From contig CAVQQD010000003.1 of assembly GCA_963714975.1 (NCBI GenBank), positions 448,001 through 512,000 of the forward strand: DNA of 64,000 bases, in the 5' to 3' direction. The translations under genes and the position numbers were made by a program. Source of the stretch: an uncultured Gammaproteobacteria bacterium. Lineage in GTDB: Bacteria > Pseudomonadota > Gammaproteobacteria > JAURND01. Below are positions 1 through 64,000 of this stretch, piece after piece. How positions within the stretch are numbered: the stretch's first letter is position 1; each line of letters begins with the position of its first letter. The notes under the pieces were generated by a model. It did no database searches. It saw only the letters and a program-made list of their open reading frames with translations, and was not told the DNA's origin.

Positions 1-198
1 GTGGCCTTTTAGATTTTGTTCACTAAAGGGCTGGTTTTTAGCATCGATTAATTGGAAGGAGTTAATGATTCTTGGTTGAGTAAATACGGTGGCTGTGGTG
101 AGATTAGGTTTGGCAGAAGCCAGCTGATAATGGTTGTGGTACACCCAGGCGCCGAACAACGCGGCAATCAGGGCGATAGCGGCAATGAATAGTTTCAT
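1..198 (-). CDS. SCO family protein (5' part; runs off window)
   Basis: Hand translation MKLFIAAIALIAALFGAWVYHNH...QPRIINSFQLIDAKNQPFSEQNLKGH; follows ctaB, typical of this cluster. Confidence 0.8.
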   Translation of the reverse strand, partial: MKLFIAAIALIAALFGAWVYHNHYQLASAKPNLTTATVFTQPRIINSFQLIDAKNQPFSEQNLKGH

Positions 199-222
199 AG
201 ATATAATACCCCCTCTCTCCGT

Positions 223-256
223 AAATCCCTTCTCCCGCTTGCGGGAGAGGGGATTT
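223..256. repeat. Palindromic repeat, family B (CCCTTCTCCCGCTTGCGGGAGAGGG)
   Basis: Inverted repeat; related copies throughout the window. Confidence 0.8.
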
Positions 257-263
257 TTGTTTT

Positions 264-1136
264 TCACAACCGATCTACCAACAAGGCTACAAAAAGTAAT
301 AGCAAATAAATAATTGAGTAGCGAAAAGTTTGCATCGCTACCTTAGTGTCATGAGAATATTTTAAGCGCACAGCCCAGTATAAAAAGCCTGCATCCAAGA
401 GCAATACGCTAATTAAGTAAATCCAGCCGCTCATGCCGACCACAAAAGGCAGTAAGGAGACAGCAGTAAGCAGGCAAGTATAAAGTAAAATGCTCAACTT
501 GGTAAAGTCGATGCCATGGGTGACAGGTAGCATGGGGATGTTTGCCTGGGCATATTCTTTCGCGCGATGCACAGCAAGTGCCCAAAAGTGTGGTGGGGTC
601 CAGGTGTAAATAATTAACACCAGCAGCCAGCCGCCATAGCCTAGGTGATTACTCACTGCAGCCCAGCCGAGCAGTGGAGGCATTGCTCCTGCCACACCGC
701 CGATGACGATATTTTGTGGGGTGATACGTTTTAAAAACATGGTGTAAATAAAGGCGTAACTGAAAAAACTTAGCAAGGTCAGTAAAGCAGTTAAGGGATT
801 GACCCAGAGCACTAAAATTCCCAGCCCGGTTACTGAGAGGAGGCTAGCAAACCAAATGGCTTTGGGCACTGAAACTTTACCTGTTGGGATGGGTCGTGAT
901 TCCGTGCGATGCATTAAGGCATCAATATGTCGGTCAACTAGATGATTCACCACAGCGCCGGCTGCAGCAGTGAGGCCAATTCCTAACAGCCCGCAGATGA
1001 GTATTTGCCAAGTCAGCACCCCCGGGGCAAGTAACATCCCGACCAAAGCAGTGACAAGCATCAAGGCGACTACGCGCGGCTTGCACAGCTCATAGTATCC
1101 ACGCCAGATGGTCGATTGTAAGTAGACAGTTAGCAT
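264..1136 (-). CDS. cyoE: Protoheme IX farnesyltransferase (heme o synthase)
   Basis: KPRVVALM, DRHIDALMHRTESRP, WTPPHFWALA motifs. Confidence 0.97.
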   Translation of the reverse strand: MLTVYLQSTIWRGYYELCKPRVVALMLVTALVGMLLAPGVLTWQILICGLLGIGLTAAAGAVVNHLVDRHIDALMHRTESRPIPTGKVSVPKAIWFASLLSVTGLGILVLWVNPLTALLTLLSFFSYAFIYTMFLKRITPQNIVIGGVAGAMPPLLGWAAVSNHLGYGGWLLVLIIYTWTPPHFWALAVHRAKEYAQANIPMLPVTHGIDFTKLSILLYTCLLTAVSLLPFVVGMSGWIYLISVLLLDAGFLYWAVRLKYSHDTKVAMQTFRYSIIYLLLLFVALLVDRL

Positions 1137-1166
1137 AAATTAGTCCGATAGTAATCCCCCCCGAAT

Positions 1167-1313
1167 CCCCTCTCTCGCTTGCGGGAGAAGGTGCCCCTTC
1201 GACAGGCTCAGGGCAGGCTGGCGGGTGAGGGTGTCTCTCCGTCATTCCGAGGAGCTTGCGACGAGGGATTTCCATGCCAATGGCAGGAGATCCCTCACTT
1301 CGCTCGGGATGAC
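1167..1313. repeat. Composite repeat: family B containing CCCTTCGACAGGCTCAGGGCAGGC, followed by family A (GTCATYCCGAG...CTCGGGATGAC)
   Basis: Similar units at 37859, 39485, 62810; the family A part is a reverse-complement relative of 60068-60140. Confidence 0.85.
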
Positions 1314-2344
1314 GAAGAGCCCAGTCTATAGATTAAAGTCACAATACTCAGCAATAAAATAGCCGCCATGCCATTGTGAGCTACGGCTACCGGCATTGGC
1401 AAGAGCCAGGCCACATTCGCGATACCCAGTGAAAATTGGCAAATCACAACCAGCAGCACAATAGCCGCAGTCCCGTGCAGCGGCAGCGCTTTTTTCGAAA
1501 ATAGCATACTCAAGGCCAAGATTCCCACCACCAGCAGAGTAATCAATGCCCCATAGCGATGCAGCATTTGAATACCAATGCGTGCTGGGGTACCCAATAC
1601 CCCACCCTCATAATTAATGCCAATAGGTTGGATAAAACTAAACCCCTGGGTTAAATGCAAAGGCGGAAATAATTGCCCATGGCAATCTGGAAAGCTGGTA
1701 CAAACTAAAGCAGCATAATTAGTACTGGTCCAAGCTCCTAAAAACAATTGCCCAATAACTACCAATAACGCCAGCACTGCCCAGGGTTTAAAGCAGTGGG
1801 CAGCGGGTATAGGCTGGGGTTGCTTGGGATTCGTGGCAAGGCTGACAAACCAGAGTAGGGCAGTGATGGCCATGCCACCCAGCAGATGGGCACTGACCAC
1901 ACCAGGTTGCACTAACCAAGTGACAGTCCACATGCCAAGAATAGCCTGAAAGATAACGAGCAGAAGAAGCAAAATTAAGGATTTTATTGGCGCTTGACCA
2001 CGGGACCCACGCCCAATTCCCCAAACGGTAAGCACCACAATCAGCAACCCTAAACTACCAGCAAAATAGCGATGCACCATCTCCTTCCAGGCCTTAGCAG
2101 GTTCCACCAGTTGTTGAAATGTATGTTGGGCTTTAGCAATTGCGCTGGGTGTTTCGGGGACTGTTAAGTGCCCATAACAGCCAGGCCAGTCAGGGCAGCC
2201 TAAACCAGCATCGCCTAAGCGAGTATATGCGCCTAGCATCACGACCAAAAGCGCCAGAAGGGTGGTCAAGCGTGCTAACCAAAAATATCCGCGTTTTCCC
2301 CGGATGGGAGAAGGTGCCGGAGGTGGAAGAGGGGTAGTAATCAT
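1295..2344 (-). CDS. ctaA: Heme A synthase (COX15/CtaA)
   Basis: AGLGCPDWPGCYG, EMVHRY, AHNGMA motifs. Confidence 0.95.
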   Translation of the reverse strand: MITTPLPPPAPSPIRGKRGYFWLARLTTLLALLVVMLGAYTRLGDAGLGCPDWPGCYGHLTVPETPSAIAKAQHTFQQLVEPAKAWKEMVHRYFAGSLGLLIVVLTVWGIGRGSRGQAPIKSLILLLLLVIFQAILGMWTVTWLVQPGVVSAHLLGGMAITALLWFVSLATNPKQPQPIPAAHCFKPWAVLALLVVIGQLFLGAWTSTNYAALVCTSFPDCHGQLFPPLHLTQGFSFIQPIGINYEGGVLGTPARIGIQMLHRYGALITLLVVGILALSMLFSKKALPLHGTAAIVLLVVICQFSLGIANVAWLLPMPVAVAHNGMAAILLLSIVTLIYRLGSSSSRAK

Positions 2345-2349
2345 GCAAC

Positions 2350-2931
2350 CTATCCAATATTAGAAAGTTTTAGCAGTCGAGTAATATCTTTAAAAATTCC
2401 CATCGGGTTGGTGTCCAGTGGATAGTACATCAAGACATTGCCATGTGGGTCAATGAGATAAATCAAACCTTGCTGGGCAGCAAGTTGTGCCGCTCCTGTT
2501 TCACCGAGAAATTGCCTCAGTCGTTGCGAAGTAGTGCTGAAATGCAGGGTCCCGGAGTAGACTTTATTAAGTAATTCACCTAGAGCAGGATCGGCATGCT
2601 CCGAGAGCGTGAGTACTGCACGTTGCAGACGAGCACTGTACTTACCTGTAGCCGTACGAATTTGCCGTAAGTAGTAAATTTTTTGCTCACAGTTGGCGTC
2701 GCAGCTGGTTTTGGGGTTGATATACAACAGCAACCAGCGCCCTTTCCAAGCCGTTGCTTCTACCAGTTGGGTAAAGTCTAAAGGAGGATCAATGAGTCGA
2801 CCATGATGGGTGGTCGCAAAAGATTTGAAAGAGTGGTGGTTGACCATCCAACTGGCTATGCCTAAAGGCAGGCCAAATAGCAGTAGCAGGCTAAGGATGA
2901 TTACTAAGGTTTTATTTTTCGAGTTGCTCAC
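2350..2931 (-). CDS. Membrane-anchored cytochrome oxidase assembly-associated protein (SCO/thioredoxin-like)
   Basis: N-terminal TM, CxxxC, YLIDPHGNVLMYY; position between SURF1 and ctaA. Confidence 0.7.
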   Translation of the reverse strand: MSNSKNKTLVIILSLLLLFGLPLGIASWMVNHHSFKSFATTHHGRLIDPPLDFTQLVEATAWKGRWLLLYINPKTSCDANCEQKIYYLRQIRTATGKYSARLQRAVLTLSEHADPALGELLNKVYSGTLHFSTTSQRLRQFLGETGAAQLAAQQGLIYLIDPHGNVLMYYPLDTNPMGIFKDITRLLKLSNIG

Positions 2932-3586
2932 GGCGTTTCAAGTTCAGGCTTATATAAATAATAATGATTATCGCAGCAAAAGAAAACCATTGTACCGCAT
3001 AACTCACGTGTTTGGAGGGCGGCATGTTGATGGGTTTCCATTCACGGACAAATCCGTCCGCTGCAGTGGGAGATAATAACACTAGCTGTGGGAAAAGCGG
3101 TACTTTTAAACGTTGTTGAATTGTAGAAATATCCAAGGCTTGCAGTCGCAGGGGCCATTGGTTGCTGGCATCAGCTATGCTACCCAGGGTAAAAGGTTTA
3201 CCAGGGGATTGATAAATATAGCCCACCAAGGTGTGACTGCTAGCTTCGGGGATTGGTGGCAAAATTTTTCGCTCAGGGGGGGCGGGAATCCAGCCGCGGT
3301 TTACCAGGATGCGTTGTTGTGTGCCTTGTTGGATAAAGGGAGTTAACACTTCGTAACCCATTTGGTGGTGGTGGATTTTATTGTCGAGCAAAAAATTGTG
3401 TTGGTTGTCATAATGTCCGATTACGCTGACTGGCTGGTACATCGCAGCACTATCCTGAGGAAGTTGTTCAATGGGAATGGCTGGTGCTTGCAACCGCGTG
3501 ACAAACTGTTGTTGTAAAATTTGCTTTTCGTGGGCGCGCGAAAGTTGCCAAAATCCTAAAGAGGTAAACAAGCTGGCTAGAGCCAA
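2912..3586 (-). CDS. SURF1 family protein (start uncertain)
   Basis: LGFWQLSRA, ILVNRGWIP, HVSYAVQWF motifs. Confidence 0.93.
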   Translation of the reverse strand: MALASLFTSLGFWQLSRAHEKQILQQQFVTRLQAPAIPIEQLPQDSAAMYQPVSVIGHYDNQHNFLLDNKIHHHQMGYEVLTPFIQQGTQQRILVNRGWIPAPPERKILPPIPEASSHTLVGYIYQSPGKPFTLGSIADASNQWPLRLQALDISTIQQRLKVPLFPQLVLLSPTAADGFVREWKPINMPPSKHVSYAVQWFSFAAIIIIIYISLNLKRREQLEK

Positions 3587-3863
3587 AGTGCCTAGAAAAT
3601 ATATGAGTTTTATGATATTTACCCCCTCCCGAACCCGCCGCCTACGGGATGCCGCCGGGCAACACGCCGTGCTTGTAGCTCTTTAGGAGGCCAGCCTTGA
3701 GGATTGTTCGCTCCATATTACAGCCTCAACGCTTTTAGCACTTGTTGACGCAATTCATATAATACAGGTTTGTGGAGCAAGCCGCTTAATTTTAATTCTC
3801 GTGCTAAGGAATTTTCGTTGCTATGATGCGAACTATTAATTAAAACTCTCATAAGGTTAGCCC

Positions 3864-4322
3864 ATGCTTAAAAATATTCAGCTCAAAATTATTGACCCGC
3901 GAGTAGGGATGGAATTCCCCTTGCCTACTTATGCCACTCCCGGCTCGGCGGGATTAGACTTACATGCCTGCTTAGATCATCCAGTCCCGGTTGCCCCTTC
4001 TGAAACCATCCTGGTTCCTACTGGTTTGGCAATCCATATAGCTGACCCTCACATGGCCGCAATGATTCTGCCACGTTCTGGTTTGGGTCATAAACATGGT
4101 TTAGTATTAGGAAATTTAGTGGGCTTGATTGATTCTGATTACCAAGGTCCTCTCCAAGTTTCCTGCTGGAATCGAGGTAGCAAAACCTATACAGTACAAC
4201 CAGGTGAGCGAATTGCTCAATTAGTAGTATTCCCTATTCTACGGGCTAAATTTGAAGTGGTGGATGAATTTGCAGAAACAGAGCGTGGCGCTGGAGGATT
4301 TGGTTCCTCCGGACAATTCTAG
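3864..4322 (+). CDS. dut: dUTP diphosphatase
   Basis: [32 protein letters not shown]. Confidence 0.98.
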
Positions 4323-4334
4323 GTCTAAATTATC

Positions 4335-4538
4335 ATGTTAATAAAAATTGCTATCTTAAGCTTGATTTTAGGAATTTTAATTGCGCTGGGAAGTGCTTTA
4401 TATTTTATGCTCAGCAGGAAAAGCTCTCCTCAATTGATGGCCAAGGCTTTGAGTTGGCGCATTGGTTTATCGATCATTATGTTTTTATTACTGCTTTTGG
4501 CATTCGTTTCTGGCTGGATTCATCCGCATCCCCTTTAG
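4335..4538 (+). CDS. Twin transmembrane helix small protein (DUF2909-like)
   Basis: Two TMs, ALSWRIGLS, GWIHPHPL C-terminus. Confidence 0.85.
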   Translation: MLIKIAILSLILGILIALGSALYFMLSRKSSPQLMAKALSWRIGLSIIMFLLLLLAFVSGWIHPHPL

Positions 4539-4599
4539 CCTCCTCTCAATACGCTACGGTATTGCTCAAAATTAATTTCAAGCTAAGCTTTGCTGCATT

Positions 4600-5274
4600 A
4601 TGGCAATTACAGATTGGCCGCTCGGGGAGCGTCCGCGTGAAAAATTATTGAAATTTGGTGCTGCAGCTTTGTCTGATGCTGAGCTGTTAGCTATTTTTTT
4701 ACGCACCGGCATCCGCGGGAAAACAGCAGTAGATCTGGCTCGGAATTTGCTCATAGAATTTAAAGGATTGCGAAACATATTAACGGCGAGTTATAAAGAA
4801 TTTTGCGATCAACCAGGCCTGGGTTTAGTTAAATTTGCGCAACTACAAGCCATTATGGAAATCAGTCGGCGCTGCCTACATGAAGTATTAAAACAATCGG
4901 ATGTCATTGCAAATTCAGAGCACACGAAGCTCTATCTTACTTCACGGTTACGTCATTACCAACGAGAGGTTTTTGCCTGCTTATTTTTGGATACTCGCCA
5001 TCATATAGTGGAATATGAAGAACTGTTTTTTGGCACGATTGATTATGCCCATGTTTATCCGCGTGAAGTTGTAAAACGTGCCTTAGCGCACAATGCAGCA
5101 GCAGTTATTTTGGCGCATAACCATCCCTCAGGGATAGTCGATCCCAGCACGGCTGATCGAGAAATTACGCAGCGTTTAGTACAAGCCCTGGATTTAGTGG
5201 ATATCCGAGTATTGGATCATATCATTGTTGGCAAGGGTAAAGTGGCTTCGTTTGCTGAGTTGGGATATTTATAA
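4600..5274 (+). CDS. radC: RadC/JAB-domain protein
   Basis: [21 protein letters not shown]. Confidence 0.97.
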
Positions 5275-5303
5275 TGATTGTGATTACATGACCTGCTACA
5301 ATT

Positions 5304-5582
5304 ATGATAAAAAGCTGGCAGCATAAAGGGCTAAAATTATTTTATGAAACTGGTAATACCAGTAAAATTCAGCCAAAGCATGCAAGCAAGTTGCACGATG
5401 TCTTGCAGATACTCGATTCGGTAACGAAACCAGAACAAATGCGTTTGCCAGGGCTTGATTTTCATAAACTTACTGGAGATTTAAAAGGTTTCTATTCAAT
5501 AAAAATAAATGGCAATTGGCGTATTATTTTTAGGTTTGATGGAGCAGATGTTATTTTGGTTGATTATACTGATTATCATTGA
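5304..5582 (+). CDS. higB: HigB-type toxin (RelE/ParE superfamily)
   Basis: MIKSWQHKGL, HKLTGDLKGFYSIKINGNWRIIFRF; lies upstream of the antitoxin. Confidence 0.92.
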   Translation: MIKSWQHKGLKLFYETGNTSKIQPKHASKLHDVLQILDSVTKPEQMRLPGLDFHKLTGDLKGFYSIKINGNWRIIFRFDGADVILVDYTDYH

Positions 5583-5597
5583 GGTGAAATAGAAATT

Positions 5598-5939
5598 ATG
5601 ATTCATAATCCAAAACATCCAGGCCAATTGGTAAAAAGTATGTGTCTTGAGCCTTGTGACTTATCGGTGACTGAAGCGGCGCAGGCATTAATGATTTCCC
5701 GCCAGACCTTATCTAAATTAATCAATGGGCATATATCAATAAGCTTAGACATGGCAATTCGATTAGCTAGAGTATTTAAGACTTCTGAAGAATTGTGGGT
5801 AAATTTACAAGCTGCTTATGATCTTTGGCAAGCTAATAAATTTCGTTCTAAGCCTCATCTTAAACCGCCTAAGCGCACTCTAACTGCTCGCTCTAAGTCT
5901 GTACGGCGACGTCTCGTGCGCAATTCAGCGAATGCATAA
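5598..5939 (+). CDS. higA: HigA antitoxin (XRE HTH)
   Basis: HPGQ, ISLDMAIRL, WVNLQAAYDLW. Confidence 0.92.
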   Translation: MIHNPKHPGQLVKSMCLEPCDLSVTEAAQALMISRQTLSKLINGHISISLDMAIRLARVFKTSEELWVNLQAAYDLWQANKFRSKPHLKPPKRTLTARSKSVRRRLVRNSANA

Positions 5940-5942
5940 GTC

Positions 5943-6512
5943 TCACACCAATAACTCGGTAGCGATGCGCAGTAAACTATCTGATAGCAACAAGGTGAGA
6001 ATCTGCAAAACAATAATTACTATCACAGGAGAAAGATCAAATCCTGCTATGGGGGGAATTAAACGGCGTAGTGGTTTTACGAGAGGGTCGGTTAATTGAA
6101 TTAGGGCAAAGTAGGCAGGATGGTGATGGGCTTTAGGAACGAAACTTAAAACAACACGAATAATAATGGCGTAAAAATAAAACATGAGAAATTTATGAAT
6201 CAGGCTGCTGCAAGTAAATAATACCAGGCCTATGATTCGTGGGAAGGTATGTAATTCAAATAAAATCAGCACGATCAATTTCAGTGCTTCAAGTACCACA
6301 AGTAAGAACAGTACAGCTAAGTCAATCCCTTTGATATCGGGGAGAATTTTTTGTAGAGGCCTAATGATGGGTTGGGTAAATTTAATGGCAAATTGCGATA
6401 GTGGATTGTAATAATCCGCATGAATTGCTTGTAACAAAAATCTGAGCATCACCACATAGATATACAGATCAAATAATGTTTGAATTAAAAACACACCTGT
6501 GTGAAAAAACAT
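5943..6512 (-). CDS. yggT: YggT family membrane protein
   Basis: ADYYNPLSQF, LTDPLVKPLRRLIP, DLSP; follows proC. Confidence 0.92.
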   Translation of the reverse strand: MFFHTGVFLIQTLFDLYIYVVMLRFLLQAIHADYYNPLSQFAIKFTQPIIRPLQKILPDIKGIDLAVLFLLVVLEALKLIVLILFELHTFPRIIGLVLFTCSSLIHKFLMFYFYAIIIRVVLSFVPKAHHHPAYFALIQLTDPLVKPLRRLIPPIAGFDLSPVIVIIVLQILTLLLSDSLLRIATELLV

Positions 6513-6517
6513 AGGAA

Positions 6518-7330
6518 TTACCTTTCTATTGCCCCTAGTTCTTCATATCGCTGCAAGGCAGCTTGTACTGCATGAAGAATGAGTGTATTAAATCCACCTT
6601 GCTCTAGAACCTTTAGTGCTTGCTCCGTGCCACCTCCAGGTGAAGTTACTTTTTTCCTCAGAGCATCTACTGATTCCTTACAGTCACTTGCCATGCGTGC
6701 GCTACCTAGGGCTGTTTGTAAAATTAATGGCTTGGCAATATGCTGCGGCAAGCCAAGCTGCATGGCTGTAGATTCTAACGCTTCTAGCAGAGAAAAAAAA
6801 TACGCAGGCCCACTGCCAGTAATGGCTGTGACCAAATTAAGTTGCGCTTCATCATCGAGCCAAATTGAAATGCCAATGGAATTAAAAATTTTTTCCGCCT
6901 GTTCTCGTTGTCCGGGGGTAACCTGCGCATTGGCATACAGGGCAGTAGCACTGGCCTGAACAGTGGCTGGGGTGTTTGGCATAGCGCGCACGATAGCCGA
7001 TTGCTGGCCAAAATGTTGCTGAAAAAATTTCACAGGTACGCCTGCTGCAACCGAAATAATCAGCGGTTGGCGCTGGCAAATGGTAGTTGTGAGTTCCGCG
7101 ACCACGGCAGGCATGATTTGTGGTTTAACCGCTAAAATAACGATATCCGCTCCTGCTGTTGCTTCTATGTTGTCTATACTACCGTGAATACCCAGGCGTT
7201 TCTCCAGCTGATGCAATTGTTCACGACTTCCAGTGGTTGCCCAGATGTGTTGACGCGAAAAGCCGGCATTGATTAACCCGTCAAGGATGGCAGAGCCTAA
7301 ATTACCCGCTCCAATTAATGTAATATTCAT
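6518..7330 (-). CDS. proC: Pyrroline-5-carboxylate reductase
   Basis: GAGNLG, RAMPNTP, GSGPAY, VTSPGG. Confidence 0.97.
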
Positions 7331-8898
7331 ACCAAGGCCACGTTTGCTATTACTTGAGGTCCTGCCGCCTGAATGTTCTCAGGCGCCGCAAATTTTTGGA
7401 AATTACTGATAAATTGTTGGATGAGAATGTTAGCTTGCTGATCGTAAGCCACGCTATTGGCCCAAGCATTTCTTGGATTTAATAACTGGTCATTGATTCC
7501 GTTAATTTGCCGTGGGATTAAGATTCGGAACCCAGGTAATTCTTCCATTGGGGTGTCCAGCAATTCACCGCTTAATGCTGCTGTAACGATAGCCCGAGTG
7601 GTTGGAATATCAAAGCGTTTACCACCAGCACCATAAGCGCCGCTAGTCCATCCGGTATTAATTAAATAGACTGGAGTTTGGGTTTCTGTAATCCGTTTCA
7701 TCAATAGATTGGCGTAAACCATAGCTGGACGCGGAAAAAATGGTGCGCCAAAGCAAGTGCTGAAAGTGGGTTTAATCTCGGCACTGCTGCCAACTTCGGT
7801 ACTACCCACGTGGGCGGTATAGCCACTTAAAAAATAATAGGCGGTTTGTTCCAGATTTAACAAAGCGATCGGTGGCAATACGCCGTATAAATCACAGGTG
7901 AGGAAAATGACTATCCGCGGAGGGCCACAGAGATTTTCAAGCACTCGAGAAGAGATATGCTCTCTGGGATAGGCGGCACGGGTATTTTCTGAAAGACTGC
8001 TGTCCTCATAACGGGGCTCTTTAGTTTTCGCATCTAGCACCACATTTTCCATCACGGCGCCTTGGCTAATGGCGTGCCAAATCATGGGTTCATGTTGTTC
8101 CGAGAGATTAATGCATTTGGCATAACAACCACCTTCGAAATTAAAAATTCCCGTCGCGCTCCAACCATGTTCATCATCACCGACGAGGGGGCGTTGCTCA
8201 TCTGCAGACAAGGTAGTTTTTCCAGTGCCAGATAAGCCAAAAAATAGTGCCGGGTCATCCTTCTTTCCCACATTGGCGGAACAGTGCATCGGTAATACAT
8301 CTTGTTCTGGGAGCAAAAAATTTAGCACCGAAAACATCGCCTTTTTAATTTCACCCGCATATTCTAGGCCGCAGAGTAAAACACGTCGTAGGCTAAAGTT
8401 AATAATGAGAGCAGCCTCGCTATGGGTTCCATCGCGCTCAGGATTAGTCAGAAAACCAGGTGCGCTCATAATCGTCCAGGTGTCGGAGCGTGTAGCATCG
8501 ACGTTTTTATCGCGGATAAATAATTGAGTCGCAAAGAGGTTATGCCAAGCAGTTTCGGTGATTACTCGCAAGGGTAAATCGTATTCAGGATCTGCTCCTA
8601 CTTTTAAACGCGAAATAAAGACCTCTTTAAAGGATAAGTATTCGTAAGCTCGAGCCCAAAGTTCATTGAATTTTTCCGGAGCAAAAGGTTGATTGATAGG
8701 ACCCCAATCGACGGTATCGGTGGTAATATCATCTTTAACAATAAAACGATCTTTGGGAGAGCGTCCGGTACGTTTGCCGGTTTGCACGCTAAGAGCAGAA
8801 TTAGAGGCTAAAACCCCTTCCTGGCGTTTAAGAGCCAGCTCAATTAGTTTCTCGGGAGTCAATTGTTCAAATTCATGGGCAAAGGTCATTTTGGACAT
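7327..8898 (-). CDS. pckA: Phosphoenolpyruvate carboxykinase (ATP)
   Basis: [32 protein letters not shown]. Confidence 0.98.
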
Positions 8899-8999
8899 TG
8901 GATTATCCTTGGCAGAGTGGATCGGGCTGAAGTTGCGAAAATGCCTATTATATACTGAAGAGATGACAGAAGGTATGGTAAGATGCCATTTTATTTTAG

Positions 9000-9605
9000 A
9001 TGAGCGAATTTGACCCTATGCCTACTTATGATTCTTTGCAGCATGTATTTCTTATCGCAATGCCTCAAATGTCAGATCCCATATTTGCTCAATCAGTGAT
9101 TTATTTGTGGGAGTGTACTGAATACGGCGCGAGGGGCGCTATTATTAATAAAAAAATTGCCAATACTTGTTTGGGAGACCTATTTAAACAACTTAAGCTA
9201 CAGACCATTGACCCTACTGCCTCAAATTTACCGGTATATCATGGTGGCCCAGTTTCTGCAGATCAAGGTTTTATCATTCGGCGTCAGCACCAAGTTGAAG
9301 ATTTCACTGGAAAACCCCTGGTTGAAATTACTGTTTCTTCTTCGAGGAATGATTTAGTAGAGTTAGCCAATGGTCAAGGGGTAGAAGATGCTTTGGTGAT
9401 AGTGGGTTGTACTCATTGGGATGGAGGGCAGCTTGATGATGAAATAGCTAAAAATCATTGGCTAATTGTTCCTTTTAGCGAGCATACTTTGTTTTCTGAG
9501 GATCGCAGTAGTCTTGAAACCGATAGATCAGCTGAAAATTGGCTAAAAGCTGCGGCAAGGGCAGGCATTGATTTGAGTCGAGTCTCAGCGGGGGGGAATG
9601 CTTAG
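9000..9605 (+). CDS. YqgE/AlgH family protein
   Basis: [27 protein letters not shown]; precedes ruvX. Confidence 0.9.
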
Positions 9606-10054
9606 TGAATGAGAGTGTTAGTGCAGCGACGGTATTAGGTTTTGATTTTGGTTTAAGATACATTGGAGTGGCGGTAGGGCAAACTGTGACCGGTACAGCG
9701 AATCCCCTTGAGACCCTTAAAGCTCGCCAAGGCGAGCCTATATGGGATAGGATTGCTGGTTTAATTGATCATTGGCGCCCTAGTGTCTTAATGGTAGGTG
9801 TGCCTTTGACTGCCAGTGGGGCAGAACAACCTATTACCCAAGCCGCACGACGGTTTGCTGAGAACTTGGGGGTTCATTTTGCTCTACCGGTGTTGATGAT
9901 TGACGAGCGTTATACTACTTTAGAAGCCAAGCAAGATTTGTTTGAGCGCGGTGGATTTCGGGCGCTTAAAAAATCCAGGATCGATGCCTGGTCGGCAAAA
10001 ATTATTACTGAAAATGGGTTGCGGCAATGGACCAAAGACATTTTCTTTCAGTGA
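9605..10054 (+). CDS. ruvX: Holliday junction resolvase-like / pre-16S rRNA nuclease YqgF
   Basis: LGFDFG..IGVAVG, DERYTT, IDAWSA. Confidence 0.95.
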
Positions 10055-10965
10055 AAGAAGTCACCAAGGAACAAATCCAAGCGCTATTTGCAACGGCACA
10101 ACAGTGGCTTACCCCCATTCCTCCCCCTGCCTTGCTTAAGCATAAAACGGTGGCTAATCTATTTTTAGAAAATAGTACCCGTACCCGCTGTTCCTTTGAG
10201 CTCGCCGCAAAAAGACTGGGTGCAGATGTGTTGAATTTTAATTTTGGGGCTTCTTCTCAGGCCAAAGGCGAGACTTTGTTAGACACGGTGGCAAATTTAC
10301 AGGCCTTGGGGGTCGATTTGTTTGTGGTGCGTCATGCCGTAGAAGGTATGCCAGCGCGCATTGCGCAGCATCTAGGTGCGCAGGCGAGTGTCATTAATGC
10401 GGGGGATGGTTGTCATGAACATCCTACCCAAGCCATGTTAGATGCCTTTACTATTCAACACTATAAAGGAAAATTTAAGGGTCTGCGCGTGGCAATTATT
10501 GGCGACGTCAAGCATTCGCGGGTGGCGAATTCTGTGATTGCGGCTTTGTTGACCCTGGAAGTGAATGAAATTCATTTAATTGGTCCAGCGGCTTTATTGC
10601 CACAGGTGCTTGAGCCAGAGATTAAAGTTTATGAAGATTTAACCGCTGGGATTGCTGACGCTGATATAGTGATGGTGCTGCGGTTGCAACGGGAGCGGAT
10701 GCAAGAAGGGCATGTGCCTAATCAAGAAGTTTATTTCCGTGATTATGGACTGACGGCAGAAAAATTACGCTATGCCAAGCCGGATGCCATTGTCATGCAC
10801 CCAGGACCGATCAATCGTGGGGTGGAAATCGCCTCAGAGGTAGCTGATGGCCCGCAGTCAGTTATTTTGTCGCAAGTGAGATTTGGGGTGGTAGTGCGGA
10901 TGGCGATTATGAGTCACCTCCTAATCCCCTCTGCCCAACCGTTTTTGTTGGTGGGAGAGGGTTAG
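10027..10965 (+). CDS. pyrB: Aspartate carbamoyltransferase catalytic subunit
   Basis: ENSTRTR, HEHPTQ, MHPGP. Confidence 0.97.
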
Positions 10966-10975
10966 GGAGAGGGGG
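10926..10975. repeat. Family B repeat overlapping the convergent 3' ends of pyrB and dedA
   Basis: CCCCTCTGCCC...GGGAGAGGGTTAGGGAGAGGGG. Confidence 0.7.
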
Positions 10976-11597
10976 TCTTACTTTTCCTCCCCTTCGACCG
11001 CCACGCCCTTAACCAAAAAATAAAACTGATCAACGCAGCAATTCCTAAGGTAGCGAGTAGTAATTCATACCAATGGGATTCGAGGGTGTTGTAAATGTGG
11101 TGCCATTTATTTCCTACGAAATAGCCAATGGACAGAAAAGTAGTGACCCAGATTGCCGCGCCGGTGTAGGAGAATAGGGCAAAGTGTCGATATTCCATTA
11201 AAGTAACTCCAGCCGCATAGCCGGTTAAATGCCTTACCCCAGGGATAAAGTAGCCGACCAGTAAAGTCCAGCGGCCAATCCGTTCAAACCAGTCATGCAC
11301 CCGCTGCATCCGTACTGCGGTAATGCCAATCCAGGGGCCAAATTTTTTAATGAGATAGGCGCCCGCCGTCTTGCCGATGAGATAACTAATCGTAATCCCA
11401 CAACACGCCCCCGCAAATGCGGCAATTGCCGTTGGAATTAGCTCTAGCTGGCCTTTGGATAACAAAACTCCTGACACGACCATTAATGTCTCATCAGGAA
11501 TGGGTAAGGCAAAGATGCCCAACATTAACAAAATAAACAGAGCAAAACTGCCGTACTGAGTGATCCAATTGGTTAATTCAGGTAAAAAACTTTCCAT
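10962..11597 (-). CDS. DedA family membrane protein
   Basis: [16 protein letters not shown]. Confidence 0.92.
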
Positions 11598-11689
11598 CCG
11601 CGCATAGTAGCAGAAATCCCCAGCGCAAGCGAGAGAGGGGATTTAAGTCCAGCAATTGTAAGTCACCACTTGTGTTAAAGTAGTTCCTA

Positions 11690-11850
11690 AGAGAGAAAAG
11701 GCTCCCTCGCAAGAAGGAGCCTGCGGGCGTGAGCGACCGGTCAGCAATAGGTTATACAGCCGTGGGAATCAAGGTACTCTAGCCCTAACTCTCAATACGT
11801 TTGAATAGTTCATTTGGGACTAAAGCTCCCGCTTACAATCGTAAATATCG
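11690..11850 (+). ncRNA. Predicted bridge RNA of IS110 element 1 (ends approximate)
   Basis: 5' hairpin GGCTCC..GGAGCC; guides CAGCAAT, GGGAAT, ATAGTTCAT, CTTACAAT match target and donor in the expected order. Confidence 0.8.
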
Positions 11851-11858
11851 AGGTTACC

Positions 11859-12812
11859 ATGAAATTGTATAGTTCTTTTATCGGTATGGATATAGGGAAA
11901 TTTAATTTTGTTGTTGCCTTACATGGAGAAAAGATCACGAAAGAGTATCCAAATAGCGCTGAGGGCATTAAGGATTTTTTAAAAGATTATGAAGAAATTT
12001 TACCCACAGCATTTTGTGTGGTTGAAACGACAGGGGGTCATGAAAAAATTTTGTTACTGGCCCTGCGTTCTAATAGATATGCAGTCCATCGTGCAGATAC
12101 TAGGAAAGTAAAAAACTTTATCCATTCCTATGGTAAAAAGGCAAAAACAGATGCATTAGACGCTAAAGGACTAGCCCATTATAGTTATGAAAGGTATCAG
12201 GAATTAGATATTTATGAACCTCCTGATGAAACGGATATAGCACTTTTTACATTGGTAATGCGTAAAAATGATTTAACAGAGATGCTGGTTGCTGAAAAAA
12301 ATCGCCTTAAATCGCCTAATAATCATGAAATAGTAGAAATAAGTTGTAAAAAAATGATTACCATGCTCTCGGAAGAAATCAAATTGCTCAATGAGAAAAT
12401 AAATGAGCTGATTGAAGGTGTACCTTATTTAAGGGAAAAAAGGAAAGTTTTAAAGAGCATTCCAGGGATTGGTGATGTGCTGAGCTGTGAATTGATTACT
12501 TTATTGCCTGAACTAGGAACACTGGATAGGAGAAAAATAGCTGCTTTAGCTGGGTTAGCTCCTCAAGCAAATGAGAGTGGCAAATACAAAGGATACAGGC
12601 GCTGTGGTTATGGTCGTCAAGGAGTGAAGCCAAAATTATTTCTCGCTGCCATGGCGGCAAGGAATTCAAATTCGCATCTAAAAGTCTTTTATGAAAAATT
12701 GGTTGGGTCAGGTAAAAAGAAAATGGTGGCTTTAACCGCTTTAATGAGAAAAATTTTAGTCATCGCCAATGCAAAGGTAAGAGATTTCAATAAAGAATAT
12801 AATTTGGCTTGA
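11859..12812 (+). CDS. IS110 family DEDD transposase/recombinase
   Basis: GMDIGK, VETTG, KTDALDA, SIPGIG, NESG (catalytic Ser loop), ALMRK. Confidence 0.96.
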   Translation: MKLYSSFIGMDIGKFNFVVALHGEKITKEYPNSAEGIKDFLKDYEEILPTAFCVVETTGGHEKILLLALRSNRYAVHRADTRKVKNFIHSYGKKAKTDALDAKGLAHYSYERYQELDIYEPPDETDIALFTLVMRKNDLTEMLVAEKNRLKSPNNHEIVEISCKKMITMLSEEIKLLNEKINELIEGVPYLREKRKVLKSIPGIGDVLSCELITLLPELGTLDRRKIAALAGLAPQANESGKYKGYRRCGYGRQGVKPKLFLAAMAARNSNSHLKVFYEKLVGSGKKKMVALTALMRKILVIANAKVRDFNKEYNLA

Positions 12813-12960
12813 AAGAGCACCAAGGAGGGTGCGGTCAAGCCAAATCGACAAGCCCGCTCAGCGGGCGCGTCAGTAGGGAGAAACCCTAGTTTAGGCTGGG
12901 GTTTATAGACTTGTATGCTTAAAAATTTTATTTTTTTAAAATTTTTAAGACATAGTTGAT

Positions 12961-13042
12961 TCCCGCTGAAACCCTGCTCGCCGACGGGTCCCCGCCTGCG
13001 CGTCACCCGTCGTTCAAATGGCTGCAGAGCTGGAATTGCTGG
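12961..13042. repeat. Family D palindromic repeat (remainder after IS110 insertion)
   Basis: TCCCGCTGAAACCCTG..GACGGG..CCCGTC..GGAATTGCTGG. Confidence 0.85.
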
Positions 13043-13119
13043 TTCACAGTAGACATCAACTGCTTTTTTTAGGATGATAGCCTGAGCTGCAACAATTCCA
13101 ACTAAATGAGGTAAATACA

Positions 13120-14034
13120 ATGAGATACGTAGAAACTCAATCAATTGAATTGGCGGAAGATAATGCTAAACGCTTTGCCTATTCTACTATGGCAGCAGCA
13201 GCGGTTCAGATGGGTCTATTTGCTTATGCATTAAGTACCTATGATCCAGAGCGGATCCCCAATGCATTTGGGTATTTAACTATGTGGCAATTAGCACTGT
13301 TAGCCATGACTTGCTTAGTGGCTGCAATCAAAGTGGCAAATATTTATCGCAACACAAAATCATCTGATAAAGATCCTGGCAAAAAACGAATCCACCAATT
13401 ACTTGCGCTGCGAGATGACCCCAATAATTTAAGAAGTTTGACGTTTTATGTCTCAATAGTGGCCAGTGCTTTATTTTGGGGCATATTGGCCAAGGATTAT
13501 ATAGTGGCGCTGGACTATGAGAAATTAGGAGTGAGTTTTGCATTCCATGGTTTGGGCTTCTTACTTTATTTGGCCTATATTTCTTACAACCGTATAGACA
13601 TTTCTCACAACACAGCTGATTGCTGTGCTGGGAAAGACAAGGAGGATCCTGGGGAGGAGGATTATGTCGATTTGGCGGAGAGCAAAGATGAGAGTGCGGG
13701 GAAGAGCAAGCAGGTCTCTGCATGGGATAAGTTCATGCAGTTCTTTCATGACCACCCCTATGTAAGAAATGGGTTATTTTGCGCTACTTATTTAGGTTTT
13801 TCAGTGGCTTTAGCAAAAGGAGGGGTAAACAGTCCTTTAGGTCAACCCTATTTCTATGAAGTGCTAGATTGGAATAATCACTTGTCTACTGCGCTCATTT
13901 TTGCCAGCATAGGATTAGTCGCCATGTTGGCCCTCACTCTTGCCTGTGGTTGGGCTCAAACCAAAGTACGTGATTGGCGGGATCAGGCAGAGCGAGAACA
14001 GTATCAGACTGTTGATCATACTGCTGGCAAATAG
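13120..14034 (+). CDS. Multi-pass membrane protein, FAR-17a/AIG1-like
   Basis: About 6 TMs with YLTMW, LFWGIL, FHG, FYEVLDW motifs. Confidence 0.55.
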   Translation: MRYVETQSIELAEDNAKRFAYSTMAAAAVQMGLFAYALSTYDPERIPNAFGYLTMWQLALLAMTCLVAAIKVANIYRNTKSSDKDPGKKRIHQLLALRDDPNNLRSLTFYVSIVASALFWGILAKDYIVALDYEKLGVSFAFHGLGFLLYLAYISYNRIDISHNTADCCAGKDKEDPGEEDYVDLAESKDESAGKSKQVSAWDKFMQFFHDHPYVRNGLFCATYLGFSVALAKGGVNSPLGQPYFYEVLDWNNHLSTALIFASIGLVAMLALTLACGWAQTKVRDWRDQAEREQYQTVDHTAGK

Positions 14035-15296
14035 TGAAAATTCAATATCTAACTGCTAGTTGTGTAGGTAATACCCTCGAATGGTTCGATTTTGGATTAT
14101 TTATTTACTTAGCCACGCAAATAGGCGCACAATTTTTCCCTGTTGCTGACCCGCAAATGGCTGCGTTGGCTGCTTTTGCTGTGTTTGCAGCAGGATCCAT
14201 TTGTCGTCCCTTAGGCGCCGTATTTTTTGGCTATGTGGGTGATCGATTCGGGCGCGCGGTCGCCTTGCGCGCCTCAATCTTGACCATTACGTTGACTATG
14301 TTGCTAGTGGGGTTATTACCCACTTATCAGCAACTCGGTATGCTTGCAACGGGTCTTTTCATTTTTGTACGTTTATTGCAGGGTCTTTCCGTAGGTGGAG
14401 AGTATACCAGTGCTGCAGTCTATATTGCAGAACTAGCACCGACCCAATACCGAGGTTTTTTCACTGCATTTGTAGCCAGCAGCGCTAATGCCGGTTTCCT
14501 GTTAGCCACCTTAGTAGTGTTGCTCTTAAAAGCATCGGTTCCCTTACCAGCATTGCAGGCGTGGGGCTGGCGTTTGCCATTTTTATTTTCTGGCTTGCTA
14601 GGATTGGCAATTTTGTATTATCGACTGCGACTTATTGAAACTCCCGCTTATTCTGAATTGAGAAGGCAACAGCGCCTTACAAAAATACCTTTGCTTGCGG
14701 CATTTCGCTCGGATCCTGGAAACATGCTGAAAATTTTCGGCATGACCGCCATGGGCTCTTCGTGTTATTTTGTGTTTTTTGGTTATATGCCAACTTATTT
14801 GGCTGAATATGCAGATTATCCTCCGCAGTTATTTTTCACCCTGCAGGGGATTTTATTGCTGCTGATGATCATTTTAATCCCCGTGGCGGGAATTTGTGGG
14901 GATCGTTTTGGTCGAAAAAACATGTTAATTATTGCCGGTCTGGCTTTGTTCTTGTTAGTTTTACCCGGTTTTTATTTGCTACAAAGTAAAACTATTCTTG
15001 CCATTGTGGTGTCTTTGATGATTGCCGCGTTATTAAGTGCTTTGGAGCAGGGGAACACCCTTGCCACAGCCATTGAGCACTGCCCCGCGGAGATCCGTTG
15101 TACGACGGTATCTTTTGCCTATAATCTGGGAAATGCCTTACTGGGGGGCTCTTCTCCTTTGATTGCGGCATTACTGGCCCAAGGGATAAACCATTTTGCT
15201 CCTGCGTATTATTTAATGGGAATGGCTATTATTAGTTTGGTAGCTATTACTAGCTTAAGGAATATGCGTCAGGTAACTTCCGCAACTAATATCTAG
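14034..15296 (+). CDS. MFS transporter, MHS (ProP-like) family
   Basis: GNTLEWFDF, GDRFGR, QGLSVGGE, WGWRLPF. Confidence 0.93.
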   Translation: MKIQYLTASCVGNTLEWFDFGLFIYLATQIGAQFFPVADPQMAALAAFAVFAAGSICRPLGAVFFGYVGDRFGRAVALRASILTITLTMLLVGLLPTYQQLGMLATGLFIFVRLLQGLSVGGEYTSAAVYIAELAPTQYRGFFTAFVASSANAGFLLATLVVLLLKASVPLPALQAWGWRLPFLFSGLLGLAILYYRLRLIETPAYSELRRQQRLTKIPLLAAFRSDPGNMLKIFGMTAMGSSCYFVFFGYMPTYLAEYADYPPQLFFTLQGILLLLMIILIPVAGICGDRFGRKNMLIIAGLALFLLVLPGFYLLQSKTILAIVVSLMIAALLSALEQGNTLATAIEHCPAEIRCTTVSFAYNLGNALLGGSSPLIAALLAQGINHFAPAYYLMGMAIISLVAITSLRNMRQVTSATNI

Positions 15297-15320
15297 GTAA
15301 AACCATGCAGCACAGGATAG

Positions 15321-15443
15321 AAACAGGCATCTATGGCCTATCTTTCGCAACGAAATAGCTGAAAAATGCTCATGTACTAACGTGTACACTGCGCTTTTTC
15401 ATCAATTTCTTTGCTTCAACCTAGGCTCATAGCTGCCTGTTTT
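15321..15443. repeat. MITE-like palindromic element
   Basis: Terminal IR AAACAGGCA..TGCCTGTTT with central GAAAAATGC-TGTAC..GTACA-GCGCTTTTTC hairpin. Confidence 0.65.
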
Positions 15444-15478
15444 TGCCGATTTTGGCAATGTGGCGAATAGTTCCGTAT

Positions 15479-16624
15479 CTAAATGATTTGGCCTTCCCAA
15501 AGTTTCGCAAGGAAATCACGCCAGTGTAAAATTTCAATTGAATTTTGTTTACGATTGATAGGATCAAAACTAATTAAATAATAACGTTGGCAAATATTTT
15601 CTTCTGCTAATACGGTTAAGCCCTTCAAATGTTTGGCAGCTACATATTGGGTAGTTTTAACTTCAATCGCAATTCTATCATCCAATATAAAGTCCACTTC
15701 ATGGCCGTGAGTAGAACGCCAATAATTCAGTGGAATAAATAAGCGTCGGTAACTGATATAAGCTTGCAGTTCCAGTGCGATAAAATGTTCGAATGCTTGA
15801 CCATATAAGTCTGCAGCGGGTTCCAGATGTTTAATAGAAGCCAGAGTGTTTTTTACTCCCAGATCGAAAAAATAAAATTTAGCAGTACTTAACGCTTTAC
15901 GTTTGATAGTTTTATTCCAACCTGAGATCAGAAATCCCAGAAAAGTATCTTGTAGAATTTGATAATACTCGCGTACTGTGCTTACTGGGATGCCGGTATC
16001 GCTAGCGATGCTGGTGAAGTTTATTATTTGTCCTGATGTTAGCGCTGCCACAGTTAGAAAGCGGGAAAAAGCAGGAATTCGTCTCACAAGAGCTTCCATT
16101 TGGATTTCTTGCTGTAAATAAGTGTTTACGTAAGCATGTAATTCTTCTTGTGGCTCCTCACTTAAGTAAACAGGGGGAAGACCACCCACCTGTAAATAAC
16201 GCTCTAGGTTGAAGTTGGGTATTTCATGACTAGTGAGGGGAAACAAATGAGCTTCCCAGGCTCGACCTGCAAGTAGATTGGTGTGGTGTTGACGTAATTT
16301 TCTCGCACTGGACCCAGTCAGTAAAAAGCGGATTTTTTGTTCTTCTATCAATCGATGCACTTCATTAAGCAGCATTGGAATACGTTGTACTTCATCTATC
16401 ACTACCGTAGAGTACACAGGAAAAGCATGGATAATGCTTTCTAAAGCATAGGGGGCTTCATTTAAGCGCAAAAATAATTGACCTTCGAGGAGATTCAGCA
16501 CTGGAACGTTGGAATTGAATTGCTTTCTAATCAGGGAAGATTTGCCAGTTGCGCGGGGTCCAAACAGAAAAAATGATTTTTTTTCCAATAAATTGGGCAG
16601 GTCTAACAGCCTAGATATAAACAT
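15479..16624 (-). CDS. AAA+ ATPase with DUF4143 and PD-(D/E)xK-like C-terminus
   Basis: GPRATGKS, IDEVQ, LTGSSAR, KFYFFDLG, EVDF..IEVK; start placed at MFISRLL. Confidence 0.9.
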   Translation of the reverse strand: MFISRLLDLPNLLEKKSFFLFGPRATGKSSLIRKQFNSNVPVLNLLEGQLFLRLNEAPYALESIIHAFPVYSTVVIDEVQRIPMLLNEVHRLIEEQKIRFLLTGSSARKLRQHHTNLLAGRAWEAHLFPLTSHEIPNFNLERYLQVGGLPPVYLSEEPQEELHAYVNTYLQQEIQMEALVRRIPAFSRFLTVAALTSGQIINFTSIASDTGIPVSTVREYYQILQDTFLGFLISGWNKTIKRKALSTAKFYFFDLGVKNTLASIKHLEPAADLYGQAFEHFIALELQAYISYRRLFIPLNYWRSTHGHEVDFILDDRIAIEVKTTQYVAAKHLKGLTVLAEENICQRYYLISFDPINRKQNSIEILHWRDFLAKLWEGQII

Positions 16625-16654
16625 AGCTATAATCTCATTGGGAAAATCCACGGT

Positions 16655-16691
16655 AATTCTACAGAATATCCGGATATTTGGCAATAGAATT
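16655..16691. promoter_or_regulatory. Palindromic operator candidate (AATATCCGGATATT)
   Basis: Perfect 14-bp palindrome 16665-16678 with outer AATTCTA/TAGAATT arms; same core precedes the paralog at 41390. Confidence 0.6.
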
Positions 16692-16985
16692 GCTGATGTA
16701 TAAAATCCAAGATATGTTGTCAAGCAATAATATGGTAGATTATCCAGGGCTTTTTCTTACCATAGAGGGAGCTAGCGCTCTAGTTCTTGCTGTCTGTACC
16801 TGTTATTTGGTTAAAAAATATTTTAAATCATGATTTGGTTGAGAGAGCTGAAACATCTGTGCGAAATGATTTAATTATGGAAGCGGTTAATGCGCCTGAG
16901 ACGGTTAGCACACCCGTCGGATAATTACTGCGAGGTTATTTTTTGGAATCATTAAATAGATTAGCACGATTCACGAGGAAAATTT

Positions 16986-17279
16986 TTGATGAGTATTAAA
17001 CCCCAAGATATTATTCCAGATGGAGTTGATTTTGTGGAAAGACAAGGAATAGCAATCAGAAAAGGCAGTGCAGCCGCAATTTTAGCCAATGCAGATATTT
17101 TAGCAAATGAACAAGCCAGCCAAGCTCAGAAGGAGGCTGCGCTGCAAACAATTCGTGAACTCATGCCTGGAATGGTCGCTGCAGGAATGCACCGTCATGT
17201 GACTTGGAATAATTCAGAAATCCAAAAAATAATGCAGGAGGTATATCGTGAAATTCCCCATTGGGATCAGCGATTTTAA
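16986..17279 (+). CDS. Small hypothetical protein
   Basis: 97-aa ORF with GAGG RBS upstream; no function recognised. Confidence 0.7.
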   Translation: MMSIKPQDIIPDGVDFVERQGIAIRKGSAAAILANADILANEQASQAQKEAALQTIRELMPGMVAAGMHRHVTWNNSEIQKIMQEVYREIPHWDQRF

Positions 17280-17817
17280 AGAAATTATCAAGGGGAATTT
17301 TTATTTCTTTGATAAGAGCTTATTTATCAAAGAAGTTCTTGATGACACCAAAGTCTTATTAATCACCCGCCCACGACGTTTTGGCAAGACCTTGAATATG
17401 TCAATGCTGCGATATTTTTTTGCCAAAGAAATATGGGGTGAAGCCAATAATCCTACGTTGTTCGATGGCTTGAACATTACTCGTTGCTCAGCAGAATATC
17501 TCCAGCATCAAGGCCACTATCCGGTGATTTTCTTAACCCTTAAAGATGTAAAGGATAATAATTTCGACAATTTCTACACCAGCTTTTGCCAGGTAATTAG
17601 CGAGCTTTATTCAGAGCACCGCTATTTATTAGAGAGCGATAGCTTATATTCTGAGGATAAAGATGTTTATCGGTCTATTCTGGATCAGCAGGCCAGTTTT
17701 GCAAATATGCAAGTTGCCTTAAAAAATTTAACTCGATATTTGTATCTACACAAGAGGACAAAAGGGTGTCACGCGAGCAACTCGCTATACTCCTGTTCTT
17801 CAGAAGGCCAGCCTTAA
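17248..17817 (+). pseudogene. Truncated AAA-ATPase-like (PD-(D/E)xK nuclease-associated) gene
   Basis: PIGISDF, DKS, TRPRRFGKTLNMSML, YPVI; similarity stops at about 17755, before Walker B. Confidence 0.85.
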
Positions 17818-17843
17818 AATCAACAATACTGTGCCAGATTAAT

Positions 17844-17870
17844 GAGATCCCTCGCTTCGCTCGGGATGAC
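17844..17870. repeat. Family A repeat half
   Basis: GAGATCCCTCGCTTCGCTCGGGATGAC. Confidence 0.8.
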
Positions 17871-17967
17871 GCATGGGGAGTTGCCGGGATGACATTTGGG
17901 GAGTTACCATCCATAGGGATGGCACCGGGGAGTTACCTCCATTGTCGGAATTTACCATTGTCATGTG

Positions 17968-17997
17968 TTGACATGAAAATCTAATTTAGATTAAAAT
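17968..17997 (+). promoter_or_regulatory. Sigma70-like promoter with a palindromic operator in the spacer
   Basis: TTGACA-N18-TAAAAT containing AATCTAA-T-TTAGATT, directly before the regulator gene. Confidence 0.6.
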
Positions 17998-18004
17998 ATC
18001 CAAT

Positions 18005-18601
18005 ATGAACAAAGTAATAAAAAAGTTTTTGCCTACCGCTGAAGCTATTCAACGGTTATTGCATCCTTATGCGGAAGTGGTTATTCATGACATTAAGCGC
18101 AACAAAATTGCAGCCATATTTCATTCTTTTTCTAAGCGTAGGGTGGGGGATCCTTCATTGTTAACTCCAGAAGAAATGAGTGGGTTGGAAGATTGTATCG
18201 GGCCTTATGAAAAGCTGAATTGGGATGGTAATAAGCTCAAATCAATTAGTAGCGTGATTCGAGATGAAACTGATCAAGCAGTTGGCTTGTTATGTATCAA
18301 TTTAGACATTTCTAAATTAATTACCATCAGTCAGGGGATAATGACGTTTATGCAGAGTGGCAATCTTATTGCTCAACCCTCCCATTTTTTTAAAGACGAT
18401 TGGCAAGAAAAAATTAATCAATATGTTCATACTTACTTGAGTGAACGCCATTTAAATTTGGAATCACTAAATCGGGATGAGAAAAAAGCTTTGATTGAAC
18501 ATTTAAATAAAATTGGTGCGTTTACTGGAAAAAACGCTGCTGCGTATGTTGCTCAGGTTGTCGGGATATCTAGAGCAACGGTTTACAATTATCTGAGGTA
18601 A
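18005..18601 (+). CDS. YheO/DauR-like PAS-HTH transcriptional regulator
   Basis: EVVIHD, GLLCINLD, GISRATVYNYL. Confidence 0.92.
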   Translation: MNKVIKKFLPTAEAIQRLLHPYAEVVIHDIKRNKIAAIFHSFSKRRVGDPSLLTPEEMSGLEDCIGPYEKLNWDGNKLKSISSVIRDETDQAVGLLCINLDISKLITISQGIMTFMQSGNLIAQPSHFFKDDWQEKINQYVHTYLSERHLNLESLNRDEKKALIEHLNKIGAFTGKNAAAYVAQVVGISRATVYNYLR

Positions 18602-18603
18602 GC

Positions 18604-19734
18604 ATGAAAATAGCCCCCTTTAAAATTGAAGAATATTTCACCCAATATGAATTTTCAGTGCAGTATATGATGGGATCTTCTGATCCGGAATCTTTTACTT
18701 TGTCAGAAATAGTTGCCATGGCGGATTCGGAAAGTTTATCTTTATGGAATCAGTTGTATTTGGGATATACCGAATACTATGGTCTGCCGTTGTTGAGAGC
18801 TGAAATCAGCCAATTATATTCGAGCTTGGATCAAAATCATATTCTGGTTTGTTCTGGCGCAGAAGAAGCCATTTACATCACCATGCAGGTTTTGCTAAAA
18901 CCAGGAGATCAGGTTATCGTAGTGACTCCTTGCTATAATTCGCTTAAGGAAATTCCTAAAGCCGTTGGCGCGCAAGTCACCGAGTTACCATTGAATTATC
19001 AAAATGATCACTGGTCTTTAGATTTGGAAAAATTTGCCTCTTTGGTCACCAAAAGAACTAAATTGATTATCGTTAATTTCCCCCATAATCCAACGGGGTT
19101 TTTACCCAACCATGAAACTTTTCAAGCGATTGTTGAAATAGCGAAACGGCATAATTCTTATTTATTCAGTGATGAAGTTTTCCGATTGTCCGAGCAAGAT
19201 CCGCAAGATCGATTACCCAATGCAGTGGATTGTTATGAAAAAGCGCTGAGTATAGGGGTGATGTCTAAATCATTTGGATTAGCGGGATTGCGGATTGGTT
19301 GGATTGCTTCTCATCTTAAAAGTTTGCTTCATGATTTTGTATCCTATAAAAATTACACTTCAATGTGTAATAGCGCTCCTAGTGAAATTTTATCATTGAT
19401 TGCCCTACGAAATAAGGAACGGATTTTAGAAAGAATTCAAAACATTACCAAACCTAATTTGGATTTACTGGATAATTATTTTCAGCGCAATGCAGATGTT
19501 TATCAATGGGAGCGCCCACGAGCGGGTTTTGTTGGGTTTCCCAAGTTAAAATTGCAAATAAACATAGAGACTTTTTCCAAAAGATTCATTGAAGAAGAAA
19601 ATGTGGTGATTTTACCTGATACTTTATTTGATTATTCAGATAATCGATTTAGAGTAGGCTATGGCAGAGGTTATTTTCTGGAAACATTAAATAGACTAGA
19701 GGGATTCACCAAGAGATTGCATATGGTTCTTTGA
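18604..19734 (+). CDS. PLP-dependent aminotransferase class I/II
   Basis: NFPHNPTG, SDEVF, SKSFGLAGLRIGW; stop codon is supplied by the IS end. Confidence 0.93.
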   Translation: MKIAPFKIEEYFTQYEFSVQYMMGSSDPESFTLSEIVAMADSESLSLWNQLYLGYTEYYGLPLLRAEISQLYSSLDQNHILVCSGAEEAIYITMQVLLKPGDQVIVVTPCYNSLKEIPKAVGAQVTELPLNYQNDHWSLDLEKFASLVTKRTKLIIVNFPHNPTGFLPNHETFQAIVEIAKRHNSYLFSDEVFRLSEQDPQDRLPNAVDCYEKALSIGVMSKSFGLAGLRIGWIASHLKSLLHDFVSYKNYTSMCNSAPSEILSLIALRNKERILERIQNITKPNLDLLDNYFQRNADVYQWERPRAGFVGFPKLKLQINIETFSKRFIEEENVVILPDTLFDYSDNRFRVGYGRGYFLETLNRLEGFTKRLHMVL

Positions 19735-19769
19735 CATCCTTGTATCTTAATTCTAATCACTCAATGTGG

Positions 19770-19950
19770 TTAAATATCCAAGGGCACTTGGATAGGGGTA
19801 AATATGCCGGTGACATCCTAAGGCATTAAGCCTGTAGAGGAGATTTTAGCAATTTACCCCGTACTTTATTCATACAGACCGGACGGTATCTTAGGACTTG
19901 AGGTAAATATCAATGATCCTGTATTCACAAGGTTGGTCCGAATAAAGCTA
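19770..19950 (+). ncRNA. Predicted bridge RNA of IS110 element 2 (ends approximate)
   Basis: 5' hairpin TATCCAAG/CTTGGATA; target loop closed by GGGGTAAAT/ATTTACCCC; donor loop closed by CTTTATTC/GAATAAAG; four guide segments match. Confidence 0.88.
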
Positions 19951-19982
19951 TCCAAGCTATTCGCAACATGTAGGATACTACT

Positions 19983-20948
19983 ATGAAGAAAGCATTTCTA
20001 GGCATTGATATCAGTAAAAATACATTTGATGTAGCTGTGCTAATGGAAGATAAGATAAAAACTCAAAAATTCAACAATAACGAGCAAGGCTTTAATAAAT
20101 TACTTGTATGGCTAAACCAGAAGGAAATCGTGTTGTCTCAAGCTTGTATGGAAGCAACCAGTATTTACGGGCAGGCATTAGCCGAATTTCTTTATGCTCA
20201 AGAAATCCCTATAAGCGTTGTTAATCCTGCGAGAATTAAAGGATTTTCTCAAAGTGAATTAGCCCGCTCTAAAAATGATATTCTTGATGCAAAATTAATT
20301 GCAAGATTTTGTAAGTTGATAGGCCCAGAATTATGGCAACCAACTCCTGAACCGATTAAAATATTACAGCAATGGGTTAGGAGATTGGATGATTTAATCG
20401 CTATGCACAGACAAGAAGAAAACCGATTAGAAGTTTCTGATCATTGTTTAAAGGAGCACATACAAGAGAACATTAGCCACTTAGAAAACAATATTAAGGA
20501 AGTTAAAAATGTCATTAAAAATCACATAAATAGCGATCCTGACATGAAGAAAAAAAGCAAGCTATTGCAATCTATTCCTGGTATTGGAGAAGCAACTACA
20601 GCGCAGATATTGGCTTTTATTGGGAATGTGAGTAAATTCAATAATGCGAAAGAATTGGCGGCATTCGTTGGTCTTAATCCCAAGCAACGACAATCAGGAA
20701 CCTCTATCAATGGTAGAGCTAGACTCTCTAAAACAGGTGATTCGGCTCTAAGAAAAGCATTTTATATGCCCGCTGTTGTCGCCATGAGACATAACCCAAT
20801 ACTCAGAAATTTTTCTATGCGACTAGAAAAAACCGGCAAACACAAAATGGTTATTATTGGCGCAGTAATGAGAAAGCTTGTTCATATGATTTACGGGATA
20901 CTAAAATCTGAAACCGTGTTTGATCAAAATATATTAAAATTAGCTTGA
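19983..20948 (+). CDS. IS110 family DEDD transposase/recombinase
   Basis: [29 protein letters not shown]. Confidence 0.97.
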
Positions 20949-20997
20949 CAGATGAGACGGTATCTCCTCGCCTAAAGGGCGAGGATTCCTACTGCGG

Positions 20998-22206
20998 TTA
21001 CGCAACTTGTGCGCAACTCGCTTCGGTGGGTTCTTGCTTCCTCGAGCGACCTGACTGCGTCTTCTCTCCACAAGCTAGCAAGCGGTGCCCCCGCTCTAAA
21101 ATATTGATCGCGCCAACCACATCGGCATGGTGGCTATAGCCACAACGCACGCACGCAAACTCAGCTTGCGTTTTGCGATTGTCTGCACAAACGTGCTGAC
21201 AGGCAGGACAGGTTCGACTGGTATTTTTCGGATCCACCGCCAGAAAAATGCCACCGTTCCACTCAAGCTTATAAGCTAACTGGCGTCGAAATTCGCCCCA
21301 ACCCTGATCCAGTATGGCGCGATTTAAACCTGCCTTTTGTCTGACCTGGCGACCGTGCTGCTCACAGTTGCCTTTGGCAGATTTCGACATTGCAGCTATC
21401 TGCAAATCCTCAACACAGACGAGCGCGTGGTTTTTGCTAATCGCGGTGCTGGTTTTGTGCAGAAAATCTTGTCTGACATTGGCAATTGTGTTGTGAGTCT
21501 TTTGAACCCGCCTTTGGGCTTTGATCCAATTACGACTAAATTTTTTCTTACGCTTCAAGCGACGTTGATAATGCGCAAGGCGTGCTTGATGTTTTTTGAA
21601 GCTATTCATGGGTTCGACATAGGTCCCATCACTCATCGTAGCAAAACGTGCAATACCCATATCAATACCCACTGGGGTAGTAGCTGTTGGCAAGGGTTGA
21701 CTCTCTTCACGCTCGGTCTGCACTGATACAAACCACAAGCCATTGCATTGCTTGACGATGACATTTTTAATTTTCCCTACTACATCGCGACTGTTGCGAT
21801 AGCGTATCCATCCCAATTTTGGCAGAAAAATACAGTTATTATCTTGATCCAGCTTAAACCCTTGTGGAAAACGAAAACTAGCTGATGAGTGAGCTTTTTT
21901 CTTGAATTTGGGGAAAGCAGCACGGTAGGCGAAGAAGTTTTTAAATGCGCGATCAAGGTCTTTAGTGACTTGTTGCAAGGTTTGGGAGGGTGATTGTTGC
22001 AGGTAGGGCATTTCTTTTTTCCATACTAACAACCAGTGATTCATACCAAAGCTATGGGTAAACGGTTTGTTTTCGGCGTAGAGCTCTTGTTGACGCGCTA
22101 ATGCTAAATTCCAAACCTTACGTGCATTACCCGCAAACTGACTCATCGCGCGTTTTTGCGCACCATTCGGCTCAATACGGAATTTAAATGCTTGCTGGAT
22201 TTTCAT
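20998..22206 (-). CDS. tnpB: RNA-guided endonuclease TnpB
   Basis: RuvC GIDMG / VEDL / [10 protein letters not shown] and zinc finger CPAC..CVRC are intact. Confidence 0.96.
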
Positions 22207-22260
22207 GCGACTATTATATTCTGGTCTATGCCAAACTCAATACAGTAAAAAGCGAATCCA

Positions 22261-22461
22261 TCACTTATGTGGAGCTCCACATAAGATCACCAGCAAATCG
22301 TAGTGATCCTGTAAATGTTCGAGCGTTGCTGTGGCTGAACCTTCTACATCGACGTGGCAATGTTTGTCTTTGAACAAACCTTGCGCGGCTTTTGCGGCCA
22401 TTCGGTTGTCTTCGGTTACTAAAATACGTGCGATAGGGGTGCTTTGTGATTGTTGTGTCAT
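22261..22461 (-). pseudogene. Truncated response-regulator receiver domain
   Basis: RILVTEDNRMAAK..YDLLVI resembles the receiver of 41687-43285; breaks at a 22-bp palindrome. Confidence 0.7.
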
Positions 22462-22694
22462 AAAATTCTCCGAGAAATGATTGAATTTGATTTTCTGAAA
22501 GTGTTGCGTAATCAACATGAAAAATGTAGGCAGTGCAGAGGTTTAGTAAGTAATGGCGAAGAGCAATTTCTCGTCATCCCGGCATTCATGCCGGGACAAC
22601 AAAGACACTTCGCCACACCTCACTCCTCTGCTACTGCCTACCCTCTTGTAATGAAAGAATGCCACCAAAAAACCTGCCCCAAGCTCCTACCCAG

Positions 22695-22956
22695 TTCCAT
22701 AACACAGCAAGGACAGGCGAGGAGTGTATACAAGGTAAAAGCCTGTTTGTCCAGGCGCAACAAAGCCGCCTGAATAACAGCAGGTAAAAAAATGAGACAA
22801 ACCTACAGAAAAGAGTTTTACGAAAACTCGTAATGAAGTAAGCTGGACGAGTCATGACTGCCGACCTCCGATGAAGGTTGGGGTTATGGAAGTACCCTCG
22901 CAGATGGTTTGGACATCTGTAGGGCGCGGCCTCAGGTGCGTGAGCATCTGAGGTTT
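22695..22956 (+). ncRNA. Candidate structured non-coding RNA of unknown class (strand uncertain)
   Basis: Long-range TTCCATAAC/GTTATGGAA pairing plus six local hairpins. Confidence 0.5.
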
Positions 22957-23008
22957 CAGTATTATTCAACGGCTTTTGGTTAAATGCAAACTTTTTCTTA
23001 AAAAAAGC

Positions 23009-23671
23009 TTATTTGATTTTTTTCAACAAATAAGCGCATTCATAAAGGTCATGAATTTTTCTTGCCACCCAATGGGACGGAATCTCAGTAATGAACTCTT
23101 TCTCTAGTTGCGTCACACTAAAGTGACTATTAAAAAATAATTTGACATCTTCATATGGAGTAGAAAAGGGAGGTTCCGCGACGTCCGGGGCGCCATGTTC
23201 AAAAACTATCAGTAACATTTTACTATTTAGAGGGATAACAGTTTTTAACCAATTAATATACTGGCTGCGTAATGTTTTGGGTGGTAATGCAGTTAAAGAG
23301 CCTCTATCGTACACGGCCTTAATTTCTGAAAGATGTTGAGAAGTTAAATCAAACAAATCTCCATGGTAAAGGGTACAAGATGCATTTTGATATATTTGGA
23401 AAGAATTATCTTTAAGCTGAGTGATATCAAGTTTGTTTTCTTTAAGAAAATCAGAAATGGCAATAGGGCTTATTTCTACGCCGATTACTCGTTGATTTTG
23501 TTGCATTAGCCAGGTCATGTCTACGCTTTTTCCACACAAGGGAACAAAAACCTTTTCCTGGCTTTGTAGATCTAGAGTTTTAAAATGTTTAATTAGAAAT
23601 CGATGTGGAGTAAGTTGATTAAAAGGGATATTTCCTACTTCCCAACGATTTAGCCAATATTTTTTATCCAT
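23009..23671 (-). CDS. Thiopurine S-methyltransferase family protein
   Basis: VFVPLCGKSVDM, GVEIS, YDRGSLTALP, PPFS. Confidence 0.93.
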   Translation of the reverse strand: MDKKYWLNRWEVGNIPFNQLTPHRFLIKHFKTLDLQSQEKVFVPLCGKSVDMTWLMQQNQRVIGVEISPIAISDFLKENKLDITQLKDNSFQIYQNASCTLYHGDLFDLTSQHLSEIKAVYDRGSLTALPPKTLRSQYINWLKTVIPLNSKMLLIVFEHGAPDVAEPPFSTPYEDVKLFFNSHFSVTQLEKEFITEIPSHWVARKIHDLYECAYLLKKIK

Positions 23672-23696
23672 AACCCCCTCTCCTCCGAAATCTCCC

Positions 23697-25292
23697 CTAC
23701 CCCCGGCACTTCGTCATCCCTCGCTTCGCTCGGGATGACGAAGTGTCGTGGGGGTAGGCGGAATTATGGTTGTACCATAAATCTTTGGCATTTTGGTAAA
23801 GCCCTGTTAGCCATAAGGCATCTCGAAACCACCAGATGTGATCGGCTTTTGCTGGTAAGTTAAAACAATCTAAATTATTTTGTTGTACCAGATGCGTATA
23901 ATGGCAATTCAAGCTAATGAGTTCCTGATATTTTTTTGCATTGATCGCATTATCCCTTAGCCATTGCTGTAAATCTTCAGGAGTGAGCAAATTAAATTTT
24001 TGGCGAAAAAGACGAGAGTAGTGTTCTAAAGATTCTGTGGTAGGTTGCAAATTATATTGCTTAATTTTTTGGGTTAGGAACCACCAGAGCAAGGCAATTT
24101 TATGTAATAAAATGTATTTCATGGGTTCTTGATGCATGAAAAGAGTGATCACTTCTTCAGCAGTGGCTTGCTTATTTGTTGCTAATTGATATTTGCTAAA
24201 ATCTCCAAATAAATACAGGTGTAGCAGTAAATAATCTTGTGGCTCGTCGAGGGAAGTCTTGTGACTTTCTTGTTGCAGCAGGTTGGCAATGCTGTTCATC
24301 CTGGTTAAAAATTCTGTTCTTTCTTCCAGGGTACAATCGTATTTCTTGCAACCATCGCTACGTAATAAATCTTCCGGTATCCCAAGAAAATTTTCGGCTG
24401 CGTTGTTATCTGCAGAAATTACTTCATGACTAAATTGATAAATAGTGCTGAGTAAATAAGCAAGGCGGCGGGCGAGTAAATAGTGATCTTCAAGATGCTG
24501 TGCTTCCGCGGCCACTTTTTCTTGCATAGGCAGCCAAGGGAGGGGATCAGGAAAAGAACTACATAGCATATTTTTTTGTAATACCCGAAAAAAGTTTGGG
24601 GCAGCAGGGAAAGGGTTAGCTACTGATGTTACTACCGGGAGCCTTTGGTGGTGTAACTTTTCTAAAAGCAATTGGGCGTCGAGGCGTTTTTGGTCAACGT
24701 ACCCGCCGTTTTGTAACCACTGCAATAAACGAGTAGCGACAGCAGAATCCAAACCGGCGCCTTCTACAGCTTGGTGTAGATTTCTTGTTCGATAATGCAT
24801 TGATTTTGCGATCTCGATAATTTCGTCAGCGCAGGCTCTTGAGATTATATTTTGCGATGTTGCTTGGTTTAGGCTAGCGCGTATGTTGACCATGGCGTCA
24901 GTGAGAGGTAGGTAGTTTTTATCAGCAGGCGCATGAAGCACAGCTACTTCGTCGTCATCATTGAGACGTTTCTGATAATAATCGGCAAAAATTTTGCCTA
25001 TGCCGACCATGCCAAAATCTGCCAATTCTGCGGCACGTAATGCTCCCATACTACTCGCCCCTAAAACTTGAATGCCTTGATTCAGTGCATATAAAATCTC
25101 CTTATGCCACACGGCTGCAGTATGCTCAAAATAGCCATCAATAATCGCCAGAATTCGTGGCTTGAGACGCAAAGCTTGGAGTATATCGCCACATTTTACT
25201 GGTGGAAGAAAAAAAGCTTGCGGCGCTAGTTTTTGCGCTTCTGCTAAAGGTAACGAAGGGCCTAGAAATACTAGATTAGCGATGTGTGACAT
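23697..25292 (-). CDS. tfuA: TfuA-like protein with long C-terminal extension
   Basis: VFLGPSL, IIDGYF, VWHKEI, GASSMGALRAAEL, DDDEVA. Confidence 0.93.
   Translation of the reverse strand: MSHIANLVFLGPSLPLAEAQKLAPQAFFLPPVKCGDILQALRLKPRILAIIDGYFEHTAAVWHKEILYALNQGIQVLGASSMGALRAAELADFGMVGIGKIFADYYQKRLNDDDEVAVLHAPADKNYLPLTDAMVNIRASLNQATSQNIISRACADEIIEIAKSMHYRTRNLHQAVEGAGLDSAVATRLLQWLQNGGYVDQKRLDAQLLLEKLHHQRLPVVTSVANPFPAAPNFFRVLQKNMLCSSFPDPLPWLPMQEKVAAEAQHLEDHYLLARRLAYLLSTIYQFSHEVISADNNAAENFLGIPEDLLRSDGCKKYDCTLEERTEFLTRMNSIANLLQQESHKTSLDEPQDYLLLHLYLFGDFSKYQLATNKQATAEEVITLFMHQEPMKYILLHKIALLWWFLTQKIKQYNLQPTTESLEHYSRLFRQKFNLLTPEDLQQWLRDNAINAKKYQELISLNCHYTHLVQQNNLDCFNLPAKADHIWWFRDALWLTGLYQNAKDLWYNHNSAYPHDTSSSRAKRGMTKCRG
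23707..23746. repeat. Family A palindrome inside the tfuA 3' end
   Basis: CACTTCGTCATCCC..GGGATGACGAAGTG. Confidence 0.8.
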
Positions 25293-26424
25293 GGAGGTGC
25301 ATTCCTGGGATCAACATATGAATTACCGGGACCTGCAGTGCAGGGTTGGTGTGGTCCACCACGAACATGTGTTCAAACCCCGCATTTTGCAATTTTTGGA
25401 TCAGCGTAGCAATAGTGGCAGAGAATGAAGGTGGAATGGTCGGTGTGGGGCAGGCCTGAAATTCACGTTTCCCAGATCGTTTTGTAGAGCATTGCGGTAG
25501 TTGAGGTGATAAGGAGTAATATTCAGGGAATATATCATCTCTGACCCCGCTGATCCAAGTGAGCCGCGATTGGGCTGCTTCCGAGATTGCGCGCGATAAA
25601 GCAATTGATTTCGAAAGGTGCGTGCCGGTGCCGCTAAAGAGACGCGAACCGCGGGTCAGGTCAGGGTCTTGCAAGACGCAATGAAATGTAGGGATACCAA
25701 GGACATTGCTAATATCCCAAAGATTCATGGTGATTTTGCTATAAGCTATGCGTGCAATTAATTCTCGATTGACGGGACAATCTACTGATTCCAAAATAAT
25801 CTGTGTTGCCTCCTTCTTATGTGGAGCGAGCTGAATCCAGCGAAAAATGCAATCGCGTTCGATGAGTTCATATAAACCATGACAGATCGCTTCTTCCTTG
25901 GTATTGCCGGCGGCTAAGCCATTACTACTAATCGTGAAATAATGACGCTCGGCACAGGGAACTGTAGTGTCTAAATTAATCAATGCGTGGGGTAGGTATG
26001 CAGTTTGTTGGTGCATAAGATCCCAAGCTTTGGTCCAGTTTAGTTGCCATTGCGTGATATCAGGGGCTGAATAAAGCCCAGAGCTGAAAAGCTGTGGCTC
26101 AACTAAGGGATGAGTGCTTGAGAATTCATGATAAGTTCCCAGGAAATCAGGAGGGTTGGCATTTTCTGCATGATAGTTCTCGAGCGATTCCATAATGGCT
26201 GATACTTGTGCCAATTCCCAGCTTAAGCCTTTACCCTGGGAGACTGCAAGATGTTTTGCTTGGGGGCGTATACTTAATGCGACGGGTATTTGTAGCGAGT
26301 CTAGTCCTGTGACATTAGCAATTCGGGTAATACCGACAGTGGGAAGCAATGGCAGAAGAACGGCTAAAGTTTCGCTTGCCGCACAAGTGCGCAGCGTTCC
26401 TCCAAGATCGAAAATTTCCTGCAT
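25276..26424 (-). CDS. YcaO-family protein (TfuA-associated)
   Basis: GITRIANVTGLD, SQGKG, SSNGLAAGN, ELIERD, EAAQSRL..ISGVRDD. Confidence 0.94.
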   Translation of the reverse strand: MQEIFDLGGTLRTCAASETLAVLLPLLPTVGITRIANVTGLDSLQIPVALSIRPQAKHLAVSQGKGLSWELAQVSAIMESLENYHAENANPPDFLGTYHEFSSTHPLVEPQLFSSGLYSAPDITQWQLNWTKAWDLMHQQTAYLPHALINLDTTVPCAERHYFTISSNGLAAGNTKEEAICHGLYELIERDCIFRWIQLAPHKKEATQIILESVDCPVNRELIARIAYSKITMNLWDISNVLGIPTFHCVLQDPDLTRGSRLFSGTGTHLSKSIALSRAISEAAQSRLTWISGVRDDIFPEYYSLSPQLPQCSTKRSGKREFQACPTPTIPPSFSATIATLIQKLQNAGFEHMFVVDHTNPALQVPVIHMLIPGMHLHVTHR

Positions 26425-26500
26425 GGTTTCTCCTTTGAGTATGCTAATATGCTTGACTAAACAGCAATTCTCGCTCTTACTTTGGGATAGGGGGACTCCT

Positions 26501-28000
26501 ATGCTATTTATAGCGTGTTTCAGGTGGTTTTTACCAGCACTTTTTTTACTGGGCGCTATCCTCTTTCCTTCGGTGGGATGGGCAGTTCAGGTTCCACTGA
26601 CACTATTTCCGATAGAAAATTATGATCAAAATGTCGATACTTGGTTATCTCCCAAGGATTCTCATTATGATGTTGCGCTATTGAGTGCTGCTTATCAACA
26701 GCAGCGTTTCGCAGAATTTTTTCGCCATTATTTTTCTACCAAGTCTGATGGTCTGTCACCTTGGAGCCGTTTCTATATAGAGCAAGTTTTTCAGGAGCAA
26801 GGTGGCGTCCAGTCCCTTCAAAAGGAATTATTAGAGCAGCTCAGTAATAAAAATAAGTCTCCTCAATTGATTGGCTATGGGGAAAATTTTCGACCTCATA
26901 CCGAGCAATGGATCGAAAACATTACTCGAAATATGGACTTGCCTGCTTTGGGGAATTTAAAGTTTCAGCCAGCTAATCGCGGTATTTTAGTGAATAATAT
27001 TGCTTTACGAGCTTTGCCGACGCGCGATCCCCATTTTTATTGGTTTGGTTTGGCGGGACAGGGCTACCCCTTTGATAATTTGCAAGTTTCTGCGCTATGG
27101 ACGGGAACCCCAGTCTATATTCTTGGTGAAACTAAAGATCATAACTGGCTCTTAATTGCTGCACCTGGGGTTATTGGTTGGGTAGAGGCGGCTGTGGTCG
27201 CTAGGGCAAATGATAATTTTGTGCGAGTATGGGAGCGCTTGGCGCGTAATCAGCTGATTGCGATTACTCATATCGAAGTGCCGATAGTGGATGCGCGTAA
27301 TCAGGCGTTTCAATTTGCGGCTTATGTGGGTGCAGTTTTTCCCGTATTTGGAGTAGCAGGTAAAGATTTTAAAATACTTATTCCAACTCGTGATAGCTGG
27401 GGTCAAGCGCGCATTCATTATGCGCTAGTAAGCAAGGAACATGCGGTGCGTATGCCGTTATTAGCCACCCCAAGAAATTTTGCCAAGTTGCTAAAAGCGG
27501 TGCAAAACCGTCCTTATGGTTGGGGTGGGATTTATTTCTATAATGATTGTTCTGCTGAGCTAAAAAATCTTTATACCCCATTTGGGATTTGGCTAAACCG
27601 CCATTCTTCCGATCAAATGAAAACGGGGCGGTTAGTAGATTTAGCTAGCGCTTCCCGCGAAGAACGCATTAATTATTTAATTCAACATGGCCACCCTCTC
27701 ATGACGGTGGTTTATATTGGGGGCCATGTTTTTCTCTATGTGGGAAATTATCCGAATCCTCAGGATCCCCAGCGTGCTATTATGGCGATGACCTATCAAA
27801 CTATATGGGGCCTAAAGCCACTCAATCAAGAAGGTCGAGCTGTGATTGGGAAAGCAGCATTCATCCCATTGCTCGCCACCTTCCCAGAAGATCCATCCTT
27901 GATGTCACAAGCAAGCAAATCCATATTTCAAGTAAATTTTATTGATGAATGGCCGGATAAGGCTCAGAGAACAATTCCTGTTTTCGAAAAAGCTTCTTGA
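26501..28000 (+). CDS. Exported SH3 + NlpC/P60 cell-wall peptidase
   Basis: Signal peptide, PYGWGG..DCS, GHVFLYVG. Confidence 0.88.
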   Translation: MLFIACFRWFLPALFLLGAILFPSVGWAVQVPLTLFPIENYDQNVDTWLSPKDSHYDVALLSAAYQQQRFAEFFRHYFSTKSDGLSPWSRFYIEQVFQEQGGVQSLQKELLEQLSNKNKSPQLIGYGENFRPHTEQWIENITRNMDLPALGNLKFQPANRGILVNNIALRALPTRDPHFYWFGLAGQGYPFDNLQVSALWTGTPVYILGETKDHNWLLIAAPGVIGWVEAAVVARANDNFVRVWERLARNQLIAITHIEVPIVDARNQAFQFAAYVGAVFPVFGVAGKDFKILIPTRDSWGQARIHYALVSKEHAVRMPLLATPRNFAKLLKAVQNRPYGWGGIYFYNDCSAELKNLYTPFGIWLNRHSSDQMKTGRLVDLASASREERINYLIQHGHPLMTVVYIGGHVFLYVGNYPNPQDPQRAIMAMTYQTIWGLKPLNQEGRAVIGKAAFIPLLATFPEDPSLMSQASKSIFQVNFIDEWPDKAQRTIPVFEKAS

Positions 28001-28016
28001 AAAATCATTATAATAA

Positions 28017-28095
28017 ATTCCCGCTCATTCCGTTATAGGACCGACGGGTGCCGCAGCGGCAAGACCCGTAGGGGAACAAGGCTTCAGCGGGAATT
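28017..28095. repeat. Family D palindromic repeat
   Basis: ATTCCCGCT..GACGGGTGCCGCAGCGGCAAGACCCGT..AGCGGGAAT. Confidence 0.75.
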
Positions 28096-28104
28096 CCTCA
28101 AAAA

Positions 28105-28626
28105 TCATTTGACTGGATGAATGACGTTTGTGACAATGCCCAAGATGTGAGTTTCGTTTTCAGGTTTTATTTCAATCGCTGAAAATTTACTATTTTCAGG
28201 CAGTAGAAAAACTTGACCACTCTTATTTTTTTTTAAACGCTTTACGGTGAGTTGGCCATCCAGGGAGGCAATAACTATTTTTCCATCGGTAGGTTCCATG
28301 CGGCAGTCTACGATCAAAATGTCGCCATCATGTATTCCTGCGTTTATCATTGAATCTCCGCTGACACGCACTAAGAAAGTTTTTTCAGGATTTTTGACGA
28401 GCAGTTCGTTTAAGTCCATCGTCCCATCAATGTGGTCTTCGATCAAGCTAGGCAAGCCAGCAGCTATTTTCGAAATATAGAGAGGTAATTGATAGCCCTT
28501 GTTAGTAACAAACGACAAAACTGATTTAATTAGGCTTTCTGGAATACGAATAGCTTTAGTGGGCTCTTTAAAACGCCCTTGGCCTTTCGGTCGCCCAGCG
28601 CCTACTCTTGCTCCACCTCGACCCAT
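28105..28626 (-). CDS. umuD: UmuD/LexA-family S24 peptidase with GRPKG N-terminus
   Basis: IAAGLPS cleavage region, VSGDSM, LTVKRL. Confidence 0.85.
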   Translation of the reverse strand: MGRGGARVGAGRPKGQGRFKEPTKAIRIPESLIKSVLSFVTNKGYQLPLYISKIAAGLPSLIEDHIDGTMDLNELLVKNPEKTFLVRVSGDSMINAGIHDGDILIVDCRMEPTDGKIVIASLDGQLTVKRLKKNKSGQVFLLPENSKFSAIEIKPENETHILGIVTNVIHPVK

Positions 28627-28713
28627 AAAAACCTCACTGGAAATATTGTTGAATATTGTACATAATTCAAAACGGAAAATATCGATGTTGATTTTAATAG
28701 AAGGAATAAGAAT

Positions 28714-29385
28714 ATGGTACATATTAAAATTAATGATACGAGGTCTAACCCATCAGCACGAGGAAAACGACTTCGTACTGTGCGTTCGATGGCGGGATTG
28801 ACACGTGATCAGGTAGAAAAAAAGTATGGCTTAAGCGCTTATACCGTACAATCTTGGGAAGCGGCTAGAGCAGGAGGGTTGACTAAGCGCGGAGCCGAAC
28901 GTGTTATTCCAATGGTCCGTAATGAGGGCATCTATTGCACCGTAGATTGGCTGCTGCATGGAGTAGGAGAACCCCCAAGACCCACTTATTTACAGATCAA
29001 CCCCAAACCTGAGCCCGATTATGTTCAAAATGAAGCTTCTACCATTATTCAAGAGCTGTTGCTGTTTCGCTCTCTTAATCGAGATGCCATTGACTTAGTG
29101 GTCAGTGATGATGGGATGGACCCTTTCTACTGCCAGGGAGATTATGTGGCAGGAAAGCGTTATTTTGAAGAGATGATTGCACGTTTAGTGGGCCATAATT
29201 GTATTGTGCAGACAGATAACAACTTGATCCTATTACGTCGGATTAAGCTGAGCAAATCTTCCGGTATGTACAACTTGATTTGTCTTAATCCTGATACCAC
29301 AATAGAGGCTACAACTTTATATGAACAGAAATTGGTCAGCGCCGCTCCAGTGATTTGGCATAGGCGACGTGATCCTGTTACTTGA
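28714..29385 (+). CDS. XRE-family HTH regulator with degenerate S24-like C-terminus
   Basis: N-terminal [21 protein letters not shown]. Confidence 0.75.
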
Positions 29386-29396
29386 GAAGAGGAATT

Positions 29397-30359
29397 ATGG
29401 AATACAAAGATTATTACCAAATATTAGGCTTAGAAAAAACTGCAACTTTGGAGCAGATAAAAAAGCGTTATCGAATATTGGCGCGCAAATATCACCCGGA
29501 TGTGAGCAAAGAAAAGGATGCCGAAGAAAAATTTAAGCAGGTAAAAGAGGCTTATGAAGTACTCAAGGACCCTAAAAAACGCAAGGCCTATGATCAGCTC
29601 GGTAGTCAATGGCGGGCAGGGGAACAATTTAAACCGCCGCCTGGTTGGCAATGGGATTTTCAACAGCCAGCTGGAGGTGTCGAGGGTGAAGGCTCTACTG
29701 GGTTTGGGGATTTCAGTGATTTTTTTGAAAACTTATTTGGTCAAGGTGTCAGAAGTCGGACTTGGCAGAGAGCTTATAGTCAGAAAGGCCAGGATTTGCA
29801 GAGTAAAATTATCATATCCTTGGAAGAAGCTTTTGCCGGAACTCAGCGAGTAATCCAATTACAAGATCCTGTGTTAGATCCTGGTACTGGGCGAATAGTG
29901 AATAAGACACGTAATTTAAAGATAAAAATTCCGGCTGGAGTGATTGCAGGCCAGCAAATCCGCTTAGCAGGTCAAGGTGGCAAAGGACAAGGAGCCGGGA
30001 AGCCTGGTGACCTCTACTTGGAAATTCAATTGTCAGAACATCCCTGGTTTACTTTAAAAAATCGAGATATTTATTTAAATTTGCCGGTCACACCTTGGGA
30101 AGCTGCCTTGGGAAGCAAAATTTCCATTCCAACTTTAGGTGGTAAAGTGGAGTTGACAATTCCACCGCATTCACAAACGGGTAGTCAATTGCGCTTAAGA
30201 AATCGGGGATTGCCAGGTTCACCTCCTGGTGACCAATATGTGGTCCTGACCATTTATACGCCTGAACCAAAGACGGAAGAGCAGCAGCAGTTGTATCGAC
30301 AAATGGCGCAAGTAATGCCTTTTAATCCACGCGCGGATCATTTTGGATCATCAATCTGA
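29397..30359 (+). CDS. cbpA: Curved DNA-binding DnaJ-class co-chaperone
   Basis: J-domain HPD, no zinc finger, followed by cbpM. Confidence 0.92.
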
Positions 30360-30703
30360 TGAGGAAAGATATAATGAAGCAGGATGATTTAATCAGAGGG
30401 GTTCTTATAGAAAAATCCCATTCACTGACCCTCGAAGAATTTTGTGGTGCGATTCATACCTCGCCAGAAATAATTATCGAAATGGTTGAGTACAAGTTAC
30501 TCCTGCCAGAAGGGGAAACGCAAGATAAATGGCGCTTTGATTCCTTTTCATTACGACGGGGTCGGATTGCATTAAGTTTCTACTATGAGCTAGAGATAAA
30601 TTGGGAAGGGATCGCTCTAGCTGTGGAATTATTAGAGGAAATTGAACAGCTGCGCCAACAAGTTGCCCTATTGAAAATGCAAACTTCTACTGATTTCCGC
30701 TGA
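30359..30703 (+). CDS. cbpM: Chaperone modulator CbpM
   Basis: MerR-like, LEINWEGIALAVELL; follows cbpA. Confidence 0.88.
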   Translation: MRKDIMKQDDLIRGVLIEKSHSLTLEEFCGAIHTSPEIIIEMVEYKLLLPEGETQDKWRFDSFSLRRGRIALSFYYELEINWEGIALAVELLEEIEQLRQQVALLKMQTSTDFR

Positions 30704-32768
30704 ATGAATTTAAATATTTGTTTAGCCCTTGCTCAGTTAAGATATTTTGTGCTTGTTGCCAAGAAATATTTTTCTGCTGCTTAAGAGATTCTAAAATTCG
30801 CACTATGGATAGACCTACAGGAGAGAAAGAAAAACCTGTATTAGTTTTTTGTTCATAATCTATGGCATCGAATAACACAGCATTTGCGTCTGCAAAACTG
30901 ATGGGGGCTATTTTCCCATAGTTCTTTATCCAAAAAAAATTCGTGAGGCTAGTATTCACATGGAGCTGAATAAGATAAGTTGCTCGCCCAATTAATTTTA
31001 AATTGCTGGGCCTGACATCCGTCATCGTATTACCCACTACTCGACCGAGTTTTGCCATCACTGCAGTGGAATGAGCATTAAGTAACATTTTAAGACCAAT
31101 GATTTGATTGAGTCCAAACGCGTCCGCTTGTGGAATCAATACCTGCAAGAAAGCTGTTTTGGTTTTAAGATACTTAAACGCATCAATTTGCGCGGTAGGC
31201 AAAGATTTTGGCGCAACTGAAATTAGCGCTAAATTTGCTTTGGCTTTGAGGAATAACTGTAACCACTCGTTATAACGTGTTGGAAGAGGTTCATTTGATA
31301 ATAAAATTATCACTCCTAAATCACCGACTGTAGGTCCATTTTGTTGCTGGTTATTTGAGGAAAAAGATAAATCATATAAATTTTGTTGTTCTTCCCCGGC
31401 ATTGCTTAGGCTTCTTAGAGCAGCTTGTTTTAAATAGGGATCTTCGATTTGATTAAATGACTCATGATAAAATTCTGCTTTCAACCCGTGAAAGGGACGC
31501 CCTAAGAGCATTTGCCATGCTTCTGCTGTGGTGGTAATGGGAGACCACACTTGAATCCAGGATAACTTTTCTTTGGCATTGGCTGGGTCTAAAGGTTTTA
31601 AATTAAAGGTAGGTGCCCGTTCAGTCACATCGACAAAAACTGGTAACAGTGCTTGTTGTGCTAAATAAATAGAGCGATTATGCTGCGCATACGTTTCAGC
31701 CTCCAGTTCTGTCCATGGTGCTATTTGTGCAGCCGAATTGTAAATATGTTGTTGAATAACAGCAAAATCTAATAATCGCTGTTTGATAGTCTTGGATTCA
31801 TCAAAACCTAACCGTTTGAGTTGCGTTAGTGAAAGATAATGTTGCAGGATGTGGTGAATAGCATCTTCTAAAATAATACCACTAACGTATAGGCTTGTAG
31901 TGGTAGCCTGCATCCGTGTTGAACCACTGATCGCTTGCGGACCCGTAGTGAGATTAATTTTTTTAATTAGAGGGTTATCAAGGACTGCTCTGCTTCTATC
32001 TAAAGGGCGCAAAAGTTTGTCAGGATTATTATATACGAAGTATAAATTTTGCGTGGATTGATTCATATAAGGTTGAGCAGCTGCTAAAACAGTGCCTATA
32101 ACCGCTGAGGTTTCTCCACCTTCAGTCACTGCAAAGACGACGTCATGTTTTTCAATTTTATTATCTGCTAATTGTAATTTGCCAATTACTTGTAAATCTT
32201 CAAAGCCTTCTAGAGAACTAATTAAGGCGCGGTCTCCGCCAGTTATCTCACCTTTTAGACGATTTTGAAGATCAGGCAGATGAGTTTTAAGTTTTTCCCA
32301 TTCTGGAGTTTGTGCCAGCTTTTTCCAAAAAGGGTGCCATAATGAACTTTCCACGGCCTCAGCTAACCGACCCGTAGAGCCAGTACCATAAAAGTATATT
32401 TTATGGCCATTTAGCAGGGCGGTTTGAATAGCTGAAGAAGCATCTTCCAGGATTTTTAATTGTTTTGGATCCGTGGCTATTTCATTAAATTTACGAGTAA
32501 TATCTTCATCTACTGCCAATAATGATTGCAGACCTACTAGGGTGTTTTGCGAAATTTGATAACTTAGCTGCATCGTTTTAGGATGACTTTGCTCAGTTAA
32601 TAACGGATATAGGTGGAATTGTTTTTTATTACTAATGTAATCTAGAGCTTGTTCTGATGGAGTGATCTCCAGCTGACTTAGCAGTGTAGAGTTTGCATAA
32701 GCATGCGGAGCAACAATTAAGAATAACCAGAAAATAAGTTTTGCTGAGAACTGATGCAGTGGAAGCAT
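30687..32768 (-). CDS. SIS-domain protein (GckR/MurQ-like) with predicted signal peptide
   Basis: LTEQSHP, GTGSTGRL, EGFED, GPQAISGSTRMQA, KMLLNAHST, NLKLIGRA. Confidence 0.8.
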   Translation of the reverse strand: MLPLHQFSAKLIFWLFLIVAPHAYANSTLLSQLEITPSEQALDYISNKKQFHLYPLLTEQSHPKTMQLSYQISQNTLVGLQSLLAVDEDITRKFNEIATDPKQLKILEDASSAIQTALLNGHKIYFYGTGSTGRLAEAVESSLWHPFWKKLAQTPEWEKLKTHLPDLQNRLKGEITGGDRALISSLEGFEDLQVIGKLQLADNKIEKHDVVFAVTEGGETSAVIGTVLAAAQPYMNQSTQNLYFVYNNPDKLLRPLDRSRAVLDNPLIKKINLTTGPQAISGSTRMQATTTSLYVSGIILEDAIHHILQHYLSLTQLKRLGFDESKTIKQRLLDFAVIQQHIYNSAAQIAPWTELEAETYAQHNRSIYLAQQALLPVFVDVTERAPTFNLKPLDPANAKEKLSWIQVWSPITTTAEAWQMLLGRPFHGLKAEFYHESFNQIEDPYLKQAALRSLSNAGEEQQNLYDLSFSSNNQQQNGPTVGDLGVIILLSNEPLPTRYNEWLQLFLKAKANLALISVAPKSLPTAQIDAFKYLKTKTAFLQVLIPQADAFGLNQIIGLKMLLNAHSTAVMAKLGRVVGNTMTDVRPSNLKLIGRATYLIQLHVNTSLTNFFWIKNYGKIAPISFADANAVLFDAIDYEQKTNTGFSFSPVGLSIVRILESLKQQKNISWQQAQNILTEQGLNKYLNSFSGNQ

Positions 32769-32853
32769 AAAATGCTCCTTCTATTTTTTAATAACTCTTG
32801 AGTGTACTCAACGCAAAGGTGTCATGCTATCACATGACACCGGCAGGGTTAAG

Positions 32854-34260
32854 TTAATTCTGACCTTTCAATTGTTCCTCTAATTCCTCTAAAGTAATTC
32901 CCTTGGTTTCTGGCAAGAATTTGGCAACAAAGATGATTGCCAAAATGCAGAAGACGCAGAATAAATAAAATAACGAAGATCTTCCAAAATGTTCCATAAA
33001 TGTCAGCGCATAAGCCATCACAATTCCAGCAAAAGTCCAATTAACCATGGTAGTAATCGTCATGCCCACTTCACGACCTTTTAGAGGGAATATTTCCGAA
33101 CAAACTAACCAAGCAATTGGTCCCCAAGAAAAGGCAAACCCGAAAATATATACAATTACAGCGATTAGCAGTGCTGCCTTAGGTATTGGGCCGACCATTG
33201 CAGGGTCAGTAGGGTTACCAATATACTGGAAGGTTAACCCTGCGGTTAACATACTGATCAACATAATGACTGCGCCCGCATACAATAATTTCTTACGACC
33301 CCATTTTTCTACTAAAAGTATCGCTGGAAAGGTGAACAACATGTTGACTGTAGGTACCGTCAGCATCGCGATTAGGCCTTTCATGCCTGCATAACCAAAA
33401 ATAGTGGGTGAGTAATAAATCATCACATTGATACCCACGAGTTGTTGGAACATTTGCAGCACAACACCAATGAGTAAGATTTTTATAAAATGGCGTTTAA
33501 ATAAGCCTCGAATGGCATGACCCTTGCTCTCGGTCAGCACTTGCTCAATTTCGCTAATTTCAGTATCTATTTCTTGTTGAGTATTAAAAGTACGCCGTAA
33601 AACTCTGTATGCTTGCTCTTTTTTGCCTTTGAGCATCAACCAGCGGGGACTTTCTGGCAAAACTAAGCTGCCTACCAGCATGAAGATAGCAAAGACTGCA
33701 ATCACGCAAAACATCAAAGGTAAGGCAATTGTCGGAGTAACGAATACCCGAGCAATATACACATTCGTTGCGGCAATCAGGAAAATGCCGATTGTAATCA
33801 TTAATTGAAACAGGGTCCCCATCGCTCCGCGAATCTTGGCGGGTGCTGTTTCTGATAAATAAAGTGGGGTAATAAACGAAGCAATGCCCACCCCAAAACC
33901 AAGCAGGAAACGGCAAGCGCTTAATAAAAACAGCGAGGGTAGCGATGCTGAGGCTATTGAAGCAGCGCTAAAAATAAATCCCGCCAAAACCAAACTTTTT
34001 TTACGACCGAGAAAGCGGGCAAATAATCCTGAGAGCAGGGCTCCGATGACTCCGCCGGTGGCGAGAATTGCTGAATAGTTTTCAGCTCCCTGAGTATTTA
34101 AGTGATAAACGGATTTGATAGTATCAAGTGAGTTGGCAATGAAGCCTTGATCCAGACCAAAGAGTAAGCCTCCTAAAGCCCCAACCAAGCAAATAAAATA
34201 GACAATAGATTTATAACCACCGACCTGCTTATTACTATAGATTTCTCCGTTCATAAACAA
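32854..34260 (-). CDS. Sugar porter family MFS transporter
   Basis: PLYLSE, PESPRWL, QQLVGINVMIYY, PETKG. Confidence 0.95.
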   Translation of the reverse strand: MFMNGEIYSNKQVGGYKSIVYFICLVGALGGLLFGLDQGFIANSLDTIKSVYHLNTQGAENYSAILATGGVIGALLSGLFARFLGRKKSLVLAGFIFSAASIASASLPSLFLLSACRFLLGFGVGIASFITPLYLSETAPAKIRGAMGTLFQLMITIGIFLIAATNVYIARVFVTPTIALPLMFCVIAVFAIFMLVGSLVLPESPRWLMLKGKKEQAYRVLRRTFNTQQEIDTEISEIEQVLTESKGHAIRGLFKRHFIKILLIGVVLQMFQQLVGINVMIYYSPTIFGYAGMKGLIAMLTVPTVNMLFTFPAILLVEKWGRKKLLYAGAVIMLISMLTAGLTFQYIGNPTDPAMVGPIPKAALLIAVIVYIFGFAFSWGPIAWLVCSEIFPLKGREVGMTITTMVNWTFAGIVMAYALTFMEHFGRSSLFYLFCVFCILAIIFVAKFLPETKGITLEELEEQLKGQN

Positions 34261-34328
34261 TATCCCCTTAATGAATTATGGATTAATCGCGGCATTATGT
34301 CTGGTTTTTAAGTCTGAGTCTACTGCTA

Positions 34329-34964
34329 CTAGTTGGGGGTATACCATTGGCGGCAGAGATAGTTAAAGCTTTCTTGATCATTGGTTTTTTCATCTAGTTG
34401 CCTTGAGAAGTAACGCTGAGCAACGTAGCTAAGTGTGGCTACGAAAAGCAAGGGAGCGGCTATTTCTAGGGCAACATAATCTGCATCCCAGATTCCAGTT
34501 GCGATTGTTCTCTGGATTTTTATAGCCGTAAAAAAGCAAGCGCTAGTGGCACAAAGATAGCCAAGCCACCATGAAAAACTCTCCCTTCGGTCGTAAGAGT
34601 CTATTTTTCGGCGCTCATTTGCTGCTAGTGCTTGAAACTCGTTTTTTACTTCTGGGCTTTTGAGCTTATTTTGCCAGTTGGAATATGCAGTTGCTATGCC
34701 ATTTTCACTCAAATATTCACGTTTTTGCTGGTTGAAATAATAAGCCAAACTAAAGGCAATTATGGCAATAACCAAGGGAGCAACCGAGAAAAAAATGGAA
34801 AGCGAATCAGGGGGGCCGTACTCTAATCCGTATATGCAACAACTAACAGAAAAATAGACACAGGGCGCTAGAGCAGTTATCCCTACTAACTTTGCACGAA
34901 AGTTATAGTCCTCATAGCAGGTTGCCTGTTTTTTTTGTTCTAATCCTAGGGCCTGAGTTGCCAT
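34329..34964 (-). CDS. Hypothetical 4-TM membrane protein
   Basis: 211-aa ORF with two TM hairpins and GAGGAG RBS. Confidence 0.65.
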   Translation of the reverse strand: MATQALGLEQKKQATCYEDYNFRAKLVGITALAPCVYFSVSCCIYGLEYGPPDSLSIFFSVAPLVIAIIAFSLAYYFNQQKREYLSENGIATAYSNWQNKLKSPEVKNEFQALAANERRKIDSYDRRESFSWWLGYLCATSACFFTAIKIQRTIATGIWDADYVALEIAAPLLFVATLSYVAQRYFSRQLDEKTNDQESFNYLCRQWYTPN

Positions 34965-35041
34965 ATTTGTCTCCTCGTGTAAAGATGAAGCCCATTATAT
35001 TATTTTTTGACCCATTATGTGAAGTATTTTGTTCAAAATTT

Positions 35042-35707
35042 ATGACATCTTCTGCTCCTTTATATCCTATTCGTAGTTATGTACGCCGCCAGGGGCGGTT
35101 GACATTACGCCAAGAATTGGCGCTTACCCAGCATTCCTCGCGGTATGTTTTACCTGGGGTTGCTATTGATTCTTGGGAGACTGTATTTGGACGCCAGGCT
35201 ATGACCAGCCTTGAAATTGGCTTTGGTATGGGACAGGTATTGCTTGACTTAGCTCGTCGTTACCCAGAAAAAAATTTTATTGGTATTGATATCTATCCGC
35301 CAGGGGTAGGATCGGTGCTGGCTCAGCTGGCGGCAGAAGATATAAGCAATGTACGCTTGTTTTGTGCGGATGTGGTCAGGATTATTCCTTTATTGCCGGA
35401 TGCTTCCTTGCAAGAAATTCTGATCTTTTTTCCGGATCCTTGGCCGAAGCGGCGGCATCATAAGCGTCGTTTAATCCAGCGTAGCTTTGTTGAATTACTG
35501 CTGCCAAAATTACGAGAAAATGGCTGCATTCATCTGGCTACGGATTGGGAAGATTATGCTGTGCATATGGCCAAAATTTTTAGTCAAATTCCTGAGTTGA
35601 GCCAAATTACTGCTGATCCCGCGCTTCGTCCATTAACTAAGTATGAACAGCGGGGACAACGTTTAGGCCATGGGGTTTGGGATTTTGCTTTTGTAAAAAC
35701 GACCTAA
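35042..35707 (+). CDS. trmB: tRNA (guanine-N7)-methyltransferase
   Basis: LEIGFGMG, FPDPWPK, ATDWEDYA, TKYEQRG. Confidence 0.96.
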   Translation: MTSSAPLYPIRSYVRRQGRLTLRQELALTQHSSRYVLPGVAIDSWETVFGRQAMTSLEIGFGMGQVLLDLARRYPEKNFIGIDIYPPGVGSVLAQLAAEDISNVRLFCADVVRIIPLLPDASLQEILIFFPDPWPKRRHHKRRLIQRSFVELLLPKLRENGCIHLATDWEDYAVHMAKIFSQIPELSQITADPALRPLTKYEQRGQRLGHGVWDFAFVKTT

Positions 35708-35730
35708 GGTTTCCATTGGCAATGGAAACT
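35708..35730. terminator. Hairpin between convergent trmB and fic
   Basis: GTTTCCATTG-G-CAATGGAAAC. Confidence 0.45.
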
Positions 35731-35737
35731 TTGTGAA

Positions 35738-36859
35738 CTAAGCTCCTCTTGAGCGTATAAAGGTATAGCTAACACTTCTTCCTCCTGATTCACTTGGCAG
35801 CAAAATCTGGCGTGTAAGCAGGTCATTAATGTCTCTTAAAGCGGTATCTTGAGAACATTTAGCGAGTTTGGCCCATTTTGAAGAAGTAAGTTTGCCATAG
35901 AATGTTCCATCTAATAAGCGATTAAGGATGAAACGCTGTCTTTGGTTAAAGGATTCTCCGGCATGGATTCGCCAAAAATCCGCTTTACCTAGAATGGTTG
36001 TGAGAGTTTTTTCTGATGCTGCAATAGCACGTTGCAGGCAATTTAAATACCATTCGATCCATGCGCTAATGTTTAATGAGCCTTTTTGGCAATTTTCTAG
36101 GACACTGTAATAAGAGTCGCGTTCTCGTTGAATTTGGGCGGATAAACTATAAAATCTTTGTGTGCTTTTTTCGGAACGAGCCAGCGCCATATCGGCTATG
36201 GCACGCGCAATTCGACCATTGCCGTCATCAAAGGGATGGATCGTTACGAACCAAAAATGGGCTATGGCGGATTTTAGGACTAAATCCATTTCAGTCGCAT
36301 GATTATTAAACCATTGCAGAAATTTGGTCATTTCCTGATTTAATCGACTATAATCAGGGGCTTCAAAGTGGACTTTTTCATGTCCATGGGATCCGGATAC
36401 CACCCGCATGGGACCGCTAGATTGGTTACGCCAGTGGCCGACCGTAATCCGGTGTAAACCACTTCTGCCGGTGGGAAACAGGGCAGAATGCCAGCTAAAT
36501 AATCGATCTTTAGTCAGGGATGAAGGATAATTTTGTGTCGCATCAAGCAGTACTGCAACTATACCCTCTACATGCCGGTCTGCTTGGATAGTGCCTCCAA
36601 TATCCAGCCCTAATTTTTCTGCGATAGAAGAACGGACCTGTTTGGCATCAAGCTTTTCGCCTTCAATTTCGCTGGTTTTGATCACATCTTGAGTCAGGGT
36701 GTTTAATGTGGCTTCTTCTTGTAGTTGAAAACCCAGGGTATCCATTTGTCCTAATAAACGGCCTTGGTAATAGCGTACTTCTGCTAGGAGATCGACAAAT
36801 TTTGCTTGATCCCAGGTGAAATTAGGCCATTCTTTCTGCTCGTAAATATACATCGTCAT
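35738..36859 (-). CDS. Fic family protein (DUF4172 type)
   Basis: HPFDDGNGRIAR, TSEIEGE inhibitory motif, C-terminal HTH. Confidence 0.95.
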   Translation of the reverse strand: MTMYIYEQKEWPNFTWDQAKFVDLLAEVRYYQGRLLGQMDTLGFQLQEEATLNTLTQDVIKTSEIEGEKLDAKQVRSSIAEKLGLDIGGTIQADRHVEGIVAVLLDATQNYPSSLTKDRLFSWHSALFPTGRSGLHRITVGHWRNQSSGPMRVVSGSHGHEKVHFEAPDYSRLNQEMTKFLQWFNNHATEMDLVLKSAIAHFWFVTIHPFDDGNGRIARAIADMALARSEKSTQRFYSLSAQIQRERDSYYSVLENCQKGSLNISAWIEWYLNCLQRAIAASEKTLTTILGKADFWRIHAGESFNQRQRFILNRLLDGTFYGKLTSSKWAKLAKCSQDTALRDINDLLTRQILLPSESGGRSVSYTFIRSRGA

Positions 36860-36934
36860 GTAATAAGCCCCATGAACAAAGCTATGGGTAGTCCTAAATA
36901 ATATTCGCCGCATATTTTAAGGAGATTATAGGCT

Positions 36935-37837
36935 CTATTCGCCGCATAAGCCAGAGTCAGTGAGCAGCTGGATAATGGCAGAAAAATCCTTTTCTCCACC
37001 ACCTTGCTTGACAAATAAGGTATAAAGCGCGGTGGCTTCAGCTCCCAAGGGAGTCGTAGCCCCGACCTGTTGGGCGGCATTTTGGCTAAGTAGTAAATCT
37101 TTGAGCATCATTCTTGCCATAAATCCGGCCGCATAATCGTGATTGGCTGGGGCGGTGTCGACTAAGCCAGGCCAGGGAGGATTAACGGTGAGCGACCAAC
37201 ACTGGCCGGAGGAATTGGTGCTAATTTCATGCAGCTTTTTAGCATCCAAACCGAGTTTGTCAGCGAGGGCAAATGCTTCAGAAACAGCAATCATTGAAAT
37301 ACCCAGGATCATGTTGTTACAAATTTTGGCCGCTTGACCATTACCCTCAGGTCCAGCGTGGATGATTTTCGTGCCCATGGCTTCCAGAAGCGGTTTTGCC
37401 CGTTCGAAATGCTCTTCACTCCCTCCGACCATAAAAGTTAGGCTGGCCGCTTCTGCACCCTTCACCCCACCAGATACGGGGGAATCCACCATGGCCAAGC
37501 CCATGTCTTTGGCGTGTTGATGTAACCTCTGGCTGGTAGCAATATCGATCGAGGAACAATCGATAAATAAACAGCCGGATTTTGCCTGGGCAAATAGACC
37601 TGTTTCGCCCAGGCATAACTCACTGACCTGCGCCCCAGTTTGCACCATGGTAATAATGATATCCGCATCTTGGATGGCGTCGAGAGCGGATTCGGTAGGA
37701 ATGGCTCCGTGAGTAGTTAATTCGTGGACTGCTTGTGGGATTACATCATAAATTCGTACTTGATAACCTTTTTTCAGCAAATTGAGCACCATGGGTTTCC
37801 CCATGTGACCTAGTCCGATAAATCCAATGGTATGCAT
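36935..37837 (-). CDS. mmsB: 3-hydroxyisobutyrate dehydrogenase
   Basis: FIGLGHMG, DSPVSGG, KICNNMIL, SSGQCWSL. Confidence 0.95.
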   Translation of the reverse strand: MHTIGFIGLGHMGKPMVLNLLKKGYQVRIYDVIPQAVHELTTHGAIPTESALDAIQDADIIITMVQTGAQVSELCLGETGLFAQAKSGCLFIDCSSIDIATSQRLHQHAKDMGLAMVDSPVSGGVKGAEAASLTFMVGGSEEHFERAKPLLEAMGTKIIHAGPEGNGQAAKICNNMILGISMIAVSEAFALADKLGLDAKKLHEISTNSSGQCWSLTVNPPWPGLVDTAPANHDYAAGFMARMMLKDLLLSQNAAQQVGATTPLGAEATALYTLFVKQGGGEKDFSAIIQLLTDSGLCGE

Positions 37838-37858
37838 GCTTTGTTCCTTCTTTAAAAT

Positions 37859-37933
37859 CCTCTCTCCCACCCGAGCCCTTCGACAAGCTCAGGACAGGCT
37901 CGCGAGGGAAGGTGGGAGAGTAGGGTGAGGGGG
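37859..37933. repeat. Composite family B/C repeat
   Basis: CCTCTCTCCC..CCCTTCGACAAGCTCAGG..GGGAGAG..GGGTGAGGGG. Confidence 0.8.
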
Positions 37934-37943
37934 TATTACCTCA

Positions 37944-39443
37944 TTACCGTGTAGTAGGAATAGTAAATTCAGCCTGCAGCTTTTTCCCTGCAGGCCAGCG
38001 CTGGGTCACGGTTTTGATTTTAGTGTAAAAGCGCACGCCTTCGCTGCCGTACATGCCAATGTCTGCAAATACCGAGCGTTTCCATCCGCTAAAATTATGA
38101 TAAGCAAAGGGCACTGGAATTGGCACGTTAATTCCCACCATGCCAATTTGCACCCGGCTGGCAAATTCGCGCGCAAAATAACCGTCACGAGTAAAAATAG
38201 CCGCACCATTCCCATATTCGTGCTGACTGACTAAGGAAAGTGCAGTTTCAAAATCGGGAACGCGCACAATACCAAGGACGGGGCCAAAAATTTCTTCTTT
38301 GTAGATCCGCATTTCCGGTCTGACATGATCAAACAAACACCCGCCTAAATAAAAACCTTGAGTCAACTTAGGATGTTGAAAACCCCTACCATCCACCAGC
38401 AATTTTGCACCTTCTTGGACGCCTAAATCGATATACGCAAGAACACGCTCCCGATGCGCCTGCGTGACGAGTGGACCCATCTCCACATCTGGCGCCATAC
38501 CGTCGCCAATTTTCAGTGCTTGCACGCGAGGAAGTAGTTTTTCGACAACAGCAGCTGCTGTGGATTCGCCGACGACTACCACGACGGAGATCGCCATACA
38601 ACGTTCCCCCGCCGAGCCATAAGCAGCGCCGACAATAGCATCTGCAGCCTGATCTAAGTCTGCATCCGGTAGAATAACAGCATGATTTTTAGCTCCACCC
38701 ATGGCTTGTACTCGTTTGCCCTGAGCAGTCGCGGTCTTAAAAACATGCTCAGCCACTGCCGTAGAGCCTACAAAACTAATCGCTGTGACATCCTGATGGG
38801 TCAGTAAACCATCGACAACTTCTTTATCTCCATGCACGATATTAAGCACGCCGCTGGGTAAACCCGCTTCGTGAATTAATTCCGCAATCCGAATGGAGCA
38901 AGAGGGATCTTTTTCCGAGGGCTTCCAGATAAAAGTATTGCCACAAGCAATCGCCAGTGGGAACATCCACAACCCAATCATCGCTGGAAAATTAAAAGGA
39001 GTAATGCCCACGCAGACACCTAATGCTTGGCGCATCGAATAGCTGTCGACTCCCGTCCCGACTGATTCTGCAAATTCGCCTTTGAGGTATTGAGGAATTC
39101 CACAGGCAAACTCCACCACTTCAATGCCCCGTTGTACCGAGCCGCGGGCATCCGCAAAGGTTTTGCCATGTTCTTTAGTGACCAATTCCGCTAATTCATT
39201 GGTGTGCTGACGCAAGAGTTCATTGAATTTAAATAAGATATGCGTGCGCCGCGCCGGTGTAGTTGATGACCATGCAGTAAAAGCTTTTCGTGCTGCGCAG
39301 ACAGCATGATCAATCTCACTGGGACTGGCTACGGCAACACGTCCCGAAACCTCTCCCGTCGCTGGATTGTAGATCTCCAAGAAACGACCGGAATCAGCCA
39401 GTATCCGTTGATTATTAATGTAATGAGAAACCGTATAGACCAT
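37944..39443 (-). CDS. mmsA: CoA-acylating methylmalonate-semialdehyde dehydrogenase
   Basis: ITPFNFPAM, GAKNH, GERCMA, EEIFGPV. Confidence 0.96.
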   Translation of the reverse strand: MVYTVSHYINNQRILADSGRFLEIYNPATGEVSGRVAVASPSEIDHAVCAARKAFTAWSSTTPARRTHILFKFNELLRQHTNELAELVTKEHGKTFADARGSVQRGIEVVEFACGIPQYLKGEFAESVGTGVDSYSMRQALGVCVGITPFNFPAMIGLWMFPLAIACGNTFIWKPSEKDPSCSIRIAELIHEAGLPSGVLNIVHGDKEVVDGLLTHQDVTAISFVGSTAVAEHVFKTATAQGKRVQAMGGAKNHAVILPDADLDQAADAIVGAAYGSAGERCMAISVVVVVGESTAAAVVEKLLPRVQALKIGDGMAPDVEMGPLVTQAHRERVLAYIDLGVQEGAKLLVDGRGFQHPKLTQGFYLGGCLFDHVRPEMRIYKEEIFGPVLGIVRVPDFETALSLVSQHEYGNGAAIFTRDGYFAREFASRVQIGMVGINVPIPVPFAYHNFSGWKRSVFADIGMYGSEGVRFYTKIKTVTQRWPAGKKLQAEFTIPTTR

Positions 39444-39484
39444 GAATTGCAACTCCTGTAAAAAAATAGCTTCCACATTATTAT

Positions 39485-39571
39485 TCCTTCTCCTCTTGTG
39501 GGAGAAGGTGCCGTCCCTTCGACAGGCTCAGGGCAGGCTGGCGGATGAGGGGTAAGCTAAGTTTAGCACCC
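39485..39571. repeat. Composite family B/C repeat
   Basis: Nearly identical to 62810-62894. Confidence 0.85.
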
Positions 39572-39575
39572 AGGC

Positions 39576-39789
39576 TTAAATAATCTCCCCTGCCCACAAC
39601 ATTTGAAGAAAGTGCTCCCAGGGCAAACCTTCTATATTACCTTCAATTATTTTAGGTTCTTTTTCGAAAGAAACTAATAGACGACGCCTGATAGTGTTAG
39701 TTTCAGCAAGTGCGTTTAATCCCTTGCAATCGCTAGAGTATACGCGACTGGAAGATTTTATTTCTATAGCAACCTCCATGTCTCCCAAA
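39576..39789 (-). pseudogene. 3' fragment of a DUF4143 AAA ATPase gene
   Basis: LGDMEVAIEIKSS..WEHFLQMLWAGEII resembles the C-terminus of 15479-16624. Confidence 0.85.
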
Positions 39790-39831
39790 TTGACGTCCTC
39801 CCCGCCTAAAGGGCGAGGATTCCTACTGCGG

Positions 39832-41040
39832 TTACGCAACCTGTGCGCAACTCGCTTCGGTGGGTTCTTGCTTCCTCGAGCGACCTGACTGCGTCTTCTC
39901 TCCACAAGCTAGCAAGCGGTGCCCCCGCTCTAAAATATTGATCGCGCCAACCACATCGGCATGGTGGCTATAGCCACAACGCACGCACGCAAACTCAGCT
40001 TGCGTTTTGCGATTGTCTGCACAAACGTGCTGACAGGCAGGACAGGTTCGACTGGTATTTTTCGGATCCACCGCCAGAAAAATGCCACCGTTCCACTCAA
40101 GCTTATAAGCTAACTGGCGTCGAAATTCGCCCCAACCCTGATCCAGTATGGCGCGATTTAAACCTGCCTTTTGTCTGACCTGGCGACCGTGCTGCTCACA
40201 ATTGCCTTGGGCAGATTTCGACATGGCAGCTATCTGCAAATCCTCAACACAGACGAGCGCGTGGTTTTTGCTAATCGCGGTGCTGGTTTTGTGCAGAAAA
40301 TCTTGTCTGACCTGGGCAATCGTGTTGTGAGTCTTTTGAACCCGTCTTTGGGCTTTTATCCAATTACGACTAAATTTTTTCTTACGCTTCAGGCGACGTT
40401 GATAATGCGCAAGGCGTGCTTGATGTTTTTTGAAGCTATTCGCGGGTTCGACATAGGTCCCATCACTCATCGTAGCAAAACGTGCAATACCCATATCGAT
40501 ACCCACTGGGGTAGTAGCTGCTGGCAAGGATTGACTCTCTTCACGCTCGGTCTGCACTGATACAAACCACAAGCCATTGCATTGCTTAACGATGACGTTT
40601 TTAATTTCCCCTACTACAGCACGACTGTTGCGATAGCGTATCCATCCCAACTTTGGCAGAAAAATACGGTTATTATCTTGATCCAGCTTAAACCCTTGTG
40701 GAAAACGAAAACTATCTGATGAGTGAGCTTTTTTCTTGAATTTGGGGAAAGCAGCACGGTGGGCGAAGAAGTTTTTAAATGCGAGATCAAGGTCCTTGGT
40801 GACTTGTTGCAAGGTTTGGGAAGGCGATTGTTGCAGGTAGGGCATTTCTTTTTTCCATACTAACAACCAGTGATTCATACCAAAGCTATGGGTAAACGGT
40901 TTGTTTTCGGCATAGAGCTCTTGTTGACGCGCCAATGCTAAATTCCAAACCTTACGTGCATTACCCGCAAACTGACTCATCGCGCGTTTTTGCGCACCAT
41001 TCGGCTCAATACGGAATTTAAATGCTTTCTGGATTTTCAT
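39832..41040 (-). CDS. tnpB: RNA-guided endonuclease TnpB
   Basis: About 12 substitutions versus copy 1 (hand count); catalytic D-E-D intact. Confidence 0.96.
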
Positions 41041-41081
41041 GCGACTATTATATTCTGGTCTATGCCAAACTCAATACAGTA

Positions 41082-41143
41082 AAGAGCGAATCCAAAACGG
41101 GTAGACACTACAGTACATTGAGCAGCAACCAAAACCCAAATAA
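41082..41143 (+). pseudogene. tnpA: Internally deleted tnpA remnant
   Basis: SESKTGRH (Y1 transposase N-terminus-like) joined to QYIEQQPKPK* (C-terminus-like). Confidence 0.7.
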
Positions 41144-41196
41144 TCGAAGGAGTGCCTTACATCCACCATGAATGACGGGGTCTTACGGCACGATGG

Positions 41197-41388
41197 ATAA
41201 ACTGTTCAAAAGATTTTCCAAATTCTGGAGTATTTTGTGCTGGCTTGCGTTGCGCTAAATAATTAGTGACACCAATATCGAATAAATAGAATTTTTCAGT
41301 TTCTATCAGCCTTTTTTCTTGGACCCCAGAGGAAAGCAGATTTATCTGCAGGTAACGTTATATTAAGGAGTCGAGATTTAATGTCCAT
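41197..41388 (-). pseudogene. 5' fragment of a DUF4143 AAA ATPase gene with a large internal deletion
   Basis: MDIKSRLL..AFLWGPRK, then in another frame KFYLFDIGV..GKSFEQFI. Confidence 0.8.
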
Positions 41389-41389
41389 G

Positions 41390-41419
41390 CAGGGCATTTT
41401 ATCCGGATAAAGTGCCCTG
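41390..41419. promoter_or_regulatory. Palindromic operator candidate (TATCCGGATA core)
   Basis: CAGGGCATTTTATCCGGATAAAGTGCCCTG, one mismatch from a perfect palindrome. Confidence 0.6.
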
Positions 41420-41686
41420 TCAAGGAATAATTGCAAGACGACGGGCTGCCCAAGAAATTCCTTGACAAGTGGTTTAACTATTTACTAAAGTACACACACG
41501 TTAAGGTTTAATTAAATTGCATGGAAAATTTCTCATTATCTACACTTAAGCATCAAGTAATTGGTGTTTTTAAGCATATCAGCTAAGGACAGGCACTTAG
41601 GTGCGTGTTAACTACCTCTCAATCTTCATTGAAAGTAGTGACATTCGAACGAAATTAAAAATTAAAATCATGAGGTTGTCATAGCT

Positions 41687-43285
41687 ATGGAAACTGATCG
41701 AAAACTATTTCAATATTTAGAAAAACTAGTCAAGCAAAGCCATGAAGTTTTCTGGATTCGCAATGCTGACTATTCAAAACAACTCTATATTAATCCCGCC
41801 TATGAAACAGTTTGGGGGAGGACTTGCGAAAATTTATACCAAAACCCTGCTGAATTTATCGATACGATTCTTCCCGAAGATAGGCAAAAGCTCGAGGAAG
41901 ACATAGCGAAAAGAAATCCTGAAGTTTCTCCAGGGGATAATTTTTTTACTGCCTATCGAATAGCCCGCCCTGATGGAGAAATTCGTTGGATAGAAGATGA
42001 AAGTTTCGCCATTTTTGATGATGTAGGGCAGCACTTAGGTTTTGCCGGGACTGCGATAGATATTACTGAAAAGAAAAAGAAAGAGATTGAACTTAGCGAG
42101 GCTAAAGAAGTCGCTGAAGCTTCCGATCGGGCTAAGTCCGAGTTTATTCAAAACATGAGCCACGATGTCAAAACGCCGTTGGCGGGCATTACTTCAATGG
42201 CGGATAGGATTGGCAGGCAACTTGAGGAGCCCGAAGACCTCGAAGATAATTATGAGAATGTACAGATGATTAAAAATTCAGTCAGGGAATTGATCGAATT
42301 TTTTATGAATTGTTTAGAGATGGTGCGGATTGAAACCGGAGAGGTGGCGCTAGCCAATGAAAATTTCAATCCCCAAAAAATAATGAATCAGCTCGTCGAG
42401 ATATTGACCCCTTCCATGAAACAGAAAGGCTTAGGATTTAATGTCACTTATGATCACAATATCCCTGAAATGGTTTATGCCAGCGGGCCTGGATTTTATC
42501 GGATTCTTTTAAATTTATTAGGCAACGCGATTAAATTTACCGAAGAAGGGACGATAGCGGTGGACATTCTGTTGCAGAAAAATCCCGAGTCAGATAAGGA
42601 TGATCTTTGTTTAAAAATCCGCGATACCGGTATGGGCATTCCCCAAGAAAAAATCGCGACTATTTTCGAGCGCTTTACGCGCTTGACGCCTTCCTATGAA
42701 GGCAAATTTGAGGGCCATGGGATTGGGCTTTATATTGTGCATAAATTTGTCACCTTGATGGGAGGGAAAATTGATGTGAGCAGCGAACTGGGCAAGGGTA
42801 GTTGCTTCACCATCACCTTTCCTTTTCTACCCGCCAAGGCATTCCTTAAACCGAGAGCAGTCACGCCTAAGTTTACCAAGCTAGCTCCCCTTGGGGATGC
42901 CTCTAGTGAGGGTGAGGAGACTGGTCCGCGTATTTTGCTGGTCGAGGATAATCGGATGGCTCAAAAAGGCGTGGAATCGATACTCACGCATTTAGGGTAT
43001 AAGCTCGATATTGTGGATACAGGTAAGAAAGCCCTAGATATTTTTGAATTGGATAAATATGTGCTGATTATTACCGATATTGGATTAGATGATATGAGTG
43101 GGACGACGGTAGCAGCGCATATTCGTACTGTAGAAAAGGGTCGAAAAAATCCCGTGCCGATTGTGGCTCTGACAGCCCACAATCTTAAAAAAATTGAAGC
43201 AGCGTGTCAGGCAGCAGGCATTAATGGGGTGCTGGAAAAGCCTCTGACTGAGGAACTAGCCAAGGAGGTGCTGGATCTTTTTTGA
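41687..43285 (+). CDS. PAS-domain hybrid histidine kinase/response regulator
   Basis: PAS, SHDVKTPL H-box, NAIKFT, DTGMGI, GIGL, receiver domain. Confidence 0.95.
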   Translation: METDRKLFQYLEKLVKQSHEVFWIRNADYSKQLYINPAYETVWGRTCENLYQNPAEFIDTILPEDRQKLEEDIAKRNPEVSPGDNFFTAYRIARPDGEIRWIEDESFAIFDDVGQHLGFAGTAIDITEKKKKEIELSEAKEVAEASDRAKSEFIQNMSHDVKTPLAGITSMADRIGRQLEEPEDLEDNYENVQMIKNSVRELIEFFMNCLEMVRIETGEVALANENFNPQKIMNQLVEILTPSMKQKGLGFNVTYDHNIPEMVYASGPGFYRILLNLLGNAIKFTEEGTIAVDILLQKNPESDKDDLCLKIRDTGMGIPQEKIATIFERFTRLTPSYEGKFEGHGIGLYIVHKFVTLMGGKIDVSSELGKGSCFTITFPFLPAKAFLKPRAVTPKFTKLAPLGDASSEGEETGPRILLVEDNRMAQKGVESILTHLGYKLDIVDTGKKALDIFELDKYVLIITDIGLDDMSGTTVAAHIRTVEKGRKNPVPIVALTAHNLKKIEAACQAAGINGVLEKPLTEELAKEVLDLF

Positions 43286-43365
43286 AAAAGTAAAGTTCTA
43301 AGAGGTACGGATGGTGATACGAGGGAGGACCCCAGTTTAGATATGACAATTAAAGGAGGGGGCTT

Positions 43366-46287
43366 GTGTTACACCAAGTGTTTGAAGAAGTTGCTAGAAA
43401 TTATCCTGACAATATTGCTTTACAATTTGAAGATCAAAAACCTTATACCTATAAACAACTCAACGCATTTGCCAATCAGTTAGCACGTGAATTTTTGGCC
43501 CAAGGGATAAAGTTGCAAGAGTTTGTCCCAGTAATGTTGGAGCGTTCGGCGGAACAGGTCGTTGTTTTATTAGCATTATCCAAAATAGGGGCTGTCTATG
43601 TTCCAGTGACGCCAGAACAGCCCACTCGGTTGCAACAAATTTTGACGGATTGTAAACCTTCTCATCTCATTGTAAGCCGTCGTTCCACTTCCTCTCCTCC
43701 TGCGCTGAGTACTATTTGTATGGCTGAGCTAACAGCAGGCATCGCCAAACAACCTGCTAGCAATCTAAACCAAAGAGGACTGCATGAAGATTTAATTTGC
43801 TATGTGGCTGGTTCATCAGGGACTACAGGTAGAACCAAATTCATGCCATTGTGCCATAGAGGTTTGACAGAATATTGGTCACGAAATCTTGCTGTTGAAT
43901 TGCGGCATCAACCCACTCATGTTTTAGCGAATTGTTCTGCAGATTTTGATGCCCATATTTGGGAATATTTGATGGCGTGGGTGTTTGGCGCATTACTACA
44001 AGTTACCGCAGAAGAGACGCGAAAAAATGCGTTAATGCTTGCAGAATTTATCAAGAAGCATCGTATTACTGATATGACCTTAACGCCAGCGGTGTTGCGG
44101 GAATTTAATGATGCACAATTTGCAGCGTTTGCTCGGAGTGGATTAAAAGCGATTTATTCAACTGGCGATGCGTGTACGCGGGAAATTGTCAGCAAGTGTG
44201 AGCGCTATGGTATAAAAATTTATAATTGTTACGGCCCCACTGAAACTACATTTGGCTTGTCCATGCTCCTGTGTAGCGAACGAAATTTTCACCAAAACTT
44301 AGCGCCTATTGCCTTGCCTCCTCCTGATAGTAAGGTAAGCGTTAAAATAGTTGATGACTTGGGTAAGGAAGTTCCAGAAGGTATGCCAGGAGAATTAGTG
44401 ATTATTTCTCCCTATATTTGTGGGGTAAACGCTAAACCTGGCTACTTGAATCAAGAAAGTACGCAGTTTAAAAAACTACCTGGTGGCTTTGTGGCCTATC
44501 ATACGGGTGATAAGTTCGTCAGACAAAACGGATACTTATATTACCAGGGAAGAAACGGTCACCTTTCTAATGTCAAAATACGTGGCCAATTAGTAGATCC
44601 AAAAGGCACGGAGGAAGTATTGCGTGGCTTCCCTAAGATCAAAGATGTCTATGTCACGGTTGAAGCTAATCCTAGCAAAGAATCGGTATTAGTGGCTTAT
44701 ATTGTTGCTGATGGGGTTCCTAGTCTTACCGCATTAAGACAATTTTGTTATACAGCGGGATTATCAACAGCGTCCATTCCTCAATTTCGTTATGTTCAAA
44801 AATTTCCATTGAATAATAGCGGCAAGGTTGATGGAAATGCTTTAGCAGCGTCATTTGTTCCGGTGTTGAGAGAGACCAGTTTAGCTTGTGAAAAACCCAG
44901 CACGCAGTTAGAGCGACGCTTAACAGCCGTGTGGGAAGAGGTGCTGAAAATTGATCCTAAATTTAAAGTTACTATTGGCACCCAAGACCCCTTTGCTTAT
45001 TTAGGTGGCGATTCCATTAAGTTGATGGGGTTGTTGCGCAAAATACAAGAAGTTTTTGGTGTCAATCCTGTGGTTACGCAGATGGGGTCGTTAGAGGAAT
45101 TAACTATCCATAAACTAGCACGCTTAATTAGAGTAGAACTAAGCATAAAAACAGCAAAGAACAGCATAAAGCTATTAAAGGAAGGTGACTTTCAATTACC
45201 ACCCTTGTTTTTATTGTCTCCTATTACAGGAGAATCTTCTGTAACCTATACGGATTTAGCAAAGGAGTTAAAAACAACGCGAAGAATTTATGCTATTAAT
45301 TGTTCTGAACTGGTTTCTTCTGAATTAATGCCTAATTCAATTCCAGAATTAGGCAAGCTTTATCTGGATTTAATTCGGAGAGTCCAACCCCAGGGTAAAT
45401 TGCACATTGCCGGCTGGTCCTCAGGCGGATTGCTTGCTGCTGAAGTTGCAGCACAAGAGGGTTCTTGTTTTTTAGCGATTATTGACGAAATATGTCCGAC
45501 GATTGGCATGGCAACTAAGACCAACCAAGCATTTTCTCAAGAGTTATTACAGCTGATGGATTATTTTAGCGAATTGTATGATTTTTCACTGGACGTAGAT
45601 CGGGCTAAGTTAGCAACGCTAACCAAGGAACAACAAATTCAGCATGTCTTTAGTAAGATTCCAGAGCAAGATGAAACCCGTAGGTTATTATTACTCTATG
45701 TGAAGAAATTTTTGCTGATGAGTTTAACTTATCAGCCAACGGAAATTACTAAGGCAGATACGGTTGTTTTTAGCTCGCTATCCTCACGAAATAGTACCAC
45801 TTCAAAGACATTAGGCTGGGAAAAATTAATTAAGCAAGCTCGTTATATCGATTTAGATGGCAATCATTTTAATATTATAGAAAAACCCCAACAATTAACT
45901 GCGCAATTACAACCTTTCTTGCAATCTATTGACGCTTTTAAACGGGAGGTTCAACAACGATTATATGTGATTCAAGTGAAATCTTCTGTACTTGAAGAAA
46001 GTAAAGCAAACCTCATTATGAGGAAAGTAACCGTGGAATTAACCCCGCTCTTGCGTAAATTGGAAGAGTTGGGCGAGGGTGAAGATCGCTTATTAAAAGA
46101 AAAAATTAGCGTAAAATTGGTTGAAATTGAAAAAATTCTATCCCAAAATTTGCTCCATCCCGTGCAAAAACAAGGGTTTTTCAAGGTAGCATTTCCTAAT
46201 AATGATTCGGATAAAAGGTTTATCCCTGCACCACAGAAGTTTATCCCAACACCACGGACTCCCACGGGTTTACAATCGAAATTGTAA
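43366..46287 (+). CDS. Stand-alone NRPS-like protein (A-T-TE)
   Basis: SSGTTG, FDA, YGPTE, YHTGD, SGKVD; LGGDSI carrier site; GWSSGG thioesterase. Confidence 0.9.
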   Translation: MLHQVFEEVARNYPDNIALQFEDQKPYTYKQLNAFANQLAREFLAQGIKLQEFVPVMLERSAEQVVVLLALSKIGAVYVPVTPEQPTRLQQILTDCKPSHLIVSRRSTSSPPALSTICMAELTAGIAKQPASNLNQRGLHEDLICYVAGSSGTTGRTKFMPLCHRGLTEYWSRNLAVELRHQPTHVLANCSADFDAHIWEYLMAWVFGALLQVTAEETRKNALMLAEFIKKHRITDMTLTPAVLREFNDAQFAAFARSGLKAIYSTGDACTREIVSKCERYGIKIYNCYGPTETTFGLSMLLCSERNFHQNLAPIALPPPDSKVSVKIVDDLGKEVPEGMPGELVIISPYICGVNAKPGYLNQESTQFKKLPGGFVAYHTGDKFVRQNGYLYYQGRNGHLSNVKIRGQLVDPKGTEEVLRGFPKIKDVYVTVEANPSKESVLVAYIVADGVPSLTALRQFCYTAGLSTASIPQFRYVQKFPLNNSGKVDGNALAASFVPVLRETSLACEKPSTQLERRLTAVWEEVLKIDPKFKVTIGTQDPFAYLGGDSIKLMGLLRKIQEVFGVNPVVTQMGSLEELTIHKLARLIRVELSIKTAKNSIKLLKEGDFQLPPLFLLSPITGESSVTYTDLAKELKTTRRIYAINCSELVSSELMPNSIPELGKLYLDLIRRVQPQGKLHIAGWSSGGLLAAEVAAQEGSCFLAIIDEICPTIGMATKTNQAFSQELLQLMDYFSELYDFSLDVDRAKLATLTKEQQIQHVFSKIPEQDETRRLLLLYVKKFLLMSLTYQPTEITKADTVVFSSLSSRNSTTSKTLGWEKLIKQARYIDLDGNHFNIIEKPQQLTAQLQPFLQSIDAFKREVQQRLYVIQVKSSVLEESKANLIMRKVTVELTPLLRKLEELGEGEDRLLKEKISVKLVEIEKILSQNLLHPVQKQGFFKVAFPNNDSDKRFIPAPQKFIPTPRTPTGLQSKL

Positions 46288-46319
46288 GGGCAGAAATCCT
46301 TTCTGCAGAAAACCGCTGT

Positions 46320-46368
46320 CTACGTCGTCCCGCTCCCGCGACTTGATCGCGGGAGCGAGACGACGTAG
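46320..46368. repeat. Palindromic repeat, family E-like
   Basis: CTACGTCGTCCCGCTCCCGCGA..TCGCGGGAGCGAGACGACGTAG. Confidence 0.75.
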
Positions 46369-46526
46369 GGGCTAATTGACGAGCGCAATTTTTCGTCAGC
46401 ACTTTGGGCTTAAGCAAGGTGTTGTATTAAATTTTCCCAGGAAATTTCATGAAACATACTATGTCAGACTCAGTTAACTTTTGTGCACGGCCGTGCACAA
46501 AAGTTTAAATTGAACTGAGGCTGGAC

Positions 46527-46640
46527 ATGAATAAAGAAATTTCTTTAACGGACTACCAAGAAGTAGTTAAAAAAGCTACCAAAGTTATTTTGACTGTTCA
46601 AGAACATTTTCTAAGACAAAGCAATCAAACTAGTATTATT
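46527..46640 (+). pseudogene. Probable N-terminal remnant of a DUF1016/YhcG-like gene, cut by a family D repeat
   Basis: RBS plus MNKEISLTDYQEVV..RQSNQTSI; family resemblance judged by eye only. Confidence 0.4.
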
Positions 46641-46785
46641 CCAGCAATTCCCGCTGATGCCCTGATCCCTGACGGGTCCTGCCGCTGCGGCACCCCACCG
46701 TGCTCGTTCCTGCGCGCGTTGGGGTGCCCCGCAGCCGGCGGCAGGAGACCCGGTCGGGGATCAGGGCATCAGCGGGAATTGCTGG
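46641..46785. repeat. Complete family D palindromic repeat
   Basis: Long terminal IR CCAGCAATTCCCGCTGATGCCCTGATCCC..GGGATCAGGGCATCAGCGGGAATTGCTGG. Confidence 0.9.
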
Positions 46786-46839
46786 CCCGAGGCGGCACTT
46801 ATGTACATCATTTCCAGCAAATGCTAACCTTGCGCCACT

Positions 46840-48705
46840 ATGAATTTTACGCAAACATTTGATGTCATTGTTATTGGCGGTGGGCACGCGGGTACTGAAG
46901 CAGCTTTGGCGGCAGCGCGGATGGGGGCGCACACTTTATTATTAACTCATAATATTGAGACCTTGGGGCAGATGTCTTGCAATCCCGCTATAGGGGGGAT
47001 TGGCAAGGGACATTTGGTCAAGGAGATTGATGCCCTCGGGGGTGTCATGGCGCAAGCTGCTGATTTGGCCGGAATACAATTTCGGATTCTGAATGCGAGT
47101 AAAGGTCCAGCAGTGCGTGCTACCCGTGCCCAGGCTGATCGGGCCTTATATAAACAAGCCATCCGTCGCTTATTGGAAAATCAGCCGAATCTTTCACTCT
47201 TTCAACAAGCAGTGGATGATTTACTCATTGAGCAAAATCAGGTGACTGGCGTAGTCACGCAACTGGGCTTGGTATTCCGGTCGCGAACGGTGGTGCTAAC
47301 GGCTGGCACTTTCCTAGCTGGCCATATTCATGTCGGTGATCGCCATTATCAAGGAGGTCGGGCCGGTGATCCGCCTGCTAATAGCTTAGCACAACGCTTA
47401 CGTGAATTACCTTTTCGGGTGGATCGATTAAAAACCGGCACACCGCCTCGCATTGATATACGCAGCATTGATCTGTCGCAAATGCAGGAACAACCGGGTG
47501 ATTTGCCTACGCCGGTGTTTTCTTTTTTGGGCAATGAGCAACAACATCCTGAGCAAGTTTCTTGCTATATTACTCACACCTGTGTGCAAACTCATGACAT
47601 TATTCGCAGCAGCTTGGATCGTTCGCCCTTATATACCGGACAAATTGTGGGCATCGGCCCGCGATATTGCCCGTCGATTGAAGACAAAGTGATGCGATTT
47701 GCTGAGAAGCTATCGCATCAAATTTTTGTGGAGCCCGAGGGTTTGACGACTCAAGAGGTTTACCCGAATGGCATCTCCACCAGTCTCCCCTTTGATGTCC
47801 AACTAGCCTTTGTTCGCAGCATTAAGGGATTTGCCAATGCCCATATTACCCGTCCCGGCTATGCAATCGAATATGATTTTTTTGATCCTCGTGATTTGAC
47901 CCCTTGGTTGGAAACGAAATGGATTAGCAATTTATTTTTTGCGGGACAAATTAATGGTACCACCGGTTATGAAGAAGCGGCGGCCCAAGGTTTAATTGCT
48001 GGCCTGAATGCTGCTTTGCGGGTCCAAGAGCGCGAGCCTTGGTACCCACGGCGAGATCAGGCCTATCTGGGTGTTTTGATTGACGATTTGATTACCAGTG
48101 GGACCAAAGAGCCGTATCGCATGTTTACCAGCCGTGCGGAGTTTCGTTTAAGCTTGCGGGAAGACAATGCCGATTTACGCTTAACTGAAATTGGCTATCG
48201 TTTAGGTTTGGTCGATGAGCGGCGTTGGCAAGCATTTTCAGCCAAGCAAGAAGCGATTGTCCGCGAACAACAACGGTTGCAAGCCCTGTGGATTCGTCCC
48301 GGTACGACAGAGGCAGCGCATTTGGCTACGCAAACGGGCCAACTACTTGAGCGCGAATGTCGCGCCTTGGAGCTATTGCGACGGCCTGAAATTGATTATG
48401 CATTGCTTTGGCAGTTGGATAGTGTTAAGGACGAAGAATTATCGCCGCAGGTTGCTCAGCAGGTGGAAATTCAGGCCAAATATGCCGGCTATATTCAAAG
48501 ACAGGCAGCGGAAATTGATCGTCAACGGCGTCATGAAGAAACCCGCTTACCCGCGGACATAGATTATGGAAAGATCCCCGGCTTATCCACAGAAGTACGG
48601 CAAAAATTACAAGCAGTTCGTCCTCTGACCCTAGGACAAGCGGCGAGAATTCCTGGTATTACCCCAGCGGCCATTTCTATTTTGTTGGTATACATGAAAA
48701 GATAA
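46840..48705 (+). CDS. mnmG: tRNA uridine 5-carboxymethylaminomethyl modification enzyme
   Basis: [42 protein letters not shown]. Confidence 0.98.
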
Positions 48706-48726
48706 AAGGGTGACTCCCCAGGTGTT

Positions 48727-48901
48727 ATACCCATTGCACTTCAAGATGCTGTCTTTTTAGCATCTTGAAGTGCGGCAAGGCGATGGGAGATTCTTAAGAG
48801 GGAAAATCGCCATTTTCCCTCTTAAGTGGCTGTTGCAAGCTTTGCTTGCGACAGTCATATTTAAAAAATTATACCCAGCGCCTTCAAAGGCGATGGGTAT
48901 A
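48727..48901. repeat. MITE-like multi-hairpin element
   Basis: Terminal IR TATACCCATTGC..GCGATGGGTATA enclosing three internal IRs. Confidence 0.65.
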
Positions 48902-48921
48902 TCCCGAGCGAACGTTCAGTG

Positions 48922-50109
48922 CTATCTGGTTTTTGCACCCACATTTAACTCTATCATGCTGTTTAAATCGGTGTTAAATTGTCTGAGGGATTCATTGCCC
49001 ACCTGCGTATCTTGAAAAACTGTACTGAGCCCAGCAAAATCGGTAATGATAGGAAGTAACGGATTGATACTATTGGAGAGTGTTTTATCTTCCAAGTAAG
49101 CATCCTGAGCGCGCAATAATGTTAGAAGGGCAATGGCACATTGAAACCTAGGGGTATAAGGATCGCATTTATTTAAACTTTCTAATACCTCTTGCTCTGT
49201 GCCTTTATTCAATGTATCACAGGTGCTAAGAAGAGAATACTCAGAAAAAATTCCATACTTTACAACAGCTTCAAATTGATGCCGATTTTTTTTACTTGGA
49301 ACGATTAATGCCAAAGGCCTCGCGTAACAATCACCACTAATAACTTTATAACCTGGAAAGGGAACGTTAACATAGAATGTACTAGGAAATAACCCAAAAA
49401 TTTCGGAATATTCAGTAGGATTAACTGCATTCGCTTCCTTCCATTCCTTAGGAATTCGTCTTAAAATGAATTTTTGCTCACAATCCTCTGAGTTTAATTG
49501 TTCAATGAGAGCAGACACTTTATGATCTTTTAATGGAATTGTTTGTAAACAAAATTCTTGATACCTAGCAATTAAAGCTTTTTCATGGATTTTCATGTTT
49601 GTATCATTATAGTAACCATTGTTGAGATCTAAGGGGATATTTGGAACAGGTTCAATGGCTACAACCTGTAATTCTCCGATTCTATTTAGCAATACCCTGC
49701 CTCGATGTTTTGTATATATATGGACAAGGTAAATCACTGGAGAAAAAACCACGGTTAATATTGCAGCCGGGATATACAATAGCATGCATTTGAAAAAAAG
49801 CTCCAAAGCTTGACCAAGTTTAGGGAGCAATTTGCTTACCAGTTTTGATAGTCCTAGAACAATGCACAAAACCAGGGATAAAAGAATTTCTAGAATACCG
49901 TACATAGGAGGAGGCGGAACAGGAAAAATTTTTTGAAGCTTGTATCCCATAGAAGTAGGTGCAAGATAAAGAATTTCAGTAAATTGCTTATCAAAGCCGC
50001 TAAAAAAGAAAAAACAATTTTTCAAGCGATTAGAGAACAATCGACGATAAAATGATCTGTGACTAGTTAACGGGTTGAAAATAACAAAAGGATGATGGCG
50101 CAATTGCAT
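48922..50109 (-). CDS. Hypothetical 2-TM protein, paralog A (effector-like)
   Basis: Extensive identity blocks shared with 50345-51487. Confidence 0.8.
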   Translation of the reverse strand: MQLRHHPFVIFNPLTSHRSFYRRLFSNRLKNCFFFFSGFDKQFTEILYLAPTSMGYKLQKIFPVPPPPMYGILEILLSLVLCIVLGLSKLVSKLLPKLGQALELFFKCMLLYIPAAILTVVFSPVIYLVHIYTKHRGRVLLNRIGELQVVAIEPVPNIPLDLNNGYYNDTNMKIHEKALIARYQEFCLQTIPLKDHKVSALIEQLNSEDCEQKFILRRIPKEWKEANAVNPTEYSEIFGLFPSTFYVNVPFPGYKVISGDCYARPLALIVPSKKNRHQFEAVVKYGIFSEYSLLSTCDTLNKGTEQEVLESLNKCDPYTPRFQCAIALLTLLRAQDAYLEDKTLSNSINPLLPIITDFAGLSTVFQDTQVGNESLRQFNTDLNSMIELNVGAKTR

Positions 50110-50344
50110 AGTTGTTTCTCCAGGAAATAGCGCATAGATTGATACTCTGCTAGTACATTAACTGAATGCTAACTTTAGCCTTCTTAGCAAGGATTATCTC
50201 ATGAGAAATCAACCCAGAGCAATTGCAGGAAATATTAATCTGGTTGCAGACTATAGCGGGCGAGAATTCCTGGTATTATCCCAGCGGCCATTTCTATTTT
50301 GTTGGTGTATATGAAAAGATGAAAAAATAGATAGAATTTTTCAT

Positions 50345-51487
50345 TTAATGGAATTTTTGTTCCTGTAACTGAATCGTCCTGTCTAAGTTGTTATTAAATT
50401 GTCTAAGGGATTCATTGGCCTGCTCGTCAGTACCTTGTTGATTATGAACTGTAGAGAACCCAGCAAAATCGGTAATAAAAGGAAGCAATGGATTGATATT
50501 GTTGCGTATTGTACTATCCTCCAAGGAAGTATCCCGAGCACGCAATAAAGTGAGAAGGGCACCTTGAAGCTTAGGAATATAAGGATCAGAATGATTTAAA
50601 CTCTGTAAGACATCCTGCTCTGCATGTTCATTCAATATCTCCTGGCTCGTAGAATGAGTACGAGTATAATTAGAAAAAATGCCATAGTTTAGAACAGCTT
50701 CAAATTCATGCCGATTTTTTTTACTCGGAACAACTAAAGCCAAAGGCCTGGCATAACCAGCATTAGAAGTTGTATAACCTGGAATAAGGTTTTGGAAGTA
50801 CTGGTAATATTCACCAGGAAATAACCCAAAAATCTCGGAATATTCGGTCTGATTATCTTCATCATCCCCTTCCTTCCTTTCCTTAGGAATTCGCTTTAAA
50901 ACAAATTTTTCCTCAAAATCATCTGAGTCTAAGTGTTCAACGAGAGCAGTTGTTCTATGATCTTTTAATGGAATTGTTTGTAAACAAAATTCTTGATACC
51001 TATGAATTAATTCTTTTTCATAAGGCTGTAGGCTTGCGTTATCAGCGGACCCAAAGTGGTTCTCTATATGTGAATCGGGTTCCATGGGTACTACCTGTAA
51101 TTCTCTAATCCTATTAATCAATATCCGGCCTCGATATTGTGTCAATTTATGAACAAGGTAAATCACTGGAGAAAAAACCACGGTTAATATTGCAGCCGGG
51201 ATGTACAATAGCATGCATTTGAAAAAAAACTCCATGGCCTTACCAATCCTAGGGAACAATCTTCTTATCAGTTTTGATAGTCCTAGAACAAGGTACAAAA
51301 CGGGGAATAAAAGAATTTCTAGAATGCCATATATAGGGCCTACAGTAAATTTATAAAAACCACCTTCCTTGAGACCGCTCAAAAAAACAAAACTATTCCT
51401 CAAGCGATTGAAGAATGTCCTACGATAAAATGATCGTGCATTAGATGACGAGGTAAAAACGGAAAAAGGATGACCTCGCAATGCCAT
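50345..51487 (-). CDS. Hypothetical 2-TM protein, paralog B (effector-like)
   Basis: Shares FFKCMLLYIPAAILTVVFSPVIYLVH and YQEFCLQTIPLKDH with paralog A. Confidence 0.8.
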   Translation of the reverse strand: MALRGHPFSVFTSSSNARSFYRRTFFNRLRNSFVFLSGLKEGGFYKFTVGPIYGILEILLFPVLYLVLGLSKLIRRLFPRIGKAMEFFFKCMLLYIPAAILTVVFSPVIYLVHKLTQYRGRILINRIRELQVVPMEPDSHIENHFGSADNASLQPYEKELIHRYQEFCLQTIPLKDHRTTALVEHLDSDDFEEKFVLKRIPKERKEGDDEDNQTEYSEIFGLFPGEYYQYFQNLIPGYTTSNAGYARPLALVVPSKKNRHEFEAVLNYGIFSNYTRTHSTSQEILNEHAEQDVLQSLNHSDPYIPKLQGALLTLLRARDTSLEDSTIRNNINPLLPFITDFAGFSTVHNQQGTDEQANESLRQFNNNLDRTIQLQEQKFH

Positions 51488-51579
51488 AATTGTCTCCAAA
51501 AAATAGAGCCTTGATTGAGAAACTCTATCCTAGTACATTAACTGCGTTTTAACCTATGTCCTATGGCAAGGATTATCTC

Positions 51580-52227
51580 ATGAGAACTCAGCTTTTAAAA
51601 GAGCAATTGCGGGAGATATTAACCCAGTTACATATAAAATCCTCGATATCTGAGAGCGTTCAGGAGCAAATTCTTGATTATCTTGCTTTATTGACTCAGT
51701 GGAATCAAACTTATAATTTAACGGCGGTGCGTGATCCCAAAGCCATGCTGGTTAGACATATTGCGGATAGCTTGGCAGTGATTCCTTACCTGAAGCAATA
51801 CCATACCGCTGGGCATCGTTTCTTGGATGTGGGTTCTGGCGCTGGCTTACCCGGTATACCCCTGGCCCTGGCTTTGCCAGATTGGCAATGGACATTATTG
51901 GATAGTCATGGTAAAAAAACCCGATTTTTAATTCACGTCAAAGCGGCTTTAGATTTAAAAAATGTGGAGGTCATCCAACAGCGAGTAGAAACGTTCCGGC
52001 CAACTGCCTGCTTTCAAGGCGTAATTGCTCGAGCCTGGGCAGCGTTGGATGTGATGTTGGCAAAGACCAGGCATTTATATTGTCCAGATGGCCGATTGTG
52101 GGCGATGAAGGGAGCTGTTCCGCAGGATGAATTGCAAGATTTGCAGTATCCTTTCACGGTGTATTCTCTCCAGGTACCGGGTTTAAATGAGCAGCGACAT
52201 TTAGTGAGCATCACATGCATAAGATAA
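51580..52227 (+). CDS. rsmG: 16S rRNA m7G527 methyltransferase
   Basis: WNQTYNLTA, HIADSL, DVGSGAGLPG. Confidence 0.96.
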   Translation: MRTQLLKEQLREILTQLHIKSSISESVQEQILDYLALLTQWNQTYNLTAVRDPKAMLVRHIADSLAVIPYLKQYHTAGHRFLDVGSGAGLPGIPLALALPDWQWTLLDSHGKKTRFLIHVKAALDLKNVEVIQQRVETFRPTACFQGVIARAWAALDVMLAKTRHLYCPDGRLWAMKGAVPQDELQDLQYPFTVYSLQVPGLNEQRHLVSITCIR

Positions 52228-52976
52228 TTGCTGTAGCCAATCAAAAAGGTGGAGTAGGGAAGACCACTACCTGCGTGAATTTGGCGGCTTCCCTAGTTGC
52301 TATCAAGCATCGTGTGCTATTGCTTGATCTGGATCCGCAAGGAAATGCCTCGGTAAGTAGTGGGGTGCGAAAAGATCCTGATTTATTGACTATTAAGGAA
52401 GTATTGCTCAATGGCTTAAGCATTACCGAGGTGCTGCACCAGACCGCTGCAGGTTATGATATCCTGCCGGCAGACGGTGAATTGACTTTGGCCGAAGTGC
52501 AATTGCTAAAACAAGAGCAGCGTGAGTTTTGTTTAAAAAATGCTTTAGCAAAGGTACGTCATCAATATGATTTTATCTTGATTGATTGTCCGCCCTCGTT
52601 AAATATATTAACCGTGAATGCCTTGGTATCAGCCGATACGGTGCTGATTCCTATGCCGTGTGAATATTTTGCGATGGAAGGACTGGCGAGTTTATTAAAT
52701 ACCATCAGTCAAATTGCCGCGGCAGCAAATCCTGGCTTGAAAATTGAAGGATTGCTGCGAACCCTGTATGATGGCCGCAATCGCCTGACCCAGGAAGTTA
52801 ATGCCCAATTACAGGCGCATTTTCAACAACAGCTTTATACGACAGTGATACCGCGTAACGTGCGTTTGGCGGAAGCACCTAGTTTTGGGATGCCCGCATT
52901 ACTTTATGATCAGCGTTCACAAGGTGCGCTCGCCTATCTCGCTTTAGCCAGTGAACTAGTGCGGCGCCAAACTTAA
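52215..52976 (+). CDS. parA: Chromosome partitioning ATPase
   Basis: NQKGGVGKTT, DLDPQGN, IDCPPSL, RLAEAPS. Confidence 0.97.
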   Translation: MHKIIAVANQKGGVGKTTTCVNLAASLVAIKHRVLLLDLDPQGNASVSSGVRKDPDLLTIKEVLLNGLSITEVLHQTAAGYDILPADGELTLAEVQLLKQEQREFCLKNALAKVRHQYDFILIDCPPSLNILTVNALVSADTVLIPMPCEYFAMEGLASLLNTISQIAAAANPGLKIEGLLRTLYDGRNRLTQEVNAQLQAHFQQQLYTTVIPRNVRLAEAPSFGMPALLYDQRSQGALAYLALASELVRRQT

Positions 52977-53004
52977 AATCCCGGGAGAGGGGGAATTAAT
53001 TACA

Positions 53005-53856
53005 ATGTCCAAACGCAGCCTCGGTCGGGGTTTAAGTGAGTTATTAAGTGGTGTATCTCTGCCGGAAAATTCTGCAGTTAATCCAGAAAAATTGCGAGAA
53101 ATTGCCGTTGATTTTCTGCGGCCTGGTCAATATCAGCCCCGTAAGGCGATCAAAGCGGAAGCTTTACAAGGAATGGCGGATTCCATCCGTGCTCATGGTA
53201 TTCTTCAGCCACTATTAGTCAGGCCCCTTGAGAAAAATTATTATGAAATTATTGCTGGTGAGCGTCGTTGGCGTGCAGCCCAACTGGCTGGTTTAGAGAA
53301 GCTACCTGTCTACGTCCGTGAAATTTCTGATTCAGCAGCCGTTGCGATGGGCTTGATTGAAAATATCCAACGGGAAGATTTAAATGTCTTGGAGCAAGCT
53401 TTGGCACTCAAGCGTCTGGCGGAAGAATTTGCCCTGACTCACGAAGAAGTAGCAAAAGCGGTGGGTAAATCGCGGACCAGCATCACCAATTTATTGCGGC
53501 TATTGCATTTGGCGCCCGAAGTGAAAACTTTATTGCAGGCTGGTGCCTTAGAAATGGGCCATGCCAAGGCCATTTTAGGTTTAGACCCAGAGGCGCAACG
53601 GCAAGCAGCAGAATGGATTGCGAGCAAAGCTCTGTCGGTTCGTGCCGCAGAAGAATTTGTCCGCAAATTACAAAAACTTCAAAATGTACCTAAAGTGCTT
53701 GCGCGGGCTGATCCTGATATTGTACGTTTACAATCCAAGTTATCGGATAAATTGGGCGCTCAAGTACAAATAAAACATAGTGCGAAGGGAAAAGGTAGGC
53801 TAGTGATCCATTATTATAGTTTGGATGAATTGGAAGGAATTTTACAACAAATTTAA
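53005..53856 (+). CDS. parB: Chromosome partitioning protein
   Basis: LGRGL, YQPR, AGERRWRA, ENIQREDL. Confidence 0.97.
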   Translation: MSKRSLGRGLSELLSGVSLPENSAVNPEKLREIAVDFLRPGQYQPRKAIKAEALQGMADSIRAHGILQPLLVRPLEKNYYEIIAGERRWRAAQLAGLEKLPVYVREISDSAAVAMGLIENIQREDLNVLEQALALKRLAEEFALTHEEVAKAVGKSRTSITNLLRLLHLAPEVKTLLQAGALEMGHAKAILGLDPEAQRQAAEWIASKALSVRAAEEFVRKLQKLQNVPKVLARADPDIVRLQSKLSDKLGAQVQIKHSAKGKGRLVIHYYSLDELEGILQQI

Positions 53857-53865
53857 GGTGATTTT

Positions 53866-55068
53866 ATGATTAATGACACAAACATTCCTTTCAGCGATAT
53901 CGTCGCTACCTTGCGTCAATCCGGGATTCGTTCAGCAACAGAACGCTGCAAGGCCATTGGAGGTATAAATTTAGGCCAGGGAGTTTGCGATATTCCCACT
54001 CAAGACGCAATCAAACAAGCAGCCTCAGCAGCAATTTTTGCTAATAACAATCTCTATGGGCCCTATCTGGGCATCCCGGAATTACGCGAAGCCTTGGCTC
54101 AAAAAATTCAGCATCATAATAAAATAGTAGTCGATCCAGCCACTGAAATTTTAGTCAGTCATGGCTCTACTGGCGCTTATGTTAGCGCTATCAAAGCCTT
54201 ATTCAATCCTGGCGATGAGCTGATATTATTTGAGCCGTTCTATGGCTACCATAAAATGATTGCCGAATTGTTTGGGGTTAAAACGGTTGGCGTACCCATT
54301 GCCGCAGAGGGCTATGTAATCGATTTTGATCGTTTAAAGCAAGCGATTACTCCACGTACCCGCGCCGTGGTGATCTGTACTCCCTGTAATCCTTCTGGTA
54401 AAGTGTTCAGCCAAGAAGAATTGATCCAAATTGGCGAAATAGCTGAGCAACATAATTTATGTATTATCACCGATGAGATTTATGAATACATTGTGTACCC
54501 AGGCTATCAGCATGTTTCAATCGCCAGTTTGAGGAATTTTAAAGAGCGGACCATTACCTTATCCGGCTTTTCCAAAACCTATAACGTGACCGGTTGGCGC
54601 CTAGGCTATGCCTATGGTCCGGCAAGATTGTTGGATAAGATCTCTTTGGTTCATGATTTTCTGTATATTTGCGCTAATACCCCGCTTCAACATGGGATGT
54701 TAGCTGCTTTGCAATTAGATGCTAACTACTATACGCAGATGTGTGCAGATTTCCTGACAAAACAGCATTTGATGGTGCAAGGCTTGCGTGATTTGGGCTT
54801 TATCGTACGCGAACCGCAAGGAGCGTATTATTTATTGGCTGATTTTCGTCAACTAGGTTTTAAAGACGATGAAGAAGCCATTACTGCTTTGCTGGAAAAT
54901 GCCAAGATAGCCGCGGTAACGGGAGGTTCATTCTACCAAAACCCCGAAGATGGTCGTTACGAGCTGCGTTTTTGTTTTGCCTTAAGTGAGGAAAAAATTA
55001 AGCAGGCACTTGCGCAATTATCTAGTTATTTGTTACTCCGTCGTCCTGGCATGGATGCCAGGATCTAG
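53866..55068 (+). CDS. PLP-dependent aminotransferase class I/II
   Basis: INLGQG, PCNPSG, DEIY, SKTYNVTGWRLG. Confidence 0.93.
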   Translation: MINDTNIPFSDIVATLRQSGIRSATERCKAIGGINLGQGVCDIPTQDAIKQAASAAIFANNNLYGPYLGIPELREALAQKIQHHNKIVVDPATEILVSHGSTGAYVSAIKALFNPGDELILFEPFYGYHKMIAELFGVKTVGVPIAAEGYVIDFDRLKQAITPRTRAVVICTPCNPSGKVFSQEELIQIGEIAEQHNLCIITDEIYEYIVYPGYQHVSIASLRNFKERTITLSGFSKTYNVTGWRLGYAYGPARLLDKISLVHDFLYICANTPLQHGMLAALQLDANYYTQMCADFLTKQHLMVQGLRDLGFIVREPQGAYYLLADFRQLGFKDDEEAITALLENAKIAAVTGGSFYQNPEDGRYELRFCFALSEEKIKQALAQLSSYLLLRRPGMDARI

Positions 55069-55132
55069 GTCACAGGGATGTGAAGCTCGTTGCATCTTGC
55101 AGGCTGGATCCCTGCATCCCTGCAGGGACGAC
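55040..55132. repeat. Family E palindromic repeat
   Basis: GTCGTCCTGGCATGGATGCCAGGATC..GATCCCTGCATCCCTGCAGGGACGAC. Confidence 0.75.
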
Positions 55133-55169
55133 GTGCTCATGGGGACGAGGTGCTAAGAAGGGTAGAGGT

Positions 55170-56669
55170 GTGCTAAACAAAATTCTATTAACACTCATTG
55201 GTTTGATTGGGTTTTATTCTTTTCTGGCTTTTGCTCAGCATCCTGCCGCTGAAGATAAATATGCTGCAGTTGCTTATCCCCCTGTGAATTATGGGGAGGG
55301 CGCTAAAGCGGAGCAAATTAAGCGAGGGGAATATTTGGTTAAAGCCGGGGATTGTATTGCCTGTCACACCACACCGGGGGGTAAACCCTTTGCTGGGGGG
55401 TTGGCCGTGGTCACTCCTTTTGGCACTATCTATTCACAGAACATTACGCCTGATCAACAAACAGGTATTGGCCGATGGTCAGATGACGATTTTGTACGGG
55501 CGCTGCGCGAAGGTATTTCACCCAGCGGCGAGTATTATTTCCCGGCCTTCCCCTATAATTATTTTAATCAGTTAAGTCGCCAAGATGCCTTAGACATCAA
55601 AGCTTATTTAGCAGCTATTCCCGCTGTTGCTGAGCAAAACCACCCCTTAGATATGCCTTGGCCATTTCGTGTGCGCTTACTCCAAAGTTTCTGGCGATTT
55701 TTGTTTTTTGATTTTGAACAGGGTGAATTTATACCCGATGATCATCAATCACCGGAATGGAATCGTGGAGCCTATTTGGTACAAGGATTAGCCCATTGTA
55801 GTCTTTGTCATTCACCATTAAATGTATTGGGGGCGGCTGAGAAAAAATACGATTTAGCGGGGGGCTTTATTGAAGGTTATCCTGCCCCAAATATTTCTGC
55901 TTCTCGTTGGAAAGAGGTACCCACCGCGAAAATTTTGCGGGTCTTCTTAGCCGATGAAAAAATTAATGGCGGAAAAGTTCAGGGACCGATGTTACAGGTT
56001 AATCACGATAGTTTGCGTTATCTCACTCCCGAAGATCTTATCGATATAGCGACTTATTTGCGGACGGTACAGAGTGCAACTCCCCCGGCTCCTAGTGTCG
56101 GTACTGGAGTAAAAGCAGGTGAAAACATTTATCAAAAATATTGTGCTGCTTGCCATATGGGTGGAGGTGGTGGCGCGCCCAAATTTGGTAATGCGGCGCA
56201 GTGGGAGCCGATTGTGAAGCAAGGAATGCCAAAGGTATACGACAATGCGATTAAGGGGATTGATGGTATGCCAGCTAAAGGCAATTGTGAAAGCTGTACC
56301 GATGAACAAATCAAAAGCGCGGTTGATTATCTAGTAGGTAAAAGCACAGGTGCGGCAGCTAAACCGACTGTTAGTGGGGCTCCTGCTGGATCTGCATTGA
56401 CTTCTTTGGTGAGAGGCAAAATCGTCTATGACAAAGTTTGCTCGGTTTGTCATGCGCAAGGGCAATTGGGGGCGCCCAAATTAGGGGATCAAAAGGCCTG
56501 GGAACCGATTTTGCATGAAAATTTAGATATTCTAGTATCACGTACTATTTATGGTTACAAGGGACATCCCGCCAAAGGGGCTTGTTATAAATGCAACGAT
56601 GCCGATATTATTTCCGCGGTGAAGTATATGGCTCAAGAAAGTGGTTTAGGCGATTATAGATTATGGTAA
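55170..56669 (+). CDS. Multi-heme cytochrome c (diheme domain plus two c5-like domains)
   Basis: CIACH, CSLCH, CAACH, CSVCH; GTG start after GAGG. Confidence 0.9.
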   Translation: MLNKILLTLIGLIGFYSFLAFAQHPAAEDKYAAVAYPPVNYGEGAKAEQIKRGEYLVKAGDCIACHTTPGGKPFAGGLAVVTPFGTIYSQNITPDQQTGIGRWSDDDFVRALREGISPSGEYYFPAFPYNYFNQLSRQDALDIKAYLAAIPAVAEQNHPLDMPWPFRVRLLQSFWRFLFFDFEQGEFIPDDHQSPEWNRGAYLVQGLAHCSLCHSPLNVLGAAEKKYDLAGGFIEGYPAPNISASRWKEVPTAKILRVFLADEKINGGKVQGPMLQVNHDSLRYLTPEDLIDIATYLRTVQSATPPAPSVGTGVKAGENIYQKYCAACHMGGGGGAPKFGNAAQWEPIVKQGMPKVYDNAIKGIDGMPAKGNCESCTDEQIKSAVDYLVGKSTGAAAKPTVSGAPAGSALTSLVRGKIVYDKVCSVCHAQGQLGAPKLGDQKAWEPILHENLDILVSRTIYGYKGHPAKGACYKCNDADIISAVKYMAQESGLGDYRLW

Positions 56670-56689
56670 TTCGTACCTATGAGAAAAAC

Positions 56690-57852
56690 ATGCATATTTT
56701 AAAATACCTAGTATTGATTATTAGTCTGGTGTGCGTAAATGGTAGTGCCTTAGCAGATTACACCCTAAATATGACGCCAGGCGTCACGCCAATTAGTCAG
56801 GACATCTATCATTTGCATATGACTATTTTTTGGATCTGCGTGGCAATTGGGGTGGTGGTTTTTAGTGTACTTTTTTATTCGTTAATTAAGCATCGCAAGT
56901 CTCTAGGTGTTAAACCCGCTAATTTTCATGGCAATCTACGCGTAGAAATATTTTGGGCCATCGTGCCATTTTTAATTTTAGTGATCATGGCAATTCCTGC
57001 TACGCTGGTACTGATTAAGATGGAGGATACCGGGAGTTCCGATGTTAACATTAAAGTGACTGGTTATCAGTGGAATTGGCAATATAAGTATTTGGATGAA
57101 GGCATTAGTTTTTTTAGTAATCTCTCTACTCCTGCTGATCAATTGAAGAATAAAGCTCCTAAAAACCAATGGTATTTATTAGAAGTCGATAAGCCGCTGG
57201 TGGTGCCGATTCATCGGAAAATACGTTTTCTAGTCACAGCCAATGATGTGATTCATTCTTGGTGGGTTCCTGCTTTGGGTATTAAACGGGATGCCATCCC
57301 TGGCTTTATTCATGAAGCTTGGGCGCGAATTGAAAAACCAGGCATTTATCGAGGTCAATGCGCCGAACTGTGTGGCATAAACCATGGTTTTATGCCCATT
57401 GTTGTTGACGCACGAACTGAAGAGGACTATGCCAATTGGGTACAGGAGCAAAAAAATAAGCCGTCTGAATCACAGTCAGACCAAACTAAAATGGCATCAA
57501 ATCAGCCTTTGACTGCTACGGAATTGATGCAGCAAGGCGAAGAGGTTTATGATAGGCGCTGTGCTGCCTGTCATCAGGTGAATGGCATGGGCAGACCACC
57601 TTCTTTCCCAGCATTAGCAGGCAGTGCGATAGCGAATGGCCCAGTAGCAGGACATTTGCATATCGTTATATATGGCAAGCCTGGAACAGCGATGGTGGCC
57701 TTTGCCCACAATTGACAGAGCAAGAAATTGCAGCAGTGGTTACTTATGAACGGAATGCTTGGGGAAATGGGGATCAAAATAAATATGGTTCTAACGCCGG
57801 TGGGGTAGTTCAACCTGCTGATGTTGCTCAAGCAAGTGAAAACAAGGGATAA
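56690..57852 (+). CDS. coxB: Cytochrome c oxidase subunit II with fused cytochrome c (frameshift near 57705)
   Basis: DVIHSWW, CAELCGINH CuA site, CAACH; continues as LTEQEIAAVVTYERNAWGN in another frame. Confidence 0.93.
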
Positions 57853-57855
57853 ACC

Positions 57856-59548
57856 ATGAGTGAAAAAGCAATAGTACCGGATTCTGAAGTACCGCCTATT
57901 GAGCACGAGCATCATGGACATGGCGGGCCGGTAGAAAAAGGCTGGTGGCCTTATGCCAGGCGTTGGTTATTTACTACGAATCATAAAGATATTGGCACCT
58001 TATATTTATGGTTATCTTGTATTATGTTTTTTATTGCAGGCGCCATGGCATTATTAATTCGTGCTGAATTATTTCAGCCAGGTCACCGCCTATTAGATCC
58101 CGATTTTTTTAATCAAATGACTACCATGCATGGCTTAATTATGATTTTTGGCGTCGTCATGCCTGCCTTTGTCGGTTTGGCAAATTGGCAAATCCCGATG
58201 ATGATTGGCGCGCCTGATATGGCTTTGCCAAGATTAAATAATTGGAGTTTTTGGATTCTGCCGTTTGCTTTTACCTTGCTTTTGAGCACTTTTTTATTAC
58301 CGGGTTCTGCCCCAAATTATGGTTGGACTTTTTATGCGCCTTTATCCACCACATATGGTCCTCCTAGCACGGATTTCATGATTTTTGCGATTCATTTAAT
58401 GGGACTTTCTTCCATTCTCGGCGCGATCAATATTATTGCTACGATTATTAATATGCGTGCTCCCGGCATGAATTTTATGAAAATGCCGGTATTCGTGTGG
58501 AGTTGGTTTATTACAGCATTTTTGTTATTGGCCATTATGCCGGTATTAGCAGGAGCCGTTACCATGATGCTATTGGATCGTCATTTTGGTACGACATTTT
58601 TTCATGCGGCAGGTGGTGGCGACCCGGTCTTATTTCAACATATATTTTGGTTTTTTGGTCATCCCGAAGTTTATGTACTTAATTTTGCCTGCATTTGGGG
58701 TGATGTCAGAAATTATCCCGACCTTTAGTCGTAAGCCATTATTTGGATATTCTTTTATGGTTTAGGCCATTATTGCGATTGCGATTTTGTCCTATATCGT
58801 GTGGGCGCATCACATGTTTACAGTGGGCATCCCTCTAGCCGCGCAATTGTTTTTTATGTATGTCACGATGTTAATTGCGGTGCCAACCGGCATTAAGGTA
58901 TTTAATTGGGTTAGCTACTATTTACCGCGGTGCTTTGACTTTTGAAACGCCGATGTTATTTGCGATTGCTTTTGTTTTTTTATTTACCATCGGTGGATTT
59001 TCTGGATTGATGTTGGCGATCGTTCCGGCTGATTATCAATATCAAGATACTTATTTTGTGGTAGCGCATTTCCATTATGTGTTAGTGCCAGGATCTATTT
59101 TTGGTATTATGGCGGGAGTTTATTATTGGTTACCAAAATGGACTGGGCACATGTATAATGAGACGCTTAGGAAAATGGCATTTTTGGTTATCAGTGATTT
59201 CTCTGAATATGACTTTTTTCCCCATGCATTTTCTCGGCTTAGCAGGGATGCCGCGACGTATTCCTGACTATGCTTTGCAGTTTGCTGATTTTAATGCGAT
59301 TGCGAGTGTGGGTGCCTTTATTTTTGGTGCATCGCAATTATTATTTTTAATTAATATCATTTGGACGATTACAAAAAGGTAAACCTGTACCCGGCAAGGT
59401 ATGGGAAGGGGCGCATGGTTTGGAATGGCAATTGCCTTCACCTGCGCCTTATCACAGCTGGACAACGCCGCCACATGTCATAGAAGAAAGGCAACTTGGA
59501 TGTCCACCCACACCACCACTAAGCGTCGTTCCATTACCCGCGGGTTAA
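57856..59548 (+). pseudogene. coxA: Cytochrome c oxidase subunit I, disrupted in this sequence (real lesion or assembly error; 3' end approximate)
   Basis: TNHKDIG, GHPEVY, WAHH, HFHYV, GMPRR spread over several frames; TAG at 58763. Confidence 0.85.
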
Positions 59549-60183
59549 TGATAATGCTGGCGTTTGCTGTGGGGATGTTTGGTTTTGGATTTGCACTTAG
59601 TGCCACTTTATAATGTGCTGTGTAAAAAATTAGGCTTAATGGTAAAACGGAGAATAAGCCCGCCGCAGTTAGTGTGGCAGCTATTGATAAAACGCGCACG
59701 GTGATGGTGTTATTTTTAGCGACTAATAATGCTAACTTGCCTTGGAAATTTCATCCTTATCGGGCGTCAATTCAGGTACATCCCGGAGAAAATACCCGGG
59801 TCGCTTATTATGCGAAAAATCAGTCTAATAGCGTAATGACAGTGCAGGCAATTCCTAATGTAGCGCCAGGCATTGCAGCAAAATATTTGAAAAAAACCGA
59901 GTGTTTTTGTTTTACTCAGCAAACTTTAAAAAGTGGTGAGTCGATGGATATGCCGCTGTTATTTCATATTGATCGTGACTTGCCGAAAAATGTGAATACA
60001 GTAGTATTAGCTTATACATTATTTGATGTGAGTCATAAAAAACCCTCTCCCCCGCCCGAGCGTTTTGTCATCCCGAGCGAAGCCGAGGGAACTCCTGCAA
60101 CTGGCATGGAGTTCCCTCGTCGCAAGCTCCTCGGGATGACGAAGGGTCGGGAAGGTGGGAGAAGGTTAGGGAGAGAGGAATGA
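59500..60183 (+). pseudogene. ctaG: Cytochrome c oxidase assembly protein CtaG/Cox11, disrupted by two nearby indels
   Basis: MFGFGFA / VPLYNVLC / NGKT in shifting frames; KTECFCF. Confidence 0.85.
60043..60178. repeat. Family A repeat nested in family B, inside the ctaG 3' end
   Basis: CCCTCTCCCC..[GTCATCCCGAG..CTCGGGATGAC]..GGGAGAAGGTTAGGGAGAGAGG. Confidence 0.8.
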
Positions 60184-61058
60184 CAAAACTACAACCCAAA
60201 TCATATTACTTACCAGGTCCCAGCTATTGGCCAATTATTGGGTCTATCGCATTATTTTGCATTATGTTAGGGGCGGCAAATTGGCTCCATGGCGTGCCTA
60301 TGGGGCCGTATTTGTTTGCTGCCGGCATTTCAATTCTTCTTATCGTTATATTTGGTTGGTTTGGTACGGTGATCCGGGAAAATCAAGCAGGTTTTTATGA
60401 TAATAAGCAATTAGACCGCTCCTTTCGTTGGGGTATGTGTTGGTTTATCTTTTCAGAAGTGATGTTTTTTGGGGCATTTTTTGGGGCTCTTTTTTATACT
60501 CGGGTTCTTTCTGTGCCTTGGATTGGGGGCGAAGGTTCGGGAGTTTTAACCCATATTTTATTATGGCCTAATTTTACTGCGCATTGGCCATTGTTACAAA
60601 ACCCTGATCCCCATCTTATAGCCCCAAAAAGTGTCATGGAAACCTGGGGCATTCCAGCCTTGAATACGCTTATTTTATTAAGCAGTGGTTTGACGATTAC
60701 TGTCGCCCATTGGGGTATCTTAAAGCATCGGCATATTCAAGCTTTGGTGGGACAAGGGGTGACGGTGTTGCTGGGTATAACCTTTTTGGCCATGCAAGCC
60801 CATGAATATACGATTGCTTACCTAGAAAAAGGCCTGACCTTAGGCTCGGGAATTTATGGCACCACTTTTTTCGTGCTGACTGGATTTCATGCTTTGCATG
60901 TGACGATCGGAACATTAGCCTTGATTGTTATCTTCTTTCGTATTTATCGTCATCATTTTGATAAACATAGCCATTTTGCTTTTGAAGGGGTAGCTTGGTA
61001 TTGGCACTTTGTTGACGTGGTTTGGTTGATGCTGTTCACTTTTGTTTACTGGATTTAA
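60180..61058 (+). CDS. coxC: Cytochrome c oxidase subunit III
   Basis: FIFSEVMFF, TGFHALHV, AWYWHFVDVVW. Confidence 0.96.
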   Translation: MTKLQPKSYYLPGPSYWPIIGSIALFCIMLGAANWLHGVPMGPYLFAAGISILLIVIFGWFGTVIRENQAGFYDNKQLDRSFRWGMCWFIFSEVMFFGAFFGALFYTRVLSVPWIGGEGSGVLTHILLWPNFTAHWPLLQNPDPHLIAPKSVMETWGIPALNTLILLSSGLTITVAHWGILKHRHIQALVGQGVTVLLGITFLAMQAHEYTIAYLEKGLTLGSGIYGTTFFVLTGFHALHVTIGTLALIVIFFRIYRHHFDKHSHFAFEGVAWYWHFVDVVWLMLFTFVYWI

Positions 61059-62514
61059 TAAAATTCAACCACCCCTCATATAAATTATTAGCCTCTGACA
61101 CAGGCATTTGAGGTTCAAATTTTCGGTCACATTGCCACAAGGAACTAATTTGTTCCAAGGAAGAAAACATCCCTGCCTGAAAACCCGCTAAAAACGCTAC
61201 ACCTAGGGCAGTAGTTTCATTGATTGTGGCGCGTGATACTGGCAGCGGCAGTACATCTGCTAAAAATTGCATTAGCCAATTGTTTAATACCATTCCTCCG
61301 TCTACGCGCAATTCACCGAAATTCATGTTCCCGTCGTTTTTCATCGCTTCTAAAAGATCTCGTGTTTGGTAGGCAATAGATTCTAATGCTGCTCGGATAA
61401 TGTGAGTTCGACTAGCATCTCGGGTTAACCCAACAATGCTTGCTTTGACCGTGGGATTCCAATAAGGAGCCCCGAGCCCAGTAAAGGCGGGTATGAAATA
61501 AACACCGCCATTATTGGCTAAGTTCTTGGCAATTTCCTCAGTTTCCTTAGCATTTTTGATGATGCCAAGTTTATCTCGTAGCCATTGAATGGTAGTTCCT
61601 GCGGAAAAAATACTGCCTTCGAGACCATAAATTGTTTTATGCTGCAATTTATAAGCGATCGTGGTAAGCAAACGATTTTGGGATAGAACTGCCTTTTCGC
61701 CGGTATTCACAATTAAAAAAGCGCCTGTGCCATAGGTCCCTTTCACCATGCCGGTAGTGAAACAAGCCTGGCCAATGAGAGCTGCTTGTTGATCGCCCGC
61801 CATGGCCGTGATGGGGATCTCTACGCCAAACAACTTAGAGTGAGTTCTTCCAAATAATTCTGTGTTTTCAAATACTTTGGGTAATAAGTTGTAAGGTATT
61901 TGAAAAAGGTCCAGTAACTCTTCGTCCCACTGTTGATTATGGATATTAAAGAGCAGGGTGCGGGAAGCATTCGTGATATCGGTCGCATGTTGTGCTCCTT
62001 CAGTTAAGCGCCATAAAAGAAAACTATCTACTGTGCCAAAGGCCAATTTTCCTTGCAAGGCTTTTTCATGGGCTCCTGGAATATGCTTGAGTATCCAAGC
62101 TATCTTGGATGCTGAGAAATAAGGGTCCATTAACAAACCTGTTTTGCTTTGAATCATGGGTTCATATTCCATGAGAGACTGGCATAGTTCTGCAGTGCGC
62201 CGATCTTGCCAGACTATAGCTCGATAGATAGGTTCTCCGGTTTCTTTGTCCCACAAAATAGTAGTTTCGCGTTGATTGGTGATGCCAATTGCTAAAATGT
62301 CATCGAAACTGATTTTGGCTTTAATAACAGCGACATGTATACAGGTCACTACTGCTTGCCAAATTTCCAGTGGATCATGCTCGACCCAGCTAAGTTCTGG
62401 GAAATATTGAGTTAATTCCAGCTGGTGTTTGCTGATGACTTGGGCATATTGATTAAAAATCATCGCTCGAGTACTGGTAGTCCCCTGATCGATCGCTAAT
62501 AAAAAATTACCCAT
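61036..62514 (-). CDS. glpK: Glycerol kinase
   Basis: IDQGTTSTR, GITNQRET, GDQQAAL, TYGTG, FTGLGAPYW. Confidence 0.97.
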   Translation of the reverse strand: MGNFLLAIDQGTTSTRAMIFNQYAQVISKHQLELTQYFPELSWVEHDPLEIWQAVVTCIHVAVIKAKISFDDILAIGITNQRETTILWDKETGEPIYRAIVWQDRRTAELCQSLMEYEPMIQSKTGLLMDPYFSASKIAWILKHIPGAHEKALQGKLAFGTVDSFLLWRLTEGAQHATDITNASRTLLFNIHNQQWDEELLDLFQIPYNLLPKVFENTELFGRTHSKLFGVEIPITAMAGDQQAALIGQACFTTGMVKGTYGTGAFLIVNTGEKAVLSQNRLLTTIAYKLQHKTIYGLEGSIFSAGTTIQWLRDKLGIIKNAKETEEIAKNLANNGGVYFIPAFTGLGAPYWNPTVKASIVGLTRDASRTHIIRAALESIAYQTRDLLEAMKNDGNMNFGELRVDGGMVLNNWLMQFLADVLPLPVSRATINETTALGVAFLAGFQAGMFSSLEQISSLWQCDRKFEPQMPVSEANNLYEGWLNFIKSSKQK

Positions 62515-62625
62515 CTTCACCTCCATTAATTCACACGGAATAATAATTATACACAAGCACGAAGCTAACTCTAGAGTTATGAATGAGTTAGAAAAAAAAG
62601 TGTGACGAAGATGAGAATAACTTTG

Positions 62626-62759
62626 TAACTATTTGATTTTAATTGATATTTAAAGATTGGATAGTTCCTGGTCAATTTGTTCTGAAGGCAGTAAATTCAC
62701 GGCATTGTGCTCCTGTCTCATAGAATATCCACAGAGTTATCCACAGATTTTGTGGATAA
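62626..62759. promoter_or_regulatory. IHF-consensus site plus three DnaA boxes
   Basis: AATCAAATAGTTA (minus, 62626-62638); ATATCCACA 62725, TTATCCACA 62737, TGTGGATAA 62751. Confidence 0.75.
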
Positions 62760-62760
62760 C

Positions 62761-62894
62761 CCAGCAATGCCCGCTGAAGCCCTGATTCTTTCATAAGCTT
62801 TCAACATTATTCCTTCTCCCCTTGTGGGAGAAGGTGCCCCTTCGACAGGCTCAGAACAGGCTGGCGGATCAGGGGTGAGCTAAATCTAGCACCC
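62761..62894. repeat. Family D end fragment plus composite family B/C repeat
   Basis: CCAGCAATGCCCGCTGAAGCCCTG; remainder similar to 39485-39571. Confidence 0.8.
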
Positions 62895-62997
62895 GCATGA
62901 GGCAACAATCTCATGCGTCACCCACTGGTCAAATTACGGTAGAGTGGGAATTGCGGCCTATCCCCGGTATACTGATTTCAGGGTAAAATTCAGCAAG

Positions 62998-64000
62998 ATG
63001 GAAATTGCTATGCGAGGTTATCGAGCACCAAAATTGCATCAACCAGATGAGGAATTAGAGCGTCATGCGACCTGGTTGGAATTATTTTTTGACCTGGTCT
63101 TTGTTGTCGCAATCACTCAGCTCTCCGATAAATTATCGGATCATCTTACATTATCGGGCATATGGCAATTCCTGGCCCTTTTCATTCCTGTGACATGGGC
63201 TTGGGGTGGTCATACTGTGTATGCTGCACGCTTTGACCCAGATGATCTAGTGCATCGCATCATGACCTTCGTCATTATGTTTGCCGCGGCGATTATGACG
63301 GTGCATATTCCTTACGCTTTTGGAAAAAACGCCAATGGTTTTGCCATAGGTTACATCATAGCGCGTACTAGCCTGTTATTGCTGTACTTGCGGGTGTTTT
63401 TTGTGCCCGCAGTAAAACACATGACCTTGTTATATCTCGTTGGATTCGGTTTGGGAATAATGTGTTGGTGCATTTCCCTGTCTTTTGCGCCGCCAATTAA
63501 ATTTTATTGGTGGGCCTTCGGTATCAGTATAGAGCTTCTAACGCCCTGGGTAGGAAAAAGAAAAATATTATCCAAACTGCCGTTAGATACCAGGCACATT
63601 CCTGAGCGTTTTGGTTTATTTACCATCATTGTGTTGGGCGAATGCGTTGCCGGGGTGATTTTAGGCTTAACGCACACTGATTTGCATTGGAAAGCAATAT
63701 TAGCAAGCATTATGGCGTTTATGCTCTCCACACTTATTTGGCTGCAATATTATTCCTATATGGAAGCAGCAGATTACAAATGCAGTTTAAATTCAGGACA
63801 ATCATTTATTTATACCCATTTTCCCTTAGTGATTGGCATTGTGCTGATAGGTATTTGTGTGGAGAAAATGATTATTGCCTCTGCTGCATCAGTGCCGCTC
63901 TCGGCAGCATTAAATACTACTTTTTGTGCCTCACTTATTTTATGGCTAATATCCTTTTTTCTTTGCAATGCATTTCAATTAAGAAATGTAACAGAAAAAT
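62998..64000 (+). CDS. Low temperature requirement protein A family (runs off window)
   Basis: Hand translation RHATWLELFFDLVFVVAI..HIPERFGLFTIIVLGE. Confidence 0.88.
   Translation, partial: MEIAMRGYRAPKLHQPDEELERHATWLELFFDLVFVVAITQLSDKLSDHLTLSGIWQFLALFIPVTWAWGGHTVYAARFDPDDLVHRIMTFVIMFAAAIMTVHIPYAFGKNANGFAIGYIIARTSLLLLYLRVFFVPAVKHMTLLYLVGFGLGIMCWCISLSFAPPIKFYWWAFGISIELLTPWVGKRKILSKLPLDTRHIPERFGLFTIIVLGECVAGVILGLTHTDLHWKAILASIMAFMLSTLIWLQYYSYMEAADYKCSLNSGQSFIYTHFPLVIGIVLIGICVEKMIIASAASVPLSAALNTTFCASLILWLISFFLCNAFQLRNVTEK

Follow-up and report, generated by a model that had tools for sequence, protein, structure and literature searches.

Does the insertion that interrupts a palindromic repeat in this genome find its landing sites with an RNA encoded in its own left end, and is that RNA part of a bridge system separate from that of another element in the same genome? 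The question arose from an initial annotation of the stretch of DNA analyzed here (64,000 nt from an uncultured gammaproteobacterium, referred to as the window), which proposed that the insertion is a bridge recombinase element with an AT core, programmed against a host palindromic repeat and potentially orthogonal to a second element with a CT core, referred to here as element 2. The results presented below indicate that the insertion very probably belongs to the IS110 group of insertion sequences and uses bridge-RNA-guided recombination to move. The features of the locus are collected in Table 1.

Table 1. Positions of the features discussed in the text, numbered within the window
Feature	Positions	Strand	Basis or remark
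Left target half CCAGCA and one AT core copy (11655-11656)	11649-11656	+	Outer terminus of host palindromic repeat
IS110-family insertion sequence	11657-12960	+	1304 bp; ends TGTAAG... and ...CATAGTTGAT; copies and flanks
Extended -10-like box (TG n TAAAGT)	11673-11681	+	Junction promoter consensus match
5' stem-loop ahead of both guide loops, after conserved AAGAGAG	11699-11722	+	Fold; orthologue hairpins by alignment reading
Bridge RNA core: target-binding and donor-binding loop domains	11724-11847	+	Covariance model, stem covariation
Left target guide GGTCAGCAAT	11739-11748	+	Same as top strand of left target and core
Right target guide GTGGGAAT	11762-11769	+	Last 6 of 8 nt are the reverse complement of AT+TCCC
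Left donor guide ATAGTTCAT	11805-11813	+	8/9 against right-end ATAGTTGAT; mismatch at donor position 7
Right donor guide CTTACAAT	11832-11839	+	8/8, exact reverse complement of AT+TGTAAG
Donor-domain basal stem, 3' strand (CGAGG)	11849-11853	+	Helix 4; Shine-Dalgarno-like GAGG 5 nt before ATG
Recombinase gene, 317 aa and stop	11859-12812	+	PF01548, PF02371, NF033542, structure matches
Right non-coding end, 148 nt	12813-12960	+	Three GC-rich hairpins, AT-rich palindrome, left donor half CATAGTTG and AT
Right target half TCCCG, then body and far terminus of host palindromic repeat	12961-13042	+	
Element 2, second IS110 element	19741-20965		CT core from flanks and loops
Unoccupied 145-bp palindromic repeat copy	46641-46785	.	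Perfect 13-mer target at each end

The limits of the element were established from its copies and their flanks. Sequence reading places the left junction, CCAGCAAT followed by TGTAAG, at 11649-11662 and the right junction, CATAGTTGAT followed by TCCCG, at 12951-12965; AT is found on both sides of the element, which makes the boundary ambiguous by 2 nt. Besides three full copies, the 2.56-Mb genome contains an interrupted copy and a left-end fragment of 163 bp. The left flanks end in CAGCAAT in 5/5 copies and the right flanks start with TCCCG in 4/4. The flanks of four copies have only AT in common, so that there is no target duplication beyond the 2-nt core, and an empty paralogous repeat is continuous through CAGCAATTCCCG. 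The AT core that had been claimed for the element is thus borne out by the flanks of four copies. The termini, TGTAAG... and ...GTTGAT, do not form an inverted repeat pair, and the left end (202 nt) is longer than the right end, for which about 145 nt had been claimed and 148 nt after the stop codon was measured. Public sequencing runs added little to the description of these ends: the best DNA runs shared at most 0.12 of sampled words, no RNA run was listed, and four public runs gave four contigs of 185-264 nt that all lie inside the recombinase gene, leaving the ends uncovered and yielding no joints, and the one raw-read run among them contributed no sequence.

The target lies at the end of a GC-rich palindromic repeat, of a family dispersed in the host genome. 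The unoccupied perfect 12-mer CAGCAATTCCCG occurs 29 times in the genome, compared with 0.19 expected from base composition, and the repeat body follows within 40 nt after 18 of these 29 empty sites. There are 122 terminus-like 14-mers with at most 2 substitutions in the genome, as well as 14 complete palindromes of 85-195 bp with both inverted termini. Within the window, the 13-mer CCAGCAATTCCCG is perfect at 46641-46653 (+ strand) and 46773-46785 (- strand), so the empty perfect targets reported at both ends of that repeat are present as claimed. With at most 1 mismatch allowed, the 13-mer has 4 matches in the window versus 0.12 expected, a number that 0/100 shuffles reached; the far terminus of the repeat that the element occupies is a 1-mismatch target (13030-13042, - strand). 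The initial annotation had tied its proposal to the location of other copies in this repeat family. Three of the four copies with two flanks are at repeat termini, and the fourth, which lies outside the repeat family, has the same target core, CAGCAAT joined to TCCCG, so this check did not refute the proposal. With 29 empty perfect sites in 2.56 Mb, dispersed palindromic repeats can serve such elements as safe harbors.

The protein encoded by the element has both of the domains of DEDD/Ser recombinases, a RuvC-like DEDD domain at the N terminus and a Tnp domain with the catalytic serine at the C terminus (PF01548, E 3.9e-19; PF02371, E 9.6e-14). It scores 160.7 bits against the NCBIfam equivalog model NF033542, 'IS110 family RNA-guided transposase', for which the cut-off is 140. 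Residues 6-304 align to the structures of ISCro4 (9t56, E 9.4e-32) and IS621 (8wt6, E 4.6e-29), and a set of 6 orthologues shows no variation at D11, E56, D98, D101, and S240. The catalytic residues reported for IS621 are D11, E60, D102, D105, and S241 (Hiraizumi et al. 2024), to which the five invariant residues correspond, in the same order, as judged from the alignment to ISCro4, a close relative of IS621.

The left end carries, in order, four guide-like motifs at the positions where they had been reported, with CAGCAAT at 11742-11748, GGGAAT at 11764-11769, ATAGTTCAT at 11805-11813, and CTTACAAT at 11832-11839. The copy at C3:520424 has a left flank identical to the left target guide at 10/10 positions, and the last 7 of the 10 nt of this guide match the flank of the window copy itself. 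The TTACAAT of the right donor guide is invariant in 26/26 aligned elements. In most relatives the left donor guide consists of ATAGTTG followed by variable bases, often N-AT, and is not contiguous into the core. Therefore, its pairing to the core would need a bulge. Donor positions 6-7 (TG) are complementary to the CA that follows the right target guide, and the varied target position 7 is not matched by the invariant C that follows the right donor guide. The hairpin at 11699-11722 also scores as terminator-like on the - strand. The 3' strand of the donor-domain basal stem holds the GAGG that precedes the ATG. Folding of the RNA would therefore bury the site at which ribosomes bind ahead of the recombinase gene, which may in turn influence translation.

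No model in Rfam 15 matched this RNA, with 0 matches that passed the gathering score anywhere in the window and 0 at E<=1 within 11600-13100. When folded alone, the left end was no better than shuffled sequences (z = -0.75; 43/200 shuffles were as good), and by itself it would not be recognized as a structured RNA. Therefore, the case for a guide RNA rests on the relatives of the element. In a class-level genome search (E<=1e-30), 29/400 genomes matched, the source genome included, and there was no match in 3 other genomes of the source genome's family. Species-representative genomes were also scanned; of 600 candidate stretches, 548 proved to be relatives, of which the best 80 were retained. 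Among these best 80 of 548, most come from metagenome-assembled genomes, and the labels include Gammaproteobacteria, Legionella sp., Rickettsiales, Holosporaceae, Wolbachia, and Paracaedibacteraceae.

Orthologues that are 47-59% identical keep the ends TGTAAG...GTTGAT and the AT core, and their targets differ (for example, CTCGCA-AT-GACGG, GCAATC-AT-TAAYAC, TAGCT-AT-TCTAA, and ACGAC-AT-CTATAAG). The same two left-end stretches carry the target of each orthologue, with boundaries taken from genomes that have multiple copies. For a quantitative comparison of guides and targets, 26 distinct left ends were aligned and the 20 with both flanks in the fetched DNA were used; the other 6 were dropped because a flank fell beyond the contig or no right end could be located. 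The loop columns were compared with the flanks, with the conserved core left out. The 20 elements, which have 15 different left targets, matched their own flanks at a mean of 8.9/10 non-core positions, compared with 3.25 for 358 cross pairs, and only 6/358 cross pairs had 8 or more matches. When the targets were reassigned among the elements in 10,000 permutations, the observed sum was never reached. Two of the 20 elements score low on their own flanks (6/10 and 4/10), and for one of them, L096, the low score looks like a one-base alignment shift. The guide matches go far beyond what chance would give, since across the 20 elements the flanks of each one are found at the same positions of its loops.

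The stems of the RNA covary as well. Stem cells were paired in 98.0% of cases, compared with 90.5% in shuffles and 39-46% when the partner was slid, and 20 of the 35 stem pairs have compensatory changes; 0/500 shuffles reached the observed values. In helix 4, the basal stem of the donor domain, 96% of cells are paired and 3 of the 7 pairs are compensatory. A covariance model was built from 25 orthologues without the window sequence (129 positions, with the 3' strand of the basal stem omitted). This leave-one-out model matched 11724-11847 at 113.1 bits (E 1.2e-23), which is its sole match at E<=1 in the 64-kb window, and in the whole genome it matched five sites, all of them copies of the element. 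An additional candidate, helix 6, in which GTTG and CAAT of the two donor guides would pair with each other, showed no covariation (3 of its 4 pairs never vary) and was left out of the model. The covariation analysis across homologs that had been suggested as a check therefore yields both stems that covary and loops that track their own flanks in 20 relatives. Together with the protein families and the covariance model, this bears out the claim of an IS110-type element with a bridge RNA in its left end, just as the 29 empty perfect 12-mers bear out the claim that its guides match the terminus of a palindromic repeat.

By analogy with the published mechanism of the family, from which the term 'bridge RNA' and the guide labels are taken, the left end would encode a structured RNA that is about 160-170 nt long and contains two internal loops. 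The layout matches the scheme published for IS621 (Durrant et al. 2024). In each loop the 5' side repeats the top strand to the left of the core and would thus pair with the bottom strand, and the 3' side is the complement of the top strand on the other side of the core. In the target loop, GGTCAGCAAT would pair with the bottom strand of CAGCA-AT and GTGGGAAT with the top strand of AT-TCCC; in the donor loop, ATAGTTCAT and CTTACAAT match the right and left ends as they would be joined, CATAGTTG-AT-TGTAAG. The RNA-bound DEDD/Ser recombinase would then exchange strands at the common AT core, and a circular form would be inserted without target duplication beyond the core. Because the programmed target is the terminus of a repeat family, such an element would be offered dozens of nearly identical sites to land in outside genes.

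A sigma-70-like promoter would be completed only once the ends of the element are joined. Five right-end bases and one left-end base (12956-12960 and 11657) would form a -35-like TTGATT ahead of the extended -10-like box, and the same combination of -35, spacer, and -10 was, as a pattern match, the best sigma-70-like match on the in silico junctions of 21/21 elements, with a spacer of 18 nt here and 17 nt in the other 20. No promoter-like site was found upstream of the RNA on the + strand of the integrated copy. This pattern fits the promoter that is reported to be completed at the circle junction in the IS110 family (Durrant et al. 2024), as well as the weak expression of integrated IS621 described in a published abstract. 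If the promoter is complete only at the joined ends, then the RNA and the recombinase would be made mainly from the excised circle.

The right end, which would supply most of the -35 sequence, folds strongly (z = -5.52, with 0/200 shuffles as good). Outside the element copies, only 15-20-nt AT-rich matches to it were found in the genome. Two candidate identities were rejected: a host repeat, because the sequence is confined to copies of the element, and a second guide RNA, because no target- or donor-like motifs were seen on reading. We suspect that the right end provides terminators or insulation, plus an AT-rich stretch upstream of the junction promoter.

Element 2 has five copies in the genome. 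Its target is GACATC-CT-CCTC, its donor is GACGGTAT-CT-TGTATC, and its ends are TGTATC and GGTATCT; the claim that its core is CT, and thus differs from AT, held up in both its flanks and its loops. The two elements might nonetheless form one interacting system, in which either recombinase uses the RNA of the other or its sites. Both proteins belong to one NCBIfam family, and the RNAs have a common loop architecture. Furthermore, the core T is reported to be almost invariant and the first base less conserved, with AT, GT, and TT all working for IS621 (Hiraizumi et al. 2024). Because IS621 thus tolerates AT in place of CT, the difference between the AT and CT cores gives no orthogonality by itself. 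However, the recombinases are only 30% identical, the covariance model for the RNA clade of the element gives no match at the left end of element 2 at E<=1, and most positions of the donor ends and targets are different in the two elements. We therefore consider cross-use unlikely, though it is the most serious of the alternatives, and judge orthogonality of the element to element 2 to be plausible from these sequence comparisons.

A broader reading is that the two elements are a natural, mutually orthogonal pair of bridge recombinases, each with its own palindromic repeat family, to whose terminus or hairpin it homes. The same reading includes two departures from IS621, namely a left donor guide that is mostly non-contiguous and a buried ribosome-binding site, as well as a spread of the element's clade among intracellular bacteria of several classes. 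This joint reading is offered tentatively, with confidence that falls a little short of even. If the elements do not cross-react, they would provide a ready-made two-channel set for programmable recombination. The presence of an AT-core and a CT-core system in one genome is also a simple test bed for insulation between natural bridge systems.

It is also possible, but improbable, that the element is a recently dead relic, with guides that are real but no longer mobilize it. The left donor guide has a C opposite the donor G, in a column that is G in 25/26 aligned elements, with the window sequence as the sole exception. In addition, the window copy differs from the other three copies by a single base, a private G-to-A at element position 138, which falls in the basal stem of the donor domain and would weaken it. 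The 163-bp fragment and the interrupted copy, in which a right-end hairpin is split by another insertion sequence (about 1.4 kb, with an rve integrase gene), could likewise be taken as signs of decay. However, position 7 of the left donor of IS621 is reported to be tolerant of mismatches (Durrant et al. 2024). The three full copies have 100% rounded identity, the two outside the window are identical to each other, and the 317-aa reading frames are intact. Near-identical copies with intact frames point to recent transposition with the same guide, which suggests that the element has been active.

That the protein or the hairpin structure of the repeat mainly chooses the target, with the left-end matches secondary, is very improbable: the target does adjoin a GC-rich palindrome, and for ISPpu10 a 2026 preprint describes a gain in specificity from a stem-loop at the target, but the orthologues use 15 different left 6-mers, some of them not in palindromes (for example, the copies of orthologue G198 lie inside an approximately 87%-identical repeated region), the loop sequence changes with the target in each case, and one of the four two-flank copies occupies the same 12-nt core site outside the repeat family. 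The target hairpin may make a structural contribution on top of pairing.

By every feature that can be tested in sequence, the element is a member of the IS110 group. Like IS621 and ISCro4/IS622, it has both protein domains, with D, E, D, D, and S at the catalytic positions. It also shares features reported for those systems, namely a left-end bridge RNA whose target and donor loops each read the two strands on either side of a 2-nt core, a T as the second base of that core, and a repeated palindromic target, as in REP targeting. Those systems are reported to complete a promoter at the circle junction, where the element has a candidate promoter by pattern match. The differences are that the protein match is distant, over about 300 residues, that IS621 has a CT core whereas the element has AT, with ends TGTAAG/GTTGAT and a right end of 148 nt, and that the left donor guide is contiguous into the core in the scheme reported for IS621 but not in most members of the element's clade. 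None of the papers searched had 'AT core' together with IS110 terms. The AT core is not novel, because it fits the reported rule of T at position 2 and IS621 is reported to accept AT.

Elements with the same donor type are already represented in published collections. The same 14-nt donor junction is present 7 times in supplementary file 4 and at least 6 times in supplementary file 3 of Durrant et al. (2024), whose supplements also contain two passages with left ends resembling those of the element's clade. The donor type of element 2 is likewise present in the supplements of that study. The names 'Wolbachia' and 'Legionella' were not found in the searched text of its supplementary files.

Targeting of palindromic repeats by IS110 elements is also established in published work. 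For example, all copies of ISPpu10/ISPpu9 in Pseudomonas putida are reported to lie in one conserved intergenic repeat adjoining a GC-rich stem-loop, a situation like that of the element, which differs in its host and its repeat. The IS1111 group (IS1111, IS4321/IS5075) shares the DEDD recombinase superfamily and is reported to home to the terminal repeats of other elements. However, members of that group are described as having a long non-coding end and bridge RNA on the right, as well as subterminal inverted repeats of 7-17 bp, whereas in the element the RNA model matches the left end only and the right end is shorter than the left. Membership in the IS1111 group was therefore rejected, with the RNA in the left end and no guide-like motifs seen in the right end.

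Thus, the observation in the initial annotation is confirmed, its interpretation held up wherever sequence could test it, and the novelty claimed for it was overstated. The element is an ordinary IS110 family member in a good state of preservation. It is useful as a clean, well-supported natural example rather than a discovery: a single genome shows its ends, core, guides, target family, and vacant landing sites, and 20 relatives display the guide-target code directly. The known mechanism is unchanged, and to it the element adds an AT-core bridge system of about 1.3 kb from an uncultured gammaproteobacterium, found in the same genome as a CT-core system.

In each of the 26 elements aligned, the recombinase gene's Shine-Dalgarno-like GAGG lay within the stem at the base of the donor-loop domain. 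Once folded, the guide RNA is predicted to occlude initiation of recombinase translation.

The right non-coding end of the main element folded much more strongly than shuffled sequences did (z = -5.52); it contains three hairpins rich in GC, together with an AT-rich palindrome of 32 nt. Total lengths of relatives of the element ranged from 1180 to 1469 bp, and therefore the right non-coding end is variable within the clade. The fourth copy in the host genome was interrupted within the right-end hairpin GCCCGCTCAGCGGGC by roughly 1.4 kb of inserted DNA; the 282-aa protein encoded there contained rve integrase-core domains and was IS3-like according to Pfam. The main element and its repeat were flanked on one side by a gene for a VTT/DedA-domain membrane protein and on the other by one encoding a protein of 304 aa; these two genes are divergently transcribed, both pointing away from the insertion.

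Features of the main element, its flanks, its further copies, and element 2 (window coordinates unless a contig is given)
Feature	Position	Strand	Remark
VTT/DedA-domain membrane protein gene	10962-11597	-	
Region containing the Shine-Dalgarno-like GAGG of recombinase gene	11849-11861		
Right non-coding end of main element	12813-12960		
304-aa protein gene	13120-14034	+	No Pfam match above cut-off
Interrupted fourth copy of main element	G000:C3:402655-405374		Locus L004, about 2715-4116
Left-end fragment of main element	G000:C3:400238-400421		Locus L005; 163 bp, 96% identical
Element 2 (IS110, CT core)	19741-20965		1225 bp
GACATCCT, element 2 left end	19812		Matches own left flank
GTAGAGGAG, element 2 left end	19834		Matches right flank of one copy, CT-CCTCTAC
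GACGGTATCT, element 2 left end	19882		Matches own right end

The left-end fragment carried variant guides: a G in place of T in the left target guide, GAGAAT rather than GGGAAT as the right target guide, and an A at the mismatched position of the left donor guide. Among the contexts of genome-wide target matches, some repeat termini in the host genome read CAGCAATTCTC. Because such termini occur in the genome, the fragment may represent an older variant of the element with guides tuned to a variant repeat terminus.

Element 2, the second IS110 element of this genome, has a right end of just 17 nt. Three of its four full copies were followed by the short hairpin repeat CCTCGCCCTAAAGGGCGAGG.

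The reverse complement of the main element's target and repeat terminus, CAGCGGGAATTGCTGG, was also present in another genome of the same class (G123, locus L023), where it adjoins, on the upstream side, a relative of the recombinase gene that is truncated at the 5' end. Different genomes may have the repeat family or its terminus in common. The orthologue in genome G198 targets a site within a multi-copy sequence, which is probably coding, and not a palindromic repeat. All four of its copies (loci L021 and L054 to L056) were found at the identical point of the repeated region, which was about 87% identical over about 2.7 kb.

What the first reader, a model, noticed from the sequence alone, without database searches (positions are those of the whole stretch)
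19731..21000. IS110 bridge recombinase programmed against the right end/omegaRNA of a TnpB transposon
Seen: removing 19741-20965 rejoins TTGACATC-CT-CCTCGCCTAAAGGGCGAGG, the IS605 right end (compare 39790-39818). The IS110 upstream non-coding region contains TGACATCCT (19811-19819, equal to left target plus core) and GAGGAG (19837-19842, reverse complement of CTCCTC) inside the GGGGTAAAT/ATTTACCCC stem. It also contains GACGGTATCT (19882-19891) and ACAAG (19927-19931), which match the donor junction. The insertion is therefore guide-specified, not random. Known: IS621-type bridge RNAs; the TnpB omegaRNA ends at the right-end TCAA and is followed by a flank-derived guide. Inference: inserting 8 bp inside the end separates scaffold from guide and hairpin from cleavage site, which should disarm TnpB and block TnpA excision. 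This would be one RNA-guided element parasitising another and using a multicopy IS as a safe harbour. I do not know of a characterised example, but cannot exclude one.
Basis: partly seen in the sequence, partly recalled or inferred. Interest (0 to 1): 0.92.

Follow-up and report, generated by a model that had tools for sequence, protein, structure and literature searches.

The report
Bridge-RNA IS110 inserted in IS605 end
A small RNA-guided jumping gene (IS110/IS621 type) carries guide segments that match the last bases of another RNA-guided jumping gene (a TnpB-carrying IS605 element) and repeatedly lands there, a new target type for a known mechanism.

Summary
Window 19741-20965 is a 1225-bp IS621-like IS110 element: DEDD recombinase, two-loop bridge RNA, CT core. 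It sits 8 bp inside the right end (RE) of a TnpB-only IS200/IS605 element.

Its target loop holds TGACATCCT and GAGGAG (left flank plus core; reverse complement of core plus right flank). Its donor loop holds GACGGTATCT and ACAAG.

In the genome, 5 of 6 left junctions and 3 of 4 right junctions lie at this RE site. No perfect unoccupied target remains; every empty RE differs from the guides.

A metagenomic relative (76% aa identity) sits at the same position in a diverged IS605 (TnpB 47-49% identical). Its right guide has changed (GGGGAG) to match that RE (CCCC). Relatives at 54% identity or less use the same guide positions but target REP-like hairpins.

Guide-specified targeting of IS605 right ends is therefore well supported. 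That insertion blocks TnpA excision and uncouples the omegaRNA scaffold from its guide is inference from known mechanisms, not shown.

IS110-family elements that target another element's ends (IS4321/IS5075 in Tn21 repeats) or REPs are known. I found no report of IS605 right ends as target. Verdict: new variant of a known kind.

The parts
19731..19740 (+). Left target: the last 8 nt of the IS605 right end (TTGACATC; GATGTCAA on the TnpB strand) plus the CT core. TGA at 19732-19734 is also the stop codon of the aminotransferase ORF 18604-19734.
19741..20965 (+). IS621-like IS110-family element, 1225 bp counted with one copy of the CT core (20964-20965).
   Evidence: 4 full copies 99-100% identical, 1 truncated copy and 1 32-bp remnant in the genome
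19741..19982 (+). Left-end non-coding region that encodes the predicted bridge RNA.
   Evidence: fold z = -3.26; structure conserved in 16 relatives, 82.8% of cells paired against 65.3% shuffled and 33-47% slid, 18 of 23 pairs with compensatory change
19795..19860 (+). Target-binding loop: outer stem GGGGTAAAT/ATTTACCCC, LTG TGACATCCT at 19811-19819, inner hairpin, RTG GAGGAG at 19837-19842.
19877..19938 (+). Donor-binding loop: stem GACC/GGTC, LDG GACGGTATCT at 19882-19891, inner hairpin, RDG ACAAG at 19927-19931.
19983..20948 (+). IS110-family DEDD recombinase, 321 aa.
   Evidence: Pfam PF01548 + PF02371; full-length match to ISCro4 (3.4e-73) and IS621 (1.9e-71) recombinases in the PDB
20945..20965 (+). 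Right end of the IS110 element. TTGACA at 20945-20950 would form TTGACA-17 nt-TATCTT across the RE-LE joint of an excised circle. GACGGTAT-CT at 20956-20965 is the left donor plus core.
   Evidence: read directly; the circle promoter is inferred by analogy with the IS621 passage
20966..20984 (-). Subterminal right-end hairpin of the IS605 element (CCTCGCC-TAAAG-GGCGAGG). Its first 4 nt (CCTC) are the right target.
20966..22260 (-). Body of the occupied TnpB-only IS200/IS605 copy (family A). TnpB ORF 20998-22206 is intact (402 aa). The copy lacks the last ~107 bp (the left end).
39790..41201 (-). Uninterrupted family-A IS605 copy (about 1412 bp) in the same window. Its RE reads TTGACGTC-CT-CCCC..., 2 mismatches to the guides.

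Best explanation
Window 19741-20965 is an IS621-type IS110-family insertion sequence. Its 5' non-coding region encodes a two-loop bridge RNA. The target-binding loop is programmed for the sequence TTGAC(A/T)TC-CT-CCTC. That sequence is the junction between the terminal 8 nt (...GATGTCAA) and the subterminal hairpin of the right end of a group of IS200/IS605 (TnpA/TnpB) elements. The recombinase inserts the circularised element at the CT core. The IS therefore recurrently lands 8 bp inside IS605 right ends and fills every perfectly matching copy in this genome.

Shown here: the anatomy, the guide/target and guide/donor identities, the recurrence of the site, and guide-target covariation.

Inferred from the IS608/ISDra2 literature: the insertion puts 1.2 kb between the RE hairpin and its TCAA cleavage site, so TnpA can no longer excise that copy. 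It also replaces the last 8 nt of the omegaRNA scaffold and the flank-derived guide, so that copy can no longer direct TnpB to its own empty site.

The most likely benefit to the IS110 is a multicopy, host-neutral landing site. The site is kept constant by the IS605's own functional constraints, and it recurs in distantly related IS605 elements in other hosts.
For: Recombinase:
- Pfam DEDD_Tnp_IS110 plus Transposase_20.
- Full-length PDB matches to ISCro4 and IS621 recombinases. The alignment printed for the ISCro4 chain keeps the GID, CMEATS, D..DA and SG.S motifs.

Bridge RNA:
- Two stem-loops with internal loops.
- Structure conserved in 16 relatives.
- Guide identities at 19811-19819, 19837-19842, 19882-19891 and 19927-19931.
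- In 30 of 40 relatives with both ends identifiable, the element's own left flank plus CT (9 nt or more, 12 distinct 9-mers) recurs in the non-coding region. In compact elements it lies at an offset of about 55-78 nt (window: 70). In 28 of the 30, the reverse complement of CT plus right flank lies within 60 nt downstream.

Recurrence:
- 5 of 6 left junctions are TTGAC[A/T]TC-CT.
- 3 of 4 right junctions are CT-CCTCGCC(C)TAAAGGGCGAGG followed by TnpB sequence.
- There are 0 unoccupied perfect targets in 2.56 Mb.
- The 4 empty family-A right ends next to TnpB sequence, the 2 fragments and the 3 family-B right ends each differ from the guides.

Covariation:
- LTG position 75 is A in the two copies at an A target.
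- It is T in the copy at a T target (L005) and in the off-site copy L004, where the flank has T at that position. Only the 6 nt next to the insertion (CTTC-CT) match the LTG there.
- The relative L064 (76% aa identity) sits at TTGACGTC-CT|IS|CT-CCCCGCC..., next to a TnpB only 47-49% identical, with a Y1 TnpA beyond it. Its RTG is GGGGAG instead of GAGGAG.

Independence of the insertions:
- IS110 copies differ at 2-7 of 1225 positions.
- Their host IS605 copies differ at 4-9 of about 290 positions and at 65 of 1303.

IS605 side:
- The TnpB aligns over its full length with ISDra2 TnpB and keeps the acidic residues and CxxC pairs.
- The genome has an intact Y1 TnpA in an IS605 family that shares the LE hairpin and the RE terminus GGATGTCAA.
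Against: - One full copy (L004, C2:1202801) is not in an IS605. It sits at ...CTTC-CT-CCTC..., a 10-nt partial match, so the element is not restricted to IS605 ends.
- Two insertions (L003 and the metagenomic L064) carry one LTG/target mismatch at the same position.
- One empty RE (C3:268399) has only that same kind of mismatch and is still unoccupied. Occupancy is therefore not a simple function of guide match.
- The association is seen in only two lineages: this genome and one 2.9-kb metagenome contig.
- Of the 75 relative loci searched with TnpB queries, only 2 had a TnpB hit and only L064 had it adjacent. The remaining relatives, all 56% identical or less, target REP-like hairpins.
- No RNA data exist for the bridge RNA or the omegaRNA. 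Rfam has no matching family.
- All 3 occupied IS605 copies also lack the left end, and 2 of them have a broken or deleted tnpB. The claimed inactivating effect therefore cannot be separated from ordinary decay of old copies.
Confidence: 0.8

Rival explanations
1. Dedicated hyperparasite and arms race. The IS110 lineage is specialised to inactivate IS605/TnpB elements. IS605 right ends escape by the hairpin-neutral change CCTC to CCCC (a G-T/G-U wobble on the TnpB strand), and the IS110 follows by changing its RTG.
For: Three of the 4 empty family-A right ends next to TnpB sequence carry CCCC, which mismatches the RTG GAGGAG. The L064 relative has RTG GGGGAG and sits in a CCCC end. All perfect targets are filled. 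Occupied copies are the decayed ones.
Against: There are only two data points for the covariation. Simple tracking of whatever RE variant is locally abundant gives the same pattern without any cost to the IS605. No functional data exist. Precise IS110 excision would restore the RE.
Confidence: 0.3
2. The three occupied sites are not independent insertions. A composite IS605::IS110 unit was duplicated or transposed as a whole.
For: The terminal TCAA cleavage site is still present beyond the IS110, and the three junctions are identical.
Against: Host IS605 copies are 5-10 times more diverged than the IS110 copies inside them. The IS605 parts have different truncations and deletions. Additional junctions occur with a T-variant end and as a remnant. 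An independent relative occupies the same position in an IS605 whose TnpB is only 47-49% identical.
Confidence: 0.07
3. Site choice is driven by the hairpin structure of the target (protein recognition of a REP-like stem), and the guide matches are incidental.
For: Relatives also insert next to hairpins.
Against: The 9-mer and 10-mer matches occurred in 18 and 3 of 20000 shuffles. Thirty of 40 relatives carry their own flank sequence at the homologous loop position, with 12 different 9-mers. The off-site copy L004 has no hairpin but does have the 10-nt match. In this lineage the hairpin lies on the other side of the core than in the relatives.
Confidence: 0.05

Closest known systems
IS621 and ISCro4 (IS110 family, bridge-RNA-guided recombinases; PDB 8wt6, 9t56)
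   Same: The recombinase matches over its full length (E 1.9e-71 and 3.4e-73). It has a 5' non-coding RNA with a target-binding and a donor-binding loop, a CT core, and a donor of the type ...GTAT-CT-TGTAT.... LTG is identical to the left target plus core, and RTG is complementary to core plus right target. A -35 hexamer in the RE could pair with a -10 in the LE after circularisation.
   Different: The natural target is the right end of an IS200/IS605 element, not a chromosomal REP. The wild-type IS621 target is given as ATCAGGCCTAC in the passage. The right target is CCTC/CCCC instead of the AC... seen in IS621 and in the cyanobacterial and enterobacterial relatives. The target hairpin lies 3' of the core instead of 5'.
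[quoted passage not shown]
   Same: An IS110/IS1111-family element whose specific target is the functional end of another transposon. It is therefore found nested in that transposon's end. I know this from the reference titles and the passage on the IS4321 target logo seen; I did not read Partridge and Hall 2003.
   Different: The host element is a DDE Tn3-family transposon with double-stranded inverted repeats, not a single-strand HUH/TnpB element. The IS1111 group places its guide RNA (seekRNA) differently. No second RNA-guided system is hit.
REP-targeting IS110 elements (IS621, ISPpu9, ISPa11)
   Same: They insert at a fixed position beside a short GC-rich hairpin present in many copies. 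REPs are mobilised by RAYTs, which are tyrosine transposases related to IS200/IS605 TnpA (titles and abstract starts; passages). An IS605 subterminal hairpin is the nearest mobile analogue of a REP.
   Different: Here the hairpin belongs to an active-type transposon that encodes TnpB, and the cut falls between the hairpin and the transposon's cleavage site.
IS608/ISDra2-type IS200/IS605 elements with TnpB-omegaRNA
   Same: The target element has a TnpB matching ISDra2 TnpB (1.6e-43) and subterminal LE and RE hairpins. The RE ends in TCAA, and the LE abuts a TTAT-like tetranucleotide. A Y1 TnpA is supplied by a sister family in the genome.
   Different: Family A is TnpB-only (about 1412 bp). 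The omegaRNA boundaries are not mapped, and Rfam has no hit.

Membership tests
IS110 family, IS621-type bridge-RNA element | Recombinase with an N-terminal DEDD RuvC-like domain and a C-terminal Tnp domain | tested here: met
   PF01548 3.7e-24 and PF02371 9.5e-29; full-length alignment to ISCro4 and IS621 recombinases
IS110 family, IS621-type bridge-RNA element | Catalytic acidic residues and the Tnp-domain serine conserved | tested here: met
   In the alignment to ISCro4, GIDISK, CMEATS, DILDAK and QSGTS align with the corresponding ISCro4 motifs. Which residues are catalytic is recalled, not from a call.
IS110 family, IS621-type bridge-RNA element | Long 5' non-coding end that folds into two stem-loops with internal loops (target-binding and donor-binding) | tested here: met
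   z = -3.26; 82.8% of cells paired against 65.3% shuffled; 18 of 23 pairs compensatory
IS110 family, IS621-type bridge-RNA element | Target guides match the flanks (LTG equals left target plus core; RTG is the complement of core plus right target) and co-vary with them | tested here: met
IS110 family, IS621-type bridge-RNA element | Donor guides match the element's own ends across the circle junction | tested here: met
   GACGGTATCT at 19882-19891 equals 20956-20965. ACAAG is the reverse complement of CTTGT at 19739-19743. The same arrangement occurs in relatives.
IS110 family, IS621-type bridge-RNA element | Dinucleotide core present at both junctions, with no other duplication and no terminal inverted repeats | tested here: met
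   CT at 19739-19740 and 20964-20965. The empty site has a single CT.
IS110 family, IS621-type bridge-RNA element | Circular intermediate, expression of the bridge RNA, and RNA-dependent recombination | not testable with these tools
   No RNA run holds the locus, and the DNA contigs laid showed no joints. A TTGACA-17-TATCTT junction promoter can only be read from the sequence.
IS200/IS605 family (target element) | TnpB with RuvC and zinc-finger domains | tested here: met
IS200/IS605 family (target element) | Subterminal hairpins at both ends, no inverted repeats, and fixed tetranucleotides at the boundaries | tested here: met
   RE hairpin plus ...GATGTCAA. LE hairpin GACCCCGTCATTCATGGCGGGG-type, abutting TTAT-like flanks. 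Boundaries were inferred from comparing copies.
IS200/IS605 family (target element) | Y1 HUH TnpA that can act on these ends | tested here: inconclusive
   Three PF01797 genes were found, 1 without a stop codon. They lie in a 1768-bp family B that shares the LE hairpin and the RE terminus. Mobilisation of family A in trans is inferred.
IS200/IS605 family (target element) | omegaRNA whose scaffold ends at the RE boundary, followed by a flank-derived guide | not tested
   Assumed from the ISDra2 literature (recalled). Rfam has no hit. The fold shows only the RE hairpin as a stable 3' stem (z = -1.36, not significant).

The most novel reading that the evidence does not exclude
This is a lineage of bridge-RNA IS110 elements that acts as a specialised hyperparasite of TnpB-bearing IS200/IS605 transposons. 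It cuts between the RE hairpin and the cleavage site. That immobilises the host element and unplugs its omegaRNA guide. Guide and target then co-evolve: the RE escapes by changing CCTC to CCCC, which costs only a wobble pair in its hairpin, and the RTG follows from GAGGAG to GGGGAG. It would be the first natural case of one RNA-guided mobile element programmed against another.
Probability: 0.3. Interest if true: 0.8.

Novelty: new variant of a known kind. Interest (0 to 1): 0.6.

Why it matters
The locus shows that natural bridge RNAs have been reprogrammed from REP-like hairpins onto the functional end of another RNA-guided transposon. It comes with a natural set of matched and mismatched targets: A, T or G at one left-target position, and CCTC or CCCC in the right target. 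That set could be tested directly for mismatch tolerance.

If the insertion really stops TnpA excision and TnpB homing, this is a compact example of conflict between two RNA-guided mobile elements. It would also be a possible brake on IS605 spread. If it does not, it is one more example of an IS110 element using a multicopy, constraint-conserved site as a safe harbour, as with REPs and Tn21 inverted repeats.

Tried and rejected
Rfam: no family matched 19600-22400 at E up to 1.

Close homologues in the 8 other genomes of the same family/order: none at the thresholds used.

Genome-contig scan: 50 loci. Full-length matches were at most 54% identical and partial matches at most 56%. Right flanks were diverse, and none had an adjacent TnpB (2 of 75 loci had a TnpB hit, L064 adjacent and L055 about 1.8 kb away).

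Plasmid collection, tblastn: 58 records, all below 60% identity. I did not examine their contexts.

Viral contigs: a right-junction pattern gave 2 hits, both chance matches without a hairpin or an IS110. The protein scan gave no relative.

Class-level pattern scan for the left junction: 1 of 401 genomes matched, and that was the own genome.

Sequencing runs: no RNA holder listed, and only small shares (0.18 or less) in 9 DNA runs. Laying 4 of them gave 8 short low-depth contigs. None spanned a junction, and there were no joints. This gives no evidence on excision, circles or expression.

Promoter and terminator scan: 5 promoter-like sites against 4.9 expected, so uninformative.

omegaRNA fold of the intact end: z = -1.36, not significant. 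I used it only to see the RE hairpin.

Idea rejected: that the flank's TTGACA provides a promoter for the integrated copy. The spacing to TATCTT is 6 nt.

Not run: the large protein searches (search for homologous proteins, the search of protein representatives), the structure tools and complex prediction. They return no genomic context, and context was the open question. Supplementary files were not requested; target-logo tables in the supplements of PMC11187229 and PMC11208160 could contain IS605-end targets that I could not see.

Absence in print rests on searches and on 'find' look-ups in four papers. Subscription-only literature and ISfinder were not searchable.
Full report
**What is there**

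Window 19741-20965 is a 1225-bp insertion sequence. Its ORF, 19983-20948 (+), encodes a 321-aa protein with the Pfam domains DEDD_Tnp_IS110 and Transposase_20. The protein aligns end to end with the solved ISCro4 and IS621 bridge recombinases (E 3.4e-73 and 1.9e-71).

Immediately to its right, on the minus strand, lies a 402-aa TnpB (20998-22206). It carries OrfB_IS605, the Cas12f1-like TNB domain and an HTH domain. It matches ISDra2 TnpB at 1.6e-43, with the acidic residues and CxxC pairs aligned.

The element is bounded by CT on both sides (19739-19740 and 20964-20965). Taking out 19741-20965 restores TTGACATC-CT-CCTCGCCTAAAGGGCGAGG. That is the right end (RE) of a TnpB-only IS200/IS605 element. 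An uninterrupted copy of this element lies at 39790-41201 in the same window. Its RE reads TTGACGTC-CT-CCCCGCC..., two differences from the restored site.

**The guides**

The 242-nt region upstream of the recombinase gene folds into two stem-loops with internal loops (z = -3.26).

- First loop (stem 19795-19803/19852-19860): the 5' side holds TGACATCCT (19811-19819), which equals the left flank plus core. The 3' side holds GAGGAG (19837-19842), the reverse complement of CT plus the right flank CCTC.
- Second loop (19877-19938): it holds GACGGTATCT (19882-19891), which equals the element's last 10 nt. It also holds ACAAG (19927-19931), the reverse complement of CT plus the first 3 nt of the element.

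In 20000 shuffles of the region, matches this long arose 18, 660, 3 and 4758 times respectively. The two short matches therefore need the comparative evidence below.

**Comparative evidence that these are the guide positions**

Scans of species genomes and metagenomes returned 50 and 25 loci encoding relatives. Relatives share the donor arrangement GAC(A/G)GTAT-CT...CACAAGG.

In 40 loci both ends could be located. In 30 of these 40, the locus's own left flank plus CT (9 nt or more) recurs in the non-coding region. There are 12 different 9-mers. In 28 of the 30, the complement of CT plus right flank follows within 60 nt. In compact elements the offsets are about 55-78 nt and about 25-30 nt further on, against 70 and 96 in the window.

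An alignment of 16 non-coding regions supports the helices of the two loops, five in all. In it, 82.8% of cells are paired, against 65.3% after shuffling and 33-47% after sliding the partners. Eighteen of 23 pairs show compensatory change. The structure was partly derived from the window sequence, which favours it in the slid control.

**Recurrence in the genome**

The genome (2.56 Mb, 3 contigs) holds 4 full copies, one copy truncated at 711 bp and a 32-bp left-end remnant.

- Five of the 6 left junctions are TTGAC[A/T]TC-CT.
- Three of the 4 right junctions are CT-CCTCGCC(C)TAAAGGGCGAGG followed by IS605 sequence.
- The sixth copy (L004) lies at ...CTTC-CT-CCTC..., a 10-nt partial match with no hairpin and no IS605.

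No unoccupied perfect target exists in the genome (0 hits). The empty right ends all differ from the guides:

| Empty right end | Sequence at the target |
|---|---|
| Family A, 2 copies | TTGACTTC-CT-CCCC |
| Family A, 1 copy | TTGACGTC-CT-CCCC |
| Family A, 1 copy | TTGACGTC-CT-CCTC |
| Fragment | core changed to TG |
| Fragment | rearranged |
| Family B (tnpA plus tnpB), 3 copies | TTGACATC-CT-CTCC |
| Another type, 2 copies | TTGACAT-CCTCGCC, different spacing |

The IS110 copies differ from each other at 2-7 of 1225 positions. The IS605 copies that host them differ at 4-9 of about 290 positions and at 65 of 1303. The insertions are therefore younger than their hosts and most simply independent.

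**Covariation**

Position 75 of the element, inside the LTG, is polymorphic.

- It is A in the two copies whose target has A.
- It is T in the truncated copy, whose target has T.
- It is T in the off-site copy L004, where the flank has T at that position. There only CTTC-CT, the 6 nt next to the insertion, match the LTG.
- One copy (L003) has T against an A target.

The strongest evidence comes from outside the genome. The metagenome contig L064 carries a relative whose recombinase is 76% identical. It is inserted at TTGACGTC-CT | CT-CCCCGCCCTGAAGAGGCGAGG. It is followed by a TnpB only 47-49% identical to either TnpB family of this genome, and then by a Y1 TnpA. Its RTG is GGGGAG, not GAGGAG, so it matches the CCCC of its own target. 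Its LTG (TGACTTCCT) mismatches the target at the same single position that varies in this genome.

The same site in a deeply diverged IS605, with a compensating guide change, argues that the IS605 RE is the natural target of this lineage.

**What the more distant relatives do**

Relatives at 56% identity or less come from Microcoleus, Chamaesiphon, Tychonema, some Enterobacterales and unnamed metagenome contigs. They insert at ...hairpin 3' arm-CT-AC..., for example AACCCGCCC-CT-AC, with the inverted partner GGGGCGGGTT about 40 nt upstream. That is REP-like targeting of the IS621 kind. Only L064 has an adjacent TnpB. The IS605-directed lineage therefore looks like a retargeting from REP-like hairpins to a transposon's own subterminal hairpin.

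**The target element**

Family A (about 1412 bp, TnpB only) has an RE hairpin followed by ...AGGATGTCAA. Its LE hairpin abuts TTAT-like flanks.

Family B (1768 bp, 3 copies) carries a divergent Y1 tnpA and a TnpB 43-44% identical to family A's. One tnpA is free of stop codons; two have a TAG. Family B shares the LE hairpin and the RE terminus with family A. Family A is probably mobilised in trans; this is inferred.

**Consequences (inferred, not shown)**

In IS608-type transposition, TnpA recognises the RE hairpin and cleaves a few bases 3' of it, after TCAA. TnpB's omegaRNA scaffold runs to the RE boundary and takes its guide from the flank.

An insertion between the hairpin and GATGTCAA should therefore stop excision of that copy. 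It should also replace the scaffold's last 8 nt and its guide.

The data neither prove nor contradict this. The window's occupied copy keeps an intact tnpB but lacks its left end. The other two occupied copies are broken or deleted. By contrast, 3 of the 4 empty copies are full length. That pattern fits inactivation followed by decay. It fits equally well the idea that old copies are both decayed and hit.

On the TnpB strand, the CCCC variant turns one hairpin pair into a G-T (G-U in RNA) wobble. It also creates a mismatch to the RTG. This makes it a plausible escape variant, but that is speculation from two lineages.

**Comparison with what is known**

The mechanism is that of IS621 and ISCro4. 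A target that is another mobile element's end has a precedent in IS4321/IS5075, which target Tn21-family inverted repeats. REP targeting is common in the family. I know these from reference titles and passages seen, and from listings.

Six full-text searches and look-ups in four papers found no report of an IS200/IS605 right end as an IS110 target. Supplements, ISfinder and subscription journals were out of reach.

**Verdict**

- Guide-specified, recurrent targeting of IS605 right ends is well supported (confidence about 0.8).
- Disarming or parasitism is plausible but untested (about 0.3 for a specialised antagonistic relationship).
- Novelty: a new variant (a new natural target class) of a known kind.
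- Interest: 0.6.

Noticed in passing
window 18604-19734: The stop codon (TGA, 19732-19734) of the class I/II aminotransferase ORF lies inside the terminal TTGA of the IS605 right end. The IS605 therefore inserted at or within the very end of this gene and now supplies its stop. Whether a few C-terminal codons were lost was not checked.
   Followed up: no
G000 C2:659100-660867, C2:507708-509470, C1:106237-108004: There is a second, autonomous IS605 family (tnpA divergent from tnpB, 1768 bp, 3 copies 99% identical). Two of the 3 tnpA genes carry an in-frame TAG. Each copy lies within about 2.4-4.6 kb of a family-A element or fragment.
   Followed up: partly
G000 C1:120411-120585: A 175-bp deletion derivative of family A (RE part joined to LE-proximal part, MITE-like). 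Its RE reads TTGACTTC-CT-TGT-CCTAAAGGGCGAGG. The TGT equals the first 3 nt of the IS110 left end, and 6 nt of the hairpin arm are missing. It may be a scar of an imprecise loss of an IS110 copy, or it may be chance.
   Followed up: no
G000 C2:270039-270080: TTGACATC-CT followed by only about 32 bp of the IS110 left end and then unrelated sequence. This is a remnant of a sixth insertion at an IS605-type end whose IS605 part is gone.
   Followed up: partly
G000 C2:1166521 and C2:1181458: Two copies of a related hairpin end, TTGACAT-CCTCGCCCTGAAG(A/G)GCGAGG-ATTTCTACTGC. The spacing is 3 nt shorter than in family A, which points to a third IS605-like or MITE family. Both are unoccupied.
   Followed up: no
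loci L011-L033, L067, L073, L087 (cyanobacterial and metagenome relatives): More than 20 relatives sit at the same repeated motif, GGGGCGGGTT(about 40 nt)AACCCGCCC-CT-AC. This is a REP- or MITE-like inverted repeat of filamentous cyanobacteria. Several of these elements have much longer left ends (LTG offset about 150-310 nt) than the compact ones.
   Followed up: partly
window 22261-22420: The occupied IS605 copy stops about 107 bp short of its left end. The sequence beyond it is unrelated, and no LE hairpin is present. What truncated it was not examined.
   Followed up: no
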